Source: Myxococcota bacterium (GTDB lineage Bacteria; Myxococcota_A; UBA9160; UBA6930). From it: 64,000 nucleotides of DNA. Within the stretch, counting starts at the first letter, position 1. Each line of letters opens with the position of its first letter. Shown one piece after another: positions 1 to 64,000 of the stretch. The notes under the pieces were generated by a model. That model saw nothing but the letters and a program-made list of their open reading frames with translations. It was not told the origin of the DNA and made no database searches. The stretch is from the NCBI GenBank assembly GCA_965223705.1, contig OZ245015.1:1728001-1792000 (forward strand), read 5' to 3'. A program made the translations under genes and the position numbers.

Positions 1-592
1 CTTTGTCGTAGGCGAGCCGAACGCCCGGGCGATCCATGGGATCGATCACCTCGAGCCAACCCTCGCCGAGCGCGTCGTCGCGGGACTGACCCGTGACCTC
101 GGTCCACATATCCCCGAGGAACGTCACGGCACCGTCTTCGTCCGCGACGAACGCCGCGGCCGGTGAGTGCTTCGCGATGTTGTGGTACATCAAGCCAGCT
201 TTTGCCAGCTCCTCACGGGTTCGAACGAGATCGCCGATTTCCGTAAGGGTGCCGACGTGACCGCCCGGCACGGCTGACGCCTGCCCGAGCACCCAGACGA
301 CCGTTCCGTCGGGGCGTTGCATGCGGTATTCAGAAACAAACGGTGTGTTCTGCGTCGCGGCGGTGTACCACTCACGCGCGACGCGTTCACGGTCTTCGGG
401 GTGAAGGGCGTCGACCCATCCCGATGCTTCAGCCTGGCTCGACGTCAAGCCGGTGATCCCACACCAGCGTTTATTGACGGAGACACATCGACCCTCCGCA
501 TCCGTAGCGAAAAGGCCGACCGGGGCCGCATCGATCAGATCTTCCGGGTCGAGGCGCGCGTCTTCGATCACCTCATGCTGTTCGACATGCAC
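1..592 (-). CDS. PAS-domain sensor protein, N-terminal part (runs off the window edge; likely a histidine kinase or diguanylate cyclase)
   Basis: Absent from the ORF track. Manual translation from GTG 592 gives tandem PAS/PAC motifs: APVGLFATDAEGRCVSVNKRWCGITG...WVDALHPEDRERV...EYRMQRPDGTVVWV, then WTEVTGQSRDDALGEGWLEVIDPMDR. Confidence 0.85.
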   Translation of the reverse strand, partial: MHVEQHEVIEDARLDPEDLIDAAPVGLFATDAEGRCVSVNKRWCGITGLTSSQAEASGWVDALHPEDRERVAREWYTAATQNTPFVSEYRMQRPDGTVVWVLGQASAVPGGHVGTLTEIGDLVRTREELAKAGLMYHNIAKHSPAAAFVADEDGAVTFLGDMWTEVTGQSRDDALGEGWLEVIDPMDRPGVRLAYDK

Positions 593-645
593 GACGCTTG
601 TCTGGAGAGCCGAACCGAGACGGGACCTGTTCTACAAACTTTCAT

Positions 646-1290
646 CTACGGAAATAGAGAGCGATTCCAGTAGCTGCGAATCTGTATGAACTGCAGGACC
701 AGGACAAGGTTGGTCATCAGAAGAGCGGCGAGTGCAATCTGTGTGCGCGCCCCGAAGATCGCGACCACGGCGGCTGCGGCGAGGATAAGTCCGACGAACA
801 CGGTGAGGGGCACGTGCAAGGCCATCCGTCCGAGAGCGTTGGGATGCGACTGCAGGAGCTCCGAAAAATATTCACGGTTCTCGTCGAGCGTGGACGCCGC
901 CTTGAAGATCGTGGCGTTCGTGAGGGTCGCGACGACGAAGAGGCCCGCGAGTGTGAGGAGCCAAGGGAGCAGCCAGTCGGCTCCCAATGCGGAGGCCAAG
1001 ATGAATTCGAAGACTCCGAGCGCAAACGGAACGACGACGTCGTGCACCCTCGGGACCCATAACAGGCGCACCACGAGGCCCACGTAGGCGAGCCAGAGAA
1101 CGACGATTCCCTGGAAAGCGATTCCCACTTGCGCCCAACCGATCGCGGCGTGCAGCGTACCCTCCCACAAGAACGCGTGCTCTCTCACCGAACTCCACAG
1201 CACTTCGAGCGCAAGCGCTTGCACAATGCTCAAGAGGGTGAGAACCAGCGTCGGCGAGAGTTCCATCGCGCGATCTTTCGTGGTGCTCAT
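646..1290 (-). CDS. Hypothetical integral membrane protein (~6 TM)
   Basis: 214-aa hydrophobic ORF with AGGA RBS, directly downstream of the MocR gene. Confidence 0.75.
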   Translation of the reverse strand: MSTTKDRAMELSPTLVLTLLSIVQALALEVLWSSVREHAFLWEGTLHAAIGWAQVGIAFQGIVVLWLAYVGLVVRLLWVPRVHDVVVPFALGVFEFILASALGADWLLPWLLTLAGLFVVATLTNATIFKAASTLDENREYFSELLQSHPNALGRMALHVPLTVFVGLILAAAAVVAIFGARTQIALAALLMTNLVLVLQFIQIRSYWNRSLFP

Positions 1291-1302
1291 CCGGTTCCTC
1301 TC

Positions 1303-2622
1303 TTACACCGCCGCGCTTCTTGCGCGGGAATCGCGGAGCCCGCGTTCAACGGCGGCACTGACGCGAGCAACGTCGCAGGCACGAAGCGTCGAGATCGTGA
1401 TTCGGATCGCCGGCGGACTGGCGAGGCGAAACCGCGCCCCAGCTGTCGCCGCATATCCCTCGGCCAGGAGTGCTTGCAGCACGGGCGCTTCTTCGCGTGT
1501 CGGTATCCACACGTTGAGACCCGACGCGCCGTAGGCGGCGATTCCCCGCTGTTCGAGGGCTCTCATCAACCGTTCGCGGCGCTCCGCGTATTCGCCACTG
1601 GCGCGCTCGGCTCGGGACCGGACTTCCGGATCGTTCCAAAGTTCGACCACGAGTTGTTGTAATAAATGGCTCACCCAACGAAAGCCGACGCGTTGGCGAT
1701 CATCGATGCGCCCGATGGTCTCACGATCCCCCGCCATCCACGCGACACGCAGGTCCGGAGAGAGGGCCTTCGAGACCGAGCGGACGACGGCCCAGCGAGG
1801 GGTGCCGCGTCTCACGAGTGAAAGCGCCGGCGCCCCGGCGACGAGGTTCGAGTGGTCGTCTTCCAGCACCAGCACGTCGGGGTAGCGTTTCAGGATTCCG
1901 CGCAGGCGCCGCACGCGCGACGGCGTGAGCGCTGCACCGTAGGGATTTTGCGCGCGGGGTGTGATCACCATCGCTCGCGCTCCGGCCTCGAGCGCACTCT
2001 CGAGTGAAGAGGGGAGTGGACCCGCGTCGTCGATCTTCACCGGTACCGGGGTAAACCGGAGCGCTTCGACCAGATCGAAGAGGTTCGCGAACCCAGGGTC
2101 TTCGACCGCAATACGATCGCCCGGTCGGAGGTGCGCTTGCAAGGCGCGATCGATGCCGTCGAGAGCGCCGCTCACGACGGCGAGGTGTTGGTGGGGGATC
2201 CCGTCACCGGCGAAGTCGCGTTGGGCAAGCTCGAGCAGGGCCGGATGAACGTGCTCTTCCGCATACAGGTGGGGTGAGGGGTCGATGCGCCCGAGCGCGG
2301 CGGCGAGAGGCGGCAAGAGTTCCGGGTCCGGATTTCCCGTCGCGAGATCGCGGACGCCAGCGGGAACCACGGGGCCCGCCGGCGTTCGCAACGATGGGAG
2401 TGCGCGCACCCGGGTGCCGCGCCGGCCGTCGGAGACGAGCAGACCCCGACTGCGAAGGGCTCGGTACGCGGCGTTGACCGTGGTGGGGCTCACGTCGAGC
2501 GAATCGGCGAGCTCGCGCACCGTCGGAAGCCTTGCGCCGGCGGCCAGCCTTTCACGGCGAATCTCCGCTTCGATGGAGGACACGATTTGCTGAACATTGC
2601 GGCCGCGGATATTATGTGACAT
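1303..2622 (-). CDS. MocR/GabR-family transcriptional regulator (GntR wHTH + PLP-dependent aminotransferase domain)
   Basis: N-terminal LPTVRELADSLDVSPTTVNAAYRALRSRGLL HTH; aminotransferase motifs AQNPYG, EDD and SVSK (PLP lysine). Confidence 0.93.
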   Translation of the reverse strand: MSHNIRGRNVQQIVSSIEAEIRRERLAAGARLPTVRELADSLDVSPTTVNAAYRALRSRGLLVSDGRRGTRVRALPSLRTPAGPVVPAGVRDLATGNPDPELLPPLAAALGRIDPSPHLYAEEHVHPALLELAQRDFAGDGIPHQHLAVVSGALDGIDRALQAHLRPGDRIAVEDPGFANLFDLVEALRFTPVPVKIDDAGPLPSSLESALEAGARAMVITPRAQNPYGAALTPSRVRRLRGILKRYPDVLVLEDDHSNLVAGAPALSLVRRGTPRWAVVRSVSKALSPDLRVAWMAGDRETIGRIDDRQRVGFRWVSHLLQQLVVELWNDPEVRSRAERASGEYAERRERLMRALEQRGIAAYGASGLNVWIPTREEAPVLQALLAEGYAATAGARFRLASPPAIRITISTLRACDVARVSAAVERGLRDSRARSAAV

Positions 2623-2670
2623 GACAAATATAGATTGTTACAGAACAAAAAGTACACTAGGAAACACGCG

Positions 2671-3336
2671 ATGAGCGCGCAACCGACGAGCGAACGCAGC
2701 ACCGTTCGCCGCGCCCCGGAGCGCGGCGTCTACGAGCGCGACCGCATCCACGCGATCCTCGACGAAGGGCTCGTCGCGCACGTGGGCTTTCAGACGGACG
2801 CGCAGCCATTTGTCATTCCCATGGTCTACGGGCGCGTCGGCGACACGCTGTACCTGCACGGTGCCTCGGCGAGTCGGCTGGTGCGCGTCCTCGGAACGGG
2901 GGTGCCGGTATCCGTGTGCGTGACGCTCGTCGATGGTCTGGTGATGGCGCGCTCGGCGTTCCACCACTCGATGAACTATCGCTCCGTTGTAGTCCTCGGC
3001 GAAGCACGTCTCGTGGAAGACGCGGAAGAGCGGCTGAAAGCGCTTCGCGCCATCGTGGATCAGATTTCACCGGAACGCTGGGATGAGGTGCGCGGGCCCA
3101 GCGCGAAGGAGCTCGCGCGTACTTACGTGTTGGCACTGCCCCTCGCAGAAGCGAGCGCCAAGGAACGACGCGGTCCTCCGGTCGACGACGAGGAGGACTA
3201 CGAAATCGCCGTGTGGGCGGGGGAGATTCCCTCGCAACTTTCCTTTGGCGATCCCGTCGACGACGGACGTCTGCAACCGAACACCGCTTTGCCGCCACAC
3301 CTCGCATCGTACGAGCGGAAGTCCCGCGAACCTTGA
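2671..3336 (+). CDS. Pyridoxamine 5'-phosphate oxidase-like flavin-binding protein (NimA-like)
   Basis: LYLHG...DGLVMARSAFHHSMNYRSVV motif; divergent from the MocR regulator. Confidence 0.9.
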   Translation: MSAQPTSERSTVRRAPERGVYERDRIHAILDEGLVAHVGFQTDAQPFVIPMVYGRVGDTLYLHGASASRLVRVLGTGVPVSVCVTLVDGLVMARSAFHHSMNYRSVVVLGEARLVEDAEERLKALRAIVDQISPERWDEVRGPSAKELARTYVLALPLAEASAKERRGPPVDDEEDYEIAVWAGEIPSQLSFGDPVDDGRLQPNTALPPHLASYERKSREP

Positions 3337-4997
3337 GCCCGGGCGAGCAGGCTCCGGACACGATTCTTCTCGGCGGACGGATCCTCACCATGGATCCGGC
3401 GCGGCCCCGTGTGGGTGCCGTCGCACTCTCTTGCGGCAAGATCAGCGCGTGTGGCGAGCCGAACGCGGTGCTGGCCCTGCGCGAGGCGCAGACGGAGGTG
3501 GTCGAGCTGGGCGGGCGGCTGGCGATGCCGGGCCTCGTCGACGGTCACGCCCACCCGACGAAGGGTGCCCTGGCGGAGCTCTTCTCCTGCAAGTTCCCGT
3601 TCTCCGCCGAGCCGTCGGAGATTGCCGAAGCGGTGACGGCTTTCATCGCCTCGTACCCGGGCGACTCGTGGGTGGTCGGCGGCCGTTTCGGGAGCGGTTT
3701 CTTCGAGCGAAACACGATCGCGTCACCCCGCGCTTGGCTCGATGGAATCTCGGAGGGTCGGCCCGTCTATCTCCGCGACGATTCCGGCCACAACGGCTGG
3801 GCGAATACGGAAGCCTTGGTCCGACTCGGGATCGATCGGCGCACGGTGGACCCCATCGGGGGTCGCGTCGCGCGCGACGGTTCCGGAGAGCCGACGGGGC
3901 TTCTCCTCGAACAGGCCGACGCGGATGCGCGTGCGAAGATCCCCGATTGGTCCGCCGATCAGTATCGCGCTGCCGTAATCGCGATGACGAAAATCGCGAA
4001 TCGTTTCGGGATCACGGGAGTGGTCGACGCCTACGCCACCGAGCCGCTATTGCGCGCCTATCACGCCGTCGACGCGAGTGACGACCTGACGCTGTACGTC
4101 ACAGCATCCCTGTCGACGCCTTTCGGCCATCGCGAGACGCCGCTCGACTACGAACGGCTGGAGGCCCTTCGCGATAGGTATGCGTCTTCTCGCGTCGATA
4201 CGCGATTCGCCAAGATCTATCAGGACGGCGTGCCCACGGGCGCGCGTACCGCGGCCATGCTCGAACCGTACCTCCCCGCCGAGGGCCAGCCGGACGGCTT
4301 TCGCGGTCAACTTCACGTGGGCGAAGAGGTGTTGTCACGCGATATCGCGGAGCTCGAACGCCGGGGTTTTACCGTCAAACTCCACACTGCAGGCGACCGC
4401 TCCGTTCGCGTCGCCCTAGACGCCATCGAGGCCGCCCACGGCGCGACGGGGCGACGCGACCTTCGCCACGAGCTCGCGCACGCGGGATTGATCGATCCCC
4501 TGGACCTACCGCGATTCGCCGCACTCAACGTCGTCGCGGATCTGTCTCCCTATTTGTGGCATCCCTCGCCGGTACTCGATTCCATTCGATCGGCGATCGG
4601 ACCGCGAGCCGATTGCTATTGGCCGATTCGGTCGCTTCTCGAGTCGGGGGCACCGCTGCTCGCGGGCTCCGACTGGCCCGCAGCCGTCGCGTCAATGGAT
4701 CCATGGGTCGGGATCGAGGCGATGGTCACGAGGCGAGATCCCACAGGCCAAAGCACCGGGGCCTTGGGTCCCGAGCAGGCGCTCACACTCGAAGAAACCC
4801 TCGCTATCTTTACCCGGGACGGCGCCCGCGCCATGCGACGCGAAGAGATGACGGGAAGCATCGAGGTCGGCAAGTCGGCGGATCTCATCGTGCTCGACCG
4901 CGACTTGTTCGCCGTTCCGCCCACGGAGATCTCAGCGTCACGTGTCGACTTGACGTTCTTCGAAGGCGAGATCGTCTATCGACGCCCCGGATCCTAG
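3333..4997 (+). CDS. Amidohydrolase 3 family (YtcJ-like) metallo-hydrolase
   Basis: PGLVDGHAH, GHNGWAN, KLHTAGD, HELAH and GSDWP motifs; TTG start overlaps the upstream TGA. Confidence 0.9.
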   Translation: MSPGEQAPDTILLGGRILTMDPARPRVGAVALSCGKISACGEPNAVLALREAQTEVVELGGRLAMPGLVDGHAHPTKGALAELFSCKFPFSAEPSEIAEAVTAFIASYPGDSWVVGGRFGSGFFERNTIASPRAWLDGISEGRPVYLRDDSGHNGWANTEALVRLGIDRRTVDPIGGRVARDGSGEPTGLLLEQADADARAKIPDWSADQYRAAVIAMTKIANRFGITGVVDAYATEPLLRAYHAVDASDDLTLYVTASLSTPFGHRETPLDYERLEALRDRYASSRVDTRFAKIYQDGVPTGARTAAMLEPYLPAEGQPDGFRGQLHVGEEVLSRDIAELERRGFTVKLHTAGDRSVRVALDAIEAAHGATGRRDLRHELAHAGLIDPLDLPRFAALNVVADLSPYLWHPSPVLDSIRSAIGPRADCYWPIRSLLESGAPLLAGSDWPAAVASMDPWVGIEAMVTRRDPTGQSTGALGPEQALTLEETLAIFTRDGARAMRREEMTGSIEVGKSADLIVLDRDLFAVPPTEISASRVDLTFFEGEIVYRRPGS

Positions 4998-5800
4998 CGG
5001 CCCGTCCACTGCGGTTCGCGCTTCTCGGAAAACGCTTTAGGACCCTCGCGCGCGTCTTCGCTCGCGCGGCGTCGCTCCTCCCACGCGTACTCCGCCTCGA
5101 AGGCCTCTCGGAGGCTCACATCGAGGCCTTCCATCGCCGCCTGTTTCGTCGCACGCACGGCCAGAGGCGCACAGCGAAGGATGTCGTTCACCCATGAGGC
5201 GACGCACGCGTCGAGCTCTTCCATCGCGACGACTTCGTTGACGAGGCCGAGCTCGTACGCGCGTGCGGCACTCATATGGCGACCGGTCAGCAGGTAGCCC
5301 ATGGCCACCTTGAGCGGCAGCTGCCGCGGAAGTCGGTGAACACCCACCGCACCGGCGATCAGGCCGCGCCGCGGCTCCGGAAGGCCGAGCTCAGCCGTCT
5401 CGGCGGCAATGATGAGATCGCAGGCGAGGGCGAGTTCGAGCCCGCCGCCCAGCGCGAAGCCGTTGACTCGCGCGATCAGCGGTTTGGCAAAACGCCACCG
5501 CATCGGAAGCGGATGGGTCTCGTCGGCGAGCCGCTGCCACGAACTCCGTTGGGGTTCGTCGGCCTCGCGCGCAAGCGCCCGGTGTTTGAGATCGGCACCC
5601 GCACAAAACGCGCGGTCGCCAGCACCCGTGATAACGGCGAGCCAGATCTCCTCGTTGCGTTCGACCTCATCGAAACGCTGGGAGAGCTCCCAGCGAAGTT
5701 GGGGGTTGAGCGCATTCATCGCTTCGGGGCGATTGAGGGTGATCGTGGCGACGTGTCCCTCGAGCTTCCACGTCGTCGTCGTGCCCAGCGGTTCGCTCAT
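4994..5800 (-). CDS. Enoyl-CoA hydratase/isomerase family protein
   Basis: LNRPEAMNA, AFCAGADL, GGGLELALACD and PE motifs; start MSEPLG overlaps the LLM stop. Confidence 0.93.
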   Translation of the reverse strand: MSEPLGTTTTWKLEGHVATITLNRPEAMNALNPQLRWELSQRFDEVERNEEIWLAVITGAGDRAFCAGADLKHRALAREADEPQRSSWQRLADETHPLPMRWRFAKPLIARVNGFALGGGLELALACDLIIAAETAELGLPEPRRGLIAGAVGVHRLPRQLPLKVAMGYLLTGRHMSAARAYELGLVNEVVAMEELDACVASWVNDILRCAPLAVRATKQAAMEGLDVSLREAFEAEYAWEERRRASEDAREGPKAFSEKREPQWTGR

Positions 5801-7158
5801 GACGGCGCACTCGCAGAAGCGCGACGGTAACCGCTGAACCCCAGGTTCTCGCGCAGGATCGAGCTGCGGTAGTCCTCCTGATGGAGACCGCGCCGCTGCA
5901 GCTCGGGAACGGCGATGCGCACGAAATCTTCGTACGTCCCCGGAACGTGGCTGGCTCCGATGACGAAGCCGTCGCAGGCCGACTCGCGAAACCACTGTTC
6001 GAGCTCGTCCGCAACGCGTTTCGCCGAGCCTACGAAGGTCGGCGCCTCGCGGATGGTGCCGCGCCGGCTGAATTCGATGAAGTCGTTCACCGTCGGGTGG
6101 CTCTTCCCGGAGAGGGTCATCACGCGATCCCGCAGCGCGTGAAGTCCCGAGAGGCTCGCAATCTCCTCGTCGCTGAACGGTTCGTCCGGGGCCTTGCTGC
6201 CGAAGTCGAAGTTCATGACTTCCGAGAGAAGCGTGAGCGAGTCGATCGGCTTCGCCAGACGCTCGATTCGAGCCATCTTGTCTTCGGCTTCGCTCTGCGT
6301 CTCCGCCACGACCGGGTGGATCAAGGGAACGACTCGAAAGGATTGCGGATCGCGCCCTTGCGCTTCAGCTTCGGCACGCATCTCCGCGTAGGCGTTTTGT
6401 CCGTAGGCCAACGTCGGGAAGATCGCGAAGATCACCTCACCCCAACGGACGGCGAACTGCCGGCCGCGGCCGCTTTGCCCGGCCTGGATCACGACCGGAT
6501 GGACTTGCGGCGTTTGTGGAACCGTAAAGGGACCGCGGGACCGGAAGTACGTGCCTTCGTGGTCCAAGCGACGGACTTTCTCCGGATCCGCGAAACGACC
6601 CCGCTCGCGGTCGACGACCAGGGCGTCTTCGGCCCAGCTGTTCCAGTGGCCGATCACGACCTCCATGAACTCATCGCAGCGGTCGTACCGCGTGTCGTGC
6701 GCAATCGCTTCGCGTCGCCCCATGTTGCGGGCTTCCGAGTCGTTGAGCGACGTGACGACGTTCCAAGCCGCACGCCCGCCGCTCATATGGTCGAGGGTCG
6801 AGAATTGGCGGGCGATGTGAAAGGGCTCGTGATAACTCGTCGACATGGTCGCGCCGAGCCCGATGTGTTCCGTGACCGCTCCGAGAACCGCGAGGATGGG
6901 GATGGGATCCATCTTGACGACCCGCACGCCGTGCTCCACCGCCGCCGCGTGGTCGGCGCCGTAGATGTCGGGCATCGCCAGCCGATCGTCGAAGAACAGC
7001 ATGTGGAACTTTCCCCGTTCAAGGGTCTTCGCGATGTGCTGGTAGTAGTCTGCGCGCAGGAAGTCTCGACGCGCCTCGGGGTGTCGCCACGAGCCGGGGT
7101 AGTTCGAGCAGTTTTGGGCCTGCATGAAGCCCACCAGGGCCATCTGCCGATGCCCCAC
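5797..7158 (-). CDS. LLM-class flavin-dependent monooxygenase (NtaA/SnaA/DszA family)
   Basis: FFDDRLAMP, STLDHMSGGRAAWNVVTS, QAGQSGRG and VPELQRRG motifs. Start is GTG 7158 or ATG 7143; the longer ORF-track extension overlaps the next gene. Confidence 0.92.
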   Translation of the reverse strand: MGHRQMALVGFMQAQNCSNYPGSWRHPEARRDFLRADYYQHIAKTLERGKFHMLFFDDRLAMPDIYGADHAAAVEHGVRVVKMDPIPILAVLGAVTEHIGLGATMSTSYHEPFHIARQFSTLDHMSGGRAAWNVVTSLNDSEARNMGRREAIAHDTRYDRCDEFMEVVIGHWNSWAEDALVVDRERGRFADPEKVRRLDHEGTYFRSRGPFTVPQTPQVHPVVIQAGQSGRGRQFAVRWGEVIFAIFPTLAYGQNAYAEMRAEAEAQGRDPQSFRVVPLIHPVVAETQSEAEDKMARIERLAKPIDSLTLLSEVMNFDFGSKAPDEPFSDEEIASLSGLHALRDRVMTLSGKSHPTVNDFIEFSRRGTIREAPTFVGSAKRVADELEQWFRESACDGFVIGASHVPGTYEDFVRIAVPELQRRGLHQEDYRSSILRENLGFSGYRRASASAPS

Positions 7159-7223
7159 CGTCAGTTGCCAACGATCGGAACGCCGCGGTGGGCCAGTTCG
7201 TCGATCATGAAATCTCCTGCCCG

Positions 7224-7949
7224 CTAACCGAGAGGGTTTTCGCGTAGGAACTCCCGAACACGGGCGAAACCCGCTTCGACGTTCTCGGGCTCTTTCCACC
7301 GTTCGATGAGTTCCGCATTCCGTGCGAGCTTCGCCACCTCGCGCGACGTCGCTTGCGGGTGATAGGCGTCGTCGCCCATCAGGATGAGCAGCGGCGTCTC
7401 CATCTTCTGGACGTCTTCGGGGCTTGCACAGTACAAGAACTCGCCGCCGAACATCCGCGCTTTGTACGTGGCCCAGTCTTCGTCGGAGACGTCGGGGTGC
7501 TCCTCCTTCTTGTCGGCGACCCAGCCGTCGAACAGCTCGGCAAAGACGGGCCCGTTGTCGGGCGACGCGCCGATGGGTTGCAGCATCACCGCCGCGCCGG
7601 CACGCCGCGGAGCCTCTTTCAGGAAGCCGGCGATGAACGAGCCTCCGATACAGCAGCCGAGGAGATGGCAGCGATCGACGCCCAGGTGGTCGAGGAGCCC
7701 GAAGTGGTCCGCGGTGTAGCGCCCCCACCCCTCGTCCCCACCGATGGGTGCTTTCGACTGACCGGCGTTTCGCTGATCCATCGCAATGACCCGAAATTCG
7801 CCCGCAAGTCGCTCGATCGGGTTCCACGGCACGTTGCCCCACATGGGAATCGCGGAGCGCATGCCGCCCGGAGCGAACAGCAGAATCGGCTCGCCGTCTC
7901 CATGCACTTCGTAATAGATCTCTGCGCCGTCGCGCTCATACAAGGGCAT
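7224..7949 (-). CDS. Alpha/beta-fold hydrolase with a Cys at the nucleophile elbow
   Basis: GDGEPILLFAPGG, DQRNAGQS, GCCIGG and DDAYHP motifs; GAGG RBS. Confidence 0.88.
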   Translation of the reverse strand: MPLYERDGAEIYYEVHGDGEPILLFAPGGMRSAIPMWGNVPWNPIERLAGEFRVIAMDQRNAGQSKAPIGGDEGWGRYTADHFGLLDHLGVDRCHLLGCCIGGSFIAGFLKEAPRRAGAAVMLQPIGASPDNGPVFAELFDGWVADKKEEHPDVSDEDWATYKARMFGGEFLYCASPEDVQKMETPLLILMGDDAYHPQATSREVAKLARNAELIERWKEPENVEAGFARVREFLRENPLG

Positions 7950-8007
7950 CTCGGCCTCCTCGGTGGTGGCGGTTTACGCGCCGCTGGCTCCGTTCGTATC
8001 GTAGTCT

Positions 8008-8715
8008 ATGACGACGGAGGCCTCGATGAGACAAGGCACAGAGATCGCCTGCGCGGCGAGCGGCATCGGTTTCCTCGTGTTCTACATCGTCGGTTGGTGG
8101 TTCATCGCCGGGTTCGTGCCGCCCCACGCGCCGGTCATGGAAGCCGGTGAGCTCGCGGATCGGTACCGACAGAACACCGGGACGATCCGGTTCGGGATCA
8201 TGCTCGCCATGATCGGCGCGGGACTCGTGCTTCCCTTCGCGGGAGTGATCGCCGGAAAGCTCCGCCGGATCGAGCCCGATACTCACGTACTTGCGTTTAC
8301 CCAACTCGCAGCAGCTGCCGTCACTTCGGTGATCTTGCTGCTCCCGACCGTGTTGTGGACCGCCGCCGCGTTTCGGCCCGAGCGGAATCCGGAATTGATC
8401 CTCCTGCTCAACGATTTCGCTTGGCTGCTGTTGCTGATGACGTTCTCGCCATTCCTCGTCCAGTTCACGTGTATCGGCCTCGCGGTACTGTCGGACAGAA
8501 GCGAGCCTCCGGTGTTCCCGCGCTGGGTCGGCTACTTCAACATTTGGGTGGCGGTGCTGGCGGTTCCCGGAGGTCTTGTCACGTTCTTCAAGACGGGGCC
8601 GTTCGCCTGGAACGGTCTTCTCGCATTCTGGCTCCCCGTCGTTGCGTTCGTCATCTGGTTCGTGGTGATGTTCTTCGTGCTGTTGCGGGCGATCCGGACG
8701 AGGGCGCCAGCCTGA
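8008..8715 (+). CDS. Hypothetical integral membrane protein (~6 TM)
   Basis: 235-aa hydrophobic ORF (FPRWVGYFNIW...FFKTGPFAWNG); coupled to the Cox3-like gene. Confidence 0.85.
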   Translation: MTTEASMRQGTEIACAASGIGFLVFYIVGWWFIAGFVPPHAPVMEAGELADRYRQNTGTIRFGIMLAMIGAGLVLPFAGVIAGKLRRIEPDTHVLAFTQLAAAAVTSVILLLPTVLWTAAAFRPERNPELILLLNDFAWLLLLMTFSPFLVQFTCIGLAVLSDRSEPPVFPRWVGYFNIWVAVLAVPGGLVTFFKTGPFAWNGLLAFWLPVVAFVIWFVVMFFVLLRAIRTRAPA

Positions 8716-9293
8716 AGCAAAACCAGTTCGCGAAAGATCCGTCGAGCCACGTTCCGGGAGAGCCCGGGGTCTGGGTGTTCGTCTTCGGGGACATGCTGGT
8801 CTTCGCCTTGTTCTTCGGCGTCTATGCCTACTACCGCGCGCTCGACCACGAAGCGTTTCAGACCGCTCAGACGGCTGTCGACCAAGACCTCGGTGCCTTC
8901 AATACGCTCCTACTCCTCTTGAGTTCATGGTTCGTCGTTCTCGCATTGGCGGACGCCCGCGAGCACGAAGCTCGTTTCGCACCGCGCCTCTTCCTTGCGG
9001 CGCTCGGTTGCGGAATGGGGTTCGTCGTGGTGAAGGGCGTCGAATACGCCGAGCTTCTCACTTCGGGAGTCGGGATTACGACCAACGACTTCTTCACGTA
9101 CTACTTCATCTTCACGGGTCTTCACCTGGTGCATCTCCTGATCGGACTCGGTGTCCTGGTGTTTCTCATCGGTTGGGTCCGAAAACGCGGATCCGGACGC
9201 GACGACAAGTTCCTCGAGAGCGGTTGCATCTATTGGCACATGGTCGATCTCCTGTGGATCGTCCTGTTTCCCCTGCTGTACTTGATGCCATGA
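8712..9293 (+). CDS. Cytochrome c oxidase subunit III / NorE-like membrane protein
   Basis: GVWVFVFGD, NTLLLLLSS, K..EY, FFTYYFIFTGLHLVH and YWHMVDLLWIVLFPLLY motifs. Start is uncertain; a CTG at 8712 overlaps the upstream TGA. Confidence 0.85.
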   Translation: MKQNQFAKDPSSHVPGEPGVWVFVFGDMLVFALFFGVYAYYRALDHEAFQTAQTAVDQDLGAFNTLLLLLSSWFVVLALADAREHEARFAPRLFLAALGCGMGFVVVKGVEYAELLTSGVGITTNDFFTYYFIFTGLHLVHLLIGLGVLVFLIGWVRKRGSGRDDKFLESGCIYWHMVDLLWIVLFPLLYLMP

Positions 9294-9583
9294 GCGAGTT
9301 TCTGAAACACGTCCTCGGACAGCGCGTGACGTTCGTGTGGCTGGCCCTCGTCGCGGCGACGGCGTTTTCCTGGGCGATGGGCACGGGTGAGCCGGGGGAG
9401 GGCGGCCTCGGTCGCCCGGACGTCACGGCTCTCCTCATCGGCGTCGCGATGCTGAAGGCCCGTCTCGTGATCCGATTTTTCATGGAAGTCCGCGAAGCTG
9501 CGCTGCCGTTGCGCGTATTGTTGGACGTCTGGTGCGCAGGGGTGGGCGTTGTGGTCATCGCGCTCTTGTGGGGCGCAGCTTAG
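9290..9583 (+). CDS. Cytochrome c oxidase subunit IV-like small membrane protein
   Basis: VWLALVAAT...KARLVIRFFMEVR motif; ATGA overlap with the Cox3-like gene. Confidence 0.8.
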   Translation: MSEFLKHVLGQRVTFVWLALVAATAFSWAMGTGEPGEGGLGRPDVTALLIGVAMLKARLVIRFFMEVREAALPLRVLLDVWCAGVGVVVIALLWGAA

Positions 9584-9635
9584 GGCCTTGGTATGCTCGC
9601 CAGTCCACGACCCGCAGAGACGAAAGGAAATTCTC

Positions 9636-11237
9636 ATGACAGATCGCGTCGACGCCATTGTGATCGGAGCCGGAGTCGCCGGCCTGTATGCCCACTACAA
9701 GCTGCGCGAGCTCGGAATGACCGCCCGCGGTTTTGAGGCGGCGAGTGGTGTCGGCGGAACCTGGTACTGGAACCGGTATCCCGGCGCCCGGTTCGATTCG
9801 GAGAGCTACTCCTACCAGTATTCCTTCTCGAAAGACTTGATCGATGAATGGAACTGGTCGGAGGAATTCGCGGCCCAACCCGAAGTCGAGCGCTACCTGA
9901 ATTTCGTCGCGGACAAGTGCGACCTGCGGCGGGATATCGAGTTCAACGCCCGGGTTCGCACCGTCCGCTACAACGAAGCCGAAAAAATCTGGGAGGTCGA
10001 AACGGAGAACGGGCTGCGCGCCGAAGCGCAGTTCGTGCTCGCCGCGACCGGGCTGCTTTCAGCCCACCAATTCCCGGACTACGCCGGGGTCGAAGACTTT
10101 CAGGGCGAATCGCTCCACACCGCGCGCTGGCCGAAAGAGGGCGTCGATTTCTCGGGGAAGCGGGTCGGCATCATCGGTACGGGGCCGACGGCCGTTCAGT
10201 TGATCCAGACCATCGCACCCGAAGTCGGCCACCTCACCGTCTTCCAACGGACGGCGAACTGGTGCACGCCGCTGCGCAACCGCCCGATCGAACCGGAGCG
10301 CGGGCAGCAGCTGAAAGACAATGCGGAAGAGGTGTTTGAGACCTGCAAGCGCTCGTTTGCCGGTTTCATTCACGAGATGGACGAGCGCGCCGGCGAAGAC
10401 GTTCCCAAGGAAGAGCGGTGGGCGCACTACCAAGAACTCTACGATCGCGGCGGGTTCGCGCTGTGGCTCGGCAACTACTCCGACACCTTCACGAGCCAAA
10501 AAGTCGCGGATGAGATCGCGGAGTTTCTCGCGGAAAAGATTCGGGAACGCGTCCACGATCCGGAAACCGCCGAAAAACTGATTCCCAAGAACCACACGTT
10601 CGGGACGAAGCGAACGCCCGGTGAGAAGAACTTCTACGAGGCGTTCAACTACGACCACGTCGACTTGATCGACCTGCGCGCGACCCCCATCGAGCGGATT
10701 ACGGAGACGGGTATTCAGACGTCGGATCAGTCCTACGAGCTCGACGCCATCGTCTACGCGACGGGCTTCCACACGCTGACGGGTGAGCTTCTGCGTATGG
10801 ATATCCGCGGAGCCGACGGGCTCTCGCTCGAAGAAAAGTGGAAGGACGGTCCGCGGACAAACCTCGGTGTGCAGTTCGCCGGGTTCCCGAACTTTTTCGC
10901 CGTCATGGGTCCCCACAACCCCGCCGCTTTCTGCAACCTGACGCGCTGTCTCGAAAACAACGTCGAGTGGATCATCGACTGCATCGCGCACATGCGAGAG
11001 AAAGGCTTCACGACCATCGAGACGACCAGCGAGGCCGAAGATGCCTGGACCGAGCGCTGCCACGAGTCGGCACGCGGGCTCTTGATTGACGAGATGCGAG
11101 ACTCCTGGTTCTTCGGAAACAACAATCCCACGGGCGAACGGGGTCAGTTCTTGTTGTTCGCCGGAGGGGTCCCGGCCTACCGAGAGATCTTCGCCGACAT
11201 TGCGGCGAAGGGTTACGAGGGCTTCGAGCTGCGCTAG
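9636..11237 (+). CDS. Baeyer-Villiger monooxygenase (cyclohexanone/phenylacetone monooxygenase family)
   Basis: GAGVAG, GGTWYWNRYPGARFD, FQGESLHTARWP fingerprint, GTGPTA and ATG motifs. Confidence 0.95.
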   Translation: MTDRVDAIVIGAGVAGLYAHYKLRELGMTARGFEAASGVGGTWYWNRYPGARFDSESYSYQYSFSKDLIDEWNWSEEFAAQPEVERYLNFVADKCDLRRDIEFNARVRTVRYNEAEKIWEVETENGLRAEAQFVLAATGLLSAHQFPDYAGVEDFQGESLHTARWPKEGVDFSGKRVGIIGTGPTAVQLIQTIAPEVGHLTVFQRTANWCTPLRNRPIEPERGQQLKDNAEEVFETCKRSFAGFIHEMDERAGEDVPKEERWAHYQELYDRGGFALWLGNYSDTFTSQKVADEIAEFLAEKIRERVHDPETAEKLIPKNHTFGTKRTPGEKNFYEAFNYDHVDLIDLRATPIERITETGIQTSDQSYELDAIVYATGFHTLTGELLRMDIRGADGLSLEEKWKDGPRTNLGVQFAGFPNFFAVMGPHNPAAFCNLTRCLENNVEWIIDCIAHMREKGFTTIETTSEAEDAWTERCHESARGLLIDEMRDSWFFGNNNPTGERGQFLLFAGGVPAYREIFADIAAKGYEGFELR

Positions 11238-11241
11238 ACGC

Positions 11242-12219
11242 TCAGTCTTCGTCTTCGATCGAAGGCACGAGTTCCATCACCGCGCGTCGAAACGACTCGC
11301 TTCGCACCGGCTTCGGCAGCGAAACGCTCGGTGCCGTGATCCGGACGGCGTCGAACGGTGCTCCGCCGCTGATCAGGATCGCCGGGGACAGGCACCCTTG
11401 AGCGCGCAGAGAGAGAAGCGCTTCGACGCCTGTCATGAGCGGCATGTGATGATCGACGACGAGAAGATCGGGCGGAGGGTCATCGCCCGACAAGGCGAGG
11501 CGGTGGAACTCGCTGCCGTTGGTGGCCTCGACGACGTCGAACCCCAGAGGCTCGAGCCATCGTTTGAGCAGCCTTCGGACCGACTCGTCGTCGTCGCCGA
11601 TCACTGCACGACGCCCCTCGCTTTGCCCGCGTTGCTGGGTCTTCATTTCCTTGACGCGGCGCTGTAGCCCCTGCCGGCTCATGGCGAGCATGCGGGCGGC
11701 TTCGCTGAAATTCCCGTCTGAAAGGGCCAGCGCCTGGTCGACGGCTGCGTTGCGCACGTCGCGAATCAGCTTTCGCAGCGGCACGCTGGGAACGGCTTGC
11801 CGGACGAGAGGCTCGATCGGTTTCGGTTCGGCGAGCACTTCGCGGATCACGCGCTCGAGCGCCGCCTGTCGGAACGGTTTGTCGATGAGATGGCGAACAC
11901 CGTGCGTCGCGAGATCGAACGCTTCCGTTCTTGTCGCATTCCCGGTAATTGCGATTACTGCCGGCGCCGGGCTCATGCGCCCGAGCTCGGATGCCAACTC
12001 GACCGCGGAACCGTCCGGCAACAACACGTCGAGTAACACGAGGTCGGGATGCCATTCAACGAGGGTGGCGCGGGCTTCCGCGATGCTGCCGGCCGCACGA
12101 GCCTCGTAGCCCCACGCTTTGAGCGCAGGTAACAAGCTGTCCCGCACTGGCGCGCTGTCGTCAACCAGAAGGACTTTGCGAGCTACGCGAGCTTCTGTGT
12201 ACGACCCATCCGAGGCCAT
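11242..12219 (-). CDS. Response regulator, REC + Fis-type HTH + second REC
   Basis: LLVDD...LLDVLLPD...KP; ALALSDGNFSEAARMLAMSRQGLQRR; IGDDD...VVDHHMP...KP. Confidence 0.85.
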   Translation of the reverse strand: MASDGSYTEARVARKVLLVDDSAPVRDSLLPALKAWGYEARAAGSIAEARATLVEWHPDLVLLDVLLPDGSAVELASELGRMSPAPAVIAITGNATRTEAFDLATHGVRHLIDKPFRQAALERVIREVLAEPKPIEPLVRQAVPSVPLRKLIRDVRNAAVDQALALSDGNFSEAARMLAMSRQGLQRRVKEMKTQQRGQSEGRRAVIGDDDESVRRLLKRWLEPLGFDVVEATNGSEFHRLALSGDDPPPDLLVVDHHMPLMTGVEALLSLRAQGCLSPAILISGGAPFDAVRITAPSVSLPKPVRSESFRRAVMELVPSIEDED

Positions 12220-12363
12220 GCGAGACCGAGATTTACAGCACTACAATCCTCAAAGGTACGCCGCAAAAGTTGCAATTGATGTCAGTGTTTTTGAACAGGG
12301 TGTATAAGACGAGTAGAATCGAGCACTTAGGCAGTGGTAACGACGACTGAGGAATTTAAACGC

Positions 12364-14229
12364 ATGGCGATTCGAATCGACCCGAAGACGGGCCTGAAAA
12401 TCTTCAATACTCGCGCCGCAATCGCGAATGACAAGATCACGGGCAAAGGCTATTCGCCCGTCGAAGATCGGGCGTTGACGACGCTTCCGCCGCCGCCGGC
12501 GGGCGCGGTCTTCAACGCGGAAGAGCAGGCGAAATACCGCGCGTTCAAGGAAGCGCGCCGCGGCGCCGCCGACTACATGGCCATGGACGGGGAGTGGAGT
12601 GGCTACCTCGAGGACGTGTATTCCGCAGATCCGGTGCCGCGCGAAGCGCTCACCGACGAGTGCGAAGTTCTCGTGATCGGCGCGGGATTCGCCGGGCTCC
12701 TCCTCTGGCACAAGCTCAGCCGTGCGGGCTTTCACGACGTTCGTTTCTGCGAGAAGGGAGGAGACGTCGGCGGTACGTGGTACTGGAACCGCTACCCCGG
12801 AATCGCGTGCGACGTCGAGTCCTACAGCTACCTGCCGCTCCTCGAGGAGATGGAGTACTTCCCGACGATGAAGTTCGCGTCGGGTTTCGAGATCCTCGAG
12901 TACTGCCAAAGCATGGCGGAGAAGTTCGGCTTCTACGACCACTGCTTGTTCCATACGACGGTCGAAAAAACCGAATGGGACGAAGCGGAGGGTCGCTGGA
13001 CCGTGTACACCGATCGCGGCGACGCCATGCGCGCGCGCTTCGTGATCCTCGCGAACGGCATCCTCACGAGCCCAAAGCTCGCGCGCATCGAAGGGATGGA
13101 GACCTACCGAGGCGACTCGTTTCACACGTCGCGCTGGAATTACGATGTCGATCTCAAAGGGAAGCGCGTCGGCATCATCGGGACCGGAGCGACAGCGGTG
13201 CAGGCGATCCCAGAGCTCGCGAAGGTCGTCGGTGAGCTCTTCGTCTTTCAGCGGACACCTTCGTCAATCGATGTCCGCGACCAGCGCGCGACGACGCCCG
13301 AGGAGATCGAAGCTTGGGCGAAGGAGCCCGGCTGGGCGAAAGCGCGCCGTGCGCGTTTCGCGAAGATTTCCTCGGGGCGGACGGCGATCAAAGCGAACGA
13401 CGACTACCTGGCGGGCAAGGTCGCGGACTTCAAGGAACGCAAGAAGCACGACCGAGAGCTCACTCCCGAAGAACTCGTCCAGAAACAGCTCGATTCGAAC
13501 TTTCGCATCATGGAGCAGATCCGTGCGCGCGTAGACGCGATCGTCGAGGATCCGAAAACCGCCGAGGCGCTGAAGCCCTACTACCCCTACGCGTGCAAGC
13601 GGCCCACCTTCCACGACGAGTACCTACCGACCTTCAACCTCCCCCACGTCACCCTGGTCGACACGGCGCCGCGCGGCGTGAGCCTGATCAACGAGCGGGG
13701 CGTGGTTCACGAGGGGACGGAATATCCGCTCGACGTACTGATCTACGCCACGGGCTTCGAGTGGATGGCCACCTCCACGTTCAACATGGTCGTCGGTCGC
13801 GGCGGGCGCACGCTGAGCGAAAAATGGAGCAGCGAAGGCACGAAGACCTTTCTCGGTCTGCACAGCGAAGGCTTTCCGAACCTGTTCATCGTTTCCGGGC
13901 CCCAGGGCGGCGGCGGGAGCTTCAACTTCACGGACGCGATTGAAACCCACGGTGAATACATTTTGTGGATGCTCGAGGCGATGCGCGATCGCGGCATCGA
14001 CATCGTCGACGTCAAGAGCGCTGCGGAACAAGAGTACGCCGAGCACTGCCGCGTCGCGGACATCCGTACCGCGCCGCTCCGGGACTGCATCTCCTACTAC
14101 AACGGCCACGGGGAAGCGGAGCCGGGTAGCCTCGCGTACTACGGGGGCGGCCACTGGCACAAGTACCGAATCCGCGCGCAAGAGACGCTCGAGCCCTACG
14201 TCTTCGAGAGCCGCCCAAACACAGGTTGA
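12364..14229 (+). CDS. Baeyer-Villiger monooxygenase with N-terminal extension
   Basis: GAGFAG, GGTWYWNRYPGIACD, YRGDSFHTSRW, GTGATA and CKRPTFHDEYL motifs. Confidence 0.95.
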   Translation: MAIRIDPKTGLKIFNTRAAIANDKITGKGYSPVEDRALTTLPPPPAGAVFNAEEQAKYRAFKEARRGAADYMAMDGEWSGYLEDVYSADPVPREALTDECEVLVIGAGFAGLLLWHKLSRAGFHDVRFCEKGGDVGGTWYWNRYPGIACDVESYSYLPLLEEMEYFPTMKFASGFEILEYCQSMAEKFGFYDHCLFHTTVEKTEWDEAEGRWTVYTDRGDAMRARFVILANGILTSPKLARIEGMETYRGDSFHTSRWNYDVDLKGKRVGIIGTGATAVQAIPELAKVVGELFVFQRTPSSIDVRDQRATTPEEIEAWAKEPGWAKARRARFAKISSGRTAIKANDDYLAGKVADFKERKKHDRELTPEELVQKQLDSNFRIMEQIRARVDAIVEDPKTAEALKPYYPYACKRPTFHDEYLPTFNLPHVTLVDTAPRGVSLINERGVVHEGTEYPLDVLIYATGFEWMATSTFNMVVGRGGRTLSEKWSSEGTKTFLGLHSEGFPNLFIVSGPQGGGGSFNFTDAIETHGEYILWMLEAMRDRGIDIVDVKSAAEQEYAEHCRVADIRTAPLRDCISYYNGHGEAEPGSLAYYGGGHWHKYRIRAQETLEPYVFESRPNTG

Positions 14230-14274
14230 CTCCCTGGAGGGCGCAAGAAAAACGCAATAGTTGCGCATGAAAGT

Positions 14275-14290
14275 TGTGATCGCGGTCACG
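14275..14290. promoter_or_regulatory. CRP/FNR-family-like binding site
   Basis: Intergenic TGTGA-TCGCGG-TCACG matches TGTGA-N6-TCACA at 9/10 positions. Confidence 0.5.
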
Positions 14291-14523
14291 AAACGCGCCT
14301 TCTCTGGCCTATAGTGGGTCTGTCGAACCATTGTTGAGGCGAAATGGGTCGCTACCGACGCATTCGATGCCTGGGTTGAGATGGACGCCTTTTTCTTTGC
14401 CACGACCGCTGTCACCGTTCTCAGCCTGGCCGTTCTGCTCCTGCGCCTCGACTGACGGGCGATCGCGCGAAGGGCTCCCTGGGATAGGCTGGGTGAAACC
14501 CATTCCGCCCGGGAGCCCCAGCC

Positions 14524-15483
14524 TTGGACCGAAACTTCCAGTCGATCGAAACGAACGGCATCACCCTGCGCGTCGTCATCGAAGGCGACGGGCCTCTCGT
14601 CGTCCTCCTCCACGGATGGCCGCAATGCTGGTACCTGTGGCGGCACCAAATCGATCCGCTGGTTCGCGCTGGCTATCGCGTCGCGGTGCCCGACCAACGG
14701 GGCTACGGCGGAAGCGACTGCCCGGAAGACGTTGAAGCCTTCGGCATTCGCGAGCTCGCCGGCGACGTGCGTGGGATCGCAGAGGCCCTGGGCTACCGGG
14801 AGTTCGTCGTCATCGGGCACGACTGGGGCTGCATCGTCGCGTGGAACACCGCACTGCTTCACGCGGACGCCTGTCGCGCGGTCATGGGCTTGTCCGTCCC
14901 GTTCTGGCGCGTAGGCCCCGAGATCGTCAGCCCAGAGGGCATGGACGAGCAATTCTGGTACATCCGGTACTTCCAGGAGCCGGGCGTCGCGGAGCGCGAG
15001 CTCGATCGCGATCTCGGGAAGAGTTTGCTGACGATTCACGCGTCGCTCGCCGGCGACGCCGACCCGCAGACGGCGTGGATGCAACAGGGCGAGTTCCCAC
15101 GCGGCGCGGGGCTCCTCGACACATTGCCCCAACCCAAGGGAATCCCGGCGTGGATGTCGCAAGAGGATCTCGATACGTACGTCGAGATCTACCGCCGACA
15201 CGGGTTCCGCGGTGGGCTCAATTGGTATCGGAATATTCCGACGAACAGCGAGCGGACCCCCGAGCTCGAGGGACGGCGATTCGCGCAGCCGGCGGCGTTC
15301 GTCGCCGGACGGCTCGACAACGTGCTGCTCTACGATCCGGAATGGCGCGAACCCTTTGAAGCGAGCTTCGATGACCTTCGTTTCCTGACCCTCATCGACG
15401 GCGCAGGCCACTGGGTCCAAGCCGAGAAGCCCGAAGAAACCAATCGCGAGATTCTGCGCTTCCTGAAGAGCGTCGACGGATGA
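14524..15483 (+). CDS. Epoxide hydrolase (alpha/beta fold)
   Basis: LLHGWP, PDQRGYGGS, GHDWG, WYIRYFQ, LNWYRN and GAGHWVQAE motifs. Confidence 0.93.
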   Translation: MDRNFQSIETNGITLRVVIEGDGPLVVLLHGWPQCWYLWRHQIDPLVRAGYRVAVPDQRGYGGSDCPEDVEAFGIRELAGDVRGIAEALGYREFVVIGHDWGCIVAWNTALLHADACRAVMGLSVPFWRVGPEIVSPEGMDEQFWYIRYFQEPGVAERELDRDLGKSLLTIHASLAGDADPQTAWMQQGEFPRGAGLLDTLPQPKGIPAWMSQEDLDTYVEIYRRHGFRGGLNWYRNIPTNSERTPELEGRRFAQPAAFVAGRLDNVLLYDPEWREPFEASFDDLRFLTLIDGAGHWVQAEKPEETNREILRFLKSVDG

Positions 15484-16796
15484 GTCTGTGGCAGAGCGCG
15501 GAGCGCGTAGCCGCGCAAACGCCTGAATCCCGAAACCGCTACGTCGACTTGCTTCGGGCGTTCTCGATCGCGTCCGTGGTGCTCGGGCACTGGATCATGG
15601 CCGCCCCGCGGTTCGCGGGCGGCCGCGCCGAACTCCTTCACCTTCTCGACGTCGTTCCCTGGTCTCATTGGCTGACGTGGGGCTTCCAAGTGATGCCCGT
15701 CTTCTTCTTCGTCGGCGGCTTTTCGAACGGGACATCGTGGGACGGGGCGAAGCGTCAAGGGCAGTCGTACGCCGTGTGGCTCGAGGCTCGTCTGCGCCGC
15801 CTCCTCGGTCCCGTCATCCCCCTCGTTCTCCTGTGGGCGGCCCTCGGACTTGCGGGAACACTGATTGGTGTGCCCGCGCCGATGATTCGGATCGGTTCGC
15901 AAGTGGCGCTCGTGCCGATCTGGTTTCTCGCGATCTACCTGGTGATCGTGATGTGCGTCCCGCTGACCCGCACGTTGTGGCACCGCTACGGGGTGGCGAG
16001 CATCGCGGCGCCCGCGCTGCTCGCGGTCGTCGTCGACGTCGTGTTTTTCAACACCGAGGCCCGCGGCCTCGGTTGGCTCAACTACCTGTTCGTATGGAGC
16101 GCGGTTCATCAGCTGGGTTATGCGTGGCAAGCGGGACTGCTGACGGCGTCGCGCGTCGCGCTCCTCTTTCCCGTCGGACTGGGGCTCCTCCTGGTTCTCA
16201 CCCAAGTCGGTCCCTACCCGACGAGTCTCGTCGGCGTTCCCAGCGAGGCGGTGAGCAACACCACGCCTCCGAAGCTCCCGCTGCTCGCTCTCGCGATGGC
16301 TCAGGTCGGGCTTCTGCTCACAATCGAAGCGCCACTGCGGCGGTGGCTCTCGCGACCACGGGTCTGGACGGCCGTGGTGTTGGTCAACGGGCTCATCATG
16401 GCGCTTTTCTTATGGCACAGCACCGCGATGATGCTGGTGATCGGGGCCGCCTTCGGCGCGGTGCCCACGGTGCTCGCGGTGGAACCGGGAAGCGCTGCCT
16501 GGTGGTTCCTTCGCCCGCTGTGGGTCGCGGTCTTCGCTGTTGCCACGCTACCACTGCTGCTGTTGTTCACGCGCGTCGAGCGCCGGATCGCCCGACCACC
16601 GGATCCGGCGATTCCCCTCACGCGACTACTCGCTGGAGCCTGCCTCCTGTGCGGAGGCTTGGCCTTGCTCGCGCTAGGCGGAGTGCAGGGGGGCCCGCTC
16701 CTGGGGCTCGACCTCGTAGCGGTCTGCCTGCCTCTCGTGGGGGGCACCCTGGCCGGTTTCGGTCCCCACGTCTTTTTCCGCCGTCGCTCGCACTAG
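15480..16796 (+). CDS. Acyltransferase 3 family membrane protein
   Basis: RNRYVDLLRA...VVLGHW, QVMPVFFFVGG, WFLAIY and SNTTPP motifs; multi-TM. Confidence 0.88.
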   Translation: MSLWQSAERVAAQTPESRNRYVDLLRAFSIASVVLGHWIMAAPRFAGGRAELLHLLDVVPWSHWLTWGFQVMPVFFFVGGFSNGTSWDGAKRQGQSYAVWLEARLRRLLGPVIPLVLLWAALGLAGTLIGVPAPMIRIGSQVALVPIWFLAIYLVIVMCVPLTRTLWHRYGVASIAAPALLAVVVDVVFFNTEARGLGWLNYLFVWSAVHQLGYAWQAGLLTASRVALLFPVGLGLLLVLTQVGPYPTSLVGVPSEAVSNTTPPKLPLLALAMAQVGLLLTIEAPLRRWLSRPRVWTAVVLVNGLIMALFLWHSTAMMLVIGAAFGAVPTVLAVEPGSAAWWFLRPLWVAVFAVATLPLLLLFTRVERRIARPPDPAIPLTRLLAGACLLCGGLALLALGGVQGGPLLGLDLVAVCLPLVGGTLAGFGPHVFFRRRSH

Positions 16797-16856
16797 CCCA
16801 CAAGAGCGCGGGCGCGCGTTAAGATGCGCGTCCACCCTAGCGAGTTGGAGCGATCT

Positions 16857-17861
16857 GTGGCGAATCTCCGTTTTGGTCTTTGGTACGACTTCCGCAATCC
16901 GCCGGCCTGGAAGCAGGACGGGACGAAGCTCTACCGTGAAATCATCGATCAGTGCGTCCGAGCCGAGGGACTCGGCTGGGACGACGTCTGGCTCTCCGAG
17001 CATCACTTCCTCGACGACGGGTACACGCCCTCCATGCTGCCGTTGGGTTGCGCGATTGCCGCGCGGACGGAGCGCGTCGAGATCGGGACGAGCGTCTTGT
17101 TGTTGCCCCTCCACGATCCTGTTCGCGTCGCCGAGGATGCCGCTACGCTGGACGTGCTCTCCGGCGGTCGGCTGCAGCTGGGCTTGGGCGTCGGTTATCG
17201 GGTCGAGGAGTTCACCGGCTTCGCGATCGATCGCAAAGAGCGTGCGAAGCGGATGGACGAAGAGCTCGAGATCATCCGCCGTCTATTCGACGGCGAGCGT
17301 CTGACTCACGAGGGCAAGTACTACACCTACCGCGACATCGAGCTGTTCCCGCAGCCCGTCCAGAAGCGAGCCAAGCTCTGGGTGGGGGGCTTTAGTGAGC
17401 CGGCGGTGCGGCGCGCAGCGCGTCTCGGCGACGGTTATATCGCGATCGGCCCGATGGCTCCTTTCGTCGAGATGTACCTCGATGAGCTCAAGAAACAGGG
17501 CAAAGACCCGGCTCAGCAAGAAATCGCCGGCGGCTTCCCGTGGCTCCACGTGTCGCGAGACCCCGAAGCGCGCTGGAAGGAGGCCCAGAAGCACTTCGAG
17601 TACCAGACGAACTGTTACGCGAAGTGGTTCACCGGAGCGGGCATGGACTTTTTCCATCCTGTGAGCTCGAGGCCCGAACTCGAAGAGCAGGGCACGAATA
17701 TCGTGACGCCCGAACAGGCGGTTCAGATGATCGAGGACTACGCGAAGGAAACGCAGATCACGCGTTTCTATTCCTGGACCGTGCCTCCGGGAATGCCGCC
17801 GTCGTGGAGCGATGAGCACATTGAACTCATGGCGAAGGAAGTGATTCCGAACTTTCGCTAG
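16857..17861 (+). CDS. LLM-class flavin-dependent oxidoreductase
   Basis: WLSEHHF, PLHDPVRVAEDAATLDVLSGGRLQLGLGVGY and RRAARLGDG motifs. Confidence 0.93.
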   Translation: MANLRFGLWYDFRNPPAWKQDGTKLYREIIDQCVRAEGLGWDDVWLSEHHFLDDGYTPSMLPLGCAIAARTERVEIGTSVLLLPLHDPVRVAEDAATLDVLSGGRLQLGLGVGYRVEEFTGFAIDRKERAKRMDEELEIIRRLFDGERLTHEGKYYTYRDIELFPQPVQKRAKLWVGGFSEPAVRRAARLGDGYIAIGPMAPFVEMYLDELKKQGKDPAQQEIAGGFPWLHVSRDPEARWKEAQKHFEYQTNCYAKWFTGAGMDFFHPVSSRPELEEQGTNIVTPEQAVQMIEDYAKETQITRFYSWTVPPGMPPSWSDEHIELMAKEVIPNFR

Positions 17862-18460
17862 GTCCGGATCCTCGCATTTCGACTGCGCACGATGCTAAAG
17901 AGCCCGAGGAGGAGCACCGCGCTGACAAGGGCTAAGGCCGTCGGTGCGACCGCTGCGACACGCCGACGGATTGGCCCTTCCGACTCGATTCGGAACGAGG
18001 CTTCGCTCGTCCCCGGCGCGTAGGCCACGGTCTCGAGCTTGACGGTCAGGCGGTCGGCGCGGAACGAAGTCGTCGCGTCGAGTCCGTCGGAGAGCGTCGT
18101 AAAACCCGTGACGCCGTGTGGGCGGCCCCGCCAGTCGAGGCCCGTCAGATGGATCGTGAGTGTGCCCGGAGCGAGGACGGGGGCGCCCGTCGGGTTGTCG
18201 ATGACCAGGCGGAGCGTGTCGCCGGACACATCGACACCGAGCTGTGCGCCGCTCGCGCGATGGACGGTGGTGTGCCATTCCGGGTGGGGGCCGACGGTGG
18301 CTTCGGAACGAAGCAGGGTTGTCTTGCGATCCAGGAGGTTCGCGGTCACCTCGACTGTCGCGGTGTCGCCGTACAGCCGGTCTTCCCGAAGCACGGCGTA
18401 CCCCGCCCCAGCAGCGGCTGAGAAGACGAAGAGCAAGAACAAGCCAAGAACACGCAACAC
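17858..18460 (-). CDS. Hypothetical exported protein with C-terminal TM anchor and basic tail
   Basis: N-terminal signal-like segment; C-terminus VAAVAPTALALVSAVLLLGLFSIVRSRNARIRT. Confidence 0.65.
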   Translation of the reverse strand: MLRVLGLFLLFVFSAAAGAGYAVLREDRLYGDTATVEVTANLLDRKTTLLRSEATVGPHPEWHTTVHRASGAQLGVDVSGDTLRLVIDNPTGAPVLAPGTLTIHLTGLDWRGRPHGVTGFTTLSDGLDATTSFRADRLTVKLETVAYAPGTSEASFRIESEGPIRRRVAAVAPTALALVSAVLLLGLFSIVRSRNARIRT

Positions 18461-18535
18461 CGCCGCGGACCCCCATTCCCTCCGTGGGAAGTGGGTGCCG
18501 CTCGCGTCCGGGCAAGTGGCGGAAAAACCGCTCGT

Positions 18536-20641
18536 TTAGGCGCGACGGACCGGGCGGAGCGGGAGCTCTCGCGCCGGTTGTCCGGTCAGCGCTTGAAGCG
18601 CGTTGCACACGGCTGGTGCGATCGGCGGCGTCGACGGCTCGCCAACCCCTCCGAGCGGCGCGTCGCTGTCGACGATGACCGTCTCGATCTCGGGCATCTC
18701 ACGCATACGCAACACGGGGTAGCGATCGAAGTTGCCTTCCACGGCACGCCCTCGCTCGATGGTGATCTGACCGTAGAGCGCGGCGGAAAGTCCGTACACG
18801 ATGCCGCTTTCCATTTGGGCTGCGATGATGCCGGGGTTGATGGCCAGGCCACAATCGACGGCGCACACGACGTTGTGGACACGCACGGAGCGGTCGGCTG
18901 CGAGGGACACTTCGACGACCTCGGCCACGACACTTCCGAAACACTCGTGAACCGCGACCCCGCGCGCCCGTCCTTCCGCGACGCGTTTCCCCCAGCCCGC
19001 TTTCTCGGCGGCCGCTTCGAGGACGCGGCGGTGCCTCGGGTGATGCGACAAGAAGCGGTGTCGTAGCTCGACCGGGTCCTTGCCACCGGCGCGCGCGAGC
19101 TCGTCGAGGAAGCACTCGGTGACGTACGCGTTCTGCGAGCTCCCTACGGAGCGCCAAAAGTGGGGAGGGACCGGAACATCGGCGGCGTTGTAACGCACTT
19201 CGAGGTTCTGGATCGCATAAGGCAAGTTGGCAGCGCCTTCGACGGAGGTGCCGTCGACGTCGCCCTGGAGCCAGCCTTTGCTCCCCAGAATGCTCGGGCA
19301 CGCCAAACGGTGTTGCCAGGCAAGGGGCCAGCCTTCGGCGTCGAGGGCGCCTCGGAAACGGTGCGCCGATACCGGTCGATAGGCCCCCGCTCGCATGTCG
19401 TCTTCGCGCGAGTAGACGACCTTGACGGCACTTCCCGCGGCCCTCGAGCAATGCACGGCGTCCGCGACGAAATCGTTGACCGATCGGCGCCCGAAGCCAC
19501 CGCCCATAAACGTGGTGTGCACCGCGATGCGCTCCAGGGGCAGGCCCGTGATGGCGGCTGCGGTGTCTTGGGCACCTGTCGGCGACTGGGTCGGCGCGAA
19601 GAGCTCGCAACGATCCTCGGTGACGTGAGCGGTGCAGTTCATCGGTTCCATCGTCGCGTGGGCGAGGAACGGTACGTGGTAGGTCGCTTCGATCGGTGAT
19701 TCGGCGCGGTGAAGCGCCGCTGCGGCATCGCCTTCGCTTCGCACCACGCGACCGCCGGTGAGCGCGGCCGTGCACCGTTCGCGGATCTTCGCACTATCGA
19801 GCGCGCCGTGAGGCCCCTCGTTCCACTCGAGTACGAGCGCTTCGACGCCTTGGCTCGCCGCCCAGTAGTGGTCGGCGATGACCGCGACACCGGTGGGGAT
19901 CTCTTTCACGGCTCGGACGCCGTCGATCGCCAGGGCGCGTTTCGCGTCGAGGCTCTCTAGCGCGCCTCCAAAGCTCGGCGGATGTGCCACCCGCGCGGTC
20001 TTGAGTCCGTCCATTTGGACGTCGATCCCGTAGACCGCTTCGCCCCGGACTTTGACTTCCGAATCGAGGCGGGGGAGTGTGCGGCCGATCAATCGAAAGG
20101 TTTTCGGATCTTTGAGTTGAGGGCGCTTGGGGACCGGCAGCTCGCTCGCCCGCTGGGCGACGGCGCCGAAGGACACGCGGCGGCCCTGCGAGTCGATCAC
20201 GTAGCCCGCTTCGGCACGACACTGGCTGGCGGAAACGCCCCACGAGTCGGCCGCTGCCGCGACGAGCATCTCGCGGGCGGCCGCACCCGCCCGACGAAGT
20301 TGGTCATAGCCCTTGCGAACACTCGTGCTTCCGCCGGTGCTCTGTCGGCCGTAGCGCGCGCGATCGGCGGGCGCGTGTATCGAGTGGACGTTTCGCCAGT
20401 CGGCCTCGAGCTCTTCGGCGAGGATCATCGGTAGAGCCGTCAGAACGCCTTGGCCCATTTCCGCTTCCGGTACCACCAGGGTCACGCGATCGTCGGTACC
20501 GATTCGGATCCAGGCGTTGATTTCCGGCGACTCGACCGACGCGCCGTGTGACCTCGAGGCCGTCAGGGGAAAACCGATCGCCAGGCCGGCGCCCGTTGCC
20601 ACCGAAACGCCGAGAAACGCCCGTCGGGATAGGCCTGTCAT
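18536..20641 (-). CDS. iorB: Isoquinoline 1-oxidoreductase beta-type molybdopterin subunit with Tat signal
   Basis: SRRAFL Tat motif, EMGQG, TGGSTS, HATMEP, GGGFGRR, WRSV and GGVGEP motifs. Confidence 0.92.
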
Positions 20642-21102
20642 TCGGCGATCTCCTTGGCGGCGCGGTGTATGGCGCGGCGGATCCGGTTGTACGTGCCGCA
20701 TCGACACAAGTTGCCGGACATGGCTTCGTCGATGTCGCGATCGGTCGGCTGCTTGTTTCGCGCGAGGAGAGCGACCGCGGACATGATTTGCCCGGGTTGG
20801 CAATAACCGCATTGCGGGACGTCTTCGGCGATCCAGGCGCGCTGGACCGGATGCAGTTCGCCGGCGGAGAGGTCTTCGATGGTCCGGATCTCACGACCTT
20901 GCGCGGCCGCGACGGTCAGTTGGCAAGAGAAGGTCGGCATCCCGTCGAGGTGTACGGTGCACGCTCGGCATTGACCGACGCCACAACCGAACTTCGTTCC
21001 CGTGAGACCCAGGAGATCGCGCAAAGCCCAGAGGAGGGGCATGTTCTCGCTCGCCTCGACTTGCCGCTCCGAGCCGTTGATGCGGAGGGTGAAACGCGCC
21101 AT
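20638..21102 (-). CDS. iorA: Isoquinoline 1-oxidoreductase alpha-type 2x[2Fe-2S] subunit
   Basis: [24 protein letters not shown] and NLCRCGTY motifs. Confidence 0.95.
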
Positions 21103-21152
21103 GGCTTTCCTTTCGATTTCCCCGAGAAGGGTACCGGCCCCGGAGCGCGCCG

Positions 21153-21476
21153 CTAACGCGAAACGGTCAAGAAGAAGACCCAGAGCGCGACTCCGAGGAT
21201 GAGCGCCCAGGAAAGGCGACCCCGGCGGGAAGAAGCTCGGAGCGGCGTCTCATCCATCGCAACTGCGTCCGATCGGTCCTCGATGAGAAGCGCCCGCGCC
21301 CGGTCCGCGTACTCATCAGCGACTTGTACTTTGACGCCTTCGACGGCGTTTGCGTAGAGCCAGTAGGCACCGACCACGTATTCGTCTGCGACGAACGCGG
21401 GGATGCCTTCGCTCTCGAGGAATGCCCGGGCGACGTGGGCGCTCGTCGGCTCGTCAAAGCGGGCAACCGTCTTCAC
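21153..21476 (-). CDS. DUF2007-like putative signal-transducing protein with C-terminal TM
   Basis: [20 protein letters not shown]...GVKVQV...ARALL; GAGGAGG RBS before the GTG. Confidence 0.8.
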
Positions 21477-21516
21477 AGAACCTCCTCGTCGCGTTGCATA
21501 CGCGCCCCGAAGGGGT

Positions 21517-21708
21517 TCAGTTACGTCGACGTTTCTTCGCCCGGTTTCCGCTCTCGTGGGTGAGCTCGAGTGCTTTCTCGGCGACGGCCCGAGCTGCGGC
21601 TTCGGCACTTTCGAAGACTTCGTCGGCGAGCCGTTGCTTGGCCGTCTGCAGATCCCCCGCGCCGAAGGAGGTCTCGACCTTCGGTTTCAGCGCAAAGATG
21701 TGACCCAT
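21517..21708 (-). CDS. Small hypothetical protein (63 aa)
   Basis: MGHIFALKPKVETSFGAGDLQTAKQRLADEVF... fills the gap between glnII and the DUF2007-like gene, co-oriented with both. Confidence 0.5.
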   Translation of the reverse strand: MGHIFALKPKVETSFGAGDLQTAKQRLADEVFESAEAAARAVAEKALELTHESGNRAKKRRRN

Positions 21709-21852
21709 GTGCACGGACGCAGCGCGAAACGCCGGCGTGTCTTTTTCGCTCTCAGCCAATGGAACCTCCCGACTTCTTGCACAGACGCAAGAGGGCCGGA
21801 GCTCGGATGACCCGAACCCCGGCCCCAGCATACTCGGCGATGCCTGGCGGCC

Positions 21853-22863
21853 CTAGACGCCGGCCTCCTTCGTCGTCTTGACGATGGCAGCGGCGACCTT
21901 GTAGGGATCGGCGTTCGAAGCCGGCCGCCGATCTTCCAGACGGCCTTTCCAGCCGCCTTCGACGGTCGCGACGGGGATGCGGATCGAAGCGCCTCGGTCC
22001 GAGACCCCGTAACTGAACTGGTCGATCGACTGCGTTTCGTGGAGGCCCGTCAGACGTTGGTCGTTGTCGGACCCGTAGACCGCGATGTGCCGGTCGATGT
22101 TCTTCCCGAATTGCTCGCAGATTTTCGTGAAGGTGTCTTCCTTGCCCGACGTCCGCATGACTTCGTTCGAGAAGTTCGCGTGCATCCCTGAACCGTTCCA
22201 ATCGGTGGCGCCCAAGGGCTTCGGGTGCCATTCGATAGCGTAGCCGTGCGCTTCCGCGGTTCGCTCGAGCAAGTAGCGCGCGACCCAGGTTTCGTCACCG
22301 GCGCGTGCCGCGCCCTTCGCGAACACCTGGAACTCCCACTGGCCCGCCGCGACTTCCGCGTTGATGCCTTCGACGTTGAGGCCCGCTTCGAGACACAAGT
22401 CGAGGTGCTCTTCGATAACCGGACGACCGTACGCGTTGTCTGCGCCAACGGAGCAGTAGTAGGGACCCTGCGGGCGCGGGTAGCCGGCCCTCGGAAAGCC
22501 CGGTGGTAGGTTCGTCGCCGGATCCCACAGGAAGTATTCCTGCTCGAAGCCGAACCAGAAATCGTCGTCATCGTCTTCGATGGTCGCCCGGCCGTTCGAT
22601 TCGTGGGGTGTACCGTCCGCGTTCAGGACTTCGTTCATCACCAGGTATGAGTTCTTGCGCCCGGGATCCGGAAACACGGCCACCGGCTTCAGCAAACAGT
22701 CGGAGTCGCTGCCGTCCGCCTGCTCGGTGGAGCTTCCGTCGAAGGACCACATCGGGCAGTCTTCGAGCTTCCCGCTGAAGTCGGGTTCGACGCGGGTCTT
22801 ACTGCGCAGGGATTGGGTGGGCTTGTAACCGTCCAGCCAGATGTATTCCAGCTTGCTCTTCAT
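21853..22863 (-). CDS. glnII: Glutamine synthetase type II
   Basis: LEYIWLDG..LRSKT, WSFDGSST, GPYYC, INAEV..GQWEFQ, DWNGSGMHANFS, RLTGLHET and LEDRRPASNADPY; 336 aa; GGAGGA RBS. Confidence 0.95.
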   Translation of the reverse strand: MKSKLEYIWLDGYKPTQSLRSKTRVEPDFSGKLEDCPMWSFDGSSTEQADGSDSDCLLKPVAVFPDPGRKNSYLVMNEVLNADGTPHESNGRATIEDDDDDFWFGFEQEYFLWDPATNLPPGFPRAGYPRPQGPYYCSVGADNAYGRPVIEEHLDLCLEAGLNVEGINAEVAAGQWEFQVFAKGAARAGDETWVARYLLERTAEAHGYAIEWHPKPLGATDWNGSGMHANFSNEVMRTSGKEDTFTKICEQFGKNIDRHIAVYGSDNDQRLTGLHETQSIDQFSYGVSDRGASIRIPVATVEGGWKGRLEDRRPASNADPYKVAAAIVKTTKEAGV

Positions 22864-22911
22864 GGTGTGCTGTGCTCCTCCACGTGCATGAGTCGATTCC
22901 GTCGAGCCAGA

Positions 22912-22928
22912 TGCAAGAGTCGTTCCGG
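22912..22928 (-). promoter_or_regulatory. Sigma54 (-24/-12) promoter of glnII
   Basis: Minus strand CCGGAACGACTCTTGCA = GG-N10-GC with the TTGCA -12 element, about 50 nt upstream of the ATG. Confidence 0.75.
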
Positions 22929-22984
22929 CCCAAAGGGTGGCCTCGACGCGTGACCACACGTGAAATGCGGTGGGAAAGTGCCGA

Positions 22985-23023
22985 CGCCTGCTTATTGGGC
23001 ACCGCATGCTCGACAATCAGGCA
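22985..23023. promoter_or_regulatory. Tandem NtrC-like enhancer boxes
   Basis: CGC-N11-GCA (22985-23001) and TGC-N11-GCA (23007-23023), 22 bp apart, upstream of the sigma54 promoter. Confidence 0.6.
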
Positions 23024-23082
23024 CCGGCGCGCTTGGGCAGCGGCAGAATGATGCAACAGCGCCCGCATCGGGGTCAATCCGC

Positions 23083-24051
23083 TCAGCGGAGATCGCTTGC
23101 CCATGCCTGCAGACCGTGAACAAACTCCTCACTGCTCTGGATGCGCTCCTCGGGGTCCTTGGCCAACGCGCGGAGGGCGAGCTGCTCGAGCACTTCGGGG
23201 ACCTCGAAGTCCGTGAGTGTCGAAGGCGGGGGCGGCGGCGCTTCGAGAATCTGGTCCGTCATGCCCCGAACCGTCTCCGCCACGAATGGGGTGCGGCGGG
23301 CCAGGATCTCGTAGAGGACGACTCCCACGGTGTAGATGTCCGTGCGGTAGTCGATGGCGGGATCTCGGCGGATCTGTTCGGGGGACATGTACGCGGCCGT
23401 GCCCTGCAAATTGCCCTGGCCGGTGAGAGAGGTGGGCGCCGCTTCGTCGAGCGCCGGTTCCTCGGGCGGAAGATCGTCCGGGGTTCCATCCTCGTTCCAG
23501 ACCTTCGCCAGCCCCCAGTCCATCAGGACGACCTCGTTGAAGGGGCCGACCAAGACGTTTTCGGGCTTGATGTCGCGGTGAATCACCCGGTGGCTGTGGG
23601 TGTACTCGAGTGCGTAGAGAACCTCGAGGACGACGTCGACGAGCTGGGTCAGGTCGTAGCGCTCGCGGTACTCGGGTTCGAGAAGCTCTCGCAAGGTATA
23701 TCCGTGAACGAGCTTCATGGTGAAGTAGGGCTGTCCGCGGTTGTCACGACCGAGCTCGTAGACGGGCACGGTGTTCGGGTGCTGCAACATCGCGCTCACC
23801 CGGGCTTCTCGGACGAAGCGCCGCTGCTCGGTCGTGTCGTCGACGAACTCGGGCTTGAGCTTCTTGTAACAGACGATCCGACCCAGGAGCATGTCCTTAC
23901 ACGACTGAATGATGCATTTGCCGCCGCGGGCGATGGTCTTGAAGTAGGCGTAACGCGTGCTGGGATTGAGCTTCTCGGGAAGCGGACGATCCGTTTCTTC
24001 CAGGGTGACTCTGGCGTAGCGATCGTCCGGCTGCTCGGGGAAGCGCGTCAT
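23083..24051 (-). CDS. Hanks-type Ser/Thr protein kinase (catalytic domain only)
   Basis: ARGG, K..., HRDIKPEN, DWGLAK, GTAAYMSPEQ and TDIY motifs. Confidence 0.93.
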   Translation of the reverse strand: MTRFPEQPDDRYARVTLEETDRPLPEKLNPSTRYAYFKTIARGGKCIIQSCKDMLLGRIVCYKKLKPEFVDDTTEQRRFVREARVSAMLQHPNTVPVYELGRDNRGQPYFTMKLVHGYTLRELLEPEYRERYDLTQLVDVVLEVLYALEYTHSHRVIHRDIKPENVLVGPFNEVVLMDWGLAKVWNEDGTPDDLPPEEPALDEAAPTSLTGQGNLQGTAAYMSPEQIRRDPAIDYRTDIYTVGVVLYEILARRTPFVAETVRGMTDQILEAPPPPPSTLTDFEVPEVLEQLALRALAKDPEERIQSSEEFVHGLQAWASDLR

Positions 24052-24086
24052 ACGTGGAGAGTCTACTTTCAAACCCAGTGAGAATC

Positions 24087-25766
24087 ATGATTCGATTCGC
24101 AGCCCTTTGTTTGCTCGGAATGATCGCCCAGCCTTCGGGCGCTGTGGACGCGATCTATTCCGGCGGACGTTTTTTCACCGGGAACCCCGCGAAGGTCTGG
24201 GCCGAAGCCTTGGCGGTGTCCAAGGGCAAAATCGTCGCGGTCGGCGACGAAGCCTCGGTGATGGCGCTCGCAAAAGAAGGCACGCTGTTTCGCGACCTGG
24301 GCGGACGGATGGCCATGCCGGGTATCCACGACACGCACATGCACGCCGCCGTCGCGGGGCTGCAGAAACGCGTCGAGTGCGGTTTCCAGCCGACATCCCT
24401 CGAGCAAGTCACCACCGTTCTCGCGGGTTGTGTCGAAGATCTGTCGCCCGGCGCATGGCTGCGGGGCGGCGCGTGGAACGAGGGCTTGTTCCCGCCGGGC
24501 GCCGCTCCGAAGACTCTGCTCGACACCATCGCGCCGAATCACCCGGCCTTCCTGATGGACTGGTCCTATCACAACGCATGGCTGAACTCGGAAGCGCTCC
24601 GGCAACTGGGGATCTCGAAGGAAACGCCCGATCCGCCGGGCGGCGCGATCGTCCGCGACGCGGCGACCGGCGAGGCCACCGGCATTCTCCTCGACAACGC
24701 GGCGTATAACTACCTACGCAAACTCCCCGAGTACGATCTCGACGAGCGCACTCAGGCGCTCGCCTGGAGTCTCGAGCGCATCGCCGATTACGGCGTCACC
24801 ACGATGAAAGCCGCGCTGGTCACGCAATCCATCCTCGAGGCCTACGACGCACTCCGGCGGGAAGGAAAGCTTCCGGTGCGCGTCAAGGTGAGTCTGTCGT
24901 GGAAGAGCGCGTGGGCGAAGTCTCACGCGGCCGAACGCGACCTCATCGCCGATCGCCGCGCCTACGCACACGAGGGCGTCGACACGTCCTTCGCGAAGAT
25001 CATGGTCGACGGGATTCCACCGACGTACACGGCCGCACTACTCGAACCGTACGCGCCGAGCGAAGCTCACGGAAGCCATCACCGCGGAGAACTCATGCTC
25101 GATCCCGAGGAGCTCGCCGCCGATGTCATCCGTCTCGATGCCTCCGGACTGACGGTGAAGATGCACGCGACGGGCGATCGCTCCGCACGAGTTGCCCTCG
25201 ACGCCGTTGCGGCGGCGCGAAACGCGAACGGCGACAGCGGTCTCATCCACGAAGTCTCTCACGCAGGAATGATCCATCCCGACGACATTCCGCGTTTCAA
25301 GAAGCTCCGCGTCGCGGCCGAGATGTGTCCGATCCTGTGGTATCCGATCCCCGGTCTCACTTGGGCGAAGTGGCTCGGCGAAGAGCGCGCGAAGTTGTGG
25401 CCCGTGAGAACGCTTCTCGAGGCCGGCGTGCTCGTCATCTACGGCTCGGACTGGCCGGTGGTGCCCACGCCCAACCCGTGGCCGGGCATCGAGGCGATGG
25501 TGACGCGCCGCGATCCGGCGAGCTCCGACGGGCCGCAGGATTGGCCGGAGCAGGCGATCGACTTGGCATCGGCGCTGCGCATCTTCACGGCCAACGGCGC
25601 GATCGCGAACAAGGTCGGCGAAAGCTCGGGAATTCTCGCTCCGGGGCGCGACGCCGATTTCATCGTTCTCGACCGGCACCTCTTCAAGGTGCCGACGAGC
25701 GATATCGGTGATACGCGCGTGCTTCTTTCCGTGATCGGCGGCACAGTCGTCTTCGATCGACTCTGA
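24087..25766 (+). CDS. Secreted amidohydrolase 3 family protein
   Basis: Signal peptide; PGIHDTHMH, HNAWLNS, KMHATGD, HEVSH and GSDWP motifs. Confidence 0.9.
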   Translation: MIRFAALCLLGMIAQPSGAVDAIYSGGRFFTGNPAKVWAEALAVSKGKIVAVGDEASVMALAKEGTLFRDLGGRMAMPGIHDTHMHAAVAGLQKRVECGFQPTSLEQVTTVLAGCVEDLSPGAWLRGGAWNEGLFPPGAAPKTLLDTIAPNHPAFLMDWSYHNAWLNSEALRQLGISKETPDPPGGAIVRDAATGEATGILLDNAAYNYLRKLPEYDLDERTQALAWSLERIADYGVTTMKAALVTQSILEAYDALRREGKLPVRVKVSLSWKSAWAKSHAAERDLIADRRAYAHEGVDTSFAKIMVDGIPPTYTAALLEPYAPSEAHGSHHRGELMLDPEELAADVIRLDASGLTVKMHATGDRSARVALDAVAAARNANGDSGLIHEVSHAGMIHPDDIPRFKKLRVAAEMCPILWYPIPGLTWAKWLGEERAKLWPVRTLLEAGVLVIYGSDWPVVPTPNPWPGIEAMVTRRDPASSDGPQDWPEQAIDLASALRIFTANGAIANKVGESSGILAPGRDADFIVLDRHLFKVPTSDIGDTRVLLSVIGGTVVFDRL

Positions 25767-25805
25767 GGGCTCAAGGCCTCGGCCGAGGTCTCCGATTCGA
25801 AGGCG

Positions 25806-26147
25806 ATGGTCGGAAGGTGCACTCGATTCCTGCTCGCGGGATGGCTCGCGCTCGCGTCGGCTCCGGCGTCCGCGCAGCAGGGAAAGTCCTGCGATACCGC
25901 CCGTGCGCAAAGCGTTCAGCTTCTGATCCTGGCTTCGTCTCAAAAGGTCGACGCCTATGTCAAAACCCTGAAAGGCGTCGTCGTGGTTCGGCGCGATCCG
26001 ACCACGGCGGTCCTCGACGACGGTCGGGTGATCACCTCCGACGTATCGGCGACGACCGACCACCTGAACGCCCTCGGCTGGGCCAACTTGCCGATCCAGG
26101 TGGTGGCTTCATTTCGCACGGCGCCGCAACGTCGCGCCAAGGGCTGA
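25806..26147 (+). CDS. Hypothetical secreted protein
   Basis: Signal peptide ending ASA-QQ; 113 aa; co-oriented with its neighbours. Confidence 0.6.
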   Translation: MVGRCTRFLLAGWLALASAPASAQQGKSCDTARAQSVQLLILASSQKVDAYVKTLKGVVVVRRDPTTAVLDDGRVITSDVSATTDHLNALGWANLPIQVVASFRTAPQRRAKG

Positions 26148-26243
26148 GGCTAGCGACCGCGTCCGGTCGGACGCGCCGACCCGGTCGGTTGCCGCCGAGT
26201 CATCTCCTGCGCTGTAATGGGTCCTCCACAAAAGGAGGGAGCC

Positions 26244-26783
26244 ATGCCGAAGCTCGCGGATTCTGAGCGCGACGCGTTTCTCGCGGAGCCCGGAACCATC
26301 ATGAACATCGCGACCGTCGACGCCGACGGTGCGCCGCTCGTTACCCCCATCTGGTACATCCACGAGGAAGGCCGCATCTGGTTCACGCCGCGGCAGCATT
26401 CCGAGTGGTTGAAACACATTCGGAATGACGCGCGGGTCGCGCTGTCGATCGACGAAACGGCGATTCCGTACCGGAAGGTGGTCGTGCGCGGTCGGGCGAC
26501 GGTCGACCACGAAGTCGGCAACGACGACGCTTGGCGCGACCGCTATCGCCGTATCGCCGAGCGCTATATCCCGAAAGACGACGCCAACGCCTACGTCGAC
26601 GGCACCGACGATCAACCGCGCGCCCTGTGCTCGGTCACGTTGTCGGACGCGGAAGTGCGAACTTGGCGAATGCCCGTCGACGACGAGCCCTACAACGGCA
26701 TCTGGGCCAAGCGCTACTGGACGGACAACGCGAAAGTGAATCAGCAAGCGCCGACGCTCTTCGACGAGAGCGTCAAGAAATAG
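26244..26783 (+). CDS. PPOX-class (pyridoxamine oxidase-like) flavin/F420-binding protein
   Basis: IATVDADGAPLVTPIWY and HIRNDARVALSID motifs; AGGAGG RBS. Confidence 0.88.
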   Translation: MPKLADSERDAFLAEPGTIMNIATVDADGAPLVTPIWYIHEEGRIWFTPRQHSEWLKHIRNDARVALSIDETAIPYRKVVVRGRATVDHEVGNDDAWRDRYRRIAERYIPKDDANAYVDGTDDQPRALCSVTLSDAEVRTWRMPVDDEPYNGIWAKRYWTDNAKVNQQAPTLFDESVKK

Positions 26784-27677
26784 GTGTCGACGACGTACAC
26801 CCTGATCCACTTCACCGAGGGTTTCGACGCCGCAGGCGTTGTCGGCTTCGCGCAACGCGTCGAGTCGTTGGGTTACGAAGGGCTGTGGATTCCGGAGCTT
26901 TCGGGGCGCGAGCCGATGGGCCTCGCGGGTTACTTGTTGGCGCGCACCACAGGCCTCAAGATCGGGATCGGAATCGCGAACGTGTACGTGCGCGATTTCG
27001 TCGCGGCGGCGCAAGCGCGGCAAACGCTCGCCGAGTTGTCCGGCGGCCGGTTTTGGCTCGGGCTCGGCGTATCCCACCCCTTGTTGGTCGAACCCCGGGG
27101 CCACACGTTCCGCCCGCCGACGAAGGCACTCGGCGATTACTTGCGCGGGATCCACGCGACGAAACCCGATGGGCCCGCTCCGAGTGAGCCGGCGCCGATC
27201 ATCTGCGCGGCGCACGGCCCCAGGCTCCTGGAAATCGCCCGCGACCTCGCCGACGGTGCCCTGTGCCTGAATCAACCGGCGGAGCACACGGCGCGGGCTC
27301 GGGAGATCCTCGGACCGGGGAAGCGCCTGGCCGTCGTCGTGCGGACCTGCATGGTCTCGGACGCGAGCCACGCCCGCGCCCTGGCGCGCCACGCGCTCAA
27401 TTTCTACGTCACGCTCCCCGCGTATCACCGAACCTGGAAGCAGGCCGGCTTCTCGGAGGCGGATTTCAGCGACGGGGGTAGCGATCGGCTCGTGGACGCG
27501 ATCTTCGCCTGGGGTGATGAATCCGCGATTCGGAAGCGAATTCAGGCCCATATCGACGCAGGGGCTGACGAGATCTGTCTCTACCCCGTGAATCCCCACG
27601 AGGAGCTGTCACCGGGCCAGGTGGGGGGATTAGAGCCCGACTGGGGGGTCTTGGAGGCCCTCTCACCAAAAAGCTAG
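26784..27677 (+). CDS. LLM-class, probably F420-dependent oxidoreductase
   Basis: GIANVYVRD, GRFWLGLGVSH, AAHGPRLL, SDRLVDAIFAWGD and HIDAGAD motifs. Confidence 0.88.
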   Translation: MSTTYTLIHFTEGFDAAGVVGFAQRVESLGYEGLWIPELSGREPMGLAGYLLARTTGLKIGIGIANVYVRDFVAAAQARQTLAELSGGRFWLGLGVSHPLLVEPRGHTFRPPTKALGDYLRGIHATKPDGPAPSEPAPIICAAHGPRLLEIARDLADGALCLNQPAEHTARAREILGPGKRLAVVVRTCMVSDASHARALARHALNFYVTLPAYHRTWKQAGFSEADFSDGGSDRLVDAIFAWGDESAIRKRIQAHIDAGADEICLYPVNPHEELSPGQVGGLEPDWGVLEALSPKS

Positions 27678-27728
27678 GCCGTGATCTGAAGTCCGCTCCG
27701 TTCCGACTCTCTCGTAGAAAGCGAGGGA

Positions 27729-27911
27729 GTGATGATCGGACAACCCGCACGAAGCCAGGAAACCCGCAGCACGCTTCTCGAACTCGTCGGCCGTTTGTTG
27801 GATCAGGGGGCCAGCGAAGAGGACGTCGTCGCACGGGCTCGCGAACTCATTCTGAGCGGGCAGCACGTGCTCACGGGGAATTTCCGCGGCGCGGTCGAGA
27901 GCTTTCGCTAG
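27729..27911 (+). CDS. Small hypothetical protein (~60 aa)
   Basis: GAGGGAG RBS; helical amphipathic sequence ending LTGNFRG; stop abuts the convergent VOC gene. Confidence 0.6.
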   Translation: MMIGQPARSQETRSTLLELVGRLLDQGASEEDVVARARELILSGQHVLTGNFRGAVESFR

Positions 27912-28411
27912 AAGTCGCCCCGCTTGATCGCATCGAACAACTTGCGCACGTCGTCGTTGCACTCGATGAGTTCCATGATCGCGCCGCACGCTGCTTCCGT
28001 GTCGTAGTACGCAAAGCGCGTGCTCGCTCCGAACGTGCCGGACTGGGCCACCTCGTAGCCGTTCGCGGCGTACGTCGCGGCCGCGCCATCGAAATCGTCG
28101 ACCAGAAAACCCAGATGATGGAGACCGGGCCCGCGGGCTTCGAGAAATTCCTGGTAGAGCGACGACCCGCTCAAGGGTTGTATGACTTCGAACTGTGTAT
28201 CGCCGGCGTAGGCCAGAGATAGATCGATCCGAAAATCCGCGGGTTGGCCCCGATAGGTCAAATCGTCGAAGCGGATGTCTTCGAATACGCGGAAACGGCC
28301 GGTGCCCATGTGATCGTGCAAGAAGCGCTGGGTGGATTCGAGATCATTCGTCACGAAGCAGATCTGATGGATTGTTTCGCCGATTCCAGCGATCGGGGTG
28401 GGGGTGGGCAT
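27908..28411 (-). CDS. VOC/glyoxalase family protein (methylmalonyl-CoA epimerase-like)
   Basis: HQICFV, FEVIQP, GPGLHHLGF, FAYYDT and MELIE motifs. Confidence 0.9.
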   Translation of the reverse strand: MPTPTPIAGIGETIHQICFVTNDLESTQRFLHDHMGTGRFRVFEDIRFDDLTYRGQPADFRIDLSLAYAGDTQFEVIQPLSGSSLYQEFLEARGPGLHHLGFLVDDFDGAAATYAANGYEVAQSGTFGASTRFAYYDTEAACGAIMELIECNDDVRKLFDAIKRGDF

Positions 28412-28415
28412 TGTC

Positions 28416-29180
28416 TCAGCGTCCTTTCCATTCGGGTTCGCGTTTCTCGGCGAAGGCACGGGCACCTTCGCGGGCGTCCTCCGTGTCTTGTAGCTCGAGG
28501 TAGAGCTTGCGCTCGAGACGAAGCGCGTCGGGCAACGGTCGATCCAGGCCTTCGGTCACCGCCCGCTTGATCGACTGGACCGCCAGGGGAGCGCTCTTCT
28601 CGATCTCACCCGCAATGGCCAGCGCCCGCTCGAGGTGTCCGTTCTTCGGTACGAGGTGGTCGATGAGACCCAATCGAAGCGCTTCTTCCGCACCGATACG
28701 AGAGCCCGTGATCAGCATTTCGAGCGCGCGACCGCGCGGGATGAGTCGCGGTAGGCGTTGGGTGCCCCCCGCGCCCGGAAGCCAACCGAGTCGGACTTCT
28801 CCGAGACCGAACTGCGAGTGCTCCGCCGCGACGCGGATGTCGCATGCCAGGGCTTGCTCGAGGCCGCCGCCGTTCGCGTGTCCGTTGATCGCGGCGATCA
28901 GGGGCTTTTCGAGCTCGTGCATGAGGGGGAACAATTCGCTCTGCGGTTCGGGCTCGTCCTCCCGTTGCACGTAGTTGGACTTGATGTCACTTCCGGCGCT
29001 GAACGCGCGGTCCCCGATCCCGGTGAGGATGCCGACGCGCAACGTCGGATCGTCGCGAAACTCCCGCCAGATGGCTGTCAGCCGTTCGTACGTCTCGAAA
29101 TCGCAAGCATTGAGCCGTTCCGGCCGGTTGATGGTGACGATGGCGATGCCGCCGCGACGCTCGAAAAGGACCTTGTCCAT
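28416..29180 (-). CDS. Enoyl-CoA hydratase/isomerase family protein
   Basis: INRPERLNA, AFSAGSDI, GGGLEQALACD and GAGGTQRLPR motifs. Confidence 0.93.
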   Translation of the reverse strand: MDKVLFERRGGIAIVTINRPERLNACDFETYERLTAIWREFRDDPTLRVGILTGIGDRAFSAGSDIKSNYVQREDEPEPQSELFPLMHELEKPLIAAINGHANGGGLEQALACDIRVAAEHSQFGLGEVRLGWLPGAGGTQRLPRLIPRGRALEMLITGSRIGAEEALRLGLIDHLVPKNGHLERALAIAGEIEKSAPLAVQSIKRAVTEGLDRPLPDALRLERKLYLELQDTEDAREGARAFAEKREPEWKGR

Positions 29181-29266
29181 GATGCGATGCTACCAGAACG
29201 CGGCTCGGTCAATTTGAAGCGGGGAAGTGGGGTTGAGTTTCGAGGCGAGCGTGCGACGCTCGGCGC

Positions 29267-30328
29267 GTGGCCCAGCCGAGTGCACTCTCTTCCAAGCGGC
29301 ACACCGTGGCCGGTTGGCACGAAGTCCAGGAGCTCTTCCATGCCGAGGGCCTGAGTGACGGCCTGCCCGTCGTGCCCCCGACGCCGGACGCCGTTGCCGC
29401 TTGCCTCGAAGCGGTTCTCCTCCCGCCCGATCATTTGGTGGGCATCGAGCCGGTTCGCGCTCGCCCGGTGACGGCGGAGAAGCTCGCGATAAACGCCGTC
29501 ATGGCCGGCTGTTTGCCGGCGCACTTCGCGGTCGTGGTCGCCGCGATGACCGCCATGCTGCATGAGGGGTTCCTGTTGCACGGCGCGACGGCGAGCACCG
29601 GCGGGTGTGCGGTGCTCATCGTCGTGAACGGCCCCATCCGCCTCGAGCTCGGAATGGACGGCACGTTCAACGCGCTGGGCCCGACCGATCGCGCCAGCAT
29701 GTGCATCGGGCGCGCGATCCGCCTCGCGCTCTACAACGTTCTCGACGTACGCCCGGGCCAAATCGATCGCTCGACCCTCGGTCACCCGGGAAAGATCAGC
29801 TACTGCCTGGCAGAAGATGAGGACAACTCTCCTTGGCCGTCGCTTGCAGTCGATCGCGACATTCCGAACGACGTCTCGGCGGTGACGGTCATGGCCGCTG
29901 GCGCGCCGCGTCAGATCATGAACGAGTGGACGACCCGACCCGAGGAGATCCTCGATACGTACGTCTCCGAGATCCAGGCGAACATGCGGCATTATTCGAT
30001 CTGGTCGGGGAACTACGCATTGATCATGCCGCCCCAGCTACGGGCACACGTCTCCGCCGTGGGCTGGTCGAAAGCCGACGTGCGCCGCTACGTCTTCGAG
30101 AACGCACGCGTGTTTCGCCGAGAGTGGGCGGAGTGCGGGAAAGCAGCGGTCGTCGGCGATCGTGGAGATCGCGAGCACGCCGCACTATCCGAGGAGGGCG
30201 ACTTGCTGGTGATCGCCGCCGGCGGGCCGGCGGGGGGCTTCGGGGCGGTGATTCCTCCTTGGCTCGGAACGACCAGCCGGGCGCAAACGGTGGCGATCGG
30301 GGCGTGCGTCGATTGCGAGGTTCCGTGA
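29267..30328 (+). CDS. Uncharacterised Cys-rich partner of the UGSC-type selenoprotein
   Basis: SDGLPVVPPT, AINAVMAGC, VNGP, IGRAIRL and GHPGK motifs; C-terminal CVDC; its stop overlaps the next start (GTGA). Confidence 0.85.
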   Translation: MAQPSALSSKRHTVAGWHEVQELFHAEGLSDGLPVVPPTPDAVAACLEAVLLPPDHLVGIEPVRARPVTAEKLAINAVMAGCLPAHFAVVVAAMTAMLHEGFLLHGATASTGGCAVLIVVNGPIRLELGMDGTFNALGPTDRASMCIGRAIRLALYNVLDVRPGQIDRSTLGHPGKISYCLAEDEDNSPWPSLAVDRDIPNDVSAVTVMAAGAPRQIMNEWTTRPEEILDTYVSEIQANMRHYSIWSGNYALIMPPQLRAHVSAVGWSKADVRRYVFENARVFRREWAECGKAAVVGDRGDREHAALSEEGDLLVIAAGGPAGGFGAVIPPWLGTTSRAQTVAIGACVDCEVP

Positions 30329-30852
30329 CCATCGAAGTGCTGGATCCCACCTACGAGCACGGCGGCGCGCGCTTCGCCCTGGCGCCGCGCCTCCCGACGC
30401 TGGCCGGCACGACGATCGCGTTCGTTTCGAACGGCAAAAAGAACACGCAACCGTTCTTCGACGCACTCGAGCGCGAGCTGCGCGATCGCTACGGCGTCTC
30501 CCGCGTCGTTCGACGCACGAAGGCGAACTACAGCGCGCCCGCGGAGGCTGAAGTGCTAACTGACGCCGGCCAGTGGCACGCGCTGATCGCGGGCGTGGGC
30601 GATTGAGGCAGCTGCTCGTCGTGCAGTCTGCACGACGCGGTCACAGGGGAAGGCTTGGGCCTCCCCTCCGTGGGCATCATGACCGAATCGTTCGTCAGCG
30701 CTGCACAACTCATGGCGCGAGCGCTCGGCGCACCGGACTACCGATTCGCGGTGATCGATCATCCGCTGAGTAGTGCGGGCGCCGCCGAGATCGCCGAGCG
30801 CGCCGCGCACGCGGCGGCCGTTGGCGACGCCATATTGCGGGGCCTGCGTTAG
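30325..30852 (+). CDS. UGSC-family selenoprotein (Sec at codon 94, TGA 30604-30606)
   Basis: Reading through the TGA gives one continuous 175-aa protein, ...IAGVGD-U-GSCSSCSLHD...GLPSVGIMT..F...A...G.PD....IDHPL; a SECIS-like hairpin follows the TGA. Confidence 0.88.
30604..30640 (+). promoter_or_regulatory. Bacterial SECIS-like element
   Basis: UGA, an 11-nt spacer, then GUCGUGCA-GUC-UGCACGAC (30618-30636) with a G-containing apical loop; resembles the E. coli fdhF SECIS core UGCAGGUCUGCAC. Confidence 0.8.
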
Positions 30853-30887
30853 GGTTCCGGCTTGCAATTCAAACGGAGGCGGCCACC

Positions 30888-31496
30888 ATGCTCACCCTTC
30901 ACCACGCGCCGAACAGTCGAGCGGGGCGAATCGTTTGGCTTCTAGAAGAACTCGGCTTGCCCTACGAGCTGAACCGGATGGAGTTCCACCCGAGCGCGCT
31001 CAAGTCCGATGAGCACCGCGCGCGGCACCCACTCGGGCGCGTGCCCGTGCTGGAAGACGGGGACGTCACGATCTACGAGTCGGGTGCGATCGTCGAGTAC
31101 TTGGTGGCGCGGCACAGTGACGGTGCGCTCAAGCCCCCGGTTGACTCGCCGCTCTATCCCGAGTTTCTGCAGTGGTTCCACTACTGCGAGGGGATGGTGA
31201 TGCCCCCGATCAACACGATCGTCGTGCAGACCATTCTGCTCCCTCCCGAACGACGCAACGCGGAAGCTTTGGGGCAAGCCCAGCGGTTGCTCAGCAAGGC
31301 CATCGCGCCCGTCGACCACGCGCTCGAGGGGCGGGACTACGTGATCGGCGATTTCTCGGCCGCCGACATCATGTTGGGCCACGCGTGTTTCATGGCGAAC
31401 CGGTTGGGTTGTGTCGGAGACGAGATGAAAAACCTGAAGAGCTACATCGCTCGCCTCGAGAGCCGCCCCGCGTTCCAAAAAGGCATTGCTGCCTAG
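30888..31496 (+). CDS. Glutathione S-transferase family protein
   Basis: SRAGRIVWLLEELG, HPLGRVPVL, YESGAI and FSAADIML motifs; GGAGG RBS. Confidence 0.93.
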   Translation: MLTLHHAPNSRAGRIVWLLEELGLPYELNRMEFHPSALKSDEHRARHPLGRVPVLEDGDVTIYESGAIVEYLVARHSDGALKPPVDSPLYPEFLQWFHYCEGMVMPPINTIVVQTILLPPERRNAEALGQAQRLLSKAIAPVDHALEGRDYVIGDFSAADIMLGHACFMANRLGCVGDEMKNLKSYIARLESRPAFQKGIAA

Positions 31497-31500
31497 CGCA

Positions 31501-32535
31501 CTAGACCGCGTCGATGATCTCACCGAATTGCTCGATCACCTCGAGGCACTCCGCCTTTGAGGGGTAGTACCCTTCGGGAGCGCGGGGCGTTCGAATGTGC
31601 AGACAGATCCAATCGGGGTTCGCCGCTTCTCGGTAGCGTCCGAGGCGATCGATCCACTGCTCGCGCTGCCCCAAGCAGAGAAATGAGCTCTCCATCGAGC
31701 TTAGGAGCTCGTTGTCGAGCGCGGAGAGTTCCGTCACGTCACTCGCGAGACCGCGGGAACCGTAAAAGTTCACCTCGTTGATCCAACGGTAGGCGTGTCT
31801 TTCCCGCAGCTCGTCGGGCTCGCCGATCCATCCTTCGAGCGCCATCGCGACGGTCCAGTTCTTGCGGCCTCGCCGGTCCGCTTTCTCTCGCATTTCCGAC
31901 ACCAACGGCGCGTATTCCTCGGGCTTCGGCGTGAACCACGTCACCCAACCGTCCCAATCGAGCGCGCGCTCCAGAGGTTTGGGATCGAAGGCACCGATCC
32001 ACACCGGCGGGCGCGGGCGCTGAAACGGTTTCGGCGTCATGCGGACTCGGTCGTATTCAAAGAACTCTCCCTTGAAGGAGAACTCCTCTTGTGTCCAGCA
32101 ACCTTCGATGACCTCCATCGCTTCTTCGAAGCGGCGACCGCGTTTTTCAAAGGGCACGCCGAAATGACGGAAATAGTCCGCGTGGTAGCCCACGCCCGCG
32201 CCAAACGTGAGGCGTCCGCGGGATAAGTTGTCCACCGCGGCCAACTGCTCAGCGAGATGCACGGGATGGTGGAAGGTCGGCATCATGACGGTCGGAGCGA
32301 TCTGAACCCGCGACGTTCGAGCGGCAAGCGCTATCAGGTAGGAAATCGCGCTCGGCCAGTAGGTCTCGCTCCGAGAATGGCGTTCGGGGATCCAGATGCC
32401 GTCGAATCCGACGCGCTCCGCCAACTCGGCTTCTTCCAGGCACTGATCCATCGCGTCGGCGACGTCTTCGGGATCGGGCGTTCCGGGCTGGTTGTAGATT
32501 CCGAAATGCGTATCGGGCATGTAAGCGAACTTCAT
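31501..32535 (-). CDS. LLM-class flavin-dependent oxidoreductase
   Basis: GIWIPERH, HPVHLAEQLAAVDNLSRGRLTFGAGVGY and PKPFQRPRPPVWIG motifs. Confidence 0.92.
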   Translation of the reverse strand: MKFAYMPDTHFGIYNQPGTPDPEDVADAMDQCLEEAELAERVGFDGIWIPERHSRSETYWPSAISYLIALAARTSRVQIAPTVMMPTFHHPVHLAEQLAAVDNLSRGRLTFGAGVGYHADYFRHFGVPFEKRGRRFEEAMEVIEGCWTQEEFSFKGEFFEYDRVRMTPKPFQRPRPPVWIGAFDPKPLERALDWDGWVTWFTPKPEEYAPLVSEMREKADRRGRKNWTVAMALEGWIGEPDELRERHAYRWINEVNFYGSRGLASDVTELSALDNELLSSMESSFLCLGQREQWIDRLGRYREAANPDWICLHIRTPRAPEGYYPSKAECLEVIEQFGEIIDAV

Positions 32536-32729
32536 CGCGACGTCTCCCCTAGAGCTTCTTGCCAAAGAGCGCGATTTCGACGAGTGCAGTGTCGGCATAC
32601 TCCCCCGTGCCCTGGATGAGTCCGTCGACTTGCCGGTTGCTGATCTCGGACATTTCAATTTCCTCCAGGGCCAGAGTGTAAGGCGAAAGGCGCTTTTACC
32701 GTCCCTTTACAAACCGATGACCCGCGCGG

Positions 32730-33683
32730 GTGTCTCTCCCGGGGATGACCGACCCGCGCAACTATCAAATCGCCGTTCTCGGATCGCTGCTGGCCTACGG
32801 CGTGTTCGGGCTCTCCTTCGATATCGCGCTCTGGACTTTGCCCGTCGTCCTCGGCGCGGCATGGGCGACCGAAGCCACGGGAGCGGCGATCACGGGGCGC
32901 CGCTTCGATCCACGAAGTCCGTGTATCTCTTCGCTTTCGCTGTGTCTCCTCCTGCGGGCGGAGAGCGCCTGGATCTACGCGGGCATCGCCGCGGTCACCA
33001 TCGGGAGCAAGTACGTCCTACGCGTGCGGGGCAAGCACGTCTTCAACCCGACGAACTTCGGACTCGTCGCGGCCCTCATGATGAGCGACCGCGCCTGGGT
33101 GTCCGCCGGCCAGTGGGGGAGCGCAGCGTGGTTCGCGCTCCTTCTCGCGTGTGCCGGCCAGTGCGTGGTACAGCGGGCCGAGCGCTCCGATGTCACCTGG
33201 GCGTTCCTCGTCTTCTTCACCGCCTTGACCTTTGGCCGGGCGGCTTGGTTGGGCGATCCCTTCACGATCCCGTGGCACGCGCTTCAGAGCGGAGCGCTCC
33301 TCATCTTCGCGTTCTTCATGATTTCCGATCCCCGCACGACGCCGTCGACGCGTGTCGGACGGATCGTCTTCGCCGGCCTCGTCGCCTGCGGAGGGTTCGC
33401 CGTCCAGTACGGCTTGTACCGACCCAACGGCTTACTCGGCGCGCTGGCGGTGGCCGCATTGTGCGTCCCCGCGATCGACCGGTGCCTCCCGGGTCACGAA
33501 TTCACGTGGCGCAGAAACAAGGAGAATCCTCATGTGGAAACAATTGAAAGTCATCGTTTTGGCAGCGGTTTTTGCACTAGTGGCGCCCTCGGCAGACGCC
33601 TTCGCGTTCTGCGGCTTCTACGTGGCCAAGGCGGACACCAAGATCTTCAACGAAGCCTCGCAGGTCGTGTTGGTTCGGGATGA
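32730..33683 (+). CDS. RnfD/NqrB-like membrane protein (stand-alone)
   Basis: DPRNYQI, SKYVLRVRGKHVFNPTNFG and FFMISDPRTTP motifs; multi-TM. Confidence 0.8.
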   Translation: MSLPGMTDPRNYQIAVLGSLLAYGVFGLSFDIALWTLPVVLGAAWATEATGAAITGRRFDPRSPCISSLSLCLLLRAESAWIYAGIAAVTIGSKYVLRVRGKHVFNPTNFGLVAALMMSDRAWVSAGQWGSAAWFALLLACAGQCVVQRAERSDVTWAFLVFFTALTFGRAAWLGDPFTIPWHALQSGALLIFAFFMISDPRTTPSTRVGRIVFAGLVACGGFAVQYGLYRPNGLLGALAVAALCVPAIDRCLPGHEFTWRRNKENPHVETIESHRFGSGFCTSGALGRRLRVLRLLRGQGGHQDLQRSLAGRVGSG

Positions 33684-34899
33684 GAACCGAACCGTCGTCA
33701 CCATGGTGAACGATTTCAGCGGATCGCCGGAAGCGTTCGCGATGGTCGTGCCGGTGCCGACCGTTCTCGAGGAAGGGCAGATTCACGTCGGGGACAAGAG
33801 CGTCGTCGATCACCTGGATGCCTATACAGCGCCTCGTCTCGTCGAATACTACGACGACGATCCTTGCGCGCCGAAACGCTGGGCACTGGAAGCGTTGCAG
33901 AGCAAGAGCCCACTTCCCGCAGCCACGGCGGATCTCGGACGGAACCGGGCGCTCGGCGTTACGGTGGAGGCGTCCTACACGGTCGGGGAATACGACATCC
34001 AGTTGTTGTCGGCGAAAGAGAGCCGTGGGCTCGAGACGTGGCTTATCGAGAACGGCTACCGATTGCCGCCCGGCGCATCGCGCGTGCTCGGTAGCTACCT
34101 CCGACAGGGTATGCACTTCTTCGTCGCGAAGGTGAACCTCGGGGAGCAGGCCAAGCTCGGGTCGCAGCGTCTCCGACCGATCCAGATCGCTTACGAGTCT
34201 CCGAAGTTCATGCTCCCGATTCGTCTGGGGACGCTCAACGCGAAAGGACAGCAGGAACTCTTCGTCTACGCCCTGACGCGAACTGGACGAGTCGAGACCA
34301 CGAATTACCGCACGGTTCGGCTTCCGAGCGACGTCGACGTCCCGATCCACGTCAAAGACCGGTTTGCCGATTTCTACCGGGCCATGTTCGCCGAGCAGAC
34401 GAGGCGAGAGAGCGGTCGCGCCGTATTTCTCGAGTACGCCTGGGACATGAACTGGTGCGACCCCTGCGCGTCCGATCCGCTCAGCCGCGACGAGCTCCGC
34501 CAGCTCGGCGTGTTCTGGCTCGGCGACGAAGGGCGCGCGAATCGGATCGCTCCGGGCGGTGCTGAAAACGTCTTCGTGACGCGCCTGCACGTCCGCTACG
34601 ACGCCGAGTACTTTCCGGAAGATCTCGTATTTCAAGAGACAGGCGACCGCAGCAATTTTCAGGGGCGCTACGTCATGCGCCACGCATTCACCGGGAAGCT
34701 CGACTGCGCAGCGGCGGACGACTACATCCGAGCCGTCAACACGCGGCGTGACCGTGAAGCCACGACGCTGGCGACCCTCACCGGTTGGGACGTCGCCGCG
34801 ATTCGGGACGAGGTACGCCGCATGTTCCCGGCGATGTTGCCTGTCGAGGCCGTCTCCGACCGGAGCTGGTGGGAACGTCTGTGGGGCGCAAAGCCGTGA
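33532..34899 (+). CDS. DUF2330-like exported protein
   Basis: AAGGAG RBS; signal peptide followed by FCGFYV; FAMVVPVP, PRLVEY, GEYDIQLLS, MLPIRLG, CDPC, TRLH and NFQGRY motifs. Confidence 0.85.
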   Translation: MWKQLKVIVLAAVFALVAPSADAFAFCGFYVAKADTKIFNEASQVVLVRDENRTVVTMVNDFSGSPEAFAMVVPVPTVLEEGQIHVGDKSVVDHLDAYTAPRLVEYYDDDPCAPKRWALEALQSKSPLPAATADLGRNRALGVTVEASYTVGEYDIQLLSAKESRGLETWLIENGYRLPPGASRVLGSYLRQGMHFFVAKVNLGEQAKLGSQRLRPIQIAYESPKFMLPIRLGTLNAKGQQELFVYALTRTGRVETTNYRTVRLPSDVDVPIHVKDRFADFYRAMFAEQTRRESGRAVFLEYAWDMNWCDPCASDPLSRDELRQLGVFWLGDEGRANRIAPGGAENVFVTRLHVRYDAEYFPEDLVFQETGDRSNFQGRYVMRHAFTGKLDCAAADDYIRAVNTRRDREATTLATLTGWDVAAIRDEVRRMFPAMLPVEAVSDRSWWERLWGAKP

Positions 34900-34912
34900 T
34901 CGCACTCGGTGT

Positions 34913-36343
34913 TCAGCGGCGGCTTGCTGTGAGCTTGAACCCGGCGAGCACGAGGAGGTTCGCGACGAGACCGAGCGTACCGGCGTGCACCCCGTAGACC
35001 ACCGGAGCACCGAAGGCGGCAAGGCCGATGCCGACGGCGGTCCCGACACAAAGTCCCATCAGCAACGCTCGCGCCGGCACCGCGAAGCCCCGGGAGGCGA
35101 CGACGAGTGCCGGCGCGCACTGGACGAGGAGCTCCATCTTGAGCTCGAGCAGTCGCCAAAGCGTCAGTCGCGGCTGCAACGCGATCAGCGTGACGACGGC
35201 CATCACACCGAGGGCGACCCATTTTCCTCGGCGTGTTGTGCGCGGATCGTCGGGCGGCGCGTCCGCGACGTCGCGAACGGCGACGGAGGACAACGACAAC
35301 AAGATCGAATCCGCCGTCGACATGATCGCGGCCAGCGCTGCGACGAAGACCCAGGTTGCCAAGTAGGGAGATCCGTCGCCGTGCTCGGCCCAACTCTCGA
35401 GAAGCCGAGGAAGCACCTGATCGGCCTCGAGCTGACCCAACTCGCGCAAGTAAGGAATTGCCGCTACGCCGATCAAGGAGATCGTCCCCGTCATGAAGAG
35501 CGACAAGAAGCCCATCCATCCGAGGGCGCGCTTGTACGTTGTCGCGCTTTTCGCGGCAAAGATCCGCTGAATCGCGTGGGGGTAGGACATCGCTCCGAGA
35601 CTGACGAGCACGACGATGCTGATGGCGTTGATCGTCGTCTCGAGGGGTGGTGTCGCGACCGCTTCGGGGCGAACCACAGCGATCCGATCCGAGAGACCGG
35701 CGAGACCGCCCGAGGCGTTCAGGAACCAAGCGAGAAGGAGCGCGATACCGCCGAACAAGAGCGCCCCTTGGAGTGCATCGCTCCAGGCGACCGCCCGCAT
35801 TCCGCCGACGTTCTCATAGCCCGCGATCACCACCGCGAAGAGAAGCACGCCTGCCGCATACGGTAAGGCGCCGCCGGTAACGGCCTCGGTGACGTGGCCC
35901 AGCGCGACGAGTTGAGCGAGGAGAAAATTCGCGAGAGCGGCTGTCATGAGGAGGCCCACGCAACGTCGCAGCGACTCGCCTTCATTGCCGTAGCGAAAGC
36001 GGAAGAGATCGCCCGGGGTGACGAATCGATGCCGAACCGCCAGGGGACGGAGTCGCGGCGCGATCAGATGGAACGCGACGAAAACCATCAAGACCAGGCC
36101 CGCCGAGAGGAGAAACGGAAAACCCCTTCGATAAGCGGCACCTGGAAAACCCATGATGAGGTTGCCGCTGTGCGCGGTGGCGTAGATCGTCATCAGCAGG
36201 ACGACGAAGCCCAAGTTTCGCCCGGCCAACACGTGGTCGGCGGGCAGGGGGTCGCGGCGCGCGCGGCGAGCGAAGACCGCGACGACGGCGAGAACGAGCA
36301 GGTAGATCCCGATCGCCGCGAAACCCAGGGCGCCGAAGCTCAC
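34913..36343 (-). CDS. Sodium:solute symporter family protein
   Basis: LAGRNLG, GGMRAVAWSDALQG, PHAIQRIFAA and AAIMSTADS motifs; ~13 TM. Confidence 0.92.
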   Translation of the reverse strand: MSFGALGFAAIGIYLLVLAVVAVFARRARRDPLPADHVLAGRNLGFVVLLMTIYATAHSGNLIMGFPGAAYRRGFPFLLSAGLVLMVFVAFHLIAPRLRPLAVRHRFVTPGDLFRFRYGNEGESLRRCVGLLMTAALANFLLAQLVALGHVTEAVTGGALPYAAGVLLFAVVIAGYENVGGMRAVAWSDALQGALLFGGIALLLAWFLNASGGLAGLSDRIAVVRPEAVATPPLETTINAISIVVLVSLGAMSYPHAIQRIFAAKSATTYKRALGWMGFLSLFMTGTISLIGVAAIPYLRELGQLEADQVLPRLLESWAEHGDGSPYLATWVFVAALAAIMSTADSILLSLSSVAVRDVADAPPDDPRTTRRGKWVALGVMAVVTLIALQPRLTLWRLLELKMELLVQCAPALVVASRGFAVPARALLMGLCVGTAVGIGLAAFGAPVVYGVHAGTLGLVANLLVLAGFKLTASRR

Positions 36344-36561
36344 GGCGGCTCCTCGCTGTCATCGTCCCAATCGGATCTCCACCAGGCCGCTGCGTTCAAG
36401 CAGGCGATGGCAAAGAAACACACGATCGCGACGACGATCCAGTCGGGAAGCCCCCACCACACTCGAGGAGGCGCCGCCGGGTCGCGGTACCAGGGCAAAC
36501 CGATGGCGACGAATACGGCCATTCCGAGAAACAGCCACCGATTGCGTCGGTCCGACGCCAC
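36340..36561 (-). CDS. Small two-TM symporter accessory protein (DUF3311/DUF997-like)
   Basis: LPWY....P..WGLPDW; overlaps the SSS start. Confidence 0.8.
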   Translation of the reverse strand: MASDRRNRWLFLGMAVFVAIGLPWYRDPAAPPRVWWGLPDWIVVAIVCFFAIACLNAAAWWRSDWDDDSEEPP

Positions 36562-36569
36562 GGGCTGGC

Positions 36570-37796
36570 CTAGAGATACCGGGCGAGAAACGGTTCCGGA
36601 TCGATCGCGCCGGTCTCGGTCAACAAGACCTCAGGGCGCTGGTGCCGCAGGGCGATCGCCCTGCGCGCTTCGTTCGGCGGCGGCGGTCCGCAGTAGGCGC
36701 CGAGATCCCGGCCCCAATCGACGGTCGCCTGCCCGTAGGCCAGGCGGTCGCGTTCCCAGTGCCCGAGATCGTTCGAACCCAGCACGGTCGCGAGCGACAC
36801 CGCGTCTTCCGCAGCTTTTGAGACGCCCAAACCCACGTGGGGGCGGGCGGTGAACGCGGCGTCGCCGATCACGATGACACGGTCGAACACCAGGCGATCC
36901 GAAGCGACTTCGTAGACGCCCTGCAGAAACGGGCGCTCGGTGACCCCGATGATGGACTGAATCTGCGGGGCCAGCTGTTCCTTCGCTTGGCTTCGCAGGT
37001 GATCGACCCAGACGGCGCGTACCCGATCGTGGGGAATGCCATTTGGATGAAACACGCCGTCGTCGTCGGTCAGGTAGTCGTTGAAAAGCGATTCTGGGGC
37101 GGTTCGATACCAGCCCCAGTTATAGCGACGCGAACCGACTTCTGTTTCGTCGTCGCGTCCGGCGACGACATAGCCGAGCCAATGCCCCCCGGGCGCCATT
37201 TGGAGGGTCAGCTGGGGAGCGAATTGAGCGAGGACTTCGGGGTCGACCAGGGTTTCGGAAAAGAGTCCGCGCCAGATGAAATAGCCGCAGTAGTCGAGGG
37301 TCGTCTCGGGTGCCACCAGCGAGCGAACCGTCGAGCGCGCACCGTCCGCCGCAATCAGCCAGTCCACCTCGACGTGCGCTCCGCCTGCGAAGTGCGCGAC
37401 GACAGCGTCGCCTCGTGGTTCCACCCCGACCACCGCACGGTCCTCGTGGTAACACGCGTCCGGAACCCGGTCGCGCAAGAATCGGTAGATGAGGCCCCAC
37501 GAGGTCATGATCTGGGGTGCGTCGACGCTCGCGATCTTCTCCCCCGAGATATCGAGCATCAGGCGTCCTTGCGACGGAACCCCCATCGCGTCGCGGAGCT
37601 CGAGCCCCGCGTAGCGCATCGAGTCGTAGAGCGGCTCGTGCGTGGCGATACCGGCCCCGCGGTTGGCCAGTACGTCGCCGGCGCGCTCGTAGATCTCGAC
37701 TTCCCAGCCTTGTTGTCGCAGCGCCAAAGCGGCAAAGAGACCCGCCATCGAGCCACCGACGATGGCGACGCGTCCCTGGGTGCCCGGCTCGGTCAC
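36570..37796 (-). CDS. FAD-dependent monooxygenase (2,6-dihydroxypyridine hydroxylase-like)
   Basis: IVGGSMAG, RGAGI, ADGARS, YNWGWY and IGDAAFTARPHVG motifs. Confidence 0.88.
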   Translation of the reverse strand: MTEPGTQGRVAIVGGSMAGLFAALALRQQGWEVEIYERAGDVLANRGAGIATHEPLYDSMRYAGLELRDAMGVPSQGRLMLDISGEKIASVDAPQIMTSWGLIYRFLRDRVPDACYHEDRAVVGVEPRGDAVVAHFAGGAHVEVDWLIAADGARSTVRSLVAPETTLDYCGYFIWRGLFSETLVDPEVLAQFAPQLTLQMAPGGHWLGYVVAGRDDETEVGSRRYNWGWYRTAPESLFNDYLTDDDGVFHPNGIPHDRVRAVWVDHLRSQAKEQLAPQIQSIIGVTERPFLQGVYEVASDRLVFDRVIVIGDAAFTARPHVGLGVSKAAEDAVSLATVLGSNDLGHWERDRLAYGQATVDWGRDLGAYCGPPPPNEARRAIALRHQRPEVLLTETGAIDPEPFLARYL

Positions 37797-39145
37797 GAGG
37801 CGAACATTTCAACCGGCGCACCGGTGATCGCGGCAGCCTTACTCGGCGTCAGGTTGACGTCGAGTTCTTTCGCGCGCGCCAAATGGCGCTTCGCTTCATC
37901 GACACGACCTTGAAGGCTCCGGAGCACGACGAGCTGAAGCTCTGCGGGTATGAACTTCGGGTCGTACTTGAGCGCGCGCACGAACTCCGTATCGGCCTGA
38001 TCGATCTGACGGCTCGCCATGTACCCGCAACCGAGCGCATAGATCCAAAAGCCCAGGCCCGGGTCTTTCGGGCTGAGTTCGATGGAGCGCTTCAGTTCCG
38101 GAATGCCCTCGTCGGGACGCCGTTGCAGGATGAGCGCCGCACCGAGTGCAGCGTGCGCTTGCGCGTTGGACGGGTTGGTTTCGACCGCGCGTTCGAGGAG
38201 CGGCATACCGCGATCGAAGAATCCCAGATCGCAGAAAGTGCAGCCGGAGAAGCCGAGCACGTCCGAGGACCGGCTGTCGATCTCGATCGCTCGTTCGGCG
38301 AGCGTTAGGGCCTCTTCGCGGGTTTCCGGAGCGTCTTCGATCATTCCCTGGGTGATCGACAGCGCGATATTGAGAGCGAGTCGAGACTTGGCCAGCGCGA
38401 AGTCCGGATCGCGATCGATCGCTCGGCGCAAGTGCTCCTCGACCTTGCGAAAACCCTCGGCGTTAAAGCCCAGGGAATCGAGAGCCGCACTGGCCTGCTG
38501 GAAGTGATCCCACGCCGCGAGCTCGGTGTCCGGGAGGAGCGACACCCGGCGCACTTCGACCTGCCGCAGCTGTGTGCCGAGATGCGCGGCCGCCGCGGTT
38601 GCGAGATCGTCGATCGTGCGATCGATGTCGTCGATGGGACGATCGTACGCCTGCGTCCACTCACATTCGCCCTGGGCCGTAGAAACCAAATCGACGTCGA
38701 CGACGACCTGATCGCCTCGGATGCGCACCGTTCCGTCGACCGCGTAGCGAACCCCGAGCTCTTCTCCGATGGCCCGGTGATCGCGGGCTGGGCCGGCGAA
38801 CTGGAGCGCCGTTCCGTGCGCAATCACCGATACCCCCGTCGCCCGCGCCAGCCGCGCGTTGACCTCGCGGTGGACGATGTCCGCGAGAAACCGAGCGCGG
38901 GAACTCGACGTGTCTTCCCCGAGATGCCGAAAGGGGAGGACGACAACGCTCGGGGGTTCGAAACCCGCCTTCGTGTTGGGAGGCGCGGGCGCCGGCGCCG
39001 GCGTTGGCTCCGAGGGGGACCTGGGTCTGTTTCGGCGACGAAACGCGGAAAAGCCGAAAACGGCGACGCCGCCGAGCATTCCCAACACTTGAAGAATGCC
39101 CTCGTTGGCGTTTGCCCACGCTGCGACTGCGTCGAGGCCGTCCAC
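37793..39145 (-). CDS. Membrane-anchored TolB-like/TPR protein
   Basis: N-terminal TM; PSVVVLPF...LGVRYAVDGTVR; multiple TPR-like repeats (AIDRDPDFALA, AVETNPSNAQA, SIELSPKDP). Confidence 0.82.
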   Translation of the reverse strand: MDGLDAVAAWANANEGILQVLGMLGGVAVFGFSAFRRRNRPRSPSEPTPAPAPAPPNTKAGFEPPSVVVLPFRHLGEDTSSSRARFLADIVHREVNARLARATGVSVIAHGTALQFAGPARDHRAIGEELGVRYAVDGTVRIRGDQVVVDVDLVSTAQGECEWTQAYDRPIDDIDRTIDDLATAAAAHLGTQLRQVEVRRVSLLPDTELAAWDHFQQASAALDSLGFNAEGFRKVEEHLRRAIDRDPDFALAKSRLALNIALSITQGMIEDAPETREEALTLAERAIEIDSRSSDVLGFSGCTFCDLGFFDRGMPLLERAVETNPSNAQAHAALGAALILQRRPDEGIPELKRSIELSPKDPGLGFWIYALGCGYMASRQIDQADTEFVRALKYDPKFIPAELQLVVLRSLQGRVDEAKRHLARAKELDVNLTPSKAAAITGAPVEMFAS

Positions 39146-39155
39146 GACTGCGTCC

Positions 39156-39776
39156 TCAGGGGCCGGACCAACGGATGGAACAGATTTCCGCAGAGCGATC
39201 GTCGAGATTCCAAACGCGCCCGAAATCGCGGACTTTGGATTTCTGTCCGCGACCGATCACGATGCGATCGCTGACCCAGTAGGGCGAGTTCTCAATCGTG
39301 ACCGGCTCGCCGGGAGCGCTTCCGGGGATGGGAATGACGTTGCCCACGATCTTGTCGGCGGCGTTGATACGGCGGGTCTCGCCGCTTAGGTCGTAGCTCA
39401 CCGGGACCCGTTGCATTCCGAGGTAGTCCGACACGAGCAACGTGAGGAGACCCGAATTGCCCCGAGCCTGTCCCGTGAAAATCTGCTCGAGGGCTTCGGC
39501 TTGATCGTCGTCGGCGCGGTCGTCGACGTAGAGCGCGACCGTCCAGCCGCCTTCGGACATCCTCCCCGGGATGTCGAGCAAATGCACCACGTTTAGGCCG
39601 GAGAGATCGATGTCTCCGTAGCTCCCGGCATCGACCCGCGTCGCCATGAACGCCTGGCAATACCCCTGAGTCGGTTGTGCACGGCCCAGTGACACCACGC
39701 AGGGACAAAACACATCGCAGTTGCAGTTGACGACGATTTCACCTTCGATCGTCCACGGTTCTACGCTCGTACCCAA
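39156..39776 (-). CDS. DUF1326-like protein
   Basis: W.IEG....CNC...CPC.......PT.G.C and YVDDRA..Q..AL..IF.G motifs. Confidence 0.85.
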   Translation of the reverse strand: MGTSVEPWTIEGEIVVNCNCDVFCPCVVSLGRAQPTQGYCQAFMATRVDAGSYGDIDLSGLNVVHLLDIPGRMSEGGWTVALYVDDRADDDQAEALEQIFTGQARGNSGLLTLLVSDYLGMQRVPVSYDLSGETRRINAADKIVGNVIPIPGSAPGEPVTIENSPYWVSDRIVIGRGQKSKVRDFGRVWNLDDRSAEICSIRWSGP

Positions 39777-39792
39777 TGGCGCCTCCAGGGCT

Positions 39793-40554
39793 TTACACGA
39801 GTTGACGGGCGGAGACGGCGACTCCGGCCGCGATCAGCATAGCTCCCACGGCTCGGCTCCACAGCTCGGGCGCGGGCAAGACGCGCTCGGCAACGCAGTA
39901 CGCCGCAATCGCGATCATGCCCCATAGAGCCATGATTCCGAACACGAACATGAGCCCCATCAACGCGATGCAGCATCCGACGCAGTAAACGCCATGGCGC
40001 GCGCCCAGGAGGAAACCGGCGGGGCCACCGCTCCTCCAATGCGCCAACAGAAATGCGATCGGCGAGCGGCAATGCCGCAGGCAGGCGTCTTTCATGGGCA
40101 GCCACTGGTAGATGCCCGCGACGATGAGGAGACACGCCGCCGTCCACGGTGCGGCGACGGTGCCGCCGGAGAGGAACCATTCGGTGTTGCGGAGCCCCAA
40201 CTGGAGGCCCGCCGCAGCGAGCGCAAAGGTCGACCAAACCGCGAAATAGCCCGCGGAAAACGCAATCGCGGCGACCCACCAGGGCACTCCTCCGGCGTCG
40301 CGCTGCGCGACGTCGCAGTACGCCGCGAGCATGGGCGCCATCGCGGGCAGCATCATCGCGAACATCATGAGGAGCCACATCCCCGCCGTCGAAGCGATGA
40401 GCGGCCCCGAAAGCGGGGGTGCCGCCATCGGTCCCATACCGCCGTGGTGCATGGACGACATGGCGCTGCCGAGCGCGAACCACGCCGCCAGCCCGATGAG
40501 ACTGAGTGTCGCCAAGGCGATGAGACGAGGATCGTCGACCCGAGGGCGCGGCAT
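39793..40554 (-). CDS. DUF2182-like putative metal-binding membrane protein
   Basis: WLLMMFAMMLP, AGIYQWLPMKDACLRHCRSP and GVYCVGCC..LM motifs. Confidence 0.88.
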   Translation of the reverse strand: MPRPRVDDPRLIALATLSLIGLAAWFALGSAMSSMHHGGMGPMAAPPLSGPLIASTAGMWLLMMFAMMLPAMAPMLAAYCDVAQRDAGGVPWWVAAIAFSAGYFAVWSTFALAAAGLQLGLRNTEWFLSGGTVAAPWTAACLLIVAGIYQWLPMKDACLRHCRSPIAFLLAHWRSGGPAGFLLGARHGVYCVGCCIALMGLMFVFGIMALWGMIAIAAYCVAERVLPAPELWSRAVGAMLIAAGVAVSARQLV

Positions 40555-40558
40555 CGAC

Positions 40559-41236
40559 CTACTCGGGGGCGGCCCCACCCACGGTTGTCGCACCGGCCTC
40601 GCCGATGGAGCGTTCGATGGCCTGACGCAGGACTTCGGGCGGTTGCGCACCGCCCAGGGCGTAGCGCCCACCCACGACGAAGAAGGGTACACCGCTTACG
40701 CCGAGCTGATGAGCCCGTGCCTCGTCTTCGCGAACTTCTTGCCCGTAGCGATCACTCGAGAGGACTTCATCGACTTCGCCGGTCGGAAGCGCGACGTCGC
40801 TCGCGGCCTGGGCCAGGACACCGCGATGACTGATCGCGTCGCCTTCCTCGAGGTAACGCTTGAACAGACGCTCCTTGAGTGCGGTTTGGACGCCGTGTTC
40901 TCGCGCCAAGTGCAGTAGGCGGTGAGCATCGAACGTGTTGCCCGGCCGGATGCGATCGAAGCGAAGGGAGACGCCTGCGTTTTCGCCGGCCCGGGTGATG
41001 CGATCGATCATCTCCTGCGCTTGCTCTTGCGGCACACCGTACTTCGCCGAAATGCGGGCGGCGTAGTCGACCGGTTCCTCGGGGCTAGGCGGTGCATTGG
41101 GATCGAGTTCGAAGGAGCGCCAGGTCACGTCGAGGACGATCTCGACGCCCTCGGCGGCTGCTTCGAGGTGGCGTTTTCCAATCCAACACCAAGGGCAGGC
41201 GACGTCGGACCAAATCTCAACCGGCAACACGTTCAT
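40559..41236 (-). CDS. DsbA family oxidoreductase (FrnE-like)
   Basis: WSDVACPWCWIG, FELDP, NTFDAHRL, GVSGVPFF and GAQP motifs. Confidence 0.92.
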   Translation of the reverse strand: MNVLPVEIWSDVACPWCWIGKRHLEAAAEGVEIVLDVTWRSFELDPNAPPSPEEPVDYAARISAKYGVPQEQAQEMIDRITRAGENAGVSLRFDRIRPGNTFDAHRLLHLAREHGVQTALKERLFKRYLEEGDAISHRGVLAQAASDVALPTGEVDEVLSSDRYGQEVREDEARAHQLGVSGVPFFVVGGRYALGGAQPPEVLRQAIERSIGEAGATTVGGAAPE

Positions 41237-41259
41237 CGTGGAAAGCTAGCACGGCGTTT

Positions 41260-42051
41260 CTACGCTTGGCGCAGCACGCCCTGGATGTCGACCCGCGTGC
41301 GCAGAATCTCGAGCTCTTCGTGGGAGGGAGGCTCCGTTTCAGGCACGTGCTCCGGGACGATCAGCCGAAAACCGGTTTGGGCCGCAACGTCCTCGGGGCG
41401 GACACCCGGATGGACCGAGCGGAGCCGCATGCGCTTCTCGTTTTCGCTGAAATCCATGACACACAACGGCGTGACGCAAAACTTCGGTCCCCCGCCGGGC
41501 AAACCGAGCTTCGTACGCGCGTCGGGGCCGCCGTCGCCGAAGCCCACGGTGCTCCGAAAGTCGCACCGTTCGACCAACACTCGCGGACTGTGGTTGTTGA
41601 GGACGATGTAGTAGCGGCCGACGTGGGTGCTGAGCGTCGGTGTGCCGACCGACCCCGGGCCGCGGAACTTGAGCTTGCGATGATTCTCGCCGATGCCGAT
41701 CAGATTCGTGTTGCCGTACGGGTCGACTTGAATGCCCCCGATAAAAAAGACCCGCTTGTGCCAAGAGCGCACGTCTTCGAAACGGTTGCCCCGATCGCTG
41801 TAGGACTCCGCCCAACGGACGACTCGACGATCCCAACCGAACGCCGGTATGGGCAAGCTCTCGAGATGCGCCACGTTCATACGGGCCCCGAGAAAGATCA
41901 GCTCCATGTTCGGCCCGTGCATGATGTGGGCGAGACGCACGGCGGCTTCGGGTACGGGGAGGGCAACGCCCACTTGTAGCTGTTCACCGTCGCGCAGCTC
42001 GCGCGCGAGAAAAACAGCCATGAGTTCGCGGACGGAGAAGAGAGGCGACAC
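41260..42051 (-). CDS. CoA-transferase beta subunit (glutaconate CoA-transferase-like)
   Basis: GGIQVDPYGNTNL, GPGSVG, GGPKFCVTPL and HPGV....V...TGF motifs. Confidence 0.88.
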   Translation of the reverse strand: MSPLFSVRELMAVFLARELRDGEQLQVGVALPVPEAAVRLAHIMHGPNMELIFLGARMNVAHLESLPIPAFGWDRRVVRWAESYSDRGNRFEDVRSWHKRVFFIGGIQVDPYGNTNLIGIGENHRKLKFRGPGSVGTPTLSTHVGRYYIVLNNHSPRVLVERCDFRSTVGFGDGGPDARTKLGLPGGGPKFCVTPLCVMDFSENEKRMRLRSVHPGVRPEDVAAQTGFRLIVPEHVPETEPPSHEELEILRTRVDIQGVLRQA

Positions 42052-42059
42052 AGGAGCTC

Positions 42060-42932
42060 CTAGTATTCGTGAAGCGACAGGAGGCGTTTGATCCCGATCT
42101 GTTCGAGATAGTCCGCGTGGGTTTCACGGTCGCGGCAGTAGCGACCGAGAAAGCTGCCGAGCGCGTCGCCGGGAGTCGTTGTCGCGGCTTCGAGGTAATC
42201 CCGCAGGAAAGGCTTGTCCTGGACGTAGTGGCCGCGGGAATAGAACGGATGGGCTCCGTAGGGCATGCGCACGACGGCGTCTGCGCCCGCAATCGTCGTT
42301 GCCCACGGATTCGCACGGACGTCTTCGTTCGAAACGATCTTCTCGACCTGAACGATCGTGCGTTCTGCTGCGCGGTGCAGAAACAGGTCGAGCCATCCCG
42401 GGCCGCCGAGATGTTGGACGTTACCGAACGCATCGGACGCCGCGGCGTGCAGAATCGTTATGTCGGGGTGGATCGGAGGTACGGCGAGGAGGGTCTCCCC
42501 CGAGATGGGATCGGACATCACCTTGAGATCGGGGTTCACTTCGGGAAGTGAAGTGCCGACGCCGCCGCGCCAAGGCAGGAAGGGAAGGCCCTGCGCCGCA
42601 GCTTGCAGACCGGCCGTCAGGATTCCCTCTTCGCACTCCCACACTTCGAGCCTTCCCTGCTCCGCAGCTCTCCGAAACGTCGGTGCGACCGGAACACCGA
42701 TGCCGCCGCCCGCGTAGTAACTCACCACTTTTCGCACGCAGTTGCCGGCGACGAGCCAGTCCAAGGACACGCCGCTCCCCACGACGGTGAGATCGCGCAC
42801 ACCGCGGCGGATGAGGTGCCGCACCATCGCCATCGGGGCCGGCTCACCAAACGCGACCGTCATGCCGTCGGTGATCCAGTCGGCAACTTCGAGCTCGTCG
42901 TAGATTCTTTCGGTGCGCTTTGCGTGCGACAT
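42060..42932 (-). CDS. CoA-transferase alpha subunit
   Basis: PMAMVRHLIR, LQAAAQGLPFLP, DITILHA..SD.FGN and PYGAHP motifs. Confidence 0.9.
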   Translation of the reverse strand: MSHAKRTERIYDELEVADWITDGMTVAFGEPAPMAMVRHLIRRGVRDLTVVGSGVSLDWLVAGNCVRKVVSYYAGGGIGVPVAPTFRRAAEQGRLEVWECEEGILTAGLQAAAQGLPFLPWRGGVGTSLPEVNPDLKVMSDPISGETLLAVPPIHPDITILHAAASDAFGNVQHLGGPGWLDLFLHRAAERTIVQVEKIVSNEDVRANPWATTIAGADAVVRMPYGAHPFYSRGHYVQDKPFLRDYLEAATTTPGDALGSFLGRYCRDRETHADYLEQIGIKRLLSLHEY

Positions 42933-43049
42933 TGCACAAGCGTAACACCGGTCCCGCCGGTCGGAGTTGGCTACCTTTTTCGCGCGGTAGGCCCGATCGA
43001 GGCGGCCGTTTTGACAGCTGCCTCGGGCCCGTTACCTGGAGGAGGCACT

Positions 43050-43475
43050 GTGGATCGCGAGCGAGCTCTCAATCTTCTCGGGCAGGGCGAACCGGGAGTC
43101 GAGCGGTGGAATCGCTGGAGGTTGCGCCGCGAGGATCCACCCGATCTTCGGCACGCCAATCTCCACGGCGCGGATCTCCGCGGAGCGAACCTGTCGGAAA
43201 TGAAGCTCCAACAATCGGATCTCGGAGAGGCCGATCTGTCGGGTGCGAACCTCGAGCGAGCGGATCTCAACAACGCGAATCTCCGCCGCGCGAACCTCGA
43301 GCACGCGGCATTGCGCTCGGCCGACCTCCACGGGGCGAACTTTCACAGCGCGGATCTGCGCGGCGCCGACCTGCGTCACGCAATTGTCCGAAAGGCGTCG
43401 TTCACCGACGCTCGGGTGGACGACGACACGCGCACGGACGGTTTCAAGATCGGGGAATCAAACCGGCGTCGCTAG
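43050..43475 (+). CDS. Pentapeptide repeat protein
   Basis: GGAGG RBS + GTG; WNRWR, then tandem A(D/N)Lxx repeats. Confidence 0.9.
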   Translation: MDRERALNLLGQGEPGVERWNRWRLRREDPPDLRHANLHGADLRGANLSEMKLQQSDLGEADLSGANLERADLNNANLRRANLEHAALRSADLHGANFHSADLRGADLRHAIVRKASFTDARVDDDTRTDGFKIGESNRRR

Positions 43476-43480
43476 TCCCG

Positions 43481-44458
43481 TCACTCGCTCGATTGGAGCG
43501 CTTCAAACTCCTGTCGAACGGTCGCCAACACGTCGTCGCCGAGGCCCAGGGCGTCGCGCGCCGTCGCGAGGGTCTTCTCCGTGCAGCGATCGATCTCCGA
43601 ATGGCTGCTGACGCAGTCGCGCTCGAGCTCGGTCATCACGCGGACGCCCTCGTCCTCTTTGGGCACCACGCCCGCACCGCACTCGTGGGCGAGGTCGTCA
43701 GCAACTGCAAGCGTGGCGGCGAGGGGGTCGACCTCGCCACCCACCAGGACTTGGTGGTGTGCTCCGATGGCGGCACGCAGGCTTTCGGGTAGCTCCCAAC
43801 GCTCCGCCATCAACGCACCGGCGTGTTGATGCACCCGGTCGACGGCGGGCCAAATCGAGATCAGATCGGGAGGCGTTTTTCGCGCACCCTTGCGCTCGGA
43901 CAAGGCGAGCAACGTGCCGGCAATTCCGACGTCGTGAAGAAGGCCCGCGAGAAAAGCGAACTCCGCGTCGATCTTGGTGTGCTTGGAAACCATCTTTGAG
44001 AGCTGGGCGGTCGCAGAACTGTGTTTCCGCAGAAGCTCCATCGTGTCGGCGTAGTCGTCGGACCGGAACACTTTCAGATTCATCGCGATTTCCATCACGA
44101 TGTCGCGAAGCGTGTTCAGTCCCAACCGCATCAGCGCATCGCGTAGCGAGGCCAACGGACTGGCACCGGAATAGATCGGGGACTGCACGAGTTTCAGGAT
44201 TCGCCCCGCGATCATGCTGTCCTGCTCGAGGAGCGCGACGACGTCGTCGATCTCGACATCGCTTTGCTGTGAGAGGCGCATCAAGTCGGTGGCGACGGTC
44301 GGCAGGGTCGGCGGCTGGTAGTCCGGCGCGTTGATGCACGACATCAACGTCTTGACCATATCCTCCTGATCGAGCAGCACATCATCGCCTTCGGCGATAG
44401 CTGCGCGCCCTTGTCCGTAACCCTCTTCGTCCTTGCTCTTTCCCTTGCGTCGCAGCAT
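43481..44458 (-). CDS. HDOD domain-containing protein
   Basis: PTLP, D..IAGRILKLVQS, A.MRLG, FLAGLLHDVG and W.LPE.L..AI..HH motifs. Confidence 0.92.
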   Translation of the reverse strand: MLRRKGKSKDEEGYGQGRAAIAEGDDVLLDQEDMVKTLMSCINAPDYQPPTLPTVATDLMRLSQQSDVEIDDVVALLEQDSMIAGRILKLVQSPIYSGASPLASLRDALMRLGLNTLRDIVMEIAMNLKVFRSDDYADTMELLRKHSSATAQLSKMVSKHTKIDAEFAFLAGLLHDVGIAGTLLALSERKGARKTPPDLISIWPAVDRVHQHAGALMAERWELPESLRAAIGAHHQVLVGGEVDPLAATLAVADDLAHECGAGVVPKEDEGVRVMTELERDCVSSHSEIDRCTEKTLATARDALGLGDDVLATVRQEFEALQSSE

Positions 44459-44538
44459 AGACTCAGGCCTCCCGACCCTTCATCGGCATGCACGCCGAGT
44501 GCCTGGTCAGGGATTCACTCGAGCTATTGGTCGAGGTT

Positions 44539-45948
<1,410 letters not shown>

Positions 45949-45974
45949 GGTGACAGCGCTGCTAGACTGAGTGA

Positions 45975-46724
45975 TTGGAGAACTCTGTGCAAGCTTCCGA
46001 CGCGCGTGAATTGCTTTTCGTCACCGGTGGATCGAGCGGGATCGGCCGCGCGTTGATCGAGGGCTGTCCCCATGCCGAGACGCGGGTGGTGAACCTGAGT
46101 CGGCGCGCCGTCGACGGTGTCGTGAATATTGCCGTCGATCTGTGCGAGCCAGCCGGCTGGGACGCCGCGGCCCGGGCATTCGAGTCTGAGCTCTCGAACT
46201 TCGGGGGTCGTCGGGCGATTCTGGTGCATTCCGCTGGGACGCTGACGCCGATCGGGTTCGCCGGAGAAAAAGGCGCCGCCTCGTACCGTCGCAACATCTT
46301 GTTGAACTCGGCTGCGCCGCAAATCGTGGGCGACGCTTTTTTGCGCGCGCTCGGTTCTCACTCTTGCGAAGCGCTCCTGGTCTTTATCGGCTCCGGCGCC
46401 TCGCAATCGGCCTACGCGGGCTGGTCGGGGTATTGCGGCGGCAAAGCCGCTGTCGATCAGTGGACGCGCACCGTGGGGCTCGAGCGAACGTTGCGCACGA
46501 CATCGCGAAAAGTTCTGTGTGTCGCACCGGGAATCGTTCAAACAGCGATGCAGGCGGAGATTCGCGACACGAGCGCGAACGACTTCCCGGAAGTCAAGAT
46601 GTTCATCGAGTTGCACGAGGGTGGTTCCCTTCGCACGAGCGAAGAGGTCGCGCGCGATCTGTGGCAGCTCATCGATGATCCCGCGACGGAGAACGGGTCC
46701 GTTCTCGATCTCCGAACGCGCTAG
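45975..46724 (+). CDS. Short-chain dehydrogenase (benzil/sepiapterin reductase-like)
   Basis: TGGSSGIG, YCGGK (YxxxK) and APGIVQTAMQ motifs. Confidence 0.9.
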   Translation: MENSVQASDARELLFVTGGSSGIGRALIEGCPHAETRVVNLSRRAVDGVVNIAVDLCEPAGWDAAARAFESELSNFGGRRAILVHSAGTLTPIGFAGEKGAASYRRNILLNSAAPQIVGDAFLRALGSHSCEALLVFIGSGASQSAYAGWSGYCGGKAAVDQWTRTVGLERTLRTTSRKVLCVAPGIVQTAMQAEIRDTSANDFPEVKMFIELHEGGSLRTSEEVARDLWQLIDDPATENGSVLDLRTR

Positions 46725-47176
46725 CGAACCTCGAGTAGCTCCACCGCGAATTGAAGGGTCGCGTCGGGCGGAATCGTCGGAGGGGCGCCCGCCTCGCCGT
46801 AAGCGATGGCGGCGGGACAGGTCAGGTGGGCTTTGGCTCCGACCTTCATGTGCTGGAGGGCTTCCGTCCAACACGCGATGACGCCGTTCACGGGGAACAC
46901 GGCGGGAATGCCTCGGTCGATGCTGCTGTCGAAAACGCGTCCGTCGGGGAACGTCCCGTGGTAGTGCACGACGACCGTGTCGGCTTCACCCGGAGATGCG
47001 CCGCTCCCCCGTTCGACGCGCTGGATGATCAGGCCCGATGGAAACTCTTCCGCTTCCGCCGCTGCCTCCGGGGAACCCTGGGGGCTCTCTCCGGGCTTCT
47101 CAGCGCGCTCGCAGGCGCTGAGGAGCAGAATCATCGCAGCCGGCACGACGACGAAAACCAACCAGTTGCGTCGCAT
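46721..47176 (-). CDS. FKBP-type peptidyl-prolyl isomerase, lipoprotein
   Basis: LSAC lipobox; VHYHG, FDSS, VI..WTEAL, AYG and IPP.ATL.F.VEL motifs. Confidence 0.93.
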   Translation of the reverse strand: MRRNWLVFVVVPAAMILLLSACERAEKPGESPQGSPEAAAEAEEFPSGLIIQRVERGSGASPGEADTVVVHYHGTFPDGRVFDSSIDRGIPAVFPVNGVIACWTEALQHMKVGAKAHLTCPAAIAYGEAGAPPTIPPDATLQFAVELLEVR

Positions 47177-47296
47177 GTGAACCTCCCTAAGCGAAAGCGG
47201 CGCCAAGCCTAGGCGATTCTTCAGCTCGCGCAGGTTTCTTGGTCGACGCGACCTCGGCTCGGGTACCGTTGTGGCTCAAGTGTGCTCGGAGGGCCC

Positions 47297-47704
47297 ATGT
47301 CACAGTCAATGATCGCTCTGGTCGGTTTCGGTCTTTGGACCATCATCTTGGTATTCCTGCTCGCGAACGTTCGACTCGCTGTCACTATGAAAAGTGGCAA
47401 GGAACTGAACACGTTCTCTCCCGACGGTAAGGACGTCGACGGCTTCGCTCAGCGACTGACGCGCGCACATCTCAATTGTCTGGAACTCCTTCCGGTGGCG
47501 GGAGCCGTCATGCTGTCCGCGGCGGTGACAGGCAACGGAGGCATCACCGATCCGTGGGCCATGATTCTCCTGTATGCGCGGATCGGGCAGTCCGTGATCC
47601 ATCTCATCGGGACGAGCGTTCCGCTGGTGCTCATCCGCGCGACCTTGTTCGTGGTCCAACTCGTGATTTTGGCGATCTGGTCGTACAAGCTCTTGACCCT
47701 GTGA
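47297..47704 (+). CDS. MAPEG family membrane protein
   Basis: RLTRAHLNCLE and ARIGQSVIH motifs; 4 TM. Confidence 0.88.
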   Translation: MSQSMIALVGFGLWTIILVFLLANVRLAVTMKSGKELNTFSPDGKDVDGFAQRLTRAHLNCLELLPVAGAVMLSAAVTGNGGITDPWAMILLYARIGQSVIHLIGTSVPLVLIRATLFVVQLVILAIWSYKLLTL

Positions 47705-47814
47705 TGTCTTAGGCACCCGCGTCGGCGATTCTGCGGGTTTGTACGACCGTTCTAAAAGCCTGCCCGCGCAGGTTTTCGGGTCGAAAAAAACTCAACAGAA
47801 TCGTTGATTTACGG

Positions 47815-47830
47815 TGTGCGATCGGTCACA
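47815..47830. promoter_or_regulatory. CRP/FNR-family-like binding site
   Basis: TGTGC-GATCGG-TCACA (9/10 match) in an AT-richer intergenic region; TCAAC-N6-GTTGA palindrome just upstream (47792-47807). Confidence 0.5.
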
Positions 47831-47890
47831 GAACGGGTGCGGTTCAGATGGAAACCTTCGCGTGAGAACGGACTCATGCGAGGAGCTCAC

Positions 47891-48139
47891 ATGATCATTC
47901 GCTGCCCGCGATGCGGGGCAACGGCAGCGGCCGAATTCGATGAGAGCCTGGAAGAGGGCGCTCTTCTTCCGCGCGCCGCGCGCGTTGTCACTGGAAAGAC
48001 CGTGTCGATGAACTGCATCGATCGCGGATCGGCCGTTTGCAAATCGCTCACGCTCGAGGCGAAAGCGCTCGCACCCAACGCGAAGACGGAGCCGGAGCGC
48101 GAGCTGGCGTTGGTACCGGGAATGGTTCCCGCCGTTTAG
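47891..48139 (+). CDS. Small hypothetical Cys-containing protein (82 aa)
   Basis: GAGGAG RBS; MIIRCPRC...C-x7-C. Confidence 0.55.
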   Translation: MIIRCPRCGATAAAEFDESLEEGALLPRAARVVTGKTVSMNCIDRGSAVCKSLTLEAKALAPNAKTEPERELALVPGMVPAV

Positions 48140-48197
48140 AGGGCGCAGCCAATACGATCGCGGCATACTGGTCTGCTCGACAGGAGGAGACCACGCC

Positions 48198-49217
48198 ATG
48201 ACGACGAACCGCCAGTGGCTGCTCAAGCAGCGTCCGGGCGACGAGACCATCGACAACTCTCTCTTTGAATGGAGAGAGGGGCCGGTCCCCGAGCCCGCGG
48301 ACGGTGAAGTTCTCGTACGCAACCTGTTTCTCTCTTTCGATCCGACGCAACGCGGTTGGATGACGATGGACACCTACATTCCCAAGATTCCATTGGGAGA
48401 GGTGATGGCCGCCGCGGGCGTCGGGCAAGTGGTAACGAGCCGCAACCCGAACTTCGCCGCCGGCGACATCGTGCAGGGCGCGTTCGGCTGGCAGGACTAT
48501 GCGACGGCTTCGGAGTCCTCGTTTCTAGGGTTGCGCAAGGTCCCTGACGGGGTGCCGCCGAACCTCGCGCTGAGCTTGTTCGGGATCACCGGCTTGACCG
48601 CGTATTTTGGCGTGCTCGATGTCGCGGCTCCGAGGGCCGGCGAGACCTTCGTCGTGTCCGGCGCCGCTGGTGCCACGGGTTCCGTGGCCGGCATGATCGC
48701 GAAAGAGCGCGGCTGCCGCGTGATCGGTGTCGCCGGCGGCGAAGCCAAGTGCCAATGGCTGACGAAGGAAGCGCGTTTCGATGCCGCGATCGACTACAAA
48801 TCCGAAGACATCGGCGAGCGGCTGAGCGAACTCTGTAGCTCAGGCATCGACTGCTATTTCGACAACGTGGGCGGCGAGATCCTGGACGCGGTGCTGATGC
48901 GCATCAATCACGGCGCACGCATCGCTTTGTGTGGCGCGATCTCGCGCTACGGCAAGCTGGACGAGCCACAGCCCGGTCCGTCGAACTACATGCAACTCAT
49001 CATCAAGAGTTCGGCGATGCGCGGTTTCCTCGTGCTCGACTACGCCGATCGGTTTGGCGAGGCCATCGCAGACCTCGCCCGGTGGCACGCCGAAGGTGTC
49101 GTCATCCAAGAGGAGGACATCGCAGAAGGGCTTGAGAACGCGCCCGCGACCCTCGAGCGCCTGTTCAGCGGTGCGAATCTCGGCAAGCAGCTGCTCAAGA
49201 TCGCAGACCCGTCTTAG
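48198..49217 (+). CDS. NADP-dependent oxidoreductase (prostaglandin reductase/CurA-like MDR)
   Basis: LSFDPTQRGWM, GLTAYFG, SGAAGATGS, YFDNVGG, CGAIS and GANLGK motifs. Confidence 0.93.
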   Translation: MTTNRQWLLKQRPGDETIDNSLFEWREGPVPEPADGEVLVRNLFLSFDPTQRGWMTMDTYIPKIPLGEVMAAAGVGQVVTSRNPNFAAGDIVQGAFGWQDYATASESSFLGLRKVPDGVPPNLALSLFGITGLTAYFGVLDVAAPRAGETFVVSGAAGATGSVAGMIAKERGCRVIGVAGGEAKCQWLTKEARFDAAIDYKSEDIGERLSELCSSGIDCYFDNVGGEILDAVLMRINHGARIALCGAISRYGKLDEPQPGPSNYMQLIIKSSAMRGFLVLDYADRFGEAIADLARWHAEGVVIQEEDIAEGLENAPATLERLFSGANLGKQLLKIADPS

Positions 49218-49744
49218 CTCGCTTCTCCGCGGTACTTGAGTGTCGATCGCGCGACACCGAAGGATTCGGTCAGCGCGCTCCCTTGTTCGCGCATCAGCTC
49301 GGCGATGAGCGCCTGGTGATGCACGGTATGGCTCGCCACAAAGCGGAGCTCCCGAGCGAGCGACGACGCTGCCGCCGATGTCTCGGGACCCGGCTCGTCG
49401 CAGCGAACGCGCAGGGGCCGGTCGCCACCTTCCGCGGTCTGTTTGCGCAGTCGCTCGATGAGCTCTCCCATGGTGAGGAGGGCGACGCCGCGATCTCGTT
49501 CGATCTCGGGCTGACGCTCCCGCCCGTCGTAGTCCACGGCACCCTGCTCGGCGCCGCGCAGGAGGGACGCGTACGCGTCGAGGATGTGACGCACGTGAGT
49601 TCCCACACCGGCCCTCGAAGCGCCTCGAGGTCGTCCGGCGAATACTGCGTCGTCGATATCGGAAACGAACCGCTGGAGCATTTCCAGAAGCTCGGCGCAA
49701 TATTCGCTCCAGCGGGCGACGTCGTCCGCGTTCGAATGGGTCAT
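49214..49744 (-). CDS. DinB/YfiT-like metal-binding protein
   Basis: GTHVRHILD, DYDGRER, SSLARELRFVASHTVHH and FGVA.ST motifs. Confidence 0.85.
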   Translation of the reverse strand: MTHSNADDVARWSEYCAELLEMLQRFVSDIDDAVFAGRPRGASRAGVGTHVRHILDAYASLLRGAEQGAVDYDGRERQPEIERDRGVALLTMGELIERLRKQTAEGGDRPLRVRCDEPGPETSAAASSLARELRFVASHTVHHQALIAELMREQGSALTESFGVARSTLKYRGEAS

Positions 49745-49773
49745 GGGTCTCCTTCGCTGGGTCCGTCGCGCCC

Positions 49774-50424
49774 TCAGCCCGACAACAGGGCGTCCTCTTC
49801 GGCAAAGGCGCTTTTGAAAGCCGGACGCGACCAAGCGCGCTCGACGAACGACGCGAGATCCGGGTAGCGCCCGGCGTCGACCGATTCGCCTGCGATCTTC
49901 AACGTGCGCAACATCGCTCCCACGGCGAGGTCGGCCACGCTGTATCGGTCCGCCACGAAATACTCGCGACCGCGGATCGCTTCGTCAAAAAACGCCAACT
50001 GCGGCGGAATGCGCTCTGTGAGCGCTTCGTCGATCACGGCTTGATCCGGTTCTTGCTGCAGCAAGTTCGGAGCGACAAAGCGTTGGAAGAAGACGGGCCC
50101 GATCGATTCGATGAGACCCGTGTCGGCGAGCTCTTCGATCCATAACGCGCGCCCGTAGTCCGCGGGCGACGCGGGGTACAGAGGGGGCTCCGGACGGGCC
50201 TTCTCGAGGTAGGCCAGGATCACGGACGAGTCCGAGAACTTCGCTTCGCCGTCCTCAAAGGCTGGGATCTTTCCGAGCGGACTCATCGCCCGAAACTTCG
50301 GATCTTCGTTGTGCGGAGGGAAGGGAAAGACCGGTACGACGTCGTGCGCGACGTTTTTCTCGAACAAGCCGACGCGGGCTTTTCGAACGAACGGGGACAG
50401 AATGGCGCCGTGAAGGGTGGGCAT
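49774..50424 (-). CDS. Glutathione S-transferase family protein
   Basis: SPFVRK, SPLGKIPAF, DSSVI and YSVADLA motifs. Confidence 0.92.
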   Translation of the reverse strand: MPTLHGAILSPFVRKARVGLFEKNVAHDVVPVFPFPPHNEDPKFRAMSPLGKIPAFEDGEAKFSDSSVILAYLEKARPEPPLYPASPADYGRALWIEELADTGLIESIGPVFFQRFVAPNLLQQEPDQAVIDEALTERIPPQLAFFDEAIRGREYFVADRYSVADLAVGAMLRTLKIAGESVDAGRYPDLASFVERAWSRPAFKSAFAEEDALLSG

Positions 50425-50541
50425 GGAAGTCTCCATAGGCTGAGAAGGAACACGCGAAACGGGCACAGGTTCGATCAATTCTCGCGGCCCGTCGAGCGCG
50501 TTCGGTCCATCCACTCTACGCGGCGAAGGACCCGCCGGTTA

Positions 50542-50654
50542 CGGGCCGTTCGCGGGCGCGGCGACTAGGCGGCCGGAGCGGGCCGTCCGCGAGCGAGGCG
50601 ACTAGGCGGCCCGAGGCGGACCGTCCGCGAGCGCGGCGACTAGGCGGCCGGGGG
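50542..50654. repeat. Three tandem imperfect 37-38-bp direct repeats
   Basis: Units start at 50542, 50579 and 50617; consensus CGGRCCGTYCGCGRGCGMGGCGACTAGGCGGCC; the third unit contains the SPFH stop codon. Confidence 0.9.
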
Positions 50655-51743
50655 CGGGGGCGCGAAGAGGCCGCCCAGCTCCGGGATCTCGCCGGCGGTG
50701 AGCCAATCGCTCATGCCGGCGCTCCACACAAAGCTGTCGGCGCCCAAACGACCGGCCGCGACGAGGCCGGGCAAGTCCGTGGCTCGGTACGGACCCGTAC
50801 TCTGCCCGTTCTCGACCACGTGCCACAAAACAGGCGCGGGCGGGGGCGTTTGCGGCGCCGGGGCAGGCCCGGCCGGGGGCGCGGCGCCTCCGCCGCCGAG
50901 CATGCCCCCCGCAAAAGCGGCGCCCATCCCGAGTCCGACACCGGCGCCGGCGAGTCCGCCCGCGGGGTTTTCCGCCGCGACCGGGATCGCCCGGCCCATC
51001 TGAAACTGCTGGTAGGACTGGAAGTCTCCCATGACGCCCATACCGGTCTTCGTGTCGAGGACTTTTTCGACTTCCTCCGGAAGCGAGACGTTCACGATCA
51101 AGAGAATCGGGATGTCGAGGCCGTACTCGTCGTCGATTTCCCGGGCGACTTGCTGGCGCAGCGATTCCGAAAGCTCTCGAAAGTTCGAAGCGAGGTCGAG
51201 CACCGCGATCTCCGAGCTCGCGACGAGTTCCGCAAACTTGTTGGCGACGATCGCGCGCAGCAGTTCACTCACTTCGTCTACCTCGAACGAGGAGTCGGTG
51301 CCGACGAGTTGGGTGAGCAGCGCTCGCGGATCGACGGCGCGCAGCGCATAGGTGCCAAAAGCGCGGATCCGCACCGGTCCGAAATCTTCATCCCGCATCA
51401 TCACCGGATGCGGCGTGCCCCACTTGAGGTCTGTGATCTGACGCGTGCTGACGAAGTAGACCTCCGCCTTGAACGGGCTGTCGAAGCCGTACTTCCATCC
51501 CGCGAGGGTCGAGAGGACGGGCAAGTTGCGGGTCGAGAGCCGGTGCTGGCCGGGCTCGAAGACGTCTGCGATGCGCCCCTGGTGCACGAAGATCGCCATT
51601 TGTCCCGGGCGTACGATCAACTGAGCGCCCATCTTGATCTGGTTGTGATAGCGCGGGAAGCGCCACACCAATGTGTGTCGCGAGTCATCGATCCATTCGA
51701 CGATATCGATGAGTTCGGCGCGTAGTTTATCGAGCATGCCCAT
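50640..51743 (-). CDS. SPFH/band-7 domain protein (YdjI-like) with C-terminal GYF_2/DUF4339-like domain
   Basis: IDIVEW, GAQLIVRPGQ, SPFKAEVYF, KWGT, RAFGTY and SLPEEV motifs; tail WH....GQSTGPY...VWSAGMSDW. Confidence 0.9.
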   Translation of the reverse strand: MGMLDKLRAELIDIVEWIDDSRHTLVWRFPRYHNQIKMGAQLIVRPGQMAIFVHQGRIADVFEPGQHRLSTRNLPVLSTLAGWKYGFDSPFKAEVYFVSTRQITDLKWGTPHPVMMRDEDFGPVRIRAFGTYALRAVDPRALLTQLVGTDSSFEVDEVSELLRAIVANKFAELVASSEIAVLDLASNFRELSESLRQQVAREIDDEYGLDIPILLIVNVSLPEEVEKVLDTKTGMGVMGDFQSYQQFQMGRAIPVAAENPAGGLAGAGVGLGMGAAFAGGMLGGGGAAPPAGPAPAPQTPPPAPVLWHVVENGQSTGPYRATDLPGLVAAGRLGADSFVWSAGMSDWLTAGEIPELGGLFAPPPPAA

Positions 51744-51772
51744 GATTCGTATCTCCGTCCGGGTGCGTTGAT

Positions 51773-52564
51773 TTAATAGGAGGGCCCCAGGAGGTTGCTG
51801 AGAATCTCCAGGGCGGTCTTCAAGAAGCTCGGATCATCGCGTTGCTTCGGCGCGAAGATGCCTTGTCGCTCTTCGACCATGATTCGCGTGAACTCCGCTT
51901 TCACGTGTTCTTCTCGGCGTCGCTCGGACGGCGCCGACTCGTCGATGCCGCCGTTCAAGACGTAACCCGCGACCTGTTCGAGCTCGTCCGCGTCGAGCCA
52001 GGTGCCGTGGTCGCGGCAGACATCGAGAATGACGCCGGAGCGCCGCTGGAAGTTGCGGCGGAGCATGTGAGCCGAGCACACCGGGCAGCTCCGATACGCG
52101 ATGCGTTGATCGAGGGGATTTCCGCCGTCCCGGCGCGGCTCGGGCAGTTTCATTTCGATCTGCTTGGCGCGACGCGCGGCGACGGCCGCATCGATCAAGG
52201 CATCGAAGTGATCGTTCGGCACCCACAGGCCGTTGCAGCTCGGGCATTCGTGGGTCGAGAAGCTGCCGATCATGCGACCGGGCATCTCGATCGAACAGAC
52301 CGGGCAGGGCAGCGGATCGGCGGCGTAGGCAACCAGTGGACCACTACAGGCCACGCCGCATGCGGTGCAAAACCGCGCGTCCTCTTCGTTGCGCGCGAAG
52401 CAAGCTGTGCAGATACGCGAGAGCGCCTGATCGACTGCTGCGCCGCAGAAGCCGCAGGTCTTGTCGTCTTCGGCCAGAGGGCCGCCGCAGCCCGAGCAGC
52501 GCAGCGTCGGCAGGTCGCTTGCGACGCGCTTCGCGTTGTCGGGATCGGACGGCGAGTCAGACAC
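51773..52564 (-). CDS. Multi-zinc-ribbon protein (double zinc ribbon + zf-TFIIB-like)
   Basis: Seven CxxC and one CxxH motif (CSGC, CGFC, CTAC x2, CPVC x2, CPSC, CRDH); GLW and GTWLD..EL. Confidence 0.85.
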   Translation of the reverse strand: MSDSPSDPDNAKRVASDLPTLRCSGCGGPLAEDDKTCGFCGAAVDQALSRICTACFARNEEDARFCTACGVACSGPLVAYAADPLPCPVCSIEMPGRMIGSFSTHECPSCNGLWVPNDHFDALIDAAVAARRAKQIEMKLPEPRRDGGNPLDQRIAYRSCPVCSAHMLRRNFQRRSGVILDVCRDHGTWLDADELEQVAGYVLNGGIDESAPSERRREEHVKAEFTRIMVEERQGIFAPKQRDDPSFLKTALEILSNLLGPSY

Positions 52565-52628
52565 GCCTTCTCAATCGGTATGGCCGACGTGCCTCTTGAC
52601 CCGCTGGGGTCCCCGAGGCCGTTCCCGA

Positions 52629-53783
52629 CTAGAGCGCTTCGTAGACCGCGTCGATCAAGCGAGACGATCGCTCATCGATCAGCAACTCGTTGCGCAACAA
52701 GTTCATCACGTAGCCGAAACCGATCTGGGCTTCGGGATCGGCAAAACCCAGGGAACCGCCCATCCCCGGATGGCCGAACGATGAATCAGTCGGCCCGAAC
52801 GCGAAGCGCCGAGCTTCTTGGTTCAACATGAAGCCAAAGCCGAATCGCGTCGGGTTCTCCCAAAGGACGGCGTCAGGGCCCGCGGATCGCTCCTCGCGCG
52901 CGGTGCGCGATAGCTCGGGTGCGAGCAGCGGGAAGTCGCCGATCCGTCCGTTCCCGGCGAGCGCGCCGTAGAGCGTCGCCAAGGCACGGGCGTGGGTATG
53001 TCCGTTTGCCGCGGGGATCTCCGCGGCTCGCCAGGTCCGATCGTTGAAGTCGCCGAACGGGAGGGGCGGGTTGTTGAACGTCTTGGCCACCATGCCGTCG
53101 GGGCGCTCGCGCATCTCGTCACCGAGCAGGTCCGGGAGGCTTTCGTCGGGCGGCGCCGGAACGAGATCCGCCGCCAGCGGGTCGACAGCCGGTGGCGTCC
53201 CAATCCAGCATTCGAGGTCCAGGGGGCGCGAGATTTCCTCTTGAAGATAAGTACCTAGGCTTTTACCTGTAAGGCGATACGCGAGCTCTGAGGCGAACCA
53301 TCCGTAGGTCACGGCGTGATAGCCGTGGTTGGTTCCGGGCTCCCACCAGGGCGCCTCAGCGGCGAGCGCCGACCCCATGGCGCGCCAGTCGTAAAGCGCG
53401 TCGACCGGCTGTGTGGCGCGAAAGGCCGGGATGCCGGCGCGATGGCTGAAGCACTGGGCGACGCTGAGTTCGCCCTTTCCCTCGGCTGCAAACTCGGGCC
53501 AGTAGCGCGCCAGCGGTGCGTCGAGGTCGAGCTTCCCGGCCTCGACGAGGCGCAGCATGCAGAGTGCGGCGATCCCTTTCGTGGTCGAGAAGACGTTCGC
53601 CACCGTGTTGCCTTCCCAAGGACGCCCTTCGGCGTCGCGGATGCCGCCCCACAAATCGACGACGCGGCGTCCCTCGATCACGACCGCAACCGAGGCGCCG
53701 CGCTCGCCGAACGCGTCGAAGTTGTCGCCGAAGACGTCGCGGACTCGGCGGAACGCGGAATCGCATTGGCCCTCGATGTTCAC
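52629..53783 (-). CDS. Serine hydrolase, beta-lactamase-related family VIII esterase
   Basis: FSTTK (SxxK), YWPEF, GYHAVTYG and FGHPGMGGS motifs. Confidence 0.92.
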   Translation of the reverse strand: MNIEGQCDSAFRRVRDVFGDNFDAFGERGASVAVVIEGRRVVDLWGGIRDAEGRPWEGNTVANVFSTTKGIAALCMLRLVEAGKLDLDAPLARYWPEFAAEGKGELSVAQCFSHRAGIPAFRATQPVDALYDWRAMGSALAAEAPWWEPGTNHGYHAVTYGWFASELAYRLTGKSLGTYLQEEISRPLDLECWIGTPPAVDPLAADLVPAPPDESLPDLLGDEMRERPDGMVAKTFNNPPLPFGDFNDRTWRAAEIPAANGHTHARALATLYGALAGNGRIGDFPLLAPELSRTAREERSAGPDAVLWENPTRFGFGFMLNQEARRFAFGPTDSSFGHPGMGGSLGFADPEAQIGFGYVMNLLRNELLIDERSSRLIDAVYEAL

Positions 53784-53788
53784 GGCGG

Positions 53789-54742
53789 CTACCGAATCGC
53801 CACGGGGTTGATGACCACCTGCACCGTTCCGACAAAGCGCGGTTGCCCGAGTACGAACAAGAACTCGCTGACACCGTCGGCTGCGAGCTGCGAGGTGTTC
53901 ATGTTCTCGAGGATGTACACGCCGTTCTTGGTGAGGAGCGTTTGATGTACCTCGAAGGGTCGCTTCGGGTTCTCGAAGGGGATCACTTCGACACCCCAGG
54001 TGTCGGCACCGACCGCGACGGCCCCGAGTTTCGCGAGGTAGCGCGCGCCGCCGACCCCGAGCCCGGGTTCGCCCTTCATGAACCCATCGGCGTTCGTCTC
54101 GGCGAGGGAGCCCCAGCCCGTGTGAAACAGGACGACGTCACCCTGACGAAGCTCGACCTTTTGGCGCTGCGCCGCCGCGTCGATTTCCGCCTGATTGATC
54201 GGCGTGCCGGCGCCCAGTCGGGTGACACCTTTCAGTGCCGCGATGTCGAGGAGGACGCCGCGGGTCACGATGGGCGGCAGGGTGTGGGTGCCAAATTTCG
54301 CGAGGCCGTCCGGACGAATGAATTCCGACGCGGGTGTTCCGTTGTAGAAGACCGAGTCGATTCCGACGTGCCCGAGGCCGTCGATCTGAGAGCCCACGCC
54401 CATATGGGAGAAAATGACGTCGTCCGTTCCGGAGACCTTGTTCTCGCCGAGTGCGGCGCCTGAGCCGTCACCGCTCGCCATGGTGACGATGCGATACGAG
54501 CGACCCGGATAGGCCGGTGTGTCCGGACCTGTGGGGATACCCAACGCATAGGTTTTGCCGCTGGTGACCAGGCGTGCGGCTTCCACCACCTTGCCCGGGT
54601 CGAGCAGATTGATCGCCCCCAGCGTGTCGCCTTTCCCGTAGCGGGAAGGGAACCACTCCTCCGCGGCGACCGGGTGGCCGATCCAGAGCAAAGCGATCAC
54701 GGGGAATGTCAAGAACCGAGACTTTCGGACGGTGGCGAGCAT
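53789..54742 (-). CDS. Secreted cyclase/kynurenine formamidase-family metal hydrolase
   Basis: Signal peptide; GSQIDGLGH, TRGVLLD, GDVVLFHTG, EPG, GAD and ENM motifs. Confidence 0.88.
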   Translation of the reverse strand: MLATVRKSRFLTFPVIALLWIGHPVAAEEWFPSRYGKGDTLGAINLLDPGKVVEAARLVTSGKTYALGIPTGPDTPAYPGRSYRIVTMASGDGSGAALGENKVSGTDDVIFSHMGVGSQIDGLGHVGIDSVFYNGTPASEFIRPDGLAKFGTHTLPPIVTRGVLLDIAALKGVTRLGAGTPINQAEIDAAAQRQKVELRQGDVVLFHTGWGSLAETNADGFMKGEPGLGVGGARYLAKLGAVAVGADTWGVEVIPFENPKRPFEVHQTLLTKNGVYILENMNTSQLAADGVSEFLFVLGQPRFVGTVQVVINPVAIR

Positions 54743-54801
54743 GGGTACCTCCTCTGCACACGGTGCTACCATTCTGACACGATCCCCGCGAGAGGTAAGT
54801 C

Positions 54802-55989
54802 ATGAACGCGACAGAAACCGGTCTCGACACCAGCGCACAGTTCGCTCACGAAGCTCTTCCCGAGGCGACCCATGACGAGTTCGCGCGGCAAGAATTCGTG
54901 AAGAGCTTCAAGCTTCACGTGGCGACGCAGATCGCGCCGCGCAACCGCGACGTCTACGAGCAGCGGGTGAAACCGCGCATCGAGCGCGAGAAGGGCCGAG
55001 CTCCGGAGTCGCGCCACGAAGTGCGCGAGGCGATGAGCCGGGAGCCGTACTACCAATTCTGGAGCGGGTTGCTGCGCACGAGCCAGGAAATGATGTGGGA
55101 ATCCGTCGGAACGTCCGTGGAGCGCCAACTACCGACGTTGATTCAAGGCGCGCGCAAGAACGGGTCGAGCGCCGGCGGCAGCCTGCGCCTCGACCCGTCC
55201 CTCGAAATTCCCGCGTACCACCGGGCCGTGGATATCCACTGCCAACCGGGCGGGTACCACACCGAGCTTACGGAGGACGACGTCGCTGCCGGCGCCATCT
55301 ACGACCGCGCCGTCTATCTCTACGCGATGGGTCGCATGGGCCCGTTCAACGACGATATCGGCGCGAGCCTCGCCGCCTACATCGAGGCCACCTGGCCGGA
55401 CTTCCGCCCCAAGCGAATTCTCGATCTCGGCTGCTCCGTCGGGCACAGCACCATCCCCTACAAGGCGCGGTTCCCGGACGCGGAAATTCACGCGGTCGAC
55501 GTCGGTGCTCCGATGTTGCGCCACGCTCACCGAAGGGCGGAGTCCCTGGGCCATGCCATCCACTTCTCGCAGCAGAACGCGGAGTCGCTCGACTTCGAGG
55601 ACGGGAGCTTCGACCTCATCGTGTCGCACATCTTGCTGCATGAGACGTCGGCGAAGGCGATCCGCAACATCATGTCGGAATGCCATCGGCTCTTGGCGCC
55701 CGGCGGGTTGATGCTTCACGGCGAAGTGCCCCAGTACCACGGGATGGATCCCTACGACGCGTTCATCCTCGACTGGGACACGTACAACAACAACGAACCG
55801 TTCTGGGGGACCGTGCACGACATGGATCTCGAGGCACTGGCCGTCGATGTCGGCTTCTCACGCGATCAACTGATCGACGCGTTCGCCCCGAGTGCTTTCG
55901 CCGAGGCCGAAGCGCGCCGAACCCACCAGTTCCAGGGTGGCGATTTCGGTGGCGGCGGCCAGTGGTACGCGTTCGGCGCACGCAAGTAG
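54802..55989 (+). CDS. Class I SAM-dependent methyltransferase with long N-terminal domain
   Basis: ILDLGCSVG, AVDVGAPML, NAE and FDLIVSHILLHE motifs. Confidence 0.88.
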   Translation: MNATETGLDTSAQFAHEALPEATHDEFARQEFVKSFKLHVATQIAPRNRDVYEQRVKPRIEREKGRAPESRHEVREAMSREPYYQFWSGLLRTSQEMMWESVGTSVERQLPTLIQGARKNGSSAGGSLRLDPSLEIPAYHRAVDIHCQPGGYHTELTEDDVAAGAIYDRAVYLYAMGRMGPFNDDIGASLAAYIEATWPDFRPKRILDLGCSVGHSTIPYKARFPDAEIHAVDVGAPMLRHAHRRAESLGHAIHFSQQNAESLDFEDGSFDLIVSHILLHETSAKAIRNIMSECHRLLAPGGLMLHGEVPQYHGMDPYDAFILDWDTYNNNEPFWGTVHDMDLEALAVDVGFSRDQLIDAFAPSAFAEAEARRTHQFQGGDFGGGGQWYAFGARK

Positions 55990-55993
55990 TCCC

Positions 55994-56346
55994 GTGGCCG
56001 ATGCCCCCGAAGTGAAGCGGCGCGCCAGGGGCGCGCGGCCGTATTTCTTCGACGATCCCGCTGTCGATAAACTGCTGGCCATCGTGATGGCACTCGCCGG
56101 CGAAGTGTCGGTCCTCCGGGACCGCCTCGACACCTTGACGCAAATCGCCGCACAAAAGGATCTGCTCGAGCCCCAAGAGCTCGACGCGTTCGTGCCCGAC
56201 GCTTCATTGCGGGCCGAGCGCGACGCTTGGCGCGACGAATTCCTGAACCGGATTCTGCGCATCGTGCGCGTCGAGCTCGAAGAAGTCGAGGAAGAGAACT
56301 CCCCCGACGCGTATCGTCGGGCGATCGAAGAAGTCGGCGAAGGCGG

Positions 56347-56350
<4 letters not shown>
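55994..56350 (+). CDS. Hypothetical small helical protein, partner of the methyltransferase
   Basis: GTG 4 nt after the MTase stop; G.RPYFFDDPAVDKLL.IVMALAGEVSVLRDRLDTL. Confidence 0.75.
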
Positions 56351-57717
<1,367 letters not shown>

Positions 57718-57741
57718 GGCGCGATTATCCTCTGTGCCACG

Positions 57742-58641
57742 ATGGGCGGCGAACAAAACCTGGAACCCCGAAGCCAGATCCGCGGCGCGATTCGCCGCGT
57801 CGGGTTGTGCATCCGTCCCAATTCACCCGAAGTCGATGCCGTCGCCCGTCAGCTCGCGGAGTGGCTCGAAGCGCGGGGGGTCGAGTTGTCCCTCGACCCC
57901 GAGGCGGCTCGGCTCCTGGGTGGTGAGGAAAAGAGCCGCGCCGAACTCGCGCGGGAGACCGACCTCCTGGTCGTTCTCGGTGGCGACGGCACGTTGCTCG
58001 CGGTCGCCCAGAGTATCGGCGAACGTCCGATCCCCGTCGTCGGGATCAACCTCGGCCGATTGGGTTTCCTGGCCGAGATCGCGCCCCCCGAACAGTTCGA
58101 GGCGCTCGAGGGCATGCTGCGCGGCGAGTTCCACGTCGCGCCCCGCCTGCGCCTCGAAGTCCGGGTCGAACGCGGCGGCGACGAGGTCGCGCGTTTTCTC
58201 GCCTTGAACGACGCGGTCGTCGCGCGCAGCGATCCATCGCGCATGATCGATATCGCGTTGCGCGCCGACGGCGGCCTGGTGACGACCTACCACGCCGACG
58301 GCCTTTGCGTCGCGACGCCCACCGGCTCGACGGCGTACTCCCTGTCGGCCGGGGGGCCGATCTTGCTGCCGGGTACGCATGCGTTCGTCGTCACACCGAT
58401 CTCCGCGCACACGCTGAGCCAGCGGCCGGTGGTGGTTCCGCGAACGACGCTCCTCGAGATGCAGGTGGTCCCGCGAGAGGGCGATGCGCAGCTCACGGTG
58501 GACGGCCAGTCCAACGTGGCGCTCGACCCCGAAGATACGGTCTTCATTACCGGCTCCGCCTTCCCCGTGCATTTCGCCACGTCGCCGAACCGCTCTCGTT
58601 TCGATCTGCTGCGCACGAAACTCCGCTGGGGCGCCGAGTGA
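57742..58641 (+). CDS. nadK: NAD(+) kinase
   Basis: GGDGT, GINLGRLGFL, LND and DG...ATPTGSTAYSLSAGGP motifs. Confidence 0.96.
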   Translation: MGGEQNLEPRSQIRGAIRRVGLCIRPNSPEVDAVARQLAEWLEARGVELSLDPEAARLLGGEEKSRAELARETDLLVVLGGDGTLLAVAQSIGERPIPVVGINLGRLGFLAEIAPPEQFEALEGMLRGEFHVAPRLRLEVRVERGGDEVARFLALNDAVVARSDPSRMIDIALRADGGLVTTYHADGLCVATPTGSTAYSLSAGGPILLPGTHAFVVTPISAHTLSQRPVVVPRTTLLEMQVVPREGDAQLTVDGQSNVALDPEDTVFITGSAFPVHFATSPNRSRFDLLRTKLRWGAE

Positions 58642-58651
58642 AGCACCACTC

Positions 58652-60352
58652 ATGATCCGCTGGATTCGCATCGAGGGGCTCGCCGTCGTGGCGTCTCTCG
58701 AGCTCGAGTTCACCGAGGGGCTGAACGTGCTGACGGGAGAGACCGGAGCGGGCAAGTCTCTGGTCCTCACGGCGCTCGGACTGCTCGCGGGACAACGCGC
58801 ACCGAAGGACGCGGTGAGAGAGGGTGAAGACCGCGCCGTCGTCGAGGCGTCCTTCGATACCCGCGCGCTGCCCGACCTCGAAGCCGAGCTGGTCGAGCGC
58901 GGTCTCGAAGGGGAAGATCACGAGCTCATCGTCCGCCGCGAGGTCCCGCGCCGCGGTCGAGGCCGTTGCCGGATTTCAGGCGTCACGGTGCCGGCGGGAA
59001 CGTTGGCGGAGCTCTTCTCGGGTCGCCTCGAGATTTCGAGTCAGCACGATTCCCAGGGGCTCCTACGCCCCGACGCGCATGGCGCCTTGCTCGATCAGTT
59101 CGGGAAGCTCGAAAGCGAACGCGACGCGCTCCGGCGAACCTTCGAGGCCCTGCGCGCGCTGCGCGACGAATTTCAGGCCCTCGTCGAGAACGCCGCGGAA
59201 CGCGCGCGTCGCGCGGATTTCTTGCGCTTTCAACTGACTGAGATCGACGACGCCGGTCTCGAGGTCGGCGAGTTCGAGCGCGTTCGCGACGCTCGAGAGC
59301 GTCTGCGCCATGCCGAGCAGATCCAGGGAGCCCTCGCATCGTGCAGCAAGCTCCTCGAAGGGGACCCCAACGAATCCGATGAGGGCGGTGCCGGGGACGC
59401 GTTGGCGACGGCTCTCCAGCAGTTGCGCGGGGTCGTTGCGTTCGACCCCGATCTCGCGCCGCTGCTCGAGCGCGTCGAGGCGAGCCGCCAGGAACTGCTC
59501 GACCTCGCCGCGACCTTCCGGGACCGCGCTTTTGCTTCCGACCTAGACCCGCAGGCCCTGGCCGGTATCGACGAGCGGTTTCGCGCCCTCGAAGATCTCC
59601 GCCGGAAGTACGGCGACGACGAAGCGGACATCCTGAAGCAGCGCGAGGGGCTGGCCCGCGAGCTTCTCAATCTGGATCACAGCGATGACCGACGCGATGC
59701 GCTCGCCGCCGAGATCGCATCGGTTTCGGAAGAGCTCGAACGTCGCGCGGCGAAGCTGTCACGCGGACGCCAGCGCGCTGCGAAGGAGCTCGCGGGACGC
59801 GTCACGGGATCTCTCGCCGAGCTGGCCCTTCCGGGCGCGATTTTCGACGTGTCCCTCGAACCCGCACGGGTCGCCGACGACATGCCCTGTGGGCCGGGGG
59901 GACTCGAGCAGGCGCTGTTTCGCTTCGCTGCGAACGGCGAACCCACGCCGCGCCCGCTCCAGCGCGTGGCGTCTGGCGGAGAGCTGTCGCGTCTCCTCTT
60001 GGCGATCAAGGGGGCCGCGAGAAACGCCGCGCGCAGCATGTCGATCGTGTTCGACGAAGTGGACGCCGGAGTCGGAGGCCGGGCTGCGGATCGCGTGGGC
60101 GACGCTCTGGCCGCGCTCGCAGCTCGCCACCAAGTTCTCTGCATCACCCACTTGCCGCAAATCGCCGCGCGCGGCGTCCACCACATTCGCATCGAGAAGG
60201 GGCGCGGCCGGCGAGCGCAGACGGGAGCGACGGTGCTCACGGGCCGGGAGCGGGTCGAGGAAATCGCGCGCATGGCGGGTGGTGAAGGCGTGACTGCAAC
60301 CACGCGGCGACACGCTCGGGAACTCCTCTCACGCAGCCACCCGACCGCGTAG
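58652..60352 (+). CDS. recN: DNA repair protein RecN
   Basis: LTGETGAGKS, ASGGELSR, FDEVDAGVGG, QVLCITHLPQIAA and EIARM motifs; follows nadK. Confidence 0.96.
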   Translation: MIRWIRIEGLAVVASLELEFTEGLNVLTGETGAGKSLVLTALGLLAGQRAPKDAVREGEDRAVVEASFDTRALPDLEAELVERGLEGEDHELIVRREVPRRGRGRCRISGVTVPAGTLAELFSGRLEISSQHDSQGLLRPDAHGALLDQFGKLESERDALRRTFEALRALRDEFQALVENAAERARRADFLRFQLTEIDDAGLEVGEFERVRDARERLRHAEQIQGALASCSKLLEGDPNESDEGGAGDALATALQQLRGVVAFDPDLAPLLERVEASRQELLDLAATFRDRAFASDLDPQALAGIDERFRALEDLRRKYGDDEADILKQREGLARELLNLDHSDDRRDALAAEIASVSEELERRAAKLSRGRQRAAKELAGRVTGSLAELALPGAIFDVSLEPARVADDMPCGPGGLEQALFRFAANGEPTPRPLQRVASGGELSRLLLAIKGAARNAARSMSIVFDEVDAGVGGRAADRVGDALAALAARHQVLCITHLPQIAARGVHHIRIEKGRGRRAQTGATVLTGRERVEEIARMAGGEGVTATTRRHARELLSRSHPTA

Positions 60353-60466
60353 CAAGCTGGGTGGTTTCTCCACCGTTTCCGTCGGTGGCCCGATCAAGTC
60401 CGGGGGCGTAGGGACCGATCAATCCCCACGGAGCTGGTGCGCACGGCGCCGGGGTGGGGAGCACTC

Positions 60467-60796
60467 ATGAAAGAGGAGAGAACCCCTCAGGGTCCGGTGC
60501 CGCCGGGGGGGCAGATTCGCGTCCTCGGCGGTTTCTTCGACGGGCTCGAGGTCGATCTCAGCCAGGAATGGTTCGTGGTCGGACGCGGTCGTGAGGCCAA
60601 CCTCATCCTCGCTGAGCCCACGATCTCCCGCGCTCATGCGGCCATCGGATTTGACGGGGATTTGTACTTCTTGCGCGATCTCGGCAGTACGAACGGCAGT
60701 TTCGTGAACGGCGAGCCTCACCGGGAAACGGTGCTCGTCGATCAGGACGAAGTGCAGATGGGTCGGCTGCGGCTGCGGCTGAGTTTGCCCGTATGA
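60467..60796 (+). CDS. Stand-alone FHA domain protein
   Basis: GR......ISRAHA...DLGSTNGSFVNG motif. Confidence 0.9.
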   Translation: MKEERTPQGPVPPGGQIRVLGGFFDGLEVDLSQEWFVVGRGREANLILAEPTISRAHAAIGFDGDLYFLRDLGSTNGSFVNGEPHRETVLVDQDEVQMGRLRLRLSLPV

Positions 60797-62250
60797 GTGA
60801 GGGCCAGTCCGCACCGGACAAGCTGACGCTCATCGTGGTTCCCGACGAGGCCTCGCCGGTCCGTCGGTACCAGATCTCCCGCTCTTGGTTGCGACGTGCG
60901 CGCTGGATCGGACCGCTCTTGGCGATCATGCTCATCGGGCTGATCGGCGACTACACCCGTCTGCGCTTCAACGCGGTCGATATGGTTCGGCTGCGCGGCG
61001 AGGCGGAGGAGCGCGAGGTTCGCGTGGATGCGCTGGGTGAGGAGGTTGCGGACCTCCGCGCCGAGTTGACGCGCATCCGCGAACTCGAACGCAAAGTCCG
61101 GATCATCGCGAATCTGCCGGAGTTGCCCTCTCAAGAGGCCGTGCCGGCGGTCGCTCCGTCTGCGCTGCCGGGGAGCGGCGCGACCGCGCAGACGTCTGTC
61201 GAGACGGCAGCACCGAAACGAAAAGCGAAGCCCTCGGTTCGAACCAAGGCAAAGCCGTCCCCCGCGAAGGCGAAGCCGGCACCCGAACCGGTCCCTCCGA
61301 AAGCTCCCGCCGCCCCGAAGCCGGCGGCGCCCAAGGCCAAAACCGCACCAAAAGCGCCGGCGACGACCGAAACGCCGTCGACGCCCGCGCCGAAGCCGTC
61401 ACCCAAAAAGCCGCCGCCGAGACCGAGTTCCGTCGCGAAGCCCGCTCCTCCGCCTGCGCCGAAACCGCAGCCGGAAGATCTCGGCGTTCCGAAGCCGGGG
61501 GAGAAGCCGCCTCAACACCTCATCATTCCCCGAGAGGACGCTCCCCGGGTACCCGCGGCGCCCCTCGATGGGCAGGGCGGCGTTGAAAGCGACGAGCCCG
61601 AGCCGGGCGATGAGGTGCCGGTCGAGGAGTCGTCGGATCAAGAGCCGATGGCCCCACCCGCGTCGACCGCGGAGGGTGGCGGAGAGGAGGATGCCAGTGC
61701 CCCGCCGCAAGACGCGGACGTAATCCGGATCCTCGGCAGTTCAGCAGTTCGCGAGCAGCTCGAAACGGAGGCGGACCTCCTCGCCATCGAGCTCGCGTCG
61801 CGGCTGCGCTCGCTCGACGAGCTTCTCACGCGGCTCGAAGGGAAGAGCGCCCAGCTCGCGTCTACGCCGTCCATCTGGCCGACCACTGGCTGGGTGACGT
61901 CTCCCTACGGTTATCGCACCTCCCCGTTTACCGGCCGGCGTCAGTTCCATTCCGGACTCGACATCGCGGCGAAATTCGGGACGCCGGTCGTGGCCCCAGC
62001 GACGGGACGCGTCGTGTTCGCCGGGCGAAAAGGGCCCATGGGCAAGATGGTCGAGATTGATCATGGATACGGAATAAGTACTGCGTATGGGCACTTAGCG
62101 GAGTATTTCGTGAAAAAAGGCGAATTCGTAGAGCGGGGTCAACGGATCGCCGCGGTCGGCAGCACGGGCCGGAGCACAGGCCCCCATCTCCACTACTCCG
62201 TGCGTCTGAAGCGCAAACACGTAAACCCCGCGAACTACATCATCGATTAG
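60793..62250 (+). CDS. M23 family metallopeptidase with N-terminal TM/coiled coil and long Pro/Ala/Lys-rich linker
   Basis: TPSIWP, HSGLD, YGH and GRSTGPHLHY motifs; ATGA overlap with the FHA gene. Confidence 0.92.
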   Translation: MSEGQSAPDKLTLIVVPDEASPVRRYQISRSWLRRARWIGPLLAIMLIGLIGDYTRLRFNAVDMVRLRGEAEEREVRVDALGEEVADLRAELTRIRELERKVRIIANLPELPSQEAVPAVAPSALPGSGATAQTSVETAAPKRKAKPSVRTKAKPSPAKAKPAPEPVPPKAPAAPKPAAPKAKTAPKAPATTETPSTPAPKPSPKKPPPRPSSVAKPAPPPAPKPQPEDLGVPKPGEKPPQHLIIPREDAPRVPAAPLDGQGGVESDEPEPGDEVPVEESSDQEPMAPPASTAEGGGEEDASAPPQDADVIRILGSSAVREQLETEADLLAIELASRLRSLDELLTRLEGKSAQLASTPSIWPTTGWVTSPYGYRTSPFTGRRQFHSGLDIAAKFGTPVVAPATGRVVFAGRKGPMGKMVEIDHGYGISTAYGHLAEYFVKKGEFVERGQRIAAVGSTGRSTGPHLHYSVRLKRKHVNPANYIID

Positions 62251-62337
62251 CTCCGAAGCGCGCCCGCGCGTTGCTCCGCGCCGGTGGCTTCCGTACATTC
62301 GCCGACCTTCCCCGGGCCGGAGTCGCCGAGTCCCACG

Positions 62338-64000
<1,663 letters not shown>

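Follow-up and report, generated by a model that had tools for sequence, protein, structure and literature searches.

The locus examined here raises the question of whether an in-frame TGA ends a gene or encodes selenocysteine (Sec), and, if the latter, what the resulting protein could do together with the genes on either side of it. It lies in a 64,000-nucleotide stretch of a Myxococcota genome (contig OZ245015.1), referred to below as the window, and comprises the following features.

29267..30328, + strand: partner subunit, 353 aa, GTG start and TGA stop, with the 'Unknown_1' domain (WTDGLP...AMAGC family)
30305..30316, + strand: C-terminal tail of the partner, C347-V-D-C350, a putative electron shuttle
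30325..30328, + strand: GTGA start/stop overlap of the partner and UGSC genes, read from the sequence
30325..30852, + strand: predicted UGSC-family selenoprotein, 175 aa, U94-G-S-C97-S-S-C100, GTG start and TAG stop
30604..30606, + strand: predicted Sec94 codon, TGA, conserved, with Cys at the same column in natural homologues
30618..30636, + strand: upper stem-loop of a bacterial SECIS (8-bp stem, GUC loop), assigned from the hairpin and codon constraint
30888..31496, + strand: glutathione S-transferase (GST) ORF, 35 nt downstream of the UGSC gene

The Sec codon and its SECIS

Direct reading agrees with every coordinate given by the first-pass annotation for the partner ORF, the overlap at GTG 30325, the TGA, the TAG and the hairpin. 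The partner carries AMAGC at 79-82 and CVDC at 347-350, and the GTGA overlap suggests that its translation is coupled to that of the UGSC gene. From GTG 30325, the UGSC frame contains a single in-frame TGA (codon 94) and ends at TAG 30852, while the list of open reading frames shows a piece at 29833-30606, and an in-frame TTG is present at 30655. Translated through the TGA, the product matches Pfam family PF24696 over the whole domain (162.5 bits against a cut-off of 25, E 1.4e-47, positions 1-164 of 172), in keeping with the family first proposed for it, and U94-G-S-C97 fits the U/C-G-S-C motif of that family. The NCBIfam equivalog NF041046 scores 112.8 bits (E 1.3e-32), below its curated cut-off of 125; by profile match, the gene is placed in PF24696 and not in NF041046.

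The hairpin GTCGTGCA-GTC-TGCACGAC (30618-30636) begins after an 11-nt spacer from the UGA and has an 8-bp stem, a GUC loop 19 nt after the UGA and a folding energy of -13.8 kcal/mol. Its spacing and G-containing loop are presumably those of an E. coli fdhF-type SECIS. It lies within all the constraints taken from a published bacterial SECIS model (PMC13188914), which specifies a loop of 3-9 nt with a G within its first two positions, a stem of 4-16 bp, a UGA-to-loop distance of 16-37 nt and a minimum free energy of at most -7.5. A search of Rfam with the hairpin gave no match. Dinucleotide shuffles place its stability only a little beyond chance (z -0.7 to -1.8, in a genome of 65% GC), and equal or better folding was reached by 1.5% of 5000 synonymous recodings of the region. 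Conservation is decisive for accepting the hairpin as a SECIS.

To assess conservation, GTDB genomes were scanned with the partner, which confirmed 566 stretches; the best 80 were kept as related loci, and one of these stops 35 nt past the partner and thus lacks the Sec position. Among this best 80 of 566, the UGSC gene lies just downstream of the partner and codon 94 is TGA in all 79 loci that reach it, spanning Alpha-, Beta- and Gammaproteobacteria, Actinomycetota, SAR324 and others, and the codons inside the hairpin are constrained as well: Ser101 is AGT in 79/79 (AGT makes up about 7% of Ser codons in the long ORFs of this genome), Leu102 is TTG or CTG in 79/79, Cys100, inside the stem, is TGC in 77/79, Cys97, outside it, is split between TGC (48) and TGT (31), and the eight stem pairs are kept in 74-79 of the 79 with few G-C to A-U changes, all of these being counts over loci that share kinship and therefore not independent events. 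Natural homologues carry Cys in the Sec94 column, which was the alignment check originally proposed for this gene.

Short-read contigs from 4 runs of a single sample, which may be the source, show no alternative letter at the TGA. These contigs break at the TGA-SECIS stretch (window 30598-30638), where the depth is raised 3-4 times; this is expected if other organisms in the sample share a 41-mer there. The genome contains selC, the gene for tRNA-Sec, together with selA, selB and selD, each above its profile cut-off, so the Sec machinery is in place, and among 151 sampled genomes of the phylum, selA is present in 20/20 that bear UGSC. SelD (C1:22501-23403) is of the Cys type, and the length of its open frame (736 aa) is consistent with an N-terminal fusion.

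The TGA at 30604-30606 is thus, as judged from sequence, almost certainly a readthrough codon for Sec94, as the first-pass annotation had held for both codon and SECIS. That the gene is instead a nonsense pseudogene or two fragments draws some support from the databases, where UGSC-type proteins occur mostly as halves ending at the TGA, but a TGA fixed in 79/79 loci (best 80 of 566) with both halves conserved, the codon-level SECIS constraint, Cys in homologues and the presence of Sec machinery rule it out for practical purposes. For this gene the result is an annotation fix, in which a UGSC protein had been hidden by an apparent stop codon.

The partner subunit and its pairing with UGSC

UGSC proteins were described by Zhang and Gladyshev as predicted selenoproteins with a link to the Unknown_1 domain (PMC1976440, PMC2398784), and their function is still treated as open in PMC13188914, PMC9312934, PMC5029168 and PMC1976440. 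The 2026 review (PMC13188914) gives UGSC without a function and no experiment that demonstrates Sec insertion or activity for any member. The gene in the window has the Sec UGSC motif, the whole-length Pfam match, the SECIS and the Unknown_1 link in common with described members, but the pair differs from them in its split genes, its partner-then-UGSC order, its CxxC-tailed partner and its NF041046 score below the cut-off. The modelled fold also departs from expectation. Earlier papers suggested a Trx-like fold (PMC1976440, PMC2398784), whereas the AlphaFold2 model (pLDDT 93.8) consists of five alternating strands and helices, Sec following strand 3, and its best structural matches are flavodoxin-like domains; as modelled, UGSC would be a flavodoxin-like alpha/beta domain, contrary to the published guess.

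The partner had been called uncharacterised, which holds in that it has no family in Pfam or NCBIfam, but it is already the 'Unknown_1' domain shown fused to UGSC in 2008 (PMC2398784 Fig. S1A), whose alignment matches by eye the AINAVMAGC...IVVNGPI stretch. The family is abundant (7803 of 8000 scored candidates, in 4398 clusters at 50% identity), Cys82 and Cys180 are family-wide, and the AlphaFold2 model reaches a pLDDT of 95.6 for a fold with no close solved structure. The CxxC tail is a subfamily trait, found in 115/119 close homologues versus 5/150 distant representatives. This type of partner was not found in 30 relatives (best matches 33-41%), and distant phyla hold it at 66-77% among the best 80 of 566 loci, a patchy spread that may reflect transfer or patchy loss. 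A Roseovarius partner (L202 6947-8059) has a C-x4-C tail instead, with UGSC and trxB coming after it.

The same 20/151 genomes of the phylum carry both partner and UGSC, in matching numbers and in two genomes on separate contigs, and fusions of the two exist in both orders. Among 52 long partner representatives, picked from 150 listed, 32 carry PF24696 at the N- or C-terminus, many of them cut at the Sec codon; other fusions in this set are to redoxin/AhpC-TSA (5), a ferredoxin-thioredoxin reductase beta domain (2) and Pyr_redox_2 (1). Six representatives (P0148, P0150, P0159, P0168, P0202 and P0255) of about 710-740 aa contain two partner domains and no UGSC match. The coupling to the partner that was first suggested by gene order is thereby borne out by co-inheritance and by fusion, and the two proteins very probably form an obligate complex. 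In modelling, a natural Cys-type pair also forms a complex in which the Sec loop lies at the interface (0.81 against 0.01 for the best control). This pair is a distant stand-in, its two halves belonging to a single natural chain, a circumstance that makes a pass more likely, and the result does not show binding by the window's own copy. In the stand-in model, UGSC docks through an N-terminal arm, and the U94-x-x-C97 loop faces the 105-112 loop of the partner. Against the proposed two-subunit enzyme, interface positions are not more conserved than others (0.50 versus 0.52), and Cys82 and Cys180 are absent from the listed interface residues. The cysteines of both proteins could alternatively point to a metal or Fe-S protein, in which a cluster would be bound by U94, C97 and C100 with cysteines of the partner, itself acting as a hydro-lyase like class I fumarase; we consider this improbable.

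Three UGSC-partner pairs, all with TGA, are present in this genome. The second (C1:321370-322952, - strand) has the reverse order, UGSC then partner, with the motif U-G-G-C-T-T and no stem at the same offset by a simple test. The UGSC of the third (C1:2906375-2906900) reads U-G-S-C-T-T-C and has a similar hairpin core, with a frameshift upstream of the Sec codon that may be an assembly error or mark a pseudogene. The partner of the third pair has an N-terminal redoxin domain with CPTC (CxxC), and a redoxin-type partner was found in 19/19 other positive genomes of the 151-genome sample.

Relation to PrdB and a proposed mechanism

In HHalign, the UGSC protein can be aligned to the Sec-bearing domain of PrdB, a D-proline reductase subunit (probability 86%, E 5e-6, U94 on U151; controls at most 2.8%). 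The alignment spans 70 columns only, and convergence on a Rossmann-like beta-alpha unit carrying UxxC is conceivable. PrdB/GrdB and UGSC both place Sec in U-G-x-C at the end of a beta-strand before a helix, and the E-x-x-G-x-P strand and a later (H/F)P motif align. GrdB carries UxxCxxC, as UGSC has U94-x-x-C97-x-x-C100, and in PrdB/GrdB the Sec subunit is bound to a larger second subunit, as we propose for UGSC and its partner. We regard shared ancestry of the two Sec domains as probable.

The differences are also substantial. UGSC is without the N-terminal part of PrdB, and the PF07355 (GrdB/PrdB) profile does not match it, nor any of 65 UGSC rows at E up to 10, the profile match stopping just before the Sec. 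The same profile matched five other places in the genome (L119-L123), and at four of these an in-frame TGA falls within U-P-x-C. No PrdA/GrdE family match was found in the genome; selenoproteins of this orphan, PrdB-like kind are common in the order. Since PF09338 (the PrdA/GrdE pyruvoyl proprotein) has no match in this genome or among 118 partner rows, and the partner compared with PrdA, PrdD and PrdE stays under 0.5% in HHalign (single sequences), a pyruvoyl subunit appears to be absent. Electrons come from PrdC in the case of PrdB and apparently from thioredoxin in the case of the UGSC pair (Prd/Grd mechanism as given in PMC11229817 and PMC13188914).

Taken as a whole, the two overlapping genes would encode one pyruvoyl-free, thioredoxin-driven two-subunit selenium reductase, a reading to which we assign a probability of roughly 0.6. 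By analogy to the action of PrdB on proline, the U94 selenolate would attack a small solute held at the UGSC-partner interface, leaving a U94-C97 selenenyl-sulfide that would be re-reduced from NADPH through TrxB and thioredoxin. The relay in the subfamily found in the window would be the C-terminal CxxC tail of the partner; in other subfamilies it could be a fused redoxin, an FTR domain, or adjacent trxB/trxA. A Cys pair on a mobile C-terminus serves ribonucleotide reductase as a dithiol relay tail. The likeness, passing thioredoxin electrons to a buried site, is one of analogy only, with no sequence or fold link to the partner found. Without a pyruvoyl subunit, a CoA thioester could supply activation in place of the pyruvoyl Schiff base, and a speculative lead on the substrate is an imported organic acid that, once converted to its CoA thioester, would undergo reductive cleavage of an alpha C-S, C-N or C-halogen bond.

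Some of the same features could instead belong to a general antioxidant or repair enzyme (a peroxide, sulfoxide or disulfide reductase) with no catabolic role, in line with the thiol oxidoreductase that the literature assumes. The UxxC motif, the thioredoxin links and the lack of a fixed catabolic neighbour fit such an enzyme, as does abundance in aquatic metagenomes, with 255 UGSC genes in 37 GOS samples (PMC2398784 Table 2; the paper ranks UGSC among the most abundant GOS selenoproteins and as the top family in most non-marine samples). PrdB ancestry, divergent paralogues within a genome (3 in this one and as many as 7 among those sampled) and nearby solute-binding proteins, LysR regulators and CoA enzymes, which fit substrate-specific catabolism better, make it unlikely.

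The UGSC family is already catalogued and its fusion to the partner was published in 2008, and what we propose anew is the PrdB-like, thioredoxin-driven reading, which was not found in the open-licence literature, the scope of the search. It adds a testable architecture in which the partner is obligate, the Sec domain resembles that of PrdB, the Sec loop sits where the subunits meet and thioredoxin supplies the electrons. More tentatively, such pairs could represent a widespread, undescribed group of two-subunit selenium reductases in aerobic aquatic and soil microbes, built on a stripped-down PrdB/GrdB Sec domain, pyruvoyl-free, with interchangeable thioredoxin relays, that would break carbon-heteroatom bonds in organic solutes after import and perhaps after activation with CoA.

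The GST and other neighbours

The GST ORF is real (Pfam GST_N, E 3.5e-17), and its position on the same strand after a 35-nt gap, with no terminator-like site found between the two genes, would suit a three-gene redox module serving local xenobiotic catabolism. However, a GST homologue occurs in 1/80 related loci (best 80 of 566; in 70 the sequence continues for at least 1.5 kb beyond the partner), where it is 28% identical and about 3 kb away, and in 4 relatives orthologues at 72-75% identity have a different setting, two of these relatives lacking a partner match. This makes a three-gene module highly improbable: the GST is a neighbour and not a conserved part of the UGSC-partner module. Of the three-part thiol/selenol redox module in the first-pass annotation, the coupling of UGSC to its partner and the redox role stand, while the GST drops out. 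The service to surrounding xenobiotic or CoA-linked genes proposed there is not supported either, as the neighbours change from locus to locus.

Across 81 loci, the neighbours include CoA-transferase III (21), SDR (18), enoyl-CoA hydratase (12) and acyl-CoA dehydrogenase (9). The CoA-transferases belong to several clades, one of which, at 55-70% across phyla, lies after UGSC in 7 loci and is absent from this genome (36-41%, against a background of 34 family matches). No trxB or trxA match was found in the 80 CxxC-tail loci (best 80 of 566), which counts against the proposed reductase; both genes lie elsewhere in the genome. In the 8 plasmid records of cultured strains examined out of 24, trxB is in the cluster in 3, solute-binding proteins or TRAP/MFS transporters in 6, CoA-transferases in two and aconitase X in two. 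Cys-type UGSC operons with trxB occur naturally on Arthrobacter, Roseovarius and Variovorax plasmids, which makes it feasible to study UGSC in cultured strains without Sec expression.

Aconitase X and DUF126 adjoin a UGSC-partner fusion on Sporomusa termitida and Vibrio europaeus plasmids (L204 2899-8053; L206 3887-7894), and these fusions show no canonical CGxC motif by regular expression. In the window, F420-type genes stand on both sides of the locus (26217-27677 and 31501-32535), one for a PPOX protein and two for LLM oxidoreductases, LLM neighbours being present in 6/81 related loci only. Farther on, 32730-34899 holds a membrane gene like RnfD/NqrB and, after it, a gene for a DUF2330 protein.
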